A stretch of 35,278 nt of DNA, taken from the IMG/VR virus record IMGVR_UViG_3300027848_000003. The stretch is one strand, 5' to 3'. Both the position numbers and the translations under genes were made by a program. Below the pieces are notes generated by a model. The model did not search any database, was not told the DNA's origin, and was given only the letters and a program-made list of their open reading frames with translations. The DNA comes from a virus. Below, one piece after another: positions 1 to 35,278 of the stretch. Position 1 is the first letter of the stretch; every line of letters starts with the position of its first letter.

Positions 1-111
1 GCAGAAGTTGATTTAAACACAGTTAAAGAAACGAACATTGCTCACCCTTTAGTAGAAACTGCTGTTCCAGTTGGAGCGGTATTTACAGATACAGATACAG
101 TATATGATGAT
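1..111 (+). repeat. Last (variant) copy of the 123-nt tail-fiber tandem repeat unit; 1..82 duplicates the window end
   Basis: Bases 1..111 are identical to the first 111 nt of the unit at 35074..35196. The sequence then diverges (ttcagatgta versus tactgcaata). Confidence 0.95.
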
Positions 112-1383
112 TCAGATGTATTACTGAATACAGCAGATAGGCATTCACATTTAAATAAAGTAACACTTGATAAATTTGGAGAATCAGTTGGCGGACTTCC
201 AACGTTCAATGGTTTAGACGTAGATACAACAATAGCACAGCGTGATGTCTATGATGGTTTAGATAGTTTAGATAACACAATATCATTATCAGCAAACAAC
301 GGTAAGGTACTTAAAGATGTTCAGGATACGCAACAAACAGCAATTAATTTAAAATCAAACAACGTTGCTGATATTGCAAGCACAACTAAATTTCCTGTAT
401 GGAAAGTAATTACAGATTGGGCAGTAGGTTTGTTTGCTACTATTGCTAATTTGGCTTTAAAAGCAAATATAGCCTCACCAACTTTTACAGGAGTGGTAAC
501 TTTGCCAACAGGAACGCAAGGTAAAGTAGTAAAGTACACAAGTGCGGGTGTATTGGGAGATAGTGCTATTCAAGAAAGTGCTGACGGTAAGGTAGGGATT
601 GGGGCAATACCCACTCACGTTTTAGATGTAGGAGGAGGTGTTAATTCTCAAGTATTATATACAACTGGCTATCAAAATCAAATGCAAGCAGCAAATGGAG
701 CTAAGAAATTTGTATTTGTCCCGGGTAATGGGACGCAAGATGCACATTTAGAACTTTATAACAGCGAAACAGTTCTAAAAATAGTACTAAATGCTGGAGT
801 AGGAGATACTTACTTTAATGGAGGCAACTTCGGTATTGGAATTATCCCTACACAAAAACTTGACGTAGTAGGCAACATTAAACTTTCAGGAATACACATT
901 TTAGGTCAATACACAACCGCCACAGAACCTGCATACGTAAAAGGAGCGCAGTATTTCAATACGACTTTGAATAAAATTATGTTTGGAGGTGAAACTGAAT
1001 GGGAAGTTTCTGCAATACAAGCAGAAGTTGATTTAAAATTGGCAAAGGCAAGCAATTTATCGGATTTAGCCTCAACTGCAACAGCAAGAGATAATTTAGC
1101 AGTAGTTCCAACAACAGCAACGGGAACTGTACTGCAGCTAAATAATATTTATGGAATTTATAAAACAACATCAGAGTGGAACGCAACTTATACCATTGGA
1201 ACAAAAGTAGCAACCGCTTGGCATTATAGATTAATTGATACAACTGGGCAGACCGTTTTGCCCACAATAACAGGAGCGACCTTATTGCCTGGAAGTGATT
1301 TCAAAGTAGGCGCATCTTTTGAAATGTGGCTATATACAATGAATGGAACAGATTGTTTTTATTATTTTTTACTAATTTCATAA
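1..1383 (+). CDS. Tail fiber protein, C-terminal part (5' part is 32980..35278, joined through the 82-nt end overlap)
   Basis: Frame 1 is open from base 1 (AEVDLNTVKETNIAHPLVETAVPVGAVFTDTDTVYDD...). The track ORF 430..1383 is therefore only the Met-initiated tail of a longer ORF. Bases 1..82 equal 35197..35278 in the same codon phase. It contains KANIASPTFTGVVTLPTG, the S-P-x-F-T-G motif typical of phage tail-fibre repeats. Confidence 0.8.
   Translation, partial: AEVDLNTVKETNIAHPLVETAVPVGAVFTDTDTVYDDSDVLLNTADRHSHLNKVTLDKFGESVGGLPTFNGLDVDTTIAQRDVYDGLDSLDNTISLSANNGKVLKDVQDTQQTAINLKSNNVADIASTTKFPVWKVITDWAVGLFATIANLALKANIASPTFTGVVTLPTGTQGKVVKYTSAGVLGDSAIQESADGKVGIGAIPTHVLDVGGGVNSQVLYTTGYQNQMQAANGAKKFVFVPGNGTQDAHLELYNSETVLKIVLNAGVGDTYFNGGNFGIGIIPTQKLDVVGNIKLSGIHILGQYTTATEPAYVKGAQYFNTTLNKIMFGGETEWEVSAIQAEVDLKLAKASNLSDLASTATARDNLAVVPTTATGTVLQLNNIYGIYKTTSEWNATYTIGTKVATAWHYRLIDTTGQTVLPTITGATLLPGSDFKVGASFEMWLYTMNGTDCFYYFLLIS
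1010..1037 (+). repeat. Dispersed 28-nt copy of the tail-fiber repeat junction (ctgcaatacaagcagaagttgatttaaa)
   Basis: Exact 28-nt match to 35063..35090. It encodes the same IQAEVDL peptide in frame. Confidence 0.9.
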
Positions 1384-1386
1384 AAA

Positions 1387-1731
1387 ATGAGACCAATAGA
1401 TTTAGCAAATAATAGAAGAAGAATAATTTCACAAGCACCTGATACAGAAGCCCCTACAGTACCTAGTTCATTAGTATTAAATAATCCAACATCTTCTACC
1501 TTAGATTGGTCTTTTGCAGGAAGTATAGACAATACAGCTGTCGTGGACTATGTGTTAGAACTAAGAGATGAAGGATCAATCTTAATAAGAACATATACTG
1601 TGACATCAATTTCAGGAACATTTACTGGATTAAATACTGGTAAGGTTTATAAATTTAAAGCAAAAGCTAGAGATGATGCTGGAAATGAAAGTGCTTATAG
1701 TGCTTTTACTGCTTTAGTAAGTACACTATAA
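1387..1731 (+). CDS. Fibronectin type III domain protein (tail or virion accessory)
   Basis: PDTEAPTVPSSLVLNNPTSSTLDWSFAGSIDNTAVVDYVLELR...YKFKAKARDDAGNESAYS is a typical FN3 pattern (P-x-P, W, Y-x-x-x-R, Y-x-F-x-V/A-x-A-x-D-x-A-G-N-x-S). It lies directly after the tail fiber gene. Confidence 0.7.
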   Translation: MRPIDLANNRRRIISQAPDTEAPTVPSSLVLNNPTSSTLDWSFAGSIDNTAVVDYVLELRDEGSILIRTYTVTSISGTFTGLNTGKVYKFKAKARDDAGNESAYSAFTALVSTL

Positions 1732-1745
1732 TATAATTTAAAATT

Positions 1746-1817
1746 ATGAAAAACATAGAAATAAAAATTACAGGAGCAGCCGTATTAATAATCGGTAGCA
1801 CGTTTATAGCTTCGTAA
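1746..1817 (+). pseudogene. Truncated duplicate of the 5' end of the holin-like gene at 2916..3113 (23 codons, MKNIEIKITGAAVLIIGSTFIAS)
   Basis: Bases 1742..1801 match 2912..2971 with only 3 mismatches in 60 nt. The copy terminates after 23 codons. Confidence 0.7.
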
Positions 1818-1876
1818 TATATACGTAAATATGGTAAGCATAATACAAAGAGGTACTAACCTTATAAAAATTAACA

Positions 1877-2731
1877 GTGATGTCGCATAGTCTAAAAAAA
1901 TATATGTTTAGTAGGCAGACTGCTGTTGTAGAATACCCTGCCTTTATAAGCACTTGGGATACGACAAAATCAGGGGTTTCAACTTCTTCTCAAATAGCAT
2001 TACCATTAATTAGTTTGGGCACTTATGATTTTAAAGTATATTATTTAGGCTCTGTAATTAAAACTATTACAGCCTATACAGACAATGTCATCACATTTCC
2101 TGACGGTAGTGGGATTAAAGAAATTAATTGTGTTGGCACTTTTACAGGATTTAAATTTAACAATGATGGGGATAAATTAAAGATTAAAAGTGTTACGCAA
2201 TTTGGAACAGATTTTAGATTAATTGATGGAATTGGCACTTTTTATGGCTGCTCAAATTTAACATCAATAGGAACGGACTTAGATGTTTCAGGGATTACTA
2301 ATATGACGAGTATGTTTAGAAATGATTCTGTTTTTAACAGCGATTTGAGCAATTGGGAGGTTTTAAGTGTTACTCATATGTCATTTATGTTTTATAACGC
2401 AACAGCTTTTAACAGCGATATAAGTAATTGGGATGTTGCAGCCGTTTTTACTATGTATTATATGTTTTATAACGCAAAAGCTTTCAACATCGATATAAGT
2501 TTATGGGATTTTGCAGCGGTTTTAAGCTTATCAAACTTTATGCGTGCGAAAACTTCTGCCAACTATAGTTCTGCCAACTATGATGCTCTATTAACAAGAT
2601 GGAGAAATAATGCGCAAGACAATCTAAGCGTAGAGATGGGTACAATTAAATACAGTTCAGCAGCAACAGCAGACCGAACTTATTTAACAGGAACAAAAGG
2701 TTGGACTATAACTGACGGAGGACTAATATAA
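1877..2731 (+). CDS. BspA-type / DUF285 (26-residue leucine-rich repeat) surface-protein-like protein
   Basis: Repeats such as NMTSMFRNDSVFNSDLSNWEV, HMSFMFYNATAFNSDISNWDV and TMYYMFYNAKAFNIDISLWDF match the F-x-x-A-x-x-F-N-x-D-I-S-x-W-D-V signature of DUF285/BspA repeats. There is a GTG at 1877 and an ATG at 1880. Confidence 0.8.
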   Translation: MMSHSLKKYMFSRQTAVVEYPAFISTWDTTKSGVSTSSQIALPLISLGTYDFKVYYLGSVIKTITAYTDNVITFPDGSGIKEINCVGTFTGFKFNNDGDKLKIKSVTQFGTDFRLIDGIGTFYGCSNLTSIGTDLDVSGITNMTSMFRNDSVFNSDLSNWEVLSVTHMSFMFYNATAFNSDISNWDVAAVFTMYYMFYNAKAFNIDISLWDFAAVLSLSNFMRAKTSANYSSANYDALLTRWRNNAQDNLSVEMGTIKYSSAATADRTYLTGTKGWTITDGGLI

Positions 2732-2919
2732 TGGCAATGATATACTACATAAATCACAAAGGATATTCAGACACAGCTCCTCATTATGGAGGGTATGATG
2801 CTAATACGCAGGTCATGGATACAGGAAAGAGGTGGACAAAGACTTTCCAAACAACTGATTTACAAGAAGCAAAAGACTTTTTATTAGAGCATTTTAATAT
2901 AATATGGGAAGAATTATGA
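2731..2919 (+). CDS. Hypothetical protein (62 aa)
   Basis: The ORF is tightly coupled to both neighbours (TAATG overlap with the upstream stop). No recognisable motif. Confidence 0.5.
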   Translation: MAMIYYINHKGYSDTAPHYGGYDANTQVMDTGKRWTKTFQTTDLQEAKDFLLEHFNIIWEEL

Positions 2920-3113
2920 AAAACATAGAAATAAAAATTGCAGGAGCAGCCGTTTTAATAATCGGTGGCACACTTTTAATAATGAAGGAAGAAGGACTGG
3001 CTTTGACTTCGGCAGTATTCATTTGGGGGGCTTATGAAAAGTATATGAGCTATCAAAAGGGCAAAATGATTAAGAAAAAAACTGGCTTTACTTTTAAAGA
3101 ACTGAATAAATGA
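2916..3113 (+). CDS. Small two-TM membrane protein, holin candidate
   Basis: MKNIEIKIAGAAVLIIGGTLLIM..LALTSAVFIWGAY has two hydrophobic segments followed by a Lys-rich C-terminus. It lies two genes upstream of the endolysin. I chose the ATG at 2916 because the duplicated copy at 1746 starts at the equivalent ATG; the track start is 2904. Confidence 0.55.
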   Translation: MKNIEIKIAGAAVLIIGGTLLIMKEEGLALTSAVFIWGAYEKYMSYQKGKMIKKKTGFTFKELNK

Positions 3114-3487
3114 ATTTTTTAATAGACAATTGGCAAACTATTGCAGCAACTTTAGGAACGATAATAACTGGTTTTGTGGGATTTTTAAGCGGGAGGAAAT
3201 CAAAAAAAATAAGTGAACAGGATCAACAAGCAAGTGCTTTGCAAAACATGCAGCTCGCCTATGATAAGTTTACCGAACAAACCAACAAGCAAATCGACAG
3301 AGTGATAAGCGAGCTTGATGATGTGAAAGGGGAGAATAAGGAGCAAAGGAAGGCGGTGATGGCACTTCAAAAAGACAATAGTAAACTTCATTTGGAAGTG
3401 TCTAAGCTAATGACTGAAAATAAGAAACTAAAGCAAATGATAGCTGAATTAAAGTATGAAAATGAAGTTTTACGCAAAATAAACTAA
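3110..3487 (+). CDS. N-terminal TM anchor plus coiled-coil protein (i-spanin-like or holin-associated)
   Basis: IAATLGTIITGFVGFLSG is a TM segment followed by RKSKK. The remainder is heptad-like (LQKDNSKLHLEVSKLMTENKKLKQMIAELKYENEVLRK). It overlaps the neighbouring genes in the lysis cassette. Confidence 0.45.
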   Translation: MNFLIDNWQTIAATLGTIITGFVGFLSGRKSKKISEQDQQASALQNMQLAYDKFTEQTNKQIDRVISELDDVKGENKEQRKAVMALQKDNSKLHLEVSKLMTENKKLKQMIAELKYENEVLRKIN

Positions 3488-4087
3488 ATGAACTTTCCAA
3501 CAAATTGGTTTCGATGGATTTTTGATTTGAAGCCTGTAAAAATAGAAACGATGAAAGAATTATTTTTTGAAAATTACAGAAAATATATTGATGTAGATAA
3601 AAGATTGACGCAATCCGAAGTAAAAGCAATAGAGGCATTTTTAAATTTATACGAAAGCGCAAAAAAAGATTTTACAACTCCGCAATGGACATACATTTTT
3701 GCAACCGTTTTTCACGAAACAGCAGGAACATTCTTACCGATTAAAGAGGCTTATTGGTTAAGTGAAAATTGGAGAAAAAATAATTTAAGATACTTTCCTT
3801 TTTACGGGCGTGGTTATGTGCAAATCACTTGGGAAGCTAACTATTCAAAATTCAGCAAGTTATTAGGTATTGATTTTGTTAAATACCCCGACAGGGTAAT
3901 GGAAGTAAAAAGCTCATTCTTTATTCTTACTTATGGCTTTAAGCACGGAAGTTTCACAGGGAAAAAGATTAGCGACTATATAAATGATACGTTAAAAGAT
4001 TATGAAGGTGCAAGAAGATGTATTAATGGAAATGACAAACGGGAGCTAATTGCAAATTATGCACGTACTTTTGAGTTAATTTTATGA
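3488..4087 (+). CDS. Endolysin, glycoside hydrolase family 19 (chitinase-like lysozyme)
   Basis: FATVFHETAG...FPFYGRGYVQITWEANYSKF matches the GH19 catalytic signature (H-E-T; Y-G-R-G-x-x-Q-[IL]-[ST]-x-x-x-N-Y). Confidence 0.8.
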   Translation: MNFPTNWFRWIFDLKPVKIETMKELFFENYRKYIDVDKRLTQSEVKAIEAFLNLYESAKKDFTTPQWTYIFATVFHETAGTFLPIKEAYWLSENWRKNNLRYFPFYGRGYVQITWEANYSKFSKLLGIDFVKYPDRVMEVKSSFFILTYGFKHGSFTGKKISDYINDTLKDYEGARRCINGNDKRELIANYARTFELIL

Positions 4088-4152
4088 AAATAATAAAAAG
4101 GATAGCAGCGTGTTTAATATTGCTTTTGGTTATTTGGTTTTTCTTGCATTAA
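4084..4152 (+). CDS. Possible 22-aa hydrophobic peptide (MKIIKRIAACLILLLVIWFFLH)
   Basis: ATGA overlap with the endolysin stop and a strongly hydrophobic sequence. It is too short for any independent support. Confidence 0.25.
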   Translation: MKIIKRIAACLILLLVIWFFLH

Positions 4153-4236
4153 AAAGCCCCTAACAAGATGTTAAAGGCTTTATTTGGAGCAACCAACTCC
4201 ATATTATGAAAAAAAATTACCTTCAAATATACAATT

Positions 4237-4911
4237 ATGAAACGTTATATCCCTTATTTTGCAGCAATTATTTTCTTAGTTCTTTTTTTAAACCAATGTT
4301 CAAAGACAAATCAAGAAAGAAACAAAGCCGATAATAAGATAGATTTTCTTACAGATAGTATAGTTTACTACAAGAACGCACAAGGAGCAGAAATAGCATC
4401 TAAAATAGCTTTACAAGGTGATAAGAAATCACTTCAAATATTACTCAACAATACTAATGATGAAAATGGACAATTAAAGGGACTTATAAAGAAGTATAAG
4501 AAAGTCATAGCGGCTGGAAATATAAAGCAAGAAATTAAAATAGATACCGTAAAAATAGTGTATAGAGATACTATACCTTTTAAATTTGAGCGCACGTGGT
4601 CAAAGATTGATAAGTTCTATGAAATTAAAGGCTCTTCGAATCAAAATGGTATTTCCTTCGATGAAATTAGAATCCCCAACACTTTGAGTTTCGCTATTGG
4701 AGATAAAAAAACAGGCTTTTTTAAAACAGAATACAGGATTGAAGCGGTTAATTCTAATGTTCACGTTAAGACTACTGGCCTGGATGCTTATACATTGTCT
4801 ATTCCTAAAAAAAGATTTGGGCTTTCCTTTTTTGCAGGCTACGGGCTTTCAGAAAACGGACTATCTCCAATTATAGGAGCTGGCTTTTCCTACTCCTTTT
4901 ATCAATTTTAG
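4237..4911 (+). CDS. Predicted lipoprotein with beta-strand-rich, aromatic C-terminus (spanin or outer-membrane candidate)
   Basis: N-terminus MKRYIPYFAAIIFLVLFLNQCSK has a signal peptide ending in Cys. The C-terminus is GLSFFAGYGLSENGLSPIIGAGFSYSFYQF, with a terminal Phe as in outer-membrane beta-signals. It is the last gene of the lysis cassette. Confidence 0.5.
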   Translation: MKRYIPYFAAIIFLVLFLNQCSKTNQERNKADNKIDFLTDSIVYYKNAQGAEIASKIALQGDKKSLQILLNNTNDENGQLKGLIKKYKKVIAAGNIKQEIKIDTVKIVYRDTIPFKFERTWSKIDKFYEIKGSSNQNGISFDEIRIPNTLSFAIGDKKTGFFKTEYRIEAVNSNVHVKTTGLDAYTLSIPKKRFGLSFFAGYGLSENGLSPIIGAGFSYSFYQF

Positions 4912-5034
4912 TTAATTCTTCTTCCATATTGAAAGCTCCATTTTCGACTGCTCTTTTGAAACGCTCTATTTTTGTTTGCTTTTCCATAGGTTTAATTTTG
5001 TAAGTTGTGATAATAGTAGTTATGTGCAAGGCTA

Positions 5035-5271
5035 TCAATCGTCATCACCGACAACTTCATCTAACATCCCTACATAAAAATCGCCACAGTCTTTTTTAAA
5101 GAGTATTTTATTTTTTAAAGATTTCTCAATATCACATTGACACAAACAACTATCCATTTCAATTTCATTATAGTAGGTTTCTTTCTCTGCCATAAATCCA
5201 AAATGCTCTAAAAACTGTCTTGGCGTTTCTATTTCTTTTTCGCCTTTGTTTATTACTATTATATTACACAT
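5035..5271 (-). CDS. Hypothetical protein (78 aa, acidic C-terminus)
   Basis: ORF in the leftward block with no competing ORF. No recognisable motif. Confidence 0.5.
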   Translation of the reverse strand: MCNIIVINKGEKEIETPRQFLEHFGFMAEKETYYNEIEMDSCLCQCDIEKSLKNKILFKKDCGDFYVGMLDEVVGDDD

Positions 5272-5439
5272 AGTTTTAAAATTTAATTTTAGTTTTAAAC
5301 CCGCCCATCACATAACACTGTATATAAAACATTGCCTTTGTGGTCTTTTTTTAAGTTAGTTAATAATTCAAAATTTATTGTTTATCTGTTATGTCTTGGC
5401 TGGCAACGTTTCATATACTTAACGTTGTAAACAATAAAA

Positions 5440-5691
5440 TTACTTTAGTATTTTAACGTCTATTAAGTTTGTAAACATTTCGTTTATGTCTATCAACTTA
5501 TCTACTTCAACTATTTTAGTAGTTTTTGTCTTGATGTCGTCTAGCATAGGGTGTCCTCCATCTGTGAATTTCCAGTAGGTTACTAAAGCAGTAATTTTAC
5601 AGTTTACAACACCGTGTATAGCACATTGCTCATTGCTTTTTTTATTATCTATATTCATAATTTCAAAGTTTTGTACTGAGCATAACATCAA
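5440..5691 (-). CDS. Hypothetical protein (start probably the internal ATG at 5658, MNIDNKK...)
   Basis: ORF in the leftward block. It shares an N-terminal NKK-x-x-EQC-x-I-x-GV motif with the product of 13406..13633. Confidence 0.5.
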   Translation of the reverse strand: MMLCSVQNFEIMNIDNKKSNEQCAIHGVVNCKITALVTYWKFTDGGHPMLDDIKTKTTKIVEVDKLIDINEMFTNLIDVKILK

Positions 5692-6260
5692 ATACAGTTA
5701 TCAATTATATTTATTTTAACACCAAACTTTCCACTAGGTTTAATTCTGTTTTGAAAATCATTATATTTTTCATTCCATAAAGATAGATCCCGCCTTTCGG
5801 TCAGTTCTAAATCAAGAAATACTTTTACTTTTTTAAAAACCTTATAGCTTATTTGAAAATTTGCACCCCAACTTTGGAATCCTTCATAATGGTCTATAAC
5901 TCCATATCCAATACTGGCAGTCGTTTCAATATTTTCTAATTCTCTTTTTTGAAAGACACGTCCAAGATTAAAGGTGTAGCCAACGTTCGCGGAGTATCTT
6001 TTGTACGTTTCTTGAAGGTCTGCTATCTCTATTTCAGGAGCGATAAAAATATAACCTAAAGCTCCCTGCTTTGCCTGCCATTCGCTACGGATTGCAATAT
6101 CTAAAGTTCCTGCGCTGTTCCCGTGATTATCTCCTACAAGTAAAAGTTTAGCATCCTGTGAGATATTTATAGTTACTTTATTTTGAGAAAAGAGCGTAAA
6201 AACATTAAGCAGTAAAATGATTACTACTGCTATTTTAAAAAGTGTTATTTTAGTTTTCAT
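5688..6260 (-). CDS. Secreted protein with alternating beta-strand pattern (outer-membrane beta-barrel-like)
   Basis: Signal peptide MKTKITLFKIAVVIILLLNVFTLFSQ. The rest shows alternating hydrophobic/polar stretches with aromatic girdle residues (GYIFIAPEIE, YSANVGYTFNL, ASIGYGVIDHY, GANFQISYKVF, KFGVKINI). Confidence 0.5.
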   Translation of the reverse strand: MKTKITLFKIAVVIILLLNVFTLFSQNKVTINISQDAKLLLVGDNHGNSAGTLDIAIRSEWQAKQGALGYIFIAPEIEIADLQETYKRYSANVGYTFNLGRVFQKRELENIETTASIGYGVIDHYEGFQSWGANFQISYKVFKKVKVFLDLELTERRDLSLWNEKYNDFQNRIKPSGKFGVKINIIDNCI

Positions 6261-6472
6261 AATTTGTTTATTTCTTCTTTTACATTGTTTAAATATTCAT
6301 CATTATAAGAATCATCATCATTGTCCATTTCTGCAAATATTTCTATTGCAATATTTCTCATTTCATTTACACAAATCAAAGCACATTGTTTTGCTCCGTG
6401 AATACCAATATCGGTATAATCAGCATCCATATACTTATCTGTTAATTCCTTTGCTTTTTCTTTTGGGATCAT
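6257..6472 (-). CDS. Hypothetical protein (71 aa)
   Basis: Start and stop are coupled to neighbouring minus-strand ORFs. Confidence 0.5.
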   Translation of the reverse strand: MIPKEKAKELTDKYMDADYTDIGIHGAKQCALICVNEMRNIAIEIFAEMDNDDDSYNDEYLNNVKEEINKL

Positions 6473-6475
6473 AAT

Positions 6476-6670
6476 TTATAATTTAGTAATAAAAAATCGG
6501 GGCTTTTCGAGCTGGATTCGCTGCTGATCCAATAGTTCAAATACTTCTATTTGTGCTTTTAGATCCCGTATGTGATTATCAATTTCATTTCGCTCGTCTT
6601 GGTTCATATTCTCCAGGCGTTTACCGTTCACAAGCCATCTTCCGTTTATAAGTTCTATTGATAGTTTCAT
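6476..6670 (-). CDS. Hypothetical protein (64 aa)
   Basis: Its start overlaps the stop of the upstream ORF (6667..6867) in the minus-strand operon. Confidence 0.5.
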   Translation of the reverse strand: MKLSIELINGRWLVNGKRLENMNQDERNEIDNHIRDLKAQIEVFELLDQQRIQLEKPRFFITKL

Positions 6671-6867
6671 GATCTATTAAATATTTCAGCTTCACTTAAT
6701 CCAGTAAGCTCTGTTATTAATTCAATCCGTTCAATAGTCGTAAGCTTGTCATTTTCGCTCTTAATCCACCTTCTAATGGTCGAATACGATTTGCCTAACC
6801 TAAGTGATAGTTTTAATTTAATATCCTCGTTAAGGGCTTGTTTTGCTTTTTCAGTTAATTTTATCAT
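6667..6867 (-). CDS. Small helix-turn-helix DNA-binding protein (early regulator candidate)
   Basis: LGKSYSTIRRWIKSEN is a typical HTH recognition-helix context. It is the second gene of the leftward operon from the divergent promoter region. Confidence 0.5.
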   Translation of the reverse strand: MIKLTEKAKQALNEDIKLKLSLRLGKSYSTIRRWIKSENDKLTTIERIELITELTGLSEAEIFNRS

Positions 6868-7064
6868 TATATTTTCTCGTTTAGTTCAAAATCTAAGTCT
6901 ATTTGCATTTCTTCCGCTAAATCATTTAATCCCCATATTTTTGCTTTTAATATAAGGTGATTGCAATCTTCTATCCCCTCCAGGGTGTTTATATCTATTC
7001 GGTCAAATGCGTTTCTGAGCCGTGTAGATACAAATTGATTTGATGTATTGGTTTCTGTTTTCAT
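6867..7064 (-). CDS. Hypothetical protein (65 aa), first gene of the leftward operon
   Basis: The ATG at 7064 lies about 23 nt downstream of a minus-strand TATATTTG box. Confidence 0.5.
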   Translation of the reverse strand: MKTETNTSNQFVSTRLRNAFDRIDINTLEGIEDCNHLILKAKIWGLNDLAEEMQIDLDFELNEKI

Positions 7065-7086
7065 AGTTTAAAGTTTAAAGTTTTAA

Positions 7087-7094
7087 CAAATATA
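7087..7094 (-). promoter_or_regulatory. Bacteroidota-type -7 promoter box TATATTTG (TAnnTTTG) for the leftward operon
   Basis: The plus strand reads caaatata, so the minus strand reads TATATTTG. It is in an intergenic position 23 nt upstream of the ATG at 7064 and forms part of a 13-nt inverted repeat. Confidence 0.5.
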
Positions 7095-7161
7095 CACAAA
7101 CTTTTAGATATACCAACTAAAAAAAGATATTAATTTTAGTGTCTAATTGAATTAAATTGTG

Positions 7162-7169
7162 TATATTTG
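7162..7169 (+). promoter_or_regulatory. Bacteroidota-type -7 promoter box TATATTTG for the rightward operon
   Basis: Matches TAnnTTTG. It lies 38 nt upstream of the ATG at 7207 and forms part of the 13-nt inverted repeat with 7086..7098. Confidence 0.5.
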
Positions 7170-7206
7170 TATAAGCAATAAAGCTAAAACCTTAAATAAC
7201 AATATT

Positions 7207-7500
7207 ATGAAAACTACAACATTTGAAAAAAGAACAAAAGGAAATTCTAAAAATAGCAATGGATATGGCTATGCAAAAGAATTATTGACCACCAAAGAAA
7301 GAGTTTATACTTGTCACACTTCTGGAAGTGGAAGATTTACAACAAATATAGACAGAACCGAAAATACCATTGAAATATTAAAAGACGCTGGGTTAAAATT
7401 TGCAGTTGATTTTATTACAGGGAATGACTCTCCAAGAGGTGGAAAGACAGGAAATTATATTGAATTAACTTCTAAAGGAAAAACTAAATCAATCAAATAA
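7207..7500 (+). CDS. Hypothetical protein (97 aa)
   Basis: I chose the first ATG (MKTTTFEK...). The track start at 7159 is a GTG lying inside the promoter box. Confidence 0.55.
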   Translation: MKTTTFEKRTKGNSKNSNGYGYAKELLTTKERVYTCHTSGSGRFTTNIDRTENTIEILKDAGLKFAVDFITGNDSPRGGKTGNYIELTSKGKTKSIK

Positions 7501-7502
7501 TT

Positions 7503-7838
7503 ATGAAAATTACAAACCCAACTTTCAAAAAACTAATAGAAACTTTGTGCATTCAAGAAACGCATTCACAAGTCATATATATTAAAGGCTCTTATAAATT
7601 TTTTAACTTAGATTGCTATATAGACTTTGAGGGCGATCAAGTGATAATTGACGAATACACAATAGGCACAAACTATTTAGAAATGACAAAGGAGCAGGCA
7701 CACCTTTTAGACATGACGGTTATAGAATTAAAAACCAGCTTTTTAAACAATCTTCCTGAAATTGAAGTAGAAGAAGATGTAGTTGAGATAGTTGATTTAT
7801 ATGAATTTAACGGAGTTAAAAGAAGCGATTTTATATGA
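7503..7838 (+). CDS. Hypothetical protein (111 aa)
   Basis: ORF tightly packed in the rightward early operon. Confidence 0.55.
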   Translation: MKITNPTFKKLIETLCIQETHSQVIYIKGSYKFFNLDCYIDFEGDQVIIDEYTIGTNYLEMTKEQAHLLDMTVIELKTSFLNNLPEIEVEEDVVEIVDLYEFNGVKRSDFI

Positions 7839-7987
7839 AAACTACAATATTAAAATACACAACCAGGGATGAAGCATTAAAAATGTTAAAATGGTATCTC
7901 TGTGCAAGCGACAGAATGTATGTACACACGTCTTATTTCTTCGATGAAAAAGATGAACAGCATACTATATTAATGTGTTATTATTAA
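7835..7987 (+). CDS. Hypothetical protein (50 aa)
   Basis: ATGA overlap with the upstream stop. It fills an otherwise non-coding gap. It is below the size cut-off of the track. Confidence 0.45.
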   Translation: MKTTILKYTTRDEALKMLKWYLCASDRMYVHTSYFFDEKDEQHTILMCYY

Positions 7988-8006
7988 ACTTAAAAACTAG
8001 AATATT

Positions 8007-8642
8007 ATGGAAAAATTACCTGCAATTAAAGACCTTTACAGCAGTAAAGACCTTGCAATTAAAAATGATGAATTTACAGTACTTATGAATCAACCTCCGT
8101 CTAAAGACTGGGTAAAAACACATCCCTTTATAAAAGGCTACGATTACTTACCTATTGAGCGGATTGAATACCTTTTAAAGACTATCTTTAAGAAATACCG
8201 TATTGAAATACTCCGGGAGGGTACTTCGTTTAATGGCGTTTACGTTGTGGTTCGTGTTCACTATCTACATCCAATAACCAACGGGATGGAGTTTCACGAC
8301 GGAATCGGAGCAGTTGAATTGCAGACTAAAAAAGGCACTTCGCCTGCCGACTTATCAAACATAAATAACGGTGCATTAGGAATGGCGTTCCCGGTTGCAA
8401 AAAGTAGAGCAGTTAAAGATGCTGCAGATCATTTAGGAAAGTTATTTGGCTCAGACCTTAACCGGAAGGATACAATGAATTATACTATTGATTTAACGCT
8501 ACAAGAATTATCACCTGAACACCCGAACTGGGATAAGTGTAAAACCGCTATTGAAAGTGGAGTTTATTCAATTGAGGACATTAAAGAAAAATACGATATT
8601 AACCAAGAAAATGAAAAAATATTATGGAAAAATTCAAAGTAA
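8007..8642 (+). CDS. Single-strand annealing protein, Rad52/Sak-like
   Basis: YLPIERIEYLLKTIF..W..E....FNG...V.V is followed by GMAFPVAKSRAVKDAADHLGKLFGSDLNR, which resembles the conserved Rad52-family core and the ...A.K.A.tDA.KR....LG..FG..LY segment. An exonuclease gene is adjacent. Confidence 0.5.
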   Translation: MEKLPAIKDLYSSKDLAIKNDEFTVLMNQPPSKDWVKTHPFIKGYDYLPIERIEYLLKTIFKKYRIEILREGTSFNGVYVVVRVHYLHPITNGMEFHDGIGAVELQTKKGTSPADLSNINNGALGMAFPVAKSRAVKDAADHLGKLFGSDLNRKDTMNYTIDLTLQELSPEHPNWDKCKTAIESGVYSIEDIKEKYDINQENEKILWKNSK

Positions 8643-9232
8643 GAGCTTCGTCCAGCGGTTTAATAATGACGAACCCGCGTAGCAAATCAGAAACATTTAG
8701 CAAAACCACTTTAACCTTTGTTGAAGATTGGCTTAAAGAACAGATTTACGGAATCAAAAAAGATTTTTCAAGCAAGTACACGCAAAAAGGAAATCTATTA
8801 GAAGATGAGGCAATAGATAAGGCTATTGAATGGCTTGATTTGCCGTTTATTCTGAAAAACGAACTCCCATTATCGGACACGCATTTTACAGGAACGCCTG
8901 ATCTTATCTTGGAAGATGAGGTATTGGATATTAAAGTGAGTTGGGACGCTTTTACTTTTCCTCTTTTTGATAACGAGATACCTACAAAGGATTATTTCTA
9001 TCAATTACAAGTGTATATGGCTTTGACGGGCAAGCGCAAAGCAAGACTTGTGTACGTTCTTTTGAACACGCCCGAAGAAATATCTCCGTGGGAATTAAAA
9101 CACGATTACAATGAGCTGGATAAGAAGTACCGAATCAAAACCTTTACTATTGAATATGATGAGGTATTGATCGCCGACCTTCGTAAAAGAGTTGACCAAA
9201 TTAGAGAATATTTATTAACTATTAAATTATAA
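8624..9232 (+). CDS. PD-(D/E)XK exonuclease, YqaJ/lambda-Exo-like recombination nuclease
   Basis: RASSSGLIMT (N-terminal YqaJ-like motif), GTPDLILEDEVLDIKVS (D...D/E-x-K) and YFYQLQVYMALTG (Q-x-x-x-Y). Confidence 0.7.
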   Translation: MEKFKVRASSSGLIMTNPRSKSETFSKTTLTFVEDWLKEQIYGIKKDFSSKYTQKGNLLEDEAIDKAIEWLDLPFILKNELPLSDTHFTGTPDLILEDEVLDIKVSWDAFTFPLFDNEIPTKDYFYQLQVYMALTGKRKARLVYVLLNTPEEISPWELKHDYNELDKKYRIKTFTIEYDEVLIADLRKRVDQIREYLLTIKL

Positions 9233-9236
9233 AACA

Positions 9237-9554
9237 ATGAGCAGTTTATCAGAGATCTACCTTAAGGTAGAAACATTAAAAACTTTAGCCGATACTTTGG
9301 CAAAGAAAGGAGAAAAAGGAATTAGTATTACAATTTCCACAAATGAAGAAACGAATGAATATGGACAAAATATTTCGGCTTTTGTAGCTCAAACCAAAGA
9401 GGAAAGAGATGCAAAAAAAACACGTTTTTATGTAGGAAACGGAAAAGTTTTTTGGAACGACGGGAATATTACCAACGCAGCTAAAAAAGAAGAAACACAC
9501 AATGCAACCCCAGAGGGGCAAGTTGCAGACGAGGAAGATGATCTTCCTTTTTAA
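9237..9554 (+). CDS. SSB-like protein with acidic C-terminal tip
   Basis: The C-terminus ADEEDDLPF mirrors the D-D-D-I-P-F protein-interaction tip of bacterial and phage SSBs. It follows the annealase and exonuclease genes. Confidence 0.45.
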   Translation: MSSLSEIYLKVETLKTLADTLAKKGEKGISITISTNEETNEYGQNISAFVAQTKEERDAKKTRFYVGNGKVFWNDGNITNAAKKEETHNATPEGQVADEEDDLPF

Positions 9555-9573
9555 TATCCCCAAGATACCAATT

Positions 9574-9600
9574 AAACCGCCTATCTGGGCGGTTTTTTTG
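9574..9600 (+). terminator. Rho-independent terminator ending the early rightward operon
   Basis: aaaccgcc-tatctg-ggcggttt forms an 8-bp stem followed by a T run (ggcggtttttttg). Confidence 0.75.
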
Positions 9601-9610
9601 TTTTATATAA

Positions 9611-9849
9611 GATTTGCAACAGTTGCAACTGTTGCAACCCCCTTAGTTGCATATAGAATATACTATTTATAAGGGTTGACAAAGATTTGCAACCGAGTTG
9701 GTTGCAAGTTGGTTAGTAGTAATTTTTTTTTTAAAATTAAAAAATATTTTTAAAAAACACGATTTGCAACCAACTTAGTTGTAAGTATTGATTTTATAGG
9801 GTTTACGGAGTTTTTAGGGGTTGCAAATGGTTGCAACCGAGTTGCAACT
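9611..9849. repeat. Iteron cluster: 7 exact TTGCAAC, 2 TTGCAA[G/A] and about 3 degenerate copies around a 37-nt A/T-only core (9721..9757); putative origin of replication or centromere-like site
   Basis: Exact copies start at 9614, 9623, 9632, 9687, 9764, 9831 and 9842. The 10-nt palindrome AGTTGCAACT occurs at 9621..9630 and 9840..9849. GATTTGCAAC occurs three times and TTGCAACCGAGTTG twice. The cluster is non-coding and lies immediately upstream of the replication genes. Confidence 0.6.
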
Positions 9850-9910
9850 TAAAAAAGTGCTTTATTTTGTAGGAATTTGATATTAATGTTATTTATATTG
9901 ATTAATTTAT

Positions 9911-9918
9911 TATATTTG
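9911..9918 (+). promoter_or_regulatory. Bacteroidota-type -7 promoter box TATATTTG upstream of the replication module
   Basis: TAnnTTTG match in an intergenic region. It has the same extended TATATTTGT as the boxes at 7087 and 7162. Confidence 0.45.
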
Positions 9919-9926
9919 TACTTCAA

Positions 9927-10012
9927 GGTGTGGAAACTGAAATCATTATTATTCCCGATAGGATTTTTTCGACCTCCACACCCGAAGAATGAATATCGGG
10001 ATTTTTATTTTT
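9927..10012 (+). ncRNA. Structured leader or small RNA with a terminator-like hairpin
   Basis: GGTGTGGA (9927..9934) pairs with TCCACACC (9975..9982). TCCCGATA (9953..9960) pairs with TATCGGGA (9994..10001) and is followed by TTTTTATTTTTT. The order of the four arms is pseudoknot-like or mutually exclusive. Confidence 0.35.
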
Positions 10013-10019
10013 TATTTAT

Positions 10020-10229
10020 ATGAAACTATTTATTACAAATAAACCAGATCTTGACACGAACAAGGAATCGGCAATAATACACAAGCTGGCCTTTGCTGAA
10101 ATGTCAACAAGTATAGCTGAGGGTTTTATACCGTTGGAAATATTCATAAGCTACTATTCACAAGATTTTTTATTTGAGTTTGTAAATAAAAAGAATGAAT
10201 TGTTCTTTTATAAATTCACTCAAATATGA
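10020..10229 (+). CDS. Hypothetical protein (69 aa)
   Basis: ATGA overlap with the primase gene start. Confidence 0.5.
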   Translation: MKLFITNKPDLDTNKESAIIHKLAFAEMSTSIAEGFIPLEIFISYYSQDFLFEFVNKKNELFFYKFTQI

Positions 10230-12508
10230 TAGCACTTTCACGATGTTTACGTTTACTGGACGAGGGGTTTTCGCTCATAACAGTATCGAACGATAAAGTA
10301 CCTAACTATGCTTGGCTAAGCCAACAATCAAAACAGTTGTCAAAAACTGAATTTGAAAAACGTTTTAATTATAAAGGCGGGTACATAAAAAAAGACGGTA
10401 CGGAAATGCCAGCAACCGAACACGTTGGAATAGTTACTGGGTTCGGCTTTCTTGAATGTTTGGATGTTGATCTAAAAGTATTCAGCACGGCCAAAGAACA
10501 AAAAGAATGGTGGGACGAGTTTATTTCTTTTGTTGAGGATAATATTTTAGATTTTCACGATAAGTTTGTAATTACTAAAACAAGAAATGCTGGCTTTCAT
10601 ATTCTTTACAAATCAAAAAGAGTTGAAGGAAATCGTAAACTCGCAAAATTAAAAGGACATAAAGAGGCTATACTTGAAACACGTGGACGGTGGGGTTATG
10701 TGTTTATTTATGATAATTTTCTAAAGGATAAAACATATAACGATATTGATTTTATAAGTGATGAGGATCGGGATATACTTTTAAACATTGCAGAAACCTA
10801 CAATTATATTGATCCGGTAAGATTAGATGTACCTAAAAAAACAAAATCCGACTTCAAGACAAGTGAAGGAGATATTACTCCGTGGGACGACTTTAATCAA
10901 AAAAATAAGGTTTGGGATATTGTAAGCGATGATTTTACAATCGTTAGAAACCTTAATAATAAGTACATAATAAAGCGACACAATGCTGAAAGTGCGCATA
11001 GCGGTTATATTTATAAAGACGAGGATTTGATGTACCTTTTTTCAACCGGTACAATCTACGAACACGAAAAACAATACTCCGCATTTTCTGCATACGTCCG
11101 TAAAAATTTCAACGATGATTTTTCAGAAGCTACAAAGCAAATCTATAAAGATGGATATGGAAGCCGGATAGTAAGAAAGGAAACCGAACCAAAGGAAAAA
11201 ATAATAATTAATAAAAAAGACCTTGAGTTTCCTATTGAGATATTTCCGCAGCCAATACAGACTTATATTTATGAATGTGCCACAACTTTAAATAGTAACG
11301 TAGATTATATGGGTTGCTCGATGCTTTGGTTAATTTCCCTTTGTATAGGGAACAGCTTAAAAATAGAGGTAAAAAAAGGGTGGAACGAAACCGCCGCGAT
11401 ATGGATGGCCGTTGTAGGAAAAGCCGGAATAGGAAAAACGCCTTCAATATCAAATATCATATTCCCTTTGGAAAAGCAAAACAATCGGGAAATTTCAAAC
11501 TACATAAAGGAATTTGAAAAATATGAATACTACGAAAACCTAACGGCAAAAGAAAAAAAGGAACATCCAGAAACCCATAAACCAGTGAAAAAACAATTCA
11601 TTGCAAACGATATTACACTCGAAGCATTGGTTTCTTTACACCAAGAGAATGATAATGCAGTAGGGGTTTTTAAAGATGAGCTGGCTGGCTGGTTTAAGGA
11701 TATGAATAAATATAAACAGGGTTCGGATCTTGAATTTTGGTTGTCTACGTGGTCAGGCCAAAGCGTAAACCTTAACCGTATAACGCGAGCCGGTTCTTTT
11801 GTTGCAAGTCCTATGATTCCAATTTTAGGAGGTATTCAGCCGAGTATATTTAATTCATTTTATACCGAAGAAAACAAGAATAACGGTTTTATGGATAGAA
11901 TGCTTTTATCATATCCCGACCTTGAAGTGGAAAAATACAACGAGGACGAAATGAATTATAATACTATACAATGGTTTCACGATACCGTAGTTTCATTTTA
12001 CGAAACAATAAAACATAAAATGATCGTACGTAACAAGGATGGCCAAATAGAAAGCCACGTTGTTAAATTCAATAAGGAATCCAAAAAAGAATGGATTAGA
12101 ATATTTAACGAAATAACCGAAATTCAAAATAGCGATTCGGAAAATGAATATATGAAGTCTATGCTGCCAAAACAAAAATCATATATCCCGCGCTTTGCAT
12201 TAATGATTAATACAATGGATGGGTTTTTATATCAAAATAAAATACCGAGTGAGATTACCAAAGTAAGTATTTTGAAAGCTGAAAAACTAAGTAAGTATTT
12301 TATTGCAATGGCGAAGAAAGTGAAAGTTGATAGCATTGCTTCTGCGGACATAAAAAAAGTAATACGAAAAAACGAGAACAAAACCAATAAGGAAAAATTT
12401 GAGATACTGTTTAAAGGAAATCCCGAACTTAATATTAAAGAGGTTTCTGAGCAGTTGGGAATTACCACGCAGGCTATTTATAAATACAAAAAAGAATTAG
12501 GGTTATGA
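10226..12508 (+). CDS. Bifunctional primase-polymerase (prim-pol) / DUF3987-type P-loop replicative helicase with C-terminal HTH
   Basis: N-terminal LECLDVDLKV (D-x-D) and AGFHILYK (prim-pol motifs). Central Walker A VVGKAGIGKTP and Walker B-like VGVFKDELAGW. C-terminal IKEVSEQLGITTQAIYKYKK is an HTH. Confidence 0.8.
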   Translation: MIALSRCLRLLDEGFSLITVSNDKVPNYAWLSQQSKQLSKTEFEKRFNYKGGYIKKDGTEMPATEHVGIVTGFGFLECLDVDLKVFSTAKEQKEWWDEFISFVEDNILDFHDKFVITKTRNAGFHILYKSKRVEGNRKLAKLKGHKEAILETRGRWGYVFIYDNFLKDKTYNDIDFISDEDRDILLNIAETYNYIDPVRLDVPKKTKSDFKTSEGDITPWDDFNQKNKVWDIVSDDFTIVRNLNNKYIIKRHNAESAHSGYIYKDEDLMYLFSTGTIYEHEKQYSAFSAYVRKNFNDDFSEATKQIYKDGYGSRIVRKETEPKEKIIINKKDLEFPIEIFPQPIQTYIYECATTLNSNVDYMGCSMLWLISLCIGNSLKIEVKKGWNETAAIWMAVVGKAGIGKTPSISNIIFPLEKQNNREISNYIKEFEKYEYYENLTAKEKKEHPETHKPVKKQFIANDITLEALVSLHQENDNAVGVFKDELAGWFKDMNKYKQGSDLEFWLSTWSGQSVNLNRITRAGSFVASPMIPILGGIQPSIFNSFYTEENKNNGFMDRMLLSYPDLEVEKYNEDEMNYNTIQWFHDTVVSFYETIKHKMIVRNKDGQIESHVVKFNKESKKEWIRIFNEITEIQNSDSENEYMKSMLPKQKSYIPRFALMINTMDGFLYQNKIPSEITKVSILKAEKLSKYFIAMAKKVKVDSIASADIKKVIRKNENKTNKEKFEILFKGNPELNIKEVSEQLGITTQAIYKYKKELGL

Positions 12509-12660
12509 CATTTACTAATAAAAAATCAGAAGTAAAAAAAATACTTTCAGAAATGAAACCAGACGGTTATATTTTAAAAGGAAAAGATAATTTAGGAAGT
12601 TTTGAAAACGAATACGATGCTCACTTAGCTTATCAAAGTGAATTAAATAAAATTATATGA
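12505..12660 (+). CDS. Hypothetical protein (51 aa)
   Basis: ATGA overlaps at both ends (with 10226..12508 and 12657..13166). It is below the track cut-off. Confidence 0.5.
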   Translation: MTFTNKKSEVKKILSEMKPDGYILKGKDNLGSFENEYDAHLAYQSELNKII

Positions 12661-13166
12661 CCAAGGAAAATAAAATAAGATTATTGGAATTATATTTGAA
12701 AGACAACCGATTGCGTTACCCTCGTTTCCCTGACCATGCAAGACCGATAAAAAAGTACAAAGAGAACGGAGCGAACGCCTTAACCAATTGCGTAAAAGAT
12801 TGGATTAACTTTTCAGGTGGGCAAGCAGAACGCATAAGCACAACAGGACGACCAATTGACAACACGAAAATAAGCACAGATGTTATTGGGAGGCAAAGGA
12901 CAATCGGTAGTGTGGAATGGATCCCCGGGACAGGAACTAAAGGCAGCGCGGATATTTCGGCAACGATAAAACCAAAGCCGCAGGAGGGGAATCTATATTC
13001 AGCCTTTGCCGTTTCCGTTAAAATAGAAATAAAATACGGAAAAGACAAACAGTCTGACTTTCAAAAGAAATATCAAGATGCGATAAATAATGCCGGAGGG
13101 GTTTATTTAATTGTCCGTAATATGGATGACTTTATAGATTGGCATGATAAATTCACAGGAAAATGA
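12657..13166 (+). CDS. VRR-NUC-like PD-(D/E)XK nuclease (junction-resolvase candidate)
   Basis: GTKGSADISATIKP...FAVSVKIEIKYGKDKQSDFQKKYQDAINNAGGVYLIVRN fits the G-x-x-D ... E-x-K ... Q ... G pattern of VRR-NUC domains. Confidence 0.45.
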   Translation: MTKENKIRLLELYLKDNRLRYPRFPDHARPIKKYKENGANALTNCVKDWINFSGGQAERISTTGRPIDNTKISTDVIGRQRTIGSVEWIPGTGTKGSADISATIKPKPQEGNLYSAFAVSVKIEIKYGKDKQSDFQKKYQDAINNAGGVYLIVRNMDDFIDWHDKFTGK

Positions 13167-13393
13167 GAAACGAAGCTTATAAATACCTACCGATACAAAC
13201 ATCAACTAAAGGAAATCCGTACCAAGTTATAGGAGTGTTCCGAGTGCCAAATACCACCGAATGGAATGGAAAGTTTCAAAGCGTGCAATGGATTAGGTAC
13301 GTAGATACAGGAGATAGGTTATGGCTTTGGATGGATGGCAATGGGAAAGTCACAAAGAAACAAATCAAGCAACCTGAGAATTTAATAACTTAA
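13163..13393 (+). CDS. Hypothetical protein (76 aa)
   Basis: Coupled ORF (ATGA overlap). Confidence 0.5.
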   Translation: MRNEAYKYLPIQTSTKGNPYQVIGVFRVPNTTEWNGKFQSVQWIRYVDTGDRLWLWMDGNGKVTKKQIKQPENLIT

Positions 13394-13405
13394 ATAAATA
13401 ATAAG

Positions 13406-13633
13406 ATGGATAAAAGAACAGAACTTAAAAATAAAAAGGCAAAAGAGCAATGTGATATAAACGGTGTTGGCATAAGTGCTGGTTTAATGAAGTGTAATCC
13501 TTCGTTTAATGAACAAAAAACAATTAGATACAATAGCGAAACAAAAGATGTTTTTGATGAATTAGACAACTTTTTAGGGTATGGTACTTATGATGAAAAA
13601 ACTAAAACATTAAGCGTTGAGCAAAAGCATTGA
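13406..13633 (+). CDS. Hypothetical protein (75 aa)
   Basis: ORF in the operon. Its N-terminal NKKAKEQCDINGV motif is shared with 5440..5691. Confidence 0.5.
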   Translation: MDKRTELKNKKAKEQCDINGVGISAGLMKCNPSFNEQKTIRYNSETKDVFDELDNFLGYGTYDEKTKTLSVEQKH

Positions 13634-13667
13634 TGTTAACCACTATTATCACAACTAATTTTTTAAT

Positions 13668-14054
13668 ATGACTGAACTTCTAAAGATAAAGGAAATTATA
13701 GACACCAAGTACCTCCGTGATATTTCAAAGAAAACCAAAAAAAACGGAAACCCAGACCTGTTAAAAATATACTCCAAAATTGCGAAAATAAAAACAGCAT
13801 ACTCCCTGGTTCAAATCGGGAATGTAATTAATCGAGACCACGCATCAGTTATAGTTCAAATTAAGCAAGCTGATAACTTCCTTGAATACGATAAGAATTT
13901 TATAAAACAATATAATGATGTTTTAAAAATGATTCCCGACTTCACAGAACTAAAAGATATAACAAGCAATATGATAAAGCAACGGATCAAATCACATAAT
14001 TTTGAGATACGGAAATTAAAAATAGAATTGAAAAATAGAAAGGGTTGCAATTAA
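13668..14054 (+). CDS. DNA-binding protein with DnaA domain-IV-like HTH
   Basis: YSLVQIGNVINRDHASVIVQIKQ resembles the I-G-x-x-x-x-R-D-H-[ST]-T-V segment of the DnaA C-terminal DNA-binding domain. Confidence 0.35.
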   Translation: MTELLKIKEIIDTKYLRDISKKTKKNGNPDLLKIYSKIAKIKTAYSLVQIGNVINRDHASVIVQIKQADNFLEYDKNFIKQYNDVLKMIPDFTELKDITSNMIKQRIKSHNFEIRKLKIELKNRKGCN

Positions 14055-14162
14055 TTTTACTACTTTAGCGTAAACTAATAAATCCTTCTCCCTTCAAGAG
14101 AGGAGAAAACAAGCAGACAAAAAAGCATCTTAAGACAGCGAGAAGGGTTATTTTCAAAATAA

Positions 14163-14309
14163 ATGGCATACTACGTGAAATTACCAGATAATTACAAAGA
14201 AGGGGATAAAATAGTGTTTGATGACAACAACAGAACAGCCTCCATTTACAACCGATTGGGAGCAATCACAACAACCATCCCCACGATAAAGGTAAACAAT
14301 AGCCAATGA
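14163..14309 (+). CDS. Hypothetical protein (48 aa)
   Basis: Small ORF whose stop overlaps the next start (ATGA). I prefer it to the Cys-rich antisense ORFs in the track. Confidence 0.4.
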   Translation: MAYYVKLPDNYKEGDKIVFDDNNRTASIYNRLGAITTTIPTIKVNNSQ

Positions 14310-14419
14310 GCTACAGTATAGAAGTGAAAAACAATTTAGGATGTGGCTTTTTAATTGGATTTGCCTTCGTAACTGCAATAATTATATTCATAATAATAGC
14401 TAATAAACTAATAAATTGA
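14306..14419 (+). CDS. Small membrane protein (37 aa)
   Basis: GCGFLIGFAFVTAIIIFIIIA is a TM segment. It is coupled at both ends (an ATGA overlap upstream, and a TTGA overlap with the ParB-like gene start). Confidence 0.4.
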   Translation: MSYSIEVKNNLGCGFLIGFAFVTAIIIFIIIANKLIN

Positions 14420-14964
14420 AAAGCAATAAGGTAACGGACTTAACATTTGACGATAAGAATTTCAATAAGGGTACACAATACGGGAAATCCCTTATGGAGA
14501 AATCACTTTCTAAATTTGGAGCAGGGCGTTCAATCCTGATAGATAAAAACAATAAAATAATAGCAGGAAATAAAACCACCGAGAACTTCGCGGAACTAGG
14601 ACTTGAAAAAGTTACTATTGTAGATGTTAGCGGTGATACTCTTGTGGCTGTTCGTAGAAACGATATTGACTTAGATACTCCCGAAGGCAGAGAGTTTGCC
14701 CTTGCAGATAATCAAACAGCAAAGGTTAACATTGAATTTGACTTTGGAACGTTGGAAAGTGAAATTGATGAAGGTATATTGGAAGAATGGGGAATAAATA
14801 CGGACGAAGAGGATGTGAAATTAACACCAGAAGATAAAGACCTTTCAGATACATTAAAGGAAACTTTTGAGGTGATCGTTCAATGTGGCAATGAAGATGA
14901 GCAAGAAGCAGTATTTAATAAATTAACAAATGATGGTTTAGTATGCCGAGTTTTAACATTGTAA
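14416..14964 (+). CDS. ParB N-terminal (ParB/Srx-like nuclease) domain protein
   Basis: GRSILIDKNNKIIAGNKTTENFAELGLEKVTIVDV resembles the ParB-like box (I-x-V-D-x-x-x-x-I-I-x-G-[NH]-x-R-x-x-A-x-x-x-L-G). Acidic C-terminal half. TTG start overlaps the upstream stop. Confidence 0.55.
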   Translation: MKSNKVTDLTFDDKNFNKGTQYGKSLMEKSLSKFGAGRSILIDKNNKIIAGNKTTENFAELGLEKVTIVDVSGDTLVAVRRNDIDLDTPEGREFALADNQTAKVNIEFDFGTLESEIDEGILEEWGINTDEEDVKLTPEDKDLSDTLKETFEVIVQCGNEDEQEAVFNKLTNDGLVCRVLTL

Positions 14965-15641
14965 GAGAAATTGAAGCTAAAGACACCTTCAGGGTTAAAA
15001 GCGTTGTAGGCGCATTTGATTTACAAACACAACATATAAAAGAGCACTTCAAAGGCAATATAGATATTGATGGCAAGGATTGGAATGTAGGTTTAATTGT
15101 CGGTAGTTCAGGAAGTGGAAAATCCACAATAGCAAATGAAGTTTTTGGAGATTGTTTTTGTAATTTCGAATACCAAGAAAGTTCTGTGATAGATGATATG
15201 CCGAAAGGGAAAGGAGTTAAAGATATAACGAAAGTATTTACAAGTGTGGGTTTCGCAAGCCCACCGAGTTGGTTAAAGCCTTATGGGGTATTATCTAATG
15301 GTGAACGAATGAGATGTGATTTAGCAAATGCGATATTGCAGGAAAAAGAGATTATAGCTTTTGATGAATTTACTTCAGTAGTAAATAGGGAGGTTGCAAA
15401 AACAGGAAGTTACGCAATAAGTAAAGCGGTTAGAAAATTAGACAAAAAATTTATAGCTGTAAGTTGTCATTATGATATAAAAGAATGGTTGGAGCCTGAT
15501 TGGATATATGATACAGATAAACAAGAGTTTTTTTTTGTGCTGGCGAAATCAAGCGACCGGAAATTAAACTCGAAATCTATCAAGCAAACAAAGCAGATAA
15601 AGAAAGAAATTGGAAGCCATTTAAAAAGTATCATTATTTAG
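14943..15641 (+). CDS. ABC-type ATPase (zero-frame product); likely continues by a -1 shift at 15528..15536 into the GNAT frame
   Basis: Walker A GSSGSGKST, ABC signature LSNGERMR, Walker B EIIAFDEF and H-loop VSCHYD. The zero-frame tail after the T9 run (VLAKSSDRKLNSKSIKQTKQIKKEIGSHLKSIII) is low-complexity and Lys/Ser-rich. Confidence 0.7.
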   Translation: MPSFNIVREIEAKDTFRVKSVVGAFDLQTQHIKEHFKGNIDIDGKDWNVGLIVGSSGSGKSTIANEVFGDCFCNFEYQESSVIDDMPKGKGVKDITKVFTSVGFASPPSWLKPYGVLSNGERMRCDLANAILQEKEIIAFDEFTSVVNREVAKTGSYAISKAVRKLDKKFIAVSCHYDIKEWLEPDWIYDTDKQEFFFVLAKSSDRKLNSKSIKQTKQIKKEIGSHLKSIII

Positions 15642-16057
15642 ATGAGAAATTACTCAAATCAAGTAGGCAGTTTTTAGGGGTAGTTAACGGTGAGGTTGTG
15701 GCTCATACAGGAGTTATACAATTCCCAATGAGAAAAGGATGGAAAAGAATTCATAGGTTAGTTGTTCTGCCAGATTATCAAGGAATCGGAATAGGAATGA
15801 GATTTATTAATGAGGTTTCAGAGATAGTTAAAAAAGAGGGCTTTAATGTTAATTTAACAACTACAACGCCAAGTTTAATCAATGCAATGTGTAGGGATAA
15901 GAAATGGCTATTAAAAAGAGCGGGTAGGATGGGAAATGAATCTAAAAATTGGGCAAAATACGGAACAGGTGATAAGGTTAAAAATGAAAAAACATCTAAA
16001 AAAATGGGGAAATCAGATAGCTCAAACAGAATAACATACTCTTTTAATTTTAAGTAA
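15521..16057 (+). CDS. GNAT acetyltransferase domain encoded in the -1 frame; no start codon before 15698
   Basis: The frame is open from 15521. WKPFKKYHYLDEKLLKSSRQFLGVVNGEVVAHTGVIQ...RLVVLPDYQGIGIGMRFINEV carries GNAT strands and motif A (Q-x-x-G-x-G). The track ORF 15698..16057 (GTG) would lack the N-terminal strands. Confidence 0.65.
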   Translation, partial: TRVFFCAGEIKRPEIKLEIYQANKADKERNWKPFKKYHYLDEKLLKSSRQFLGVVNGEVVAHTGVIQFPMRKGWKRIHRLVVLPDYQGIGIGMRFINEVSEIVKKEGFNVNLTTTTPSLINAMCRDKKWLLKRAGRMGNESKNWAKYGTGDKVKNEKTSKKMGKSDSSNRITYSFNFK

Positions 16058-16074
16058 ACGACGAGGAAACGAGG

Positions 16075-16431
16075 ATGAGCAAGAAATTAGACAATCTTAA
16101 GAAAGGGGTTAAGTTCCCAATACAAGATCCCACAAAGGGAGGGCGTCCTGTATCTATACGTAACCAATTAAAAGACCTACTAGAAGCGGAAGGAAACGTA
16201 ACCATGCCAGCGAATCAAGTTGTAAAGGTTAATGAAGATGGGAGCGTAGTTTTAAAACTACCTACTCAAATGCAGCTTGCAATGAAGCTATCCAGTTGGG
16301 CAATGAGCAAGAAGGGCAATGATAGCCTGAAAGCTATTCAGATGATAATGGAGCAGATAGATGGTAAGCCGAAACAAGACGTAGAGGTGACTACCAATAA
16401 AAAGAAACCCCCGAAAAAACACTTTGAGTAA
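16075..16431 (+). CDS. Terminase small subunit candidate
   Basis: Its position is immediately upstream of TerL and overlapping it. It has an N-terminal F-x-x-x-x-x-x-G-G-R-P motif (KFPIQDPTKGGRPVS) and a basic C-terminus. Confidence 0.5.
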   Translation: MSKKLDNLKKGVKFPIQDPTKGGRPVSIRNQLKDLLEAEGNVTMPANQVVKVNEDGSVVLKLPTQMQLAMKLSSWAMSKKGNDSLKAIQMIMEQIDGKPKQDVEVTTNKKKPPKKHFE

Positions 16432-17758
16432 ACCAATAGTAACATCAAAGAAATACAAGCCCCTTTGGGATTGGTCACTAGTTGAAGAAAAGCTGGAGAA
16501 AGACACAACTAAAGAAGAACAAGACTACTATACTAAACTCTCTAAGGTTGATAAAGTGATAATGACAGGCGGGAGGTATTCAGCAAAATCCTTCGAGGTT
16601 GCAGATTGGGCAGTCGATGGAACTATACACTACGATTATAGAATACTATACACGAGATTCACCAACGTTTCAATGAGCGATAGCGTTATTCCAGAGATTC
16701 AAGAAAAGATAGCGATTAACCACTACGAGGATTATTTGACATTCGCAAATAATAAATACAAATCACAATGCGGCGGCGGACTAATATCGTTTAAAGGAAT
16801 TAAGGCGGGATCTGGCGGACAGACGGCAAACCTAAAATCATTAAAAGATTTTAATGTACAAGTAACAGACGAAGCAGAAGAAATCCCAGACTATAAAACG
16901 TTTGAAAAGGTGTACTTCTCTATACGCTCAAATGACCGAAGAAACTTATCTATTTTAATCCTAAACCCAACCACTACAGATCATTGGATATTTGAGGAGT
17001 TCTTTAGAAAGCGAGAAGTACCAGAGGGATTCAACGGCATTAAAGATGAAATCTTATACATTCACACAAGCTATTTAGACGTTGATAGTAGGGTAAATCC
17101 GCCTAATATAATAGCAGCATTTGAGAAGATGCGGGACAACCGCCCAAAGGATTATAACGAGATTGTCCTCGGAGGTTGGATTAGCGACCTGCAAGGGCAA
17201 CTGTACAAGCGCGAGGATGTACAAACATTCAGTATAAAGGATTTTAACCTAGAAAATGTTGAAGCTGTTGTTTGCTTCATAGATGTAGCTGATCGAGGTA
17301 CAGATTCCTTGAGTATGCCAATTGGCTTTTTAGTTGGGGATTTAGTTTACATTTACGATTGGTATTTTAGCCAAGATAATCAAGACATAACCATCCCAGA
17401 GATAGCATTTAAGTCTATTGAGAATAAGATAGAACACATGGCGGTAGAGGTGAACGGTGTAGGATTGGGCTATCTTGAAGAACTACAAAAGAATGTCGGA
17501 TGTATAACATATCCCTTTAGTCAGCAGACTAATAAGCACAGCCGTATGATTCAGAATAGCGGATTTGTACGTAATTATATGGTATTCCGAGATGACTATG
17601 AGGCTGGTTCTATGTACGACAAAGCTATGCGTGAGATGTTTGCGTATATGAAAGACGATAAATTAAACAGGAAAGGCTCTTACAATGACGATGCACCAGA
17701 TAGCGCAACTGGTCTTTGGATAACGTGCAAGGATTTGTTTCCAGATAAATGGATGTAA
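16424..17758 (+). CDS. terL: Terminase large subunit (PBSX/terminase_6-like)
   Basis: Walker A-like VIMTGGRYSAKSFEV and Walker B VQVTDEAEEI, followed by C-terminal nuclease-like FIDVADRGTDS and YNDDAPDS. It has a TTG start 5 nt before the TerS stop, and the first in-frame ATG lies after the conserved KYKPLW region. Confidence 0.9.
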   Translation: MSKPIVTSKKYKPLWDWSLVEEKLEKDTTKEEQDYYTKLSKVDKVIMTGGRYSAKSFEVADWAVDGTIHYDYRILYTRFTNVSMSDSVIPEIQEKIAINHYEDYLTFANNKYKSQCGGGLISFKGIKAGSGGQTANLKSLKDFNVQVTDEAEEIPDYKTFEKVYFSIRSNDRRNLSILILNPTTTDHWIFEEFFRKREVPEGFNGIKDEILYIHTSYLDVDSRVNPPNIIAAFEKMRDNRPKDYNEIVLGGWISDLQGQLYKREDVQTFSIKDFNLENVEAVVCFIDVADRGTDSLSMPIGFLVGDLVYIYDWYFSQDNQDITIPEIAFKSIENKIEHMAVEVNGVGLGYLEELQKNVGCITYPFSQQTNKHSRMIQNSGFVRNYMVFRDDYEAGSMYDKAMREMFAYMKDDKLNRKGSYNDDAPDSATGLWITCKDLFPDKWM

Positions 17759-17770
17759 TTAATAAATAAT

Positions 17771-17971
17771 TTGTATAACTCAAAAAAAAATTGTAGTATT
17801 GCAAACAGGGTGTTGTGTCTTTGTCCGAAGAAAAAGTTTCTAGGAGAAGATTTAGTTGATGGTAAAGTACTTTGTTCTTGTGGAAATATGAATGATTTGA
17901 GCAATGGAAAGTACTATCCAAACAAACTATCACCATCCTATCAAAGCACTCTAAATAAGAAAGGTACATAA
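17771..17971 (+). CDS. Cys-rich small ORF (CLCP...CSCG), in the same frame as the portal and separated from it only by a TAA
   Basis: Open frame with possible TTG (17771), GTG (17810) or ATG (17888) starts. It has a C-x-C...C-x-C pattern. Whether it is an independent gene or a detached portal N-terminus is unclear. Confidence 0.3.
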   Translation: MYNSKKNCSIANRVLCLCPKKKFLGEDLVDGKVLCSCGNMNDLSNGKYYPNKLSPSYQSTLNKKGT

Positions 17972-17983
17972 GGTACGACCCAA

Positions 17984-19174
17984 ATTAAGCTGAGTAATTG
18001 GTTTAAAAATTTCTTTTTTGAACGTGACCGAGAAGGTAACGTCTGGTATGAAATCGGCAATAAAGATGCCGACTGGGAGCTTGGCAATAAGCTCGACTGT
18101 TTATTAACAAATCCAGTAGCATTTCGTTGTGTCGATTTAATAAGCGACTTATTTAGCCAAGCTAAGTTCACTATTAACGATAGTGATAAACACCCAATAC
18201 TAGACCGACTTAATAATCCAAACCCCTTACAATCTAAACAAGACTTTTTAAGAGAATACTTATTCTTTAAGTATGCCTATGGTTGGGTATATCAATACCC
18301 AATAAAGCCAGAAGGGATAAAAGAGCCTAGCGCAATCTACAATCTTGACCCTTCAAAAGTAAACTACAATAGCGATTTCCCTACTCGACTAATCTTTGAG
18401 AGTGGGGATGTCGATTCTATCAATAAAAAGCAATTCAGATACAAAGAGCAGAAGCAAGATAGAACGTTTAACGTTGAGGAGGTAATTCCGTTCTTTGATA
18501 TTGCGAACGGGCTATCTGACAACTTCTTATTAACAGCACCTTCCAGACTAAAGGCAATTTCCAAAAACATTAAGAACATAAACACAGCACTAAAGGCAGA
18601 GAGCAATGCTTTAGAGAAGGCGGGGCGCTTCATTGTTTCGTCATCTGTTAAGGGCAATGCTATCTCAAGACCGCTAGATCCAAAAGAGAAAACAGAAATA
18701 GAGAACTCATTTAAAGGTTTCGGATTAGGAAAGAGCAAGGGAAATGTGACGGTAACAACAGCAGGGCTAGACGCTATTTCATTGCACGTACCTATGACAC
18801 AACTAGGAATACCAGAGAGTGTAGCCGCTAATTCAATGGTAATAATGAACACCTTTGGCGTGCCTAGAGAGTTGTACACCTTAGACAAAAGCGGTGCAAC
18901 TTGGGAGAATCAAAAGACTGCCTTTGTTAATCTTGCCCAAAACGTTGTGCAAAATCAATTAGATGACTTTTGTAATTCTTACAAATCATTCTTTGAGATT
19001 GAGGGGGATTTTAAGGCAACGCTATACCACTTGCCTATTATGCAATATATCGAAGATCAGAAAGCAGATAAAGCATTGAAGCTATCTACTGCCATACGCA
19101 ACCTCTCTGGTACGAATATAGAGCCTAATCAATTCCTAGAATCAATGGGTATTAATATTGAAAGCAATGAATAA
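17984..19174 (+). CDS. Portal protein (start uncertain: no ATG/GTG/TTG between 17972 and 18745; ATT at 17984 proposed)
   Basis: The frame is open from 17972. IKLSNWFKNFFFERDREGNVWYEIGNKDADWELGNKLDCLLTNPVAFRCVDLISDLFSQAKF... is portal-like, and the ORF sits between TerL and the prohead protease. The track shows only the 142-aa tail (18746..19174). Confidence 0.7.
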   Translation: MKLSNWFKNFFFERDREGNVWYEIGNKDADWELGNKLDCLLTNPVAFRCVDLISDLFSQAKFTINDSDKHPILDRLNNPNPLQSKQDFLREYLFFKYAYGWVYQYPIKPEGIKEPSAIYNLDPSKVNYNSDFPTRLIFESGDVDSINKKQFRYKEQKQDRTFNVEEVIPFFDIANGLSDNFLLTAPSRLKAISKNIKNINTALKAESNALEKAGRFIVSSSVKGNAISRPLDPKEKTEIENSFKGFGLGKSKGNVTVTTAGLDAISLHVPMTQLGIPESVAANSMVIMNTFGVPRELYTLDKSGATWENQKTAFVNLAQNVVQNQLDDFCNSYKSFFEIEGDFKATLYHLPIMQYIEDQKADKALKLSTAIRNLSGTNIEPNQFLESMGINIESNE

Positions 19175-19292
19175 GGAGTTAAAAGATAAAATACAAAAGA
19201 AAATTGACAGCGGTGTTAAAACCGTTGGGGAGATAGATTTAGAAACGCTGAAGAAGGTGATTGATAGAAAGAAAAAAACAGTAACGAAATGA
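19167..19292 (+). CDS. Hypothetical protein (41 aa)
   Basis: Both ends overlap neighbouring genes (the portal stop and the ATGA at 19289). Confidence 0.45.
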   Translation: MNKELKDKIQKKIDSGVKTVGEIDLETLKKVIDRKKKTVTK

Positions 19293-20107
19293 TTTTTTGT
19301 AAAAGTTTAGATAAGGAGTTTAGTACAAAGGCTGAAATGTTTGCGGAATTAAAAGAACGTAAAGACGAAATCAAAGCAATTAAGAAAGCCGCTGTTAAGA
19401 TGACGGACGGCATACCTTCATTTACAAGTTCTATTGATACATATACAACTAAAGGACTGACGCCCGGCAAACCTATTGAGTATGGCGATACGGTTTATCC
19501 AGTCATTAATACAACTAAATATTTAGACAGCCACGAGGATTTACACCTTGACGGTATGTGGACTAAAAGCGCAGGCGAACAAACGGGAAAGACATACCTA
19601 CTTATAAACCACGATTTGAGCGTAGGTAAAGTTATAAGCCAACCCAAAGATGTTGAGATAATTGTCAAGTCAATCCCCTGGAGGGACTTAGGCAAATCAT
19701 TTGATGGAAACACAGAGGCTTTGATATTCAAGTCAAAACTAACGGAAAAGTCTAACAAAGACGGCTTTTTGGCATATAAAGACAATGACCCTGTGGAGCA
19801 TTCAATTAGGATGCAATATGTTAAGATGGAGTTAGCCATCAACACTACGGAAGAAGGTTTTGAAGCAGAAAAAAAAGAGTGGGATAAACACTATTCAGTA
19901 ATTGCCAATAAGGAGTTAGCCAATGAAATGGGTTATTTTTGGGCGGTTTATGAAGCAAAAATATACAAAGAGGGGAGTATGGTGTTAGCAGGAAGCAACG
20001 ATGCCACGCCTACCTTATACGACATTGAGCCGCAGAAAAGCACTCAACAAATAGCAGCCGCTAAAGCACTGCAATCAAAGCAATTTTATATTAATCTAAA
20101 TTCATAA
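19289..20107 (+). CDS. Prohead (capsid maturation) protease, HK97/S78-like
   Basis: YLLINHDLSVGKV (catalytic His context), VEHSIRMQY (Ser context) and the C-terminal KEGSMVLAGSNDATP (E-x-S-x-V-x-x-x-x-N pattern). It lies between the portal and capsid genes. Confidence 0.65.
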   Translation: MIFCKSLDKEFSTKAEMFAELKERKDEIKAIKKAAVKMTDGIPSFTSSIDTYTTKGLTPGKPIEYGDTVYPVINTTKYLDSHEDLHLDGMWTKSAGEQTGKTYLLINHDLSVGKVISQPKDVEIIVKSIPWRDLGKSFDGNTEALIFKSKLTEKSNKDGFLAYKDNDPVEHSIRMQYVKMELAINTTEEGFEAEKKEWDKHYSVIANKELANEMGYFWAVYEAKIYKEGSMVLAGSNDATPTLYDIEPQKSTQQIAAAKALQSKQFYINLNS

Positions 20108-20110
20108 AAA

Positions 20111-21385
20111 ATGAATAAATGGGAAACATTCCTGAAAGACGCAGGATATACAAAAGAAACGTTTGCAGAATTAGACGCAAGCAAGATGGCGGAGCTAACG
20201 GCTGAATTTCAGACCAAGCAAATCGCAGACATTAACACGGCTATTGAAGCCAAATCTAATCCAGAGGCGGTTACTAAAATGATTGAGGATGCAATTAAAG
20301 CAATCCCTTCATTGGAGGACAGCCAAACGGTTAAGGAATTAAAAGCAACCCTTAAAACACAAGGCGAGGCAATCACAGCAATGAAAAATAAAGGAGGACA
20401 AGGCGAAGTTATTAGCATAGCTAAGCAAATCGCAGACAACAAAGACGAGATTAAAGCTATTGCAGGCGGTAGAGCAGGCGAAGTGGAAATCAAAGCGTTG
20501 ACAAATCTTGCTTCTGTTACTAACAACGCGCAAGGGTTCTTTTTACCAGAGATAGGGCAATTAGGTGTTAAAGAAAGAAGCCTTTACAATGTATTGCCAA
20601 AAGTTTCAATATCAGATAACAATACAGGAGGCGTAGTTCGGTATCGTGATTGGGATGCCGCGACAACTGTAAGAGCAGCCGCGATGGTTGCCGAAGGTGC
20701 AGCCTTTCCAGAATCTACTGCTAAATGGCAATGGTATTCAGAAGACTTACGGAAAGTAGGAGATACTTTACCTGTAACGGAGGAATTTTGGGAAGATGAA
20801 GCACAAGCAGGGGCTGAGTTAGAAATGTTTTTAACTGTTAACGTAAACACTGAAATTGATTCTCAGCTTATAACTGGAGATAACACAGGTCAAAACTTAG
20901 AAGGTCTTTTAACAAGCGCACCAGCATACACAGCAGTGGCTAATGGAATTGCAGCTGCTAACTTGAAAGATTTAGTGATTAAAGTAAAGAACGATATCAC
21001 AAGAACAAGAGGTTCTAAATACCGTCCAGATATTTTAATTGTTTCATCTTCTACAATGGAAGATTTAGTATTGGCTAAAGACGGAAACAACAATTACATT
21101 TTTGATGAAAACACGGGAACAATAGGTGGTTTGGTTGTGGTTGTTGATGAAAATATGCCTGATAATAAGATTGTTATCGGTGATAGACGATATGCTCGTA
21201 TATACGAAAAGTCAGGTGTAGTAATCTCAAGAGGGATGATAGGTACTCAATTCACAGAAGATGAAATGACTATTAAGGCTCGTAAAAGAATGCTATTGCT
21301 TGTTAGAACTGTTGATAAGACAGGATTTAGAAGCGTTGCAGACGTAGATGCAGCACTTGTAACTTTGGCAACAACTCCAGTCTAA
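20111..21385 (+). CDS. Major capsid protein, HK97 fold
   Basis: Position after the protease, an N-terminal coiled-coil delta-like domain, an Ala/Gly/Val-rich body and a size of 424 aa. Confidence 0.8.
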   Translation: MNKWETFLKDAGYTKETFAELDASKMAELTAEFQTKQIADINTAIEAKSNPEAVTKMIEDAIKAIPSLEDSQTVKELKATLKTQGEAITAMKNKGGQGEVISIAKQIADNKDEIKAIAGGRAGEVEIKALTNLASVTNNAQGFFLPEIGQLGVKERSLYNVLPKVSISDNNTGGVVRYRDWDAATTVRAAAMVAEGAAFPESTAKWQWYSEDLRKVGDTLPVTEEFWEDEAQAGAELEMFLTVNVNTEIDSQLITGDNTGQNLEGLLTSAPAYTAVANGIAAANLKDLVIKVKNDITRTRGSKYRPDILIVSSSTMEDLVLAKDGNNNYIFDENTGTIGGLVVVVDENMPDNKIVIGDRRYARIYEKSGVVISRGMIGTQFTEDEMTIKARKRMLLLVRTVDKTGFRSVADVDAALVTLATTPV

Positions 21386-21386
21386 A

Positions 21387-21545
21387 ATGAGTATTCAAGT
21401 AGAGTTAACGAAAGATTATGCGGGAAGCAAGAAGGGTGATAAACTTACCCTAGGAAGCATCTTGGCGACAAAACTTGTTTACAAATACAAGGTAGCTAAA
21501 TTAGCATCGGAAGATAAGCCGAAAGCAAAATCTAAGAAAAAGTAA
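21387..21545 (+). CDS. Hypothetical small protein (52 aa, Lys-rich C-terminus)
   Basis: It fills the gap between the capsid and connector genes with tight spacing. Confidence 0.45.
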   Translation: MSIQVELTKDYAGSKKGDKLTLGSILATKLVYKYKVAKLASEDKPKAKSKKK

Positions 21546-21546
21546 T

Positions 21547-22158
21547 ATGATCCTTACACTCACAAATTTTCAATCAAGTTACCTAAAACTTCCAAACGCG
21601 AGGGTTTCTGCCAATGGAGCAGACTTCACGGAGGAGATACAGGCGGCTATTGATGAACGTGAGCGTGAAATACTAATCGATGGGTTAGGAATTGCACTTT
21701 ATGACACTTTAGTTACTGAATATGCAGACCTAGGAACGGCATCACAGCCAATCCTAGACCTTGTAAACGGTAAAGATTATACAGTCAACAATATAGCAGT
21801 TAGATGGGATGGGTTAATTTCTAATCCATTCCTAGGCTGTTATGTTTATTACCACTTTATGCAGGAGAAGCAGGACGTATTTACAACTATGGGAACACAA
21901 AGCCCAGAGGCGGTAAGCAGTCAAGCGGTTTCAGCGATAGATACATCGGTAAGAAGGTATAGAAAGTTTATAAAAGGGTATCAAGGCGAGGATGGCGCAC
22001 CTTTATTAATTACTACGGCTTTTGGTAGCGGTATTGATTATCAAGGTTCAAACAGCAAGATTCGCTCCTTGTATCAGTTCTTAACAGATAAGAGTACGGA
22101 CTATCCAACAGCAACGGACTTTATTGCTCACAAATCTATTAATTCTCAAGGGATATGA
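21547..22158 (+). CDS. Head-tail connector / head completion protein candidate
   Basis: Assigned from gene order only (between capsid and tail genes). Confidence 0.4.
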   Translation: MILTLTNFQSSYLKLPNARVSANGADFTEEIQAAIDEREREILIDGLGIALYDTLVTEYADLGTASQPILDLVNGKDYTVNNIAVRWDGLISNPFLGCYVYYHFMQEKQDVFTTMGTQSPEAVSSQAVSAIDTSVRRYRKFIKGYQGEDGAPLLITTAFGSGIDYQGSNSKIRSLYQFLTDKSTDYPTATDFIAHKSINSQGI

Positions 22159-22637
22159 TAATATTTGAGGACGGAATAAAGGCTTTAATTGACAGGATAG
22201 AATCTATTGACGGATTTGCACCTAACTTTTATTGGGCTAAAGATGCTAATGACGTTAACGCGTATTTAGTTTTAAAAGACCAGCCCTACCCCGTAATAAT
22301 TTTACAGACGGGAAAGGACAAAAGCGAGGTAAAAGGTGATGGGCAATACAACGAAATCACCCGAAATGCAAAATTTGTATTGGCAGTACGTGAATTAGAT
22401 GCTTCGATGTTGAATAACGATAGATGGGAGAGTAGTTATAAGAATTTTTTAAACCCGCTTTTGGAGAGATTCTTAGAGCAGTTAAACTTTTCGAGTATTA
22501 CTAGACTACCCAACGGCTATTCAGCTAGTAGAGTGCCAAACTATTCGGACGCAAGCAAGAATGCCCAGATTGATCTTTGGGATGCCGTCGAATTAGAATG
22601 TGAAATAATAATGAATAATAACTGCTTAATTCCATAA
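22155..22637 (+). CDS. Head-tail joining / tail terminator candidate
   Basis: Assigned from gene order only, plus the ATGA overlap with the upstream gene. Confidence 0.4.
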   Translation: MIIFEDGIKALIDRIESIDGFAPNFYWAKDANDVNAYLVLKDQPYPVIILQTGKDKSEVKGDGQYNEITRNAKFVLAVRELDASMLNNDRWESSYKNFLNPLLERFLEQLNFSSITRLPNGYSASRVPNYSDASKNAQIDLWDAVELECEIIMNNNCLIP

Positions 22638-22639
22638 AT

Positions 22640-22810
22640 ATGGCTAAAAAAAGCGAAAAATCAAAATTAAACACCTATGAGAGGATAGCACAGGTGACGG
22701 CTAGAGTGGGAAGCAATGCAGACGGAAGTCCGAAATTGCATTTTATTAAAGGCGAGGCGATTACGCTAACACTATCACAGATTAAATCATATAAAAACTA
22801 TATAAAATGA
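22640..22810 (+). CDS. Hypothetical protein (56 aa)
   Basis: It starts 3 nt after the upstream stop, and its stop overlaps the next ATG (ATGA). Confidence 0.5.
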   Translation: MAKKSEKSKLNTYERIAQVTARVGSNADGSPKLHFIKGEAITLTLSQIKSYKNYIK

Positions 22811-23724
22811 GTACAATAACAGAAGATATAAACAGTGGCTTATGCTCACTAGATACTATTATCGGTGCTGAAACTTCAAAAACGTGTATTTCTCAAATTA
22901 CAGCTGCTAAGGCTATTTGGGCAATTGCACCGGGAGAGAAGTTCAACGCTGGTCAAACGTATGTAAGCGAACTAAGCAGACTAATACTTGCGGGTAAGCT
23001 GCAGATATTAACAGGGGTTAATACCTTTGAAGAGAATGGAGGGGAAGATACCACCGAAACTTTAGCCGATGGTACGCAATTCTTAACCAATGAAGGGAAG
23101 TACAGCTTCTTAGCAACTTATACGAATGGAATGTTCTTTAACAAAGCATTGCACACGTTAAAGGGGTTCAGGAAATGGAATATTATTATCGTGACGAATG
23201 AGGGTATTTGGGGTACAAAATCCACAGACGGAAGCCTTGAAGGCTTTACAACTGGAATGATACAGCCTGCTAAGTTGCAGCTAGGTTCTAATTCAGCGGG
23301 ACAAAAAGAGGGGCTTATGTTCCAATTTGTAGACCGCCCAGAATTAGATAGCGATTTTGCGCACATTGTAAACACGAACGCGCGTAAAGAAACAGGAGTT
23401 ACACAAATAGAGTTATCTCTTGTCAACGCTCCTGCTACCACTGACACTACGGTAGCTGTAAAGGCTGTTTTCGCTCAAAATACAAGCGAAGCATTTTCAG
23501 GCGTTGCAGATTATGCAAGTTTCATTCAATCAATTGATGGTGGGGCTTCTAATCCAACAGCAGGAGATGACAGTGTGACAAGCGGAACGTTTGTTTTAAC
23601 AGTTGCTGCATTAGCATCTGGGGAGAAAGGGCTGTTAAGTCTAGGGACTGGAAACAACTATGTAGTAGTAGGTGTTGACGGAGATCACTACCGTTCAAAC
23701 GTACTATCTTATACAGTAGTATAG
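22807..23724 (+). CDS. Major tail (tube) protein with Ig-like C-terminal region
   Basis: It sits immediately upstream of the chaperone pair and the tape measure gene and is followed by a strong terminator hairpin. The C-terminus is rich in Thr/Val/Ala beta strands. Confidence 0.6.
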   Translation: MSTITEDINSGLCSLDTIIGAETSKTCISQITAAKAIWAIAPGEKFNAGQTYVSELSRLILAGKLQILTGVNTFEENGGEDTTETLADGTQFLTNEGKYSFLATYTNGMFFNKALHTLKGFRKWNIIIVTNEGIWGTKSTDGSLEGFTTGMIQPAKLQLGSNSAGQKEGLMFQFVDRPELDSDFAHIVNTNARKETGVTQIELSLVNAPATTDTTVAVKAVFAQNTSEAFSGVADYASFIQSIDGGASNPTAGDDSVTSGTFVLTVAALASGEKGLLSLGTGNNYVVVGVDGDHYRSNVLSYTVV

Positions 23725-23732
23725 TAATTTAT

Positions 23733-23756
23733 ACCCCTGCTTCGGTGGGGGTTTAA
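23733..23756 (+). terminator. Hairpin with UUCG tetraloop after the major tail gene
   Basis: acccctgc-ttcg-gtgggggt forms an 8-bp stem (two G-U pairs) followed by ttt. Confidence 0.5.
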
Positions 23757-23765
23757 TAAAGGAAT

Positions 23766-24206
23766 ATGGGTGTATCGGGCATACTTGATGAACAATTAAA
23801 GAGTATCGAAGATGTACGGGTAAATCTTGAATCCAGAGCGTTATTTATTATCGCTGAATTACAAGAGCAGATAGTGTTTTTTAACACAAAAAGACAACTG
23901 TATGATGATGGGGTTGATTCCAAGGGATCGCTGCTAAGACCTTATACAAATTTTACAGTTCAAATAAAGCAACAGAGCGGACAAGTGTACGACCGTACCA
24001 CGCTCAAAGATACAGGCTCTTTCTACGAGGGGTTTTATATCACTGCTAAAAACGGGTTATTTCAAATTAATTCGAGCGACAGTAAAACGCCAAAGTTAGT
24101 TAAGAAATATGGAAAGGACATTTTTGGGCTTACTGTTAATAATGAAGGAATAATAAATAAAGAGATTTTCGATCGCTTATTAGAATGGATAATAAAAAAG
24201 ATGTAA
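23766..24206 (+). CDS. Tail assembly chaperone (G-like)
   Basis: Position before the tape measure gene. It ends just after an A AAA AAG slippery heptamer. Confidence 0.65.
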   Translation: MGVSGILDEQLKSIEDVRVNLESRALFIIAELQEQIVFFNTKRQLYDDGVDSKGSLLRPYTNFTVQIKQQSGQVYDRTTLKDTGSFYEGFYITAKNGLFQINSSDSKTPKLVKKYGKDIFGLTVNNEGIINKEIFDRLLEWIIKKM

Positions 24207-24784
24207 GACTTTATAAAGACTGTAGTGAGTTGCCTATGCACAATTTTGAAGAAGCAAGAAAAGACAATAATTTCAAATGGTTGGTTTATGGTTATGACGG
24301 GTGGGGTGATATTGAAGTTCCTGAAAAGACTATTGAGATATGGGATGACATTTTAAATGAATATGCAGCACTTACTAAAAATAATAAGACAATACAGTAT
24401 TTTGAAATATGGAGTGATTTAAGTGATTTAGAAACAAGAATAATACAAGCTAATGTATTATTATTTCAGTTAGAATCCAGACCTCAAATGGAGAAGCAAT
24501 TAAAAGAATCATATATAAAAGAATTAGGGAAATGGCATTTTTTTTACAACAGTTCAAAAGACCACAATCAAGAGATAAAAAGGCTTAAAAAACATATTGG
24601 AGTAGTAAAAACAAAGCTAGTTTTGTTAGAAAGTGATAAAGAAAATTTTGAGAAGAAAAACAAAACGAGTGATTTAATAAAAATAAAAGTGGCTGTTCAA
24701 AACATTCTAAAAAGGGATATAGATTTGAGAAAAATCTCAGTCAAGGAATGGATAATAACTTTAGATAATTTACCAAAAGCATAA
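24185..24784 (+). CDS. Tail assembly chaperone frameshift extension (T-like; expressed as a G-T fusion by a -1 shift at 24194..24200)
   Basis: The ORF is in the -1 frame relative to 23766..24206 and overlaps it by 22 nt. The slippery site is in the correct phase. Confidence 0.6.
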   Translation: MDNKKDVRLYKDCSELPMHNFEEARKDNNFKWLVYGYDGWGDIEVPEKTIEIWDDILNEYAALTKNNKTIQYFEIWSDLSDLETRIIQANVLLFQLESRPQMEKQLKESYIKELGKWHFFYNSSKDHNQEIKRLKKHIGVVKTKLVLLESDKENFEKKNKTSDLIKIKVAVQNILKRDIDLRKISVKEWIITLDNLPKA

Positions 24785-27700
24785 TGGCAACAAATCAATA
24801 TCAATCCGCAATAGACAAGGCAAATGCCGAGTTGGATAAAATGTTCTCCAAGTGGGAGGCTATTGATAAAAAAATACTTGCGGTAAGTAAAAATGCCCGT
24901 AAAACTGTTTCCAAAGATTTTAATAGTGGGATGCCCAAAGACCTTAACGAAAGGCTTAAAAAGAATGCGAAATCTAACCAACAGGTAAATGCTGCTTTAA
25001 AAGAACAGGATAGGCTCGAAAAAGCTCTTGCAACTGCAATAGCTAAAAAGAATGCCGCATCTTCTAAAACAAATATAAACCTTCAAAAACAAAGGGTTGA
25101 AACAAATCAATTAAATAAAGCAAGTAAAGAGGAGGCTATTCTAACTTCTAAATTATCAGGTCATTATCAAAAATTAAGTGTCGAGCTTAATAAAATGAGA
25201 AATACTTATAAAAATCTTGCTGCTAAAAAAGAACGTGGAAAGAAACTAACAGCTCAAGAAACAAAAGAATATCAAAGGCTGGGGGCTCAGGTAAGGAAGA
25301 CAGATTCAGCTTTAAAAAGAATTGATAAAACAGTTGGACAATCTCAAAGAAGTGTAGGTAATTACGGGAATGCTGTAAGGGGATTAGCAGGAGGCTTTCG
25401 GTCTTTAGTTGGAGCTTTGGGTGTCACTAGCGGTATATATTTATTTGTACGTGCAATAAGCACATCTCTAGGCGTTATTAAAGATTTTGAAAAACAAAAT
25501 GCAACTTTAGCAGGAGTACTACAAGTAGAGAAGTCAGAAATGAAAGCGTTGACGGATGAGTCCAGAAGGCTTGGTGAATCAACTGTTAAAACAGCTACAG
25601 AGGTTGCAGGGCTTCAGGTTGAATTTTCAAGATTAGGTTTTACCCAACAGGAAATTATTGATGTGACCGAGGCTACAATCGAGGGTTCAATCGCGATGAA
25701 CTCAGAATTAGCTAATACTGCAAAACTTACAGGGGCGGTAATAAACTCAATGGATGAATTTTCATCTACAGATGCACCAGAAGTTTTAGATATATTAGCC
25801 TTATCCACAGCAAAAAGTGCTTTAGATTTTGAAAAGCTGAAAGTTTCTTTACCTAAAGTATTGGGAGCCGCGAACGCTTTAGGCGTTCCTTTTACTAAAG
25901 TTACTTCTCTTTTGGGGAAACTATCAGATGCTGGAATTGAAGCCTCAATCGCGGGTACATCGTTAAGAAAAATATTTATATCTGCCGCTAAAGAAGGAAT
26001 TGATTATGAAGTTGCTTTAGATAAAGTAAGAAATAGCACGGAGAAACTAAAAACAGCAAATGAAGTATTCGATACTCGTGCCGCTATTTCCGCAGTTTTA
26101 ATAGCTAAAAACGTTGGTTCGATAGCTGAACTAGAGGAGGCGTTAAACAATGCTGCTGGAACAACTAAGAGAATGGCAGAGAAGGAGCTAGACACATTGG
26201 ACGGCTCTTTAAAATTGTTAAGGTCAGCTTTTGAAGGTTATATATTAGACCTAAACGACGCAAGTGGGGCTGGTGAAAGCTTAAAGAACGGTATTGCATC
26301 TTTAGCAAAGAATTTCAAAACGATTATAAATGTAATAGTAACAACCGCTAAGGTGTGGTTATTATATAAAGCAGCGGTAATTCTTTCAAGTATTCAAACA
26401 AATATACTCACTAAGAGTTTAAATTTATCTAGCCGATCCCTTGTTATTTCCAGACTAGCATCAATTAGAGCCGCACAAGGGCTTAATGTTAGTTCAGTAG
26501 CAACGGTTAGGGCTTCATTGGCTTGGGCTAAATTAAATGCAGCAATAAAGGCTAATGCTTTTGCCATCGTTGCGGTTGCTTTATATGCGTTATATAAAAT
26601 TTTCCAAAAACTAAATGTATCATTAGAAGAAACAGCTCAAAAGACAGGAGAGGTTACTACTGAATATTTAAAAAATAGGGATGCGTCACAAAAATTAAGC
26701 AAAGAAACAAATGTTTTAATTAACCGATATGACGAATTAAAAGATAAAACAATCTTAAATAAAGATGAACAAAAGGAGCTAAATGATATTATCCAAAATT
26801 TACTTAAAACCGTACCAGATGCAAAAATTGAATTTGACGAGTACGGAAAAATCATAGGAATAAATACTGAGAAGATAAGAGAAAATATAAAAGCATCCAA
26901 TGATTTATATGCTCAAAGAAATAGAACAGCATTAAAAGAAAATGTTAACTTACTTGGAGAATTAAACCTTCGACAAGAGGAATTAAATGGACTTGTCGCT
27001 GGAAAAAATAAAGCGGACATAGAAAGTGTTGGAACGATTACTAAATTGAATGGAGAATATGTAACATTTATTAAAAATTTAAGTATTTTTATTACAAATT
27101 ATGGAGAATTGTCATCTAAACAAATAGACAAAATTAATGAGGTAATAAAAGCGAACCGAGATAATATTAACACAACAGAAAAAAGTATTGCTGCTCTTGG
27201 GGGTGAGAAAAGCGCACGTATTTTAGCAATCGAAGCGCTTGAAAAACAAAAGAAAGCGAATGAAGAAGAAACATCCGCAGCAGCAGCAGGGGCATTAGCA
27301 TTAAAAACACTTCGCGACGAGTTGGAAGGATTAAAAGATATACTCGCGGTACTTACTAAAAAAGGTTATGAATCACTTACGGCCGAACAAGCCAAAAGCG
27401 TAGTGGAAACACGAAAATCAATAAAAGCAAAGCAGGATGAAATTGATGCAATATTAGGTGTTACTAAATCACAAAAGGAAAATAGTAAAGCGGTTAAAAA
27501 TTCAATAGCTTATTTTGGAGAATTAATATCTGAACTTGAAAAAGCAAGAGATACAACAGCATTGACTAAAGATGAATTTAACGACTTTAATGATAAAATA
27601 GACGTATTAAAAAGAAATGTATCTGAATTATCAGGTGAATTTGATGCGTTTGATAAAGAGCTTGAAGATACTTTAAATCTTCTTGATGACGCCAAAGATA

Positions 27701-28677
27701 TTTCTTTTGCTGATTTGTTTAATGAAAAAGACAATAACTTCCCAATATTTAAATTTATAGATATTGATGAAATGGAGATAGAAGAGCAAGCAGAATTTAT
27801 AATTGAAAAACAAAAAGAGCTTGATGATAAAAGATTAGCTTTAAAAAAAGATTTTTATAATAACCTTGAAAACCTTGCTTTTTCATCAATTAATGCAATA
27901 TTTCAAGCCGAAGCAGATAAGTACGATGAAAGAATAGATAAAAACAATGATTTTTATGATGCTCTTTTAGATAACGACAGGCTTTCAGAAGATCAAAGAT
28001 TTGCTCTTGAAAAAGAAAAAGAAAAGAGAAATCAACAATTAGAAGCTAAAAAACGGGAAATAGAAAAAAAGGCATTCCTATTCGGTCAAGCAATAGCATT
28101 GGCAAAAATAGTCATAGAAACGACTAAAGCAGTGATGGCAATAAAAGCACAAGTCGCTATTTATAATGCAAGTCTAGTAACAATACCATTAGCAATCGCA
28201 GCAGCCGCACAAATACCCTTTGTAATTGGTTCAGGAGTAGCAGCAGCAGCGTCTATTTTAGCCACAACAATACCACAATTTAAAGAGGGACACTTATCGG
28301 GAACTCACGAGGGTATGGCTATTATTAACGATGCTCCAAGTAATAAATATCAAGAATTAGTAGAGCGTAAAAATGGGCGTATGGAAATGTTCCAAAACCG
28401 AAACCAACCTATTTTTATGAATAAAGGGGACAAAATTCATAAAGCCACAAACACAGATGATATTTTAAGACAAGCAATAACGATGTCAATTATAGACCAA
28501 CAAGAACGCCTTTCACAAGTGCAATCAGCTCAAATAAATAATTTTAATATAGGTGAAGAGGTTTCAAAGCAAATCCAAAAAGGATTTAGCGGTGTAAAAT
28601 CTCCAAAGCCATTCACTTTTGATTATTCAAAGTTTGCAAAAGAAATGTATTTAAATCAAAAATCTAATAATCTATAA
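24784..28677 (+). CDS. Tape measure protein
   Basis: 1297 aa and highly alpha-helical/coiled-coil, with central hydrophobic segments. Position after the chaperones. Confidence 0.9.
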   Translation: MATNQYQSAIDKANAELDKMFSKWEAIDKKILAVSKNARKTVSKDFNSGMPKDLNERLKKNAKSNQQVNAALKEQDRLEKALATAIAKKNAASSKTNINLQKQRVETNQLNKASKEEAILTSKLSGHYQKLSVELNKMRNTYKNLAAKKERGKKLTAQETKEYQRLGAQVRKTDSALKRIDKTVGQSQRSVGNYGNAVRGLAGGFRSLVGALGVTSGIYLFVRAISTSLGVIKDFEKQNATLAGVLQVEKSEMKALTDESRRLGESTVKTATEVAGLQVEFSRLGFTQQEIIDVTEATIEGSIAMNSELANTAKLTGAVINSMDEFSSTDAPEVLDILALSTAKSALDFEKLKVSLPKVLGAANALGVPFTKVTSLLGKLSDAGIEASIAGTSLRKIFISAAKEGIDYEVALDKVRNSTEKLKTANEVFDTRAAISAVLIAKNVGSIAELEEALNNAAGTTKRMAEKELDTLDGSLKLLRSAFEGYILDLNDASGAGESLKNGIASLAKNFKTIINVIVTTAKVWLLYKAAVILSSIQTNILTKSLNLSSRSLVISRLASIRAAQGLNVSSVATVRASLAWAKLNAAIKANAFAIVAVALYALYKIFQKLNVSLEETAQKTGEVTTEYLKNRDASQKLSKETNVLINRYDELKDKTILNKDEQKELNDIIQNLLKTVPDAKIEFDEYGKIIGINTEKIRENIKASNDLYAQRNRTALKENVNLLGELNLRQEELNGLVAGKNKADIESVGTITKLNGEYVTFIKNLSIFITNYGELSSKQIDKINEVIKANRDNINTTEKSIAALGGEKSARILAIEALEKQKKANEEETSAAAAGALALKTLRDELEGLKDILAVLTKKGYESLTAEQAKSVVETRKSIKAKQDEIDAILGVTKSQKENSKAVKNSIAYFGELISELEKARDTTALTKDEFNDFNDKIDVLKRNVSELSGEFDAFDKELEDTLNLLDDAKDISFADLFNEKDNNFPIFKFIDIDEMEIEEQAEFIIEKQKELDDKRLALKKDFYNNLENLAFSSINAIFQAEADKYDERIDKNNDFYDALLDNDRLSEDQRFALEKEKEKRNQQLEAKKREIEKKAFLFGQAIALAKIVIETTKAVMAIKAQVAIYNASLVTIPLAIAAAAQIPFVIGSGVAAAASILATTIPQFKEGHLSGTHEGMAIINDAPSNKYQELVERKNGRMEMFQNRNQPIFMNKGDKIHKATNTDDILRQAITMSIIDQQERLSQVQSAQINNFNIGEEVSKQIQKGFSGVKSPKPFTFDYSKFAKEMYLNQKSNNL

Positions 28678-30761
28678 TGCACCCATTTTTAAAAAATACA
28701 CGCTTCACTTTTGAAACTCCTACACAAACGTATGAGGTTCAAGACGCGCCTATTAATAGCGATCAGGTGGAAATGGATATAAAAAGAAGCACCAAAACCG
28801 ACGGCATTATGCTTGTGACTACTTTGAACGAGCAATATATTAAAAAAGCAAAAGATTTTATTATTAATGAGTATGGAAAACAAGGTGCAGATGGTTATTT
28901 AAAGCGCACGCGGGAAGAAAAGCAAAACAATAACTACATAATAACTAATACTGACTTTATAGACTTTAACAGCTTAAAATGGGATAAAAGCACGATTACA
29001 GGTGATTTTGTAGAAAATCCATTGTATGAGATATTGGATAAAAATAGTCGTGAAGATTTTGAATTAGACAGGCTTACCGATATAAATGGAAATGCCATAC
29101 CTGCATTGACACGTTCCAAAATGGCTTGGAAAAACAGGGCTATATTTTTACGCAGTGAAGGGCATTCAGAGCCTTATTCACAAAATGTTACATCTGTACC
29201 AGCCCCACAAAGTGTCTTTATAACTCCCTTAATGACTGCAAATCCAGTAAGTGATGAAGATTTTGTTGGCGTTTTTTCTCATTATTATGATATTTATAAT
29301 GATAATGCTTCAGTTTCAAATATTTTTCACTTAGATACCAATAGGGAGAAGCACTTAAAACTAGATATTAATGTAAACGTAACTATTAATGCGGATGAAT
29401 CTATCGCAGCAGGGTTGTTATTAATTCGATATGAAAATGGTACAGATTTAGACCTTTTGTCCTACAACACGTTAGTGGAAGGATCCGCTTCAACACATAT
29501 AGTGTATTCAGGAACAATAGATATTGACCTTTTACAAGGGCAAAGCCTAGCATTAGGTATTTTAGTTGAATTTACTGAACAAACTTTAGGTATTGACGTT
29601 GACGAATTCGATATTATCCAAACAGAGGACAGCTTTTATGAAACCGATATTCCTGAAGAAAAAAACGTTGATTGCATCTCTCTTTACGATGCCTTTGAAA
29701 GGATAGTCGAAATACTATCTCCAAATATTACTTTTAAAAGCGACCATATTACAGATAATTGGGCTAACTTAGTCATATTTTCTGGCGAAACGTCAAGGCA
29801 TATGTATTATACAAATGAAGATACGGGAGTTACAACCATTGCACCATTGGCAACGGTAAGTTTTGACAGCCTTTTTAAACTACTATTTACAATTAATCCC
29901 GTTGCTTTTGGGCTTAGAATGGAAGGGAGTAAGACTATTTTAGAGGTTGAGGACATTGGATATTTCTTTGATGACGAAAAGACCGTGAATTTAGGAACTA
30001 TATCAGACCTTGAATATAAAATAAACAAAGATAAAGTTTACTCTCGTATTAAAGCAGGCTATTCCAAGAGTGGTAAAAATGAAGATGTGTTCGGATATAA
30101 TGCGACGCATACGGTAAATACTTATTCATTGCCTGCAAATAAAACAGACAACACCTACGACGCTACTTGTGATTTCAGAACAGACCCGACGGAAGCGGAA
30201 CTTTGTTACAGGAAGCAATTTAGCAAATATCCCGATTCGGACACCCAGTACGATACTGATGTTTTTGCTGTTGATTGTTCGCTCACAAATGGCGTTTACA
30301 CGCCTAAACCTTATGAAGCAGACTTCTCAAGTGTTACAGGGCTATACAGGAAAGATACGGCTTATAATTTCAATTTAAGCCCTATGAATTGTGCTTTAAG
30401 ACACGGTAAGAATTTTAAGCAAGAGTATAATAAATCTTTTTACATTGATGGTAAAATGCGCTACACCTCTACGGAGGGGAGTCCAGAGATGTCAACAACT
30501 AAAATAGGGGGAGTTGCAAGACCTGAAAATTCAGATGTATTGCTAAGCGATCTTGAAAGAGGGCTTTACACTCCCGTAATAGTAGACGGCAAAACAATAA
30601 TCACACCTGAATTAGTGGCTCAATTAAAAGGTGGAATACCTAAGAGAAATTATTACAAAACTTTTCCTTTTAAAGATTTTAACGGAAATCAAAGTTACGG
30701 GTATTTACTATCAGCTAAAATAGGAGATGAAATTAAAATAGAATTAGCATTAAAATACTAA
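28677..30761 (+). CDS. Distal tail protein (Dit-like) / baseplate component
   Basis: First gene after the tape measure gene (TAATG overlap). Assignment rests on gene order only. Confidence 0.5.
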   Translation: MHPFLKNTRFTFETPTQTYEVQDAPINSDQVEMDIKRSTKTDGIMLVTTLNEQYIKKAKDFIINEYGKQGADGYLKRTREEKQNNNYIITNTDFIDFNSLKWDKSTITGDFVENPLYEILDKNSREDFELDRLTDINGNAIPALTRSKMAWKNRAIFLRSEGHSEPYSQNVTSVPAPQSVFITPLMTANPVSDEDFVGVFSHYYDIYNDNASVSNIFHLDTNREKHLKLDINVNVTINADESIAAGLLLIRYENGTDLDLLSYNTLVEGSASTHIVYSGTIDIDLLQGQSLALGILVEFTEQTLGIDVDEFDIIQTEDSFYETDIPEEKNVDCISLYDAFERIVEILSPNITFKSDHITDNWANLVIFSGETSRHMYYTNEDTGVTTIAPLATVSFDSLFKLLFTINPVAFGLRMEGSKTILEVEDIGYFFDDEKTVNLGTISDLEYKINKDKVYSRIKAGYSKSGKNEDVFGYNATHTVNTYSLPANKTDNTYDATCDFRTDPTEAELCYRKQFSKYPDSDTQYDTDVFAVDCSLTNGVYTPKPYEADFSSVTGLYRKDTAYNFNLSPMNCALRHGKNFKQEYNKSFYIDGKMRYTSTEGSPEMSTTKIGGVARPENSDVLLSDLERGLYTPVIVDGKTIITPELVAQLKGGIPKRNYYKTFPFKDFNGNQSYGYLLSAKIGDEIKIELALKY

Positions 30762-30762
30762 T

Positions 30763-32796
30763 ATGGCATCGAACATAATATTAACATTTGGAACACAAAC
30801 GGGGGACGTTAGTAATGAAACCATTGATGTTACTGGCAACGGTCAACTTTCAACCTTTGTGCCTACACGCTATAAAAGCGGGCTTGTTACTATAAACGCA
30901 AACATTGCAAAGCAGGTATATGAATATTATAATGCCTTTCAGTTAGATTATAATCGAGATGAAAAGTATAACATTACATACGATTCCACAACGGTTACCA
31001 TTGAGCACCCATTAAATGCACATTTCGATTCTTTTGTAGATGGAACACATAATACCACCACTTTTATTACCACAGGCACAGGGGTAGATGCGAGACCAGA
31101 CCCTATTTTGCTTGAGGTATTGGATTATGCTGCAAATACTTCTGACTTTTGCGATACTACTTTAGGAACTTTTGGATTCAACAGAGATGTAGTTTCTTTA
31201 AAAATAGAGCAAAGCGGAGTCGTTTTATTTGAAGATGCATCTTTCAATAATAGCACAAAAACATTGGCAGTACCAAGAAGCAGTATTAATGTGAAAGTGA
31301 CGGCTGAAGCATCTGTTTATAATACTATTTCTCCCGACTATTCAGAGATTTTAGACGTAGATGTAAATGAAAATTCAATCGGAGCAACGGTTACTATTTA
31401 CGCCAACACCTTCTTGCATCTTACAGCGCATCAATATGCGATAGTTACAACGTTAGATGAAGATCCAACCTTTCAGGCTTCCAATATCTTCACGTCTGTA
31501 ACGGAAGGTGATTTTTATGCTGTTATAAAAGATAACTTTAATTGTATAAAGTATCAGAGTTTTAGCATTACAACGAATGAAAACCCTTTTATAATACCTA
31601 AAAAATTCTTTATAAGTGGTAAAAATAGCATTCGGTTCGCAAATAGAGCAACGGGATTAACTTCTAATCCGTTTAACTTCCTTAGCTGGGAAAATCCCTT
31701 TGCAGTTAAGTCAAGCGCGATGAAAAACACCTATTCAAAGGGGCAGAAATTTAACATTCAATTTAAAAGCAGCTATACAAATCATACCGTTCAGGTAATT
31801 AATGCATGTGGTAATAATTTAGTGGAAAGTGAAATATTTATTGTTCCACAATTGAGAACTGATAATATTAACAGAAACACCTATTTAGAAGCTGATATAT
31901 CTTACAGCGCGACACTACAACGTTCTGTTATTTCCTTTACTCCGGGCAATACGTATAATTCATCGGGAACGGTAACGGGCACACATAGCTATGATGGTTA
32001 TCTCCCCGCTTTTTATGAAGAAGGAACGCCTTTAATAATCAATGACAATCTAGCGGCTGTCATAATAGACACATATACGGAAGCGGGCGTTGAGTATGCA
32101 GTTACAAATATTAGTTCAAATATAGCAGCGTCAGGGGTTAAAGTTGAAAGCATACATACAGAATTGCCTTATGAAACATATGATTTTCAGGTAAACACAA
32201 GCACAATCGATTTTGATCTGTTCTTTATAAGAATTATAGCTTTAAAAGCTAATAACGACACAGCTCAACTCTATGATAGCGAGGTTGTAGAGGTAATACC
32301 AGAGGTAGATTTTGTGGTTAGCAAATGGCACATAATGGATTCTTGGAGCGAAAGCAATGATACCGAATTAGATGCTTATCCGACGCCTTCTTTCACAGAT
32401 ACAAATGATCTTGAATGGTTTTCATTTTTAAGAAACTTAGAATTTCATACGCCTTTAGTGCGCATATCGGAAGCTGATATTGACACTCAAAAATTAGACA
32501 ATAGAGAGACTAAGATTGATTTTAAGTCAAGAAAAATTTATGAAATGGGATTAGTTGAATTTCCTAGTGAAATTGCTGGGAATATAGCAGACGTTTTTAA
32601 CGAGTTTGAATACCATAAGATTGATGGGATAATTTATACAACTATTTCAAAAGCAGACATTGAGCATAAAGGACAAAGGGCAATTGTAAAAGTGCAATTG
32701 GCGGTTGTAGATATGTCAAGCGAGTTTGGATTAGTTCAGCAAAGTTTACCCGGCACAGGACCGGCTAATAGTTTTTATCCTGTTGTGGTGGGTTAA
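30763..32796 (+). CDS. Tail-associated (Tal-like) / baseplate or receptor-binding structural protein
   Basis: Second gene after the tape measure gene. Assignment rests on gene order only. Confidence 0.45.
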   Translation: MASNIILTFGTQTGDVSNETIDVTGNGQLSTFVPTRYKSGLVTINANIAKQVYEYYNAFQLDYNRDEKYNITYDSTTVTIEHPLNAHFDSFVDGTHNTTTFITTGTGVDARPDPILLEVLDYAANTSDFCDTTLGTFGFNRDVVSLKIEQSGVVLFEDASFNNSTKTLAVPRSSINVKVTAEASVYNTISPDYSEILDVDVNENSIGATVTIYANTFLHLTAHQYAIVTTLDEDPTFQASNIFTSVTEGDFYAVIKDNFNCIKYQSFSITTNENPFIIPKKFFISGKNSIRFANRATGLTSNPFNFLSWENPFAVKSSAMKNTYSKGQKFNIQFKSSYTNHTVQVINACGNNLVESEIFIVPQLRTDNINRNTYLEADISYSATLQRSVISFTPGNTYNSSGTVTGTHSYDGYLPAFYEEGTPLIINDNLAAVIIDTYTEAGVEYAVTNISSNIAASGVKVESIHTELPYETYDFQVNTSTIDFDLFFIRIIALKANNDTAQLYDSEVVEVIPEVDFVVSKWHIMDSWSESNDTELDAYPTPSFTDTNDLEWFSFLRNLEFHTPLVRISEADIDTQKLDNRETKIDFKSRKIYEMGLVEFPSEIAGNIADVFNEFEYHKIDGIIYTTISKADIEHKGQRAIVKVQLAVVDMSSEFGLVQQSLPGTGPANSFYPVVVG

Positions 32797-32959
32797 TGAG
32801 TTGTTCGATTTTCATATCACGAACTCGATTTTCAAAGGCTTCATTGGCGATTTTAACGCATTCGTCTATTTGTTTGAGGTCAAGGGATGTTAAAGACTTA
32901 GATTTTTTAGAACGAAGCATAAAGTAAAGAATGACAAAAAATATAATTGCGAAAAGCAT
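32765..32959 (-). CDS. Small membrane-anchored protein encoded antisense to the tail operon (alternative GTG start at 32995)
   Basis: It fills the only gap without a plus-strand ORF in the tail module. N-terminal TM LFAIIFFVILYFML is followed by RSKKSK, and the rest is helical. A minus-strand TATATTTG box lies at 32965..32972, just upstream of the ATG at 32959. Confidence 0.5.
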   Translation of the reverse strand: MLFAIIFFVILYFMLRSKKSKSLTSLDLKQIDECVKIANEAFENRVRDMKIEQLINPPQQDKNY

Positions 32960-32964
32960 AAACA

Positions 32965-32972
32965 CAAATATA
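32965..32972 (-). promoter_or_regulatory. TAnnTTTG -7 box on the minus strand, upstream of the antisense small gene
   Basis: The plus strand reads caaatata. The extended ACAAATATAC is the same as at 7086..7095. Confidence 0.35.
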
Positions 32973-32979
32973 CGATAAA

Positions 32980-35278
32980 ATGAGTTTAATAACACTTCAG
33001 GAACAGGTAAACGCGATTCAGCTTAGGGTTGATGCGCTACAGGAGATTGAAAATCTAACGGTGCGCGCTGCTGCGGATGGCTCGGAGTACATTGTGGTAA
33101 ATGTAGCTGGGCTTGATTATAAAATGCTGGGGAATGTTTTGTTCGGCAATCGGTTTGTGGCAAAAGTAGCAGATTATACTTTAGCGGTAGCGGATAAAAA
33201 CTCTACCATACTATTTAGGGGCGATGACCTTACTATGACTATCCCCAACTCTTTAGGGATGCAAATAGGCGATAAAATAAGGGCAATAACCTACGGAACA
33301 GGCTTTGCCTTTGGGGGCAGCGTTACCACTATTTCACCTGCCTTAACCTATGGAAATGGGATGGTTTACGATATTGTGAAAACTGATACCGATGAATTTA
33401 GTATTGTGCAAATTGGAGCAGCAGATTTTACAGTAGATGTAGAACACGTATCGCTTGCGGGAACAGATAGCACTAGAACCTATGAACGTAGACTTATTGA
33501 TAAATTAAATAGTAGAACGGCTGTTGTAATTGACAGACCAAGAAAATATATTATTTCTGGTTCGGTTGGTTACACGTATATAAGAGAAGAATATTGGCAC
33601 GAAGCAGGGGCAGGGACTTTTGGAACATTAGAAACACAATTTCCAACAACCCAAGACGCGTCTAATGTTGGATTAATCAATCGAACGGTTCTTGAAACGG
33701 TTGGAGATCCAAACGATTTAGCCGTAGCAACCAGTATTGAGGATTCTATAAATAGCGGAGGTGAATACCTTACGACGGTTAGGCGAATTTTCAGAAGAAC
33801 TATTGGTGGTGTTGAAAAAACTTATTTCTATTTAGGTGTTCAAGAAATAATTGGAGGTACAAATACTGATGTTATTGCAGCAGATTTTGAGGATATAACA
33901 AGCGATGGCACAACGCCAACAGGAACAACGCCAACAATGGCTGCAGAATACGTTTCTTTACTTGCAGCTGCCGATGTAAAATTGAGCAACCCTTTAGGCT
34001 TTAGATTTAATACGAGAACGCCCAACACGCAAGACACTTTTACGATTGGCACATACGCTTTAAACGGGAAAGCAGAAGGCGTCATTGACACAACGGGTAA
34101 GACTGAATTTCCTAAAGTACAAGGGCTATGGCTCTTTACAATTTCAGGAACGGGAGGAACAGCCACTTTAACTATTGGAGCTTTTGACTATACAATTACT
34201 TTTGACACAGATGAAGATACTACTGTTTCAGCATTTGTAACAGCACAGGCAGCTACTATTTTGGCAGATACGGGATTTGTAGTTACAGGCGATGGTGATG
34301 TCTTAGTGCTTTTAGGAAGTAGCACAGCTGATGTATCAATTGCAAATTTAACGGTAGATTTAGATGGTAGCATATCGAGTGGCAGCAAGCCTATCAAGTA
34401 TATGGGATTCACTCAATTTCAAGCCGACAAACTTTATGATATTTATTTGCGCTATGACGGCTTTTATATTAATGTAGAATTTAAGCTGCGGGAAATTTTA
34501 AAAAATCTGCAATACGCTTGGAATGCCAACACAATCCTAAAAGCAATCCACAATGCCGCCACAATCTTTACAGAAGGATTTACCACAACGATTAATCCAA
34601 ACACCCAAACGTATCAAGACAATTTTGAGGGCTTCTTAGACAACAGCGGAGGGGCAGCAGACGCAAGCATAGTTTGCACGGCAGCAGCGGGATGGACTTA
34701 TAGTGTAAATGGAGCAGCGGCGGTAGCAAGTGGCACATTTACAATAGACGCAAAAGGACTATGCTACATAGCTCGAAAATTAGGTACTAACCTTATAAAA
34801 ATAAATATTGCTACTGCTACAGATACAGTTTATGATGATACTGATGTGTTGAAAGATGCTGATACAGTTAGCCCTGTTACTGGGGTAAATAAACTAATCA
34901 CCCAAGCAGATGTAACTGGTGGTGGTGATATGTCTAAATCTACTTATGATATTACAAATAATGGTATAGTAGATGATTCTGAAAAAGTTAATGGTTTAAC
35001 AGTACAGACAGCAGTACCGTTAGGTGCAGTATTTACAGATACAGATACAGTATATGATGATACTGCAATACAAGCAGAAGTTGATTTAAACACAGTTAAA
35101 GAAACGAACATTGCTCACCCTTTAGTAGAAACTGCTGTTCCAGTTGGAGCGGTATTTACAGATACAGATACAGTATATGATGATACTGCAATACAAGCAG
35201 AAGTTGATTTAAACACAGTTAAAGAAACGAACATTGCTCACCCTTTAGTAGAAACTGCTGTTCCAGTTGGAGCGGTAT
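32980..35278 (+). CDS. Tail fiber protein, N-terminal part (continues at base 83 of the window; about 1199 aa in total)
   Basis: ATG at 32980 and frame 1 open to the window end with no stop, which is why it is absent from the ORF track. It ends in TDTVYDD-containing 41-aa tandem repeats that continue at 1..1383. Confidence 0.8.
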   Translation, partial: MSLITLQEQVNAIQLRVDALQEIENLTVRAAADGSEYIVVNVAGLDYKMLGNVLFGNRFVAKVADYTLAVADKNSTILFRGDDLTMTIPNSLGMQIGDKIRAITYGTGFAFGGSVTTISPALTYGNGMVYDIVKTDTDEFSIVQIGAADFTVDVEHVSLAGTDSTRTYERRLIDKLNSRTAVVIDRPRKYIISGSVGYTYIREEYWHEAGAGTFGTLETQFPTTQDASNVGLINRTVLETVGDPNDLAVATSIEDSINSGGEYLTTVRRIFRRTIGGVEKTYFYLGVQEIIGGTNTDVIAADFEDITSDGTTPTGTTPTMAAEYVSLLAAADVKLSNPLGFRFNTRTPNTQDTFTIGTYALNGKAEGVIDTTGKTEFPKVQGLWLFTISGTGGTATLTIGAFDYTITFDTDEDTTVSAFVTAQAATILADTGFVVTGDGDVLVLLGSSTADVSIANLTVDLDGSISSGSKPIKYMGFTQFQADKLYDIYLRYDGFYINVEFKLREILKNLQYAWNANTILKAIHNAATIFTEGFTTTINPNTQTYQDNFEGFLDNSGGAADASIVCTAAAGWTYSVNGAAAVASGTFTIDAKGLCYIARKLGTNLIKINIATATDTVYDDTDVLKDADTVSPVTGVNKLITQADVTGGGDMSKSTYDITNNGIVDDSEKVNGLTVQTAVPLGAVFTDTDTVYDDTAIQAEVDLNTVKETNIAHPLVETAVPVGAVFTDTDTVYDDTAIQAEVDLNTVKETNIAHPLVETAVPVGAV
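35011..35278 (+). repeat. In-frame tandem repeat, 123-nt (41-aa) unit: partial copy 35011..35073, full copy 35074..35196, copy truncated by the window end 35197..35278
   Basis: Direct comparison shows 35074..35155 is identical to 35197..35278 and to 1..82. Shorter TDTVYDD motifs also occur at about 34821. Confidence 0.95.

Follow-up and report, generated by a model that had tools for sequence, protein, structure and literature searches.

The locus considered here raises two questions: whether the change of reading frame that separates an ABC ATPase from a GNAT acetyltransferase is a real decoding signal, and what an enzyme of this kind, lying between a ParB-like gene and the terminase genes, would act upon. 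It is found in a viral genome sequence of 35,278 nt (IMG/VR record IMGVR_UViG_3300027848_000003), referred to below as the window, and all features described are on its plus strand. The initial annotation had proposed a three-domain operon that could acyl-modify phage DNA, or host tRNA or protein, as a counter-defence function. Its sequence statements (the ORFs, a 22-nt overlap, the set of ATPase motifs, a GNAT in the −1 frame and a fusion of about 371 aa) were all confirmed, as was its reading of the domains as a ParB-like gene followed by an ABC ATPase and a GNAT across a −1 change, with the terminase adjoining. The three domains are right, but they are spread over two genes and do not form an operon of three.

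The two genes and their neighbourhood

The first gene (14416..14964, TTG start) encodes a 182-aa adaptor with a ParB_N fold. The label of ParB/Srx-like given to it initially holds at the family level: the protein matches PHROG 620/498 (E about 6e-13), 13 of 16 orthologues match Pfam ParB_N (PF02195), and the profile of the orthologues matches the solved N-domains of ParB, Spo0J and Noc (1e-11), the window's own copy lying below the Pfam threshold for ParB_N. The protein can be divided into a divergent N-domain, a W-rich linker and a conserved C-terminal mini-domain (..DLSD..FEVIVQCGNEDEQEAVFNKLTNDGLVCRVLTL). Most orthologues retain the nucleotide-binding motifs NNPR and G(H/N)xR, and the orthologue alignment places NFNKGT and GNKT at these positions in the window copy, which is without NPR and GxxR. 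A canonical chromosome or plasmid ParB is ruled out, since the profile matches are confined to the N-domain, no HTH domain is matched in Pfam by the protein or its orthologues, and no ParA-like gene is present in the listed neighbourhoods of the module. The N-domain together with the linker is homologous to the N-terminus of ParB–N6_N4 DNA methylases (hhalign probability 99.9%) and to gp51 of Bacteroides phage BS-TP3. The idea that the C-terminal mini-domain is what remains of a methyltransferase's first strand-helix-strand unit was dropped, because hhalign aligns residues 4-128 only, which correspond to ParB_N and the linker.

The zero-frame ORF of the second gene (14943..15641, 232 aa) carries the motifs of an ABC ATPase, namely Walker A GSSGSGKST, signature LSNGERMR, Walker B IIAFDEF and H-loop CHYD, and it matches ABC_tran of Pfam (E=1.6e-7). 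An open −1 frame extends from about 15521 to 16057; it specifies a GNAT domain (RLVVLPDYQGIGIGMRF), whose part of the gene (15536..16057) matches Acetyltransf_1 of Pfam (E=1.6e-8). When 14943..15536 and 15536..16057 are read as one, the result is a protein of 371 aa, which matches phrog_11143 end to end (E=9e-96) and aligns over residues 1-371 with an in-frame protein of Pseudoalteromonas phage SL25. Across 60 homologues, the residues of Walker A and B, signature and H-loop are invariant, and motif A of the GNAT (YQGIGIG), which serves CoA binding, is invariant or nearly so; by this measure of conservation, both domains keep intact catalytic motifs. AF2 models reached a pLDDT of 86 for the full length and 81 for the GNAT alone. 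The fold matches of the GNAT-only model are canonical acetyl-CoA GNAT structures, the nearest among the best 50 of 535 being protein N-terminal or small-molecule acetyltransferases (RimI, Ard1/Naa50, PaiA), not nucleic-acid enzymes, and the best fold and profile matches also include the protein acetyltransferase HP0935. No informative subfamily emerged from the GNAT-only profile or model, which returned generic small GNATs. With the full-length model, the PDB search gave generic ABC NBDs and cassettes only, with no two-domain ABC–GNAT match, and the BFVD search gave the Leptospira LE4 orthologue only. No RNA-binding domain was detected in the protein with Pfam. An ABC transporter is ruled out, as no permease domain is present in the protein or in the neighbouring genes of the eight neighbourhoods inspected, the "transporter" labels in GenBank resting on motif similarity. 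The module is commonly mis-annotated as "ABC transporter" or "DNA methylase".

The stop region of the ParB gene and the start of the ABC gene share 22 nt (14943..14964). Conserved ParB–ATPase–GNAT neighbourhoods, which the initial annotation had suggested looking for, are indeed found: the two genes occur together, overlapping by the same 22 nt, in 98 of the 99 related loci examined, indicating that the pairing goes beyond chance, and the overlap probably reflects translational coupling of the two genes. Downstream, an ORF of 118 aa (16075..16431) begins 17 nt past the GNAT stop and overlaps by 8 nt the gene of the large terminase subunit (16424..17758), which is of the Terminase_3 type according to PHROG terminase large subunit matches and to a Pfam Terminase_3 match of its counterpart in locus L110. 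The 118-aa ORF has no family match and is assigned by position as the probable small terminase subunit. At the TerS position, at least 77 of 100 related loci have as their first ORF after the module a member of one of two families, and TerL comes next; one of these families (31 loci) matches PHROG small-terminase families, and the other (46 loci) is taken as TerS on position alone.

The ABC–GNAT family comprises more than 7,900 database matches, with hosts extending from Streptococcus pyogenes and Lactococcus to Planctomycetota, Bacteroidota and archaeal MAGs, which places the module among the commonest uncharacterised ones in tailed phages and prophages. Its gene is nearly always preceded by a ParB_N gene and usually lies upstream of terS–terL. 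The module is present in cultured systems, such as Lactococcus P335, S. pyogenes prophage 315.4, Leptospira LE3/LE4 and Alicyclobacillus ALC3. The earlier statement that this architecture belongs to no named system is upheld: phrog_11143 is annotated as of unknown function, and no paper was found on the module or its frameshift. PADLOC returned no specific system component, but generic ABC-motif matches (mad3, 2.9e-9 over 40 residues); it also matched the ParB orthologue to the ParB part of a type II methyltransferase model. None of 50,697 phage records matched 22 kb of the window in a near-identity DNA search, a genome-contig scan with a single protein as query gave no close relative, and the related loci are too distant for the portal start to be defined from them.

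A probable recoding site at the ABC–GNAT junction

The frame change is the most solid finding on this locus, and comparison of sequences indicates that it is a conserved recoding site, not an error. It falls on a run of nine T (15528..15536; GAG TTT TTT TTT GTG), which places U_UUU_UUU in register. The run is invariant in 12 distinct sequences, that is the window and 11 relatives of 65-86% identity, all of which require −1. Amino acids encoded in the −1 frame are conserved upstream of any available start codon; the first usable start in the GNAT frame is the GTG at 15698, and initiation there would drop the conserved region of W224, H231 and Y232. The 232-aa product consists of an ABC cassette of about 198 aa and a non-conserved tail of 34 aa, and its stop falls within the codons that specify, in the −1 frame, a conserved HYL motif. 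RNAalifold revealed no conserved downstream RNA structure on 12 junctions of the T9 clade. Bacterial RNA polymerase is known to slip on runs of nine A or T (PMC5009743).

A frame change at the same junction is required in 24 of 179 distinct loci (23 of them −1, L025 +1), with six different motifs. The −1 cases include Streptococcus 315.4, MismyG, Javan420 and Javan141 and Lactococcus P335, where a CCCCCAC...GUGGGGG stem stands downstream of the Streptococcus/Lactococcus P335 site, CAG GTT TTT C (G_GUU_UUU), and MismyG has a single compensatory U-A pair in it. They also include Oenococcus unk162 and L023; in L023, a GC hairpin of 6 bp is separated by 7 nt from the C_CCA_AAG motif. For this locus and the phages of Lactobacillales, the hairpin or stem stands 5 to 7 nt downstream, with z about −2.4 to −2.5 in two cases and weaker in one. 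The complete chromosome of Alicyclobacillus sp. ALC3 and a Eubacteriales MAG need −1 with U_UUU_UUU in register, a Gastranaerophilales MAG needs it at A9, and L147 at T10. The +1 that L025 would need (at A6GT6) has no explanation, and this may be a defective copy.

The conservation of the frame change at one junction, by T9 as well as by other motifs, suggests that two products, ABC-only and ABC–GNAT, are probably made, as from dnaX. In most of the family, the two domains are in frame. In 68 of the 69 genes of the main in-frame clade, the run is A10 without variation, and the −1 frame meets a stop at once; given the residues QKKN, an A10 run is expected from codon bias alone at P about 0.65 per sequence, and it is therefore counted as supporting evidence only. 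A slippery motif is absent at the junction in about 80 of the 179 distinct loci, so that two isoforms are not universal. The predicted default isoform differs by clade, being short in T9, T7 and A9 genes and long in A10 and T10 genes.

It could also be argued that T9 and T10 form a phase-variation switch at the DNA level, which toggles the GNAT fusion off and on in phage populations with no slippage during expression. Such a switch would agree with the distribution of the in-frame T10 alleles (3 to 4 sequences), which are interspersed and nested among the T9 alleles on the clade tree, and with the high rates at which long homopolymers mutate by ±1. We nevertheless consider it improbable: T9 is seen in all assemblies of the window genome, 12 distinct T9 sequences stand against the few T10 ones, neither T8 nor T11 was seen in the T9/T10 clade, the heptamer-plus-stem signals of other clades are unable to phase-vary, and runs of nine or more slip in transcription anyway (PMC5009743). 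An origin of the frame change in faulty sequencing or assembly, or in a dead gene (the true gene being an in-frame fusion, or the GNAT a pseudogene), is hardly credible, because, although homopolymers are error-prone and the close T10 relatives and most of the family are in frame, an identical 232-aa ORF is present on 12 contigs of JGI and ENA assemblies, which come from different projects and assemblers, T9 is retained in diverged sequences, −1 recurs at the same junction with other motifs in isolate phages and a complete bacterial chromosome, and the −1-frame residues are conserved ahead of any start codon. The conserved slippage site is a testable new case of recoding, in which one gene has two predicted isoforms and the default is flipped between clades, and gene callers split or truncate the ABC–GNAT enzyme in many genomes.

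Proposed mechanism and candidate targets

We give even chances to the proposal that this is a two-gene late module, decoded by slippage into ABC-only and ABC–GNAT proteins, for the ParB-aided acetylation of DNA or of a DNA-bound target before packaging. The module would be expressed late, together with terS–terL, in tailed phages. Its first gene would provide a ParB_N-fold adaptor without a DNA-binding HTH, and its second a compact ABC ATPase joined to a canonical GNAT of the acetyl-CoA type. At T9, standard decoding would yield the 232-aa ABC-only protein, and a −1 event the 371-aa ABC–GNAT, through the addition of one U by RNA polymerase or through ribosomal slippage on U_UUU_UUU. The ABC domains may dimerise on ATP, in which case the isoform ratio would set the number of GNAT heads per dimer. 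We hypothesise that the ParB-like protein docks via its conserved C-terminal mini-domain and aids the engagement of double-stranded phage DNA, similarly to the role of ParB with phage methyltransferases and T-dioxygenases. Shortly before packaging, the GNAT would then acetylate or otherwise acylate an amine, carried either by DNA (e.g. cytosine N4) or by a protein bound to it.

The ParB subfamily is otherwise attached to DNA methyltransferases, which points to DNA as the target. Counting against a DNA-directed reading are the fold neighbours of the GNAT, the loss of GxxR in the window's ParB, the narrow linkage to ASCH genes and the existence of relatives without ParB. The ASCH genes lie directly after the module in Lactobacillales phages, which speaks for a DNA target in so far as ASCH proteins hydrolyse or erase N4-acetylcytosine (PMC6972931; bioRxiv 10.64898/2026.02.27.708502), but the linkage is limited to this one host group and two ASCH-like cases. 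The ParB-less relatives (Burkholderia phiE255, Porphyromonas phages) are located after tail genes and coupled to a formyltransferase; they fit a broader role in amine acylation, not necessarily on DNA. A narrower form of the proposal, which we regard as unlikely and put forward tentatively, is a new DNA-modification machine in which the ParB adaptor loads an ATP-driven ABC dimer with one or two GNAT heads, as set by slippage, for the N-acylation of nucleobases, e.g. to N4-acetyl-deoxycytidine. The ASCH neighbours would then be readers or erasers of the mark.

Among the alternatives to acetylation of DNA or a DNA-bound target, a protein acetyltransferase survives best and is possible, if somewhat unlikely. 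Its target would be a protein of the host, e.g. one serving defence or the nucleoid, or a protein of the phage head or packaging machinery, with ParB and ABC as mere regulators or scaffolds. AcrVA5, for example, acetylates Cas12a. The best matches of the GNAT, among them RimI, Ard1/Naa50 and HP0935, are in line with such an activity, and late expression alongside structural genes fits it. However, the fold neighbours of GNATs are poor predictors of substrate, a point made for Mom (PMC13219725), the link to a ParB subfamily found elsewhere on DNA methyltransferases is tight, and genes for anti-defence are as a rule expressed early and lie outside the packaging operon.

It appears rather more doubtful that the target is RNA, whether through a TmcA/NAT10-like, ATP-dependent formation of ac4C or in the way of the GNAT toxins acting on aminoacyl-tRNA. 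The logic of ATPase plus GNAT is suggestive, as are the ASCH neighbours in Lactobacillales phages, given that ASCH erases tRNA ac4C (bioRxiv 10.64898/2026.02.27.708502), and the ties of the ParB-less relatives to a formyltransferase, Met-tRNA being another substrate of this fold. Against this, the partner ParB is of the DNA-methylase type, and the searches gave no domain of TmcA or for RNA binding, and only E=0.11 for NAT10. Finally, ParB and the ABC dimer might mark or clear DNA at the start of packaging for the terminase, the GNAT being regulatory or vestigial. ParB–SMC cooperation on DNA, SMC being an ABC-type ATPase, is established biology and offers a precedent, and the position of the module directly 5' of the TerS-position gene and terL in most of the loci agrees with it. 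We find this packaging role very doubtful, as the catalytic and CoA-binding motifs of the GNAT are invariant, the ParB-less relatives are not beside the terminase, and the module is missing from many phages with the same terminase type.

The acetylation of DNA or of a DNA-bound target, with ParB as the aid, is therefore the reading that we retain. The linkage to ParB and the slot shared with ParB–methyltransferases make the module a prime candidate for a new modification of DNA or DNA-bound protein at packaging that depends on ATP and acyl-CoA, with a bearing on restriction evasion and phage engineering.

Relation to known systems

Precedents for slippage include tau and gamma of dnaX, the A9 run of Thermus dnaX, Shigella mxiE and the G/GT tail chaperone of phages. 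As in dnaX-type genes, a long and a short product are predicted here, with a homopolymer or an X_XXY_YYZ motif at the domain boundary. The −1 frame of the A10 clade stops at once, as in E. coli dnaX, and the runs of nine or more fit the rule for transcriptional slippage (PMC5009743). Unlike in dnaX-type genes, the default product and the signals vary by lineage, the gene family is another one, and the two products are predicted from sequence.

The comparisons with TmcA/NAT10 and with Mu Mom made in the initial annotation are reduced to analogies, both links being rejected on GNAT profile, hhalign and fold searches. With TmcA/NAT10, the module has in common a P-loop ATPase fused to an acetyl-CoA GNAT and, as a concept, the ATP-driven remodelling of a substrate to acetylate a poor nucleophile. 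TmcA has a helicase-type ATPase, DUF1726 and tRNA-binding domains, whereas the ATPase here is an ABC cassette; none of the Pfam domains for TmcA helicase, DUF1726, tRNA binding and GNAT_acetyltr_2 was detected in the window protein. NAT10 chains match the GNAT profile at E=0.11, over 28 residues of motif A only, and the architectures are not homologous. Mom is likewise a late-expressed phage enzyme with a GNAT fold, and its W48, H58, Y59 and R111 are important (PMC13219725); the W...HY of helix 1 and the Arg of strand 4 bear a superficial likeness here. However, Mom uses Gly-tRNA, not acyl-CoA (PMC13219725), and it is without the CoA-binding Q/RxxGxG, a motif present here. Its HTH-like insertion is missing from the secondary structure of the GNAT-only model, and Mom has no ABC or ParB partner. 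The hhalign probability against Mu Mom is 0.4%, and Mom (8BV8) is not among the best 50 of 535 fold matches of the GNAT-only model at E<=0.001.

The closest parallels are the ParB-partnered enzymes, and the view that ParB-like domains accompany DNA-modifying enzymes of phages is backed by the literature and by the present comparisons. Phages encode fusions of ParB_N with N6_N4 or Methyltransf_23 methyltransferases (PMC12704722), and a phage ParB without HTH activates a T-dioxygenase on dsDNA (PMC13229309). The present module differs in its effector, an ABC ATPase–GNAT that would use ATP and presumably acyl-CoA instead of a methyltransferase or dioxygenase, in the family-specific C-terminal mini-domain of its ParB, in the absence of GxxR from the window copy, and in that DNA modification is putative here. 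It resembles these systems in having an HTH-less ParB_N domain with a W-rich linker homologous to the methylase N-terminus, and in a ParB that is a separate cognate partner protein, as in ParB-dependent enzymes. It also resembles them in its position, since in Bacteroides phage BS-TP3 gp51 (ParB) and then a ParB–methyltransferase occupy the same slot before terS–terL.

Frame change at the ABC|GNAT junction

The gene pair lies on the + strand of the window, where a ParB-like ORF of 182 aa (14416..14964, TTG start) overlaps by 22 nt a zero-frame ABC-ATPase ORF of 232 aa with the full motif set (14943..15641), downstream of which a GNAT domain is encoded in the −1 frame, open from ~15521 to 16057. 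The T9 run GAG TTT TTT TTT GTG (15528-15536) is the only point joining both frames that keeps homology, and the resulting conceptual product of 371 aa has Pfam matches to ABC_tran and Acetyltransf_1 and matches phrog_11143 ('unknown function') end to end (E=9e-96). ORF reading, Pfam and PHROGs confirmed every detail of the ORFs, overlap, motif set and −1-frame GNAT in the initial annotation, which treated the frame change as a detail; the comparisons below make it a conserved site of recoding, and of the new results this one has the best support.

By sequence comparison, the frame change at T9 is genuine and conserved. An identical 232-aa ORF is present on 12 contigs, each ~35 kb long, that come from separate projects and assemblers (JGI 3300032435, ENA ERZ27247430), and the whole 14416-16057 stretch is identical in the two contigs compared. 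In all 14 IMG/VR loci whose product is 65-86% identical, the −1 change falls on the same residue and T9 is invariant; the flanking synonymous sites vary; distinct T9 junction sequences number 12, the window and 11 others. Past the run, the −1-frame protein is conserved (..FFC.GE.KRP.I.LEIY..W..F.KYHYL) and matches in-frame homologues, for example that of Pseudoalteromonas phage SL25; the zero-frame tail of the 232-aa ORF is not conserved. The −1 frame has no start codon before GTG 15698, and a start there would remove the invariant W224/H231/Y232 region.

The same junction appears to be recoded in unrelated lineages: of 179 distinct loci, 24 need a frame change there, 75 others have a run of at least six identical bases and ~80 have no slippery motif. 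The −1 change is required at CAG GTT TTT C in Streptococcus prophage 315.4, phages MismyG, Javan420 and Javan141, and Lactococcus P335; CCCCCAC, 5 nt past this sequence, is able to pair with a downstream GUGGGGG, with a compensatory U-A at the first pair of the MismyG stem. It is also required, at a different sequence, in Oenococcus phage unk162. An IMG/VR locus (L023) has an in-register C_CCA_AAG heptamer, a 7-nt spacer and a GGAGCC-AAC-GGCUCC hairpin, CGT TTT TTT (U_UUU_UUU in register) occurs in the complete Alicyclobacillus sp. ALC3 chromosome and a Eubacteriales MAG, a Gastranaerophilales MAG has an A9 run, and related locus L147 has T10 yet still requires −1. Within the T-run clade, 3-4 distinct genes (P0001, P0002, P0005) have T10 and are in frame, and a neighbour-joining tree intersperses them with T9 genes, so the long run is kept whichever frame results. 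In the big in-frame clade (69-74 distinct genes, ~50% identical to the window), the same junction carries an A10 run without variation (GGG CAA AAA AAA AAT AGA), and its −1 reading stops immediately (QKKK*) in 68 of 69 genes. Because codon bias alone could yield this run (P ~0.65 per sequence, given residues QKKN), we count it only as supporting evidence for recoding. In one locus of 67% identity (L025, 4550-4670) the junction needs +1, not −1 (GAAAAAAGTTTTTTATAC), and this may be a defective copy or a different recoding mode.

Decoding of the junction

Bacterial RNA polymerase slips on runs of at least 9 A or T (review PMC5009743). For this reason, and since no RNA structure is conserved downstream of the run in the T9 clade and T9 alternates with T10, transcriptional realignment is favoured for the long runs; one U would be added, giving the reading FFF-C. 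The T9 run is also an in-register −1 heptamer, on which ribosomal slippage would yield the same protein, and ribosomal −1 frameshifting is the natural reading of the heptamer-plus-stem cases. DNA-level phase variation at the run is a minor rival. By either the transcriptional or the ribosomal route, one gene would give an ABC-only and an ABC–GNAT protein, similarly to the gamma and tau products of dnaX, the predicted default product being reversed between clades.

Two other places in the window deserve mention. The portal gene (phrog_12 match, 17771..19174) is open for ~400 aa from 17972, with no ATG, GTG or TTG before 18746. In the same frame, a Cys-rich ORF of 66 aa comes before it, with an A9 run near the ORF's start (17782-17790) and a single TAA at its end (17969-17971). 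L110 and L111, two independent assemblies, have an identical layout, which possibly reflects a non-canonical start, read-through of the stop or a further case of recoding. A T10 run (9723..9732) lies in a ~1-kb gap without long ORFs (9232 to 10226); the gap precedes the gene for a DUF3987 primase/helicase (10226..12508).

The ParB-like partner and genomic setting

In 98 of 99 loci, the last 22 nt of the ParB-like gene overlap the ABC gene. The ParB-like proteins belong to the ParB_N family (Pfam matches in 13 of 16 members; profile matches to N-domains of ParB/Spo0J/Noc at 1e-11), and their ParB_N domain is followed by a tryptophan-rich linker and a conserved 40-aa C-terminal mini-domain ending CRVLTL; the members compared have no HTH, and the copy in the window retains neither the NPR nor the GxxR motif. 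By hhalign, ParB_N and linker share homology with the N-terminal part of a ParB–N6_N4 DNA methylase (probability 99.9%) and with gp51 of Bacteroides phage BS-TP3 (99.5%). In BS-TP3 (L208, 2501-5055), the stand-alone ParB_N gene gp51 and a ParB_N–Methyltransf_23 fusion precede terS–terL, exactly the slot that the module has in the window, but there the effector is a methyltransferase.

In 77 of 100 unique loci, the gene next downstream falls in either of two TerS-position families, one (31 loci) matching PHROG small-terminase families and the other (46 loci), taken as TerS from its position, matching only an unknown-function PHROG; a Terminase_3 large subunit follows. Gaps of 17 nt and −8 nt from module to terS to terL predict a single transcription unit in the window. 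ASCH-domain genes lie directly 3' of the module in Lactobacillales phages of Streptococcus and Oenococcus (L001 6131-6508; L113 3617-3985; L115 3629-4006; L112 3651-4031), and phrog_625 ASCH-like ORFs are the first downstream ORF in two IMG/VR loci (L038, L063). Neighbouring phage genes in two loci carry inteins, in a radical-SAM-like gene with Intein_splicing and LAGLIDADG matches (L116, 3318-5204) and in a Terminase_3 large subunit (L123, 5999-7098). In a Treponema MAG (L140), an intact ABC–GNAT gene, in frame, is directly followed by another GNAT-like piece that is out of frame (4088-4528; 35% identical to residues 202-368) and may be what is left of a tandem duplicate.

The family is very large (E<=1e-10 for 7,977 of the 8,000 candidates that were scored), with hosts including Streptococcus, Lactococcus, Gordonia, Leptospira, Pasteurella, Planctomycetota, Bacteroidota and archaeal MAGs, and the GenBank names 'ABC transporter', 'siderophore transporter' and 'DNA modification methylase' are motif-level mis-annotations.

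Likely function

ATPase and CoA-binding residues are invariant across homologues, and the two-domain AlphaFold2 model is confident (pLDDT 86, pTM 0.81). The fold search found no solved structure with this ABC–GNAT architecture; the ABC half matches generic cassettes and the GNAT half ordinary acetyl-CoA GNATs, including RimI, Ard1/Naa50 and PaiA. The analogies with TmcA/NAT10 and Mom drawn initially are weak and do not reflect homology: NAT10 scores E=0.11, Mom reaches 0.4% by hhalign, its structure 8BV8 does not appear among the best 50 fold matches listed, and Mom uses Gly-tRNA (PMC13219725).

The strongest pointer to function is the partner ParB. Methyltransferases, ASCH-like domains and even acetyltransferases are typical fusion partners of phage ParB folds (PMC12704722). 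A phage ParB lacking an HTH activates a thymine dioxygenase, and does so specifically when the DNA is double-stranded (PMC13229309), and ASCH proteins hydrolyse N4-acylcytosines and erase tRNA ac4C (PMC6972931; bioRxiv 10.64898/2026.02.27.708502). Because of this literature, the ParB homology to DNA methylases, the BS-TP3 slot and the ASCH neighbours, we rank first a putative ATP-gated, ParB-assisted reaction that would acetylate DNA, or a target bound to it, around the time of packaging. The main rival is a protein acetyltransferase; the GNAT's fold neighbours look protein- or small-molecule-directed. ParB-less relatives in Burkholderia phage phiE255 (L106, 3908-5640) and a Porphyromonas phage (L108, 3989-5592) follow a tiny ORF after the tail genes, where Mu has com-mom, each with translational coupling to a formyltransferase of the Formyl_trans_N type; the enzyme thus seems to occur in a second context, distinct from the first.

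The initial judgement that the module belongs to no named system was right, given the 'unknown function' of its PHROG and the lack of a specific PADLOC match. We file it, as a variant, with ParB-partnered phage modification modules and with dnaX-type slippage.

Follow-up and report, generated by a model that had tools for sequence, protein, structure and literature searches.

We propose that one gene of this phage directs the synthesis of two proteins. Standard decoding of positions 14943-15641 would give a 232-aa stand-alone ABC-type ATPase, and a fraction of expression events would switch to the -1 frame on reaching nine consecutive T's (15528-15536), giving a 371-aa protein in which the ATPase is followed by a GNAT domain. 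We hold this reading to be about 85% probable. A preliminary description, made from the window sequence by itself, had suggested the same two products, and the comparison with relatives strongly supports the suggestion. That slippage occurs, how efficient it may be, what share each slipping mechanism may have in it and what purpose it may serve are inferred.

Gene layout and the putative slip site

The window, by which we mean the whole stretch of 35,278 nucleotides that was analysed, is a metagenome-assembled viral genome from IMG/VR, complete at 35,163 bp and carrying direct terminal repeats. Its ATPase-GNAT gene lies between a ParB-like gene and the terminase genes (Table 1). The ParB/Srx-like gene overlaps the ATPase start by 22 nt, and a ParB-like gene is a conserved partner of the ATPase-GNAT gene, appearing as its annotated neighbour in P335, phiNIH1.1, the Oenococcus phage and MismyG. 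The small ORF that accompanies the large terminase gene has no family match and is probably the small terminase subunit.

Table 1. Features of the ATPase-GNAT locus, in window coordinates.
Feature	Position	Strand	Evidence or remark
ParB/Srx-like gene, 182 aa	14416..14964	+	PHROG 620 (ParB-like), E 5.6e-13
Frame-0 ORF, predicted short product, ABC-type ATPase, 232 aa	14943..15641	+	Pfam ABC_tran, 4e-8; PHROG 11143 positions 3-193
Putative slip site, T9	15528..15536	+	Equivalent of the last ATPase-domain beta-strand, before the inter-domain linker
-1-frame part of the predicted long product, linker and complete GNAT, 173 aa plus stop	15536..16057	+	PHROG 11143 positions 197-348
Frame-0 stop, TAG	15639..15641	+	Within the conserved YHYL codons of the -1 frame
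Small ORF and large terminase subunit	16075..17758	+	Large subunit: Pfam Terminase_3, 7.4e-19; PHROG 2

Around the run the frame-0 codons are GAG TTT TTT TTT GTG, and frame 0 then continues into a 34-aa Lys/Ser-rich tail. Taken with the upstream frame, positions 15530-15536 form a heptamer T_TTT_TTT in the phase that -1 ribosomal frameshifting uses, and the whole run, which lies inside a coding region, reaches the length of about nine or more A or T at which transcriptional slippage is expected. The -1 frame stays open over 15521-16057, where the earliest ATG, GTG or TTG is the GTG at 15698, none occurring at 15521-15697. The conceptual fusion joins 198 residues to 173 (371 aa), with the junction ...KQEFFF-CAGEIKRPEI.... 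The preliminary description had pointed to the T run with its flanking codons and Lys/Ser tail, to the phased slippery heptamer and to the long startless opening of the -1 frame, and all of these stand in the sequence as it had them. It had also stated that runs of nine or more T or A cause transcriptional slippage, and slippage of bacterial RNA polymerase at runs of nine A or T is indeed established (PMC5009743).

A T9 run is not rare at this base composition, so that its significance rests on the relatives and not on the run itself, and we dropped composition statistics as an argument for it. T/A runs of at least nine are depleted in the window (4 pattern matches, 11.4 expected from shuffles). 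The only two others are a T10 on the + strand (9723-9732) and a T9 on the - strand (17782-17790); both lie between long + strand ORFs, the second just past the large terminase gene. The T run at 15528-15536 was also considered as a piece of an intrinsic terminator or of a promoter, and rejected as such: it is preceded by no hairpin, and no site is called there.

The two domains and their boundary

The short product carries the motifs of an ABC-type ATPase, with Walker A GSSGSGKST, signature LSNGE, Walker B IIAFDE and an H-loop CH, and the family alignment has G..GSGKS, LS.G, DE..S and CH as invariant columns. The -1 frame had been described as encoding GNAT strands. Its match to Pfam Acetyltransf_1 (E 4.8e-9) begins at residue 18 of the open frame, and the frame carries, in alignment with the in-frame relatives, the GNAT motifs RPEI...W..F.KYHYL...LPDYQGIGIG. 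A GNAT domain with its acyl-CoA-binding motif QGIGIG is present, and in the window only a -1 shift would join it to the ATPase. A single family, PHROG 11143 (357 positions, function unknown), matches both halves, its positions 3-193 in frame 0 at 1.4e-58 and its positions 197-348 in the -1 frame at 4.7e-32.

The conceptual fusion aligns unbroken with relatives whose gene is uninterrupted, and these in-frame relatives read across the junction as ...PDWxYDxxxxxF..RG.LRRPEI....W..F..YHYL.... In an AlphaFold model of the closest in-frame relative, L103 (mean pLDDT 86, pTM 0.78), the equivalents of the window FFF form the last strand of the ATPase domain (residues 195-198), followed by a 12-residue coil (199-210) and then by the first strand and helix of the GNAT domain. 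The slip site thus falls exactly at the domain boundary of this model, and the short product would therefore be a complete ATPase domain. For the N-terminal 200 residues of the in-frame relative, Foldseek finds the ABC nucleotide-binding fold (the HlyB nucleotide-binding domain and similar structures). The PDB sequence search, NCBIfam, PADLOC and Foldseek return generic ABC nucleotide-binding domains and GNATs only, and nothing more specific.

A compact ABC ATPase with a C-terminal GNAT, in a phage setting, has been described in a passage of PMC7824862, with acyl modification of DNA bases as the predicted activity. By sequence, the window gene is a member of this ABC-ATPase-coupled GNAT family, which it resembles in architecture and in phage setting as the passage gives them; the acylation of DNA is a prediction. 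That passage, which goes back to a 2013 paper by Iyer and co-workers, mentions no frameshift in the family.

Split and in-frame relatives

A blastn search found no close phage DNA match to the window, the best identity being about 66%, and relatives were therefore sought at the protein level. The set comprises 182 related loci, drawn from GenBank phages, IMG/VR and GTDB genomes and classified by tblastn with the conceptual fusion as the query. The gene is in one frame in 144 of the 182 loci and split in 36, counts that overstate independence since many loci are akin to one another. All 36 splits pass from frame 0 into the -1 frame, never into the +1 frame, and they do so around query residues 196-205, which is the domain boundary.

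The sites at which the gene is split take several forms. T9 is present in the window and in six other loci of the first set (L006-L010 and L016), and in-phase T9 runs also came up in a second search, in a further nine contigs of other metagenomes, which brings the total to 15 contigs besides the window, themselves interrelated. T7, as xxT TTT TTT, is found in 10 loci and T_TTT_TTC (T6) in L089, and the in-phase heptamer is present in 11/11 loci of this class. Nine loci are split at an A9 or A10; in five of the nine a TAA of the -1 frame abuts the A run, so that the shift must fall within the run. The Spirosoma and Nibrella prophages (L072, L073) have G_GGA_AAG. L021 has C_CCA_AAG, with a hairpin GGAGCC-AAC-GGCTCC 6 nt later, and an Oenococcus phage (unk162) has A_AAG_GGC. 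In Lactococcus P335, Streptococcus phiNIH1.1, MismyG and L081 the site is GTT TTT C, with only T5. One locus of the T7 group, L198 (1441-1590), has T6 instead and falls into the third frame, which stops after 16 codons; it is the only exception among 46 split loci, and is either a one-base run-length error or a mutation giving a defective allele.

In the split relatives the stop of frame 0 always lies inside the YHYL codons (ATT ATT TAG/TGA/TAA), and its formation inside these conserved codons explains the common end point of the short ORF. Roughly one split locus in two lacks any ATG, GTG or TTG in the -1 frame of the overlap, and the window is one of these. The preliminary description had proposed comparing orthologues, and the relatives turn out to have either one fused ORF or a slip site at the same place with the same 0 to -1 arrangement. 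Separate GNAT genes with starts of their own, which would count against this reading, were sought among the relatives as well, and none has a credible start upstream of the conserved N-terminal strands. The arrangement is still seen in relatives with about 45% protein identity. Some 59 members of the family, the close relative L103 among them, lack a slip site and encode the fusion only, so that two products are not required by the enzyme as such.

The published records of phages and prophages are also split (P335, phiNIH1.1, Oenococcus unk162 and MismyG), and give the gene as two CDSs or as a CDS and a gap. As an example, in phiNIH1.1 (L002, NC_003157.5 15992-16445) the approximately 450 nt past the "ABC transporter ATP-binding protein" are unannotated in RefSeq, and they are the -1-frame GNAT. 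Some copies come from MAGs with archaeal labels: three in-frame copies (L024, L026, L027) are in one chromosome-level MAG labelled Methanoregulaceae archaeon (OY969564.1), and two A9 split copies (L084, L091) are in MAGs labelled Bathyarchaeota. Either the copies belong to archaeal proviruses or they are artefacts of binning or contamination.

A mirror-image layout appears among the relatives in one frame. Eighty-two in-frame loci (L023, L025, L028, L104-L182 and others, e.g. L104:1201-2268) have an A10 at the ATPase/GNAT junction within an invariant ...GGG CAA AAA AAA AAT AGA CCA..., and L030 has an A9 there. The run is immediately followed by a TAG or TAA of the -1 frame in 82 of these 83 loci. 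Slipping by -1, or the addition of one A, would end the protein just past the ATPase domain, and by analogy the A10 loci may be dnaX-like, producing the fusion by default and the truncation by slip. AAA makes up 86% of the Lys codons, so the invariance of the A10 is only moderately informative, and the loci that carry it are akin.

Constraint on the overlap and age of the arrangement

The overlap of the two frames was analysed in 11 loci of the T-run group, over a 90-nt stretch ending at YHYL. Summed over columns, the entropy at the three codon positions of the -1 frame is 27.7 / 17.9 / 31.4, lowest at the second position and highest at the third, and the mean amino-acid identity is 0.50 in the -1 frame versus 0.37 in frame 0. 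The 34-aa frame-0 tail is poorly conserved. As judged from these alignments, the protein-constrained frame in the overlap is the -1 frame.

In a quick FastTree phylogeny of 178 rows (junction columns excluded; some branches are long), all forms of the slip site fall in one clade of 128 rows with support 95, and the basal clades, 50 rows in all, are plain in-frame throughout. The window belongs to a 13-row T9/T7 clade (support 97), which also holds the in-frame L103 with no run, and paths of about 0.75 substitutions per site separate the window from the nearest T7 relatives. This distribution on the tree indicates that the arrangement is old, and that the fusion is the functional form.

RNA structure and the possible slipping machine

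The 64-109 nt downstream of the window T9 are no more stably folded than shuffled sequence (z -0.2 and +0.7), and there is no clear Shine-Dalgarno-like element upstream of it. The other T9 loci and the A9/A10 loci likewise have no downstream structure. Ribosomal slippage at the window T9 would therefore be unstimulated, and possibly inefficient. A strong stem does occur in the Lactobacillales-type clade with T5 or T7, where it begins 6-7 nt past the run, has the form xCCCAC...GUGGGx, and gives z between -2.2 and -5.1. The stem-bearing loci are from Bacillota phages (Lactococcus, Streptococcus and related; L001:2092-2160, L002, L004, L059, L081, L085, L094), and their arms vary by locus, as in CCCCCAC...GTGGGGG, GCCCAC...GTGGGC and GCCACGC...GTGTGGC. 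Which codons hold the 3' arm varies from locus to locus, suggesting selection for the structure.

A short run with structure fits ribosomal frameshifting, and a long run without structure fits a large contribution from RNA-polymerase slippage. Structure on the short runs only is what two mechanisms serving one outcome would predict. The in-phase heptamer in all T7 loci points to a ribosomal component there too. At the window T9 either RNA-polymerase slippage, unstimulated ribosomal slippage or both are possible. On the ribosome, the tRNA-Phe pairs would slip back one base on U_UUU_UUU; during transcription, RNA polymerase would add one U while transcribing T9; and both routes would lead to the same 371-aa protein.

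Alternative explanations

The preliminary description had itself allowed for a homopolymer sequencing error or a recent inactivating indel, and both suggestions are contradicted by the G_GGA_AAG and C_CCA_AAG sites, by the splits in isolate phages and prophages, and by the persistence of the arrangement to about 45% identity. In the case of an assembly or sequencing error, the real genome would have T10 (or T7) and a single uninterrupted 371-aa ORF. The window is indeed a metagenome-assembled viral genome, homopolymers are error-prone, and L198 does resemble a one-base error in run length, or a mutation. Set against this, the same T9 with the same frames is present in 15 other contigs from different samples, the same split recurs at T5 and at heptamers that are not homopolymers, all 36 splits of the first set go in one direction, and the assemblies resolve the A10 in frame in 82 loci. 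We consider an error extremely improbable, and the least probable of the three alternatives. A real frameshift in the DNA without recoding would mean a decaying pseudogene, or else phase variation by replication slippage, T9 giving the ATPase only and T10 the fusion; homopolymer tracts are well known as contingency loci, and run-length variants do exist, as in L198. Against decay, the GNAT frame is intact and its motifs are kept in all split loci, down to about 45% identity, and the variability by codon position reflects protein constraint on the -1 frame of the overlap. Against phase variation, the 16 T9 contigs include no T10 or T8 allele, and the non-repetitive heptamers that occupy the same site cannot phase-vary. 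An explanation of this kind is highly improbable as well. Random errors or decay would give splits in both directions, at scattered positions and with broken GNAT frames; nothing of this sort is seen.

The remaining alternative dispenses with the frameshift and makes two genes of the locus, with the GNAT started independently, either by re-initiation past the frame-0 stop, at the GTG at 15698, or at a non-canonical start. GenBank records of relatives do annotate two CDSs, of which the second begins from a TTG inside YHYL or from further downstream, and GeneTack-type analyses often assign overlapping pairs of ABC ORFs to translational coupling (PMC3711429). What weighs against two genes is the lack of a start at 15521-15697 in the -1 frame of the window, a lack that about half of the split relatives share in their overlap. 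A GAGG stands only 2 nt upstream of the GTG at 15698, and a start at this GTG would lose about 54 residues, which in the model of the in-frame relative are strand 1, helix 1 and strand 2 of the GNAT. The lost residues, RPEI...W..F.KYHYL, are conserved with the in-frame relatives. Two independently started genes are the least improbable of the alternatives, and still very unlikely, and we prefer the reading of one gene whose two products would arise by a -1 slip at T9.

Proposed role

For a gene that makes two products by slippage, the likely purpose is to set, within an ABC-type dimer, the ratio of the free ATPase to the ATPase-GNAT form. The dimer probably acts on DNA together with its ParB-like neighbour, in line with predictions by others for the family. 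A broader proposal, which we make tentatively and place a little short of even odds, is that a slip device maintained for a long time across the family sets this ratio, with repeated switching of both layout and machine. One large clade would have switched between a fusion-default layout (A10 then TAG) and truncation-default layouts (T9, T7, A9, G_GGA_AAG and others), and within the same clade the slipping machine would also have switched between polymerase and ribosome. If this is true, the active enzyme would be an asymmetric ABC dimer with fewer than two GNAT heads, acting with its ParB-like partner on phage DNA.

Gene callers split the gene, naming the first half "ABC transporter" or "iron siderophore transporter" and leaving the second half hypothetical or unannotated, and a widespread phage enzyme is thus mis-annotated in many records. 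Once the recoding site is recognised, the true product would be an ATPase-GNAT fusion beside a ParB-like partner and the terminase genes, and tests of the predicted DNA acylation must express both products, in their ratio. The family would add a variant-rich member to the small set of conserved frameshifts of tailed phages, and the slip sites, as a natural series, could serve to compare ribosomal with transcriptional slippage.

Comparison with known recoding systems

We found no paper that describes a frameshift in the ATPase-GNAT family. The gene is mentioned neither in the recoding review by Atkins and co-workers (PMC5009743) nor in the PRFect paper; no acetyltransferase or GNAT is entered in the GeneTack paper (PMC3711429), whose ABC-transporter clusters could not be matched to the window family. 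Among the GenBank records of relatives that we examined, none has a joined CDS at the ATPase/GNAT junction.

The E. coli dnaX gene produces tau and gamma by -1 ribosomal frameshifting at A_AAA_AAG. In Thermus thermophilus, dnaX uses transcriptional slippage at a 9-base run (PMC5009743). As proposed for the window family, recoding at an ATPase domain boundary lets the single dnaX gene yield a long form and a short one, and the machine that slips to this effect, ribosome or polymerase, differs between lineages. The layout of E. coli dnaX recurs in the in-frame relatives with A10 and TAG, in which a slip would lead to an immediate stop. The protein is unrelated, however, and in the window the default would be the short form and the slip would give the long one.

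The lambda tail assembly chaperone G/GT frameshift takes place at G_GGA_AAG, the heptamer also found in L072 and L073. In the tail chaperones, as in the window family, the position of the -1 frameshift is conserved across very diverse phages and the slippery sequence varies. G/GT is a different gene with a different place in the genome and a different function, and its frameshift is proven and routinely annotated. In Shigella flexneri mxiE, a T9 joins two overlapping frames, and one added U gives the full-length protein. The likeness to the window lies in the nine-T run at which two overlapping frames would be joined, but mxiE is a bacterial transcription activator and not a phage enzyme, and the window family also uses heptamers that are not homopolymers. 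Shigella is named as a slippage case in the recoding review (PMC5009743). The OrfA-OrfB pairs of IS3 and IS1 resemble what is proposed for the window in that a -1 slip on A/T-rich heptamers or runs adds a downstream catalytic domain with no start of its own, and they resemble the window family in that some members have downstream stems; they encode transposases of mobile elements, whereas the window gene encodes a phage accessory enzyme beside the terminase genes. The mechanism is of a known kind, and the gene family is a new and unusually varied example of it.
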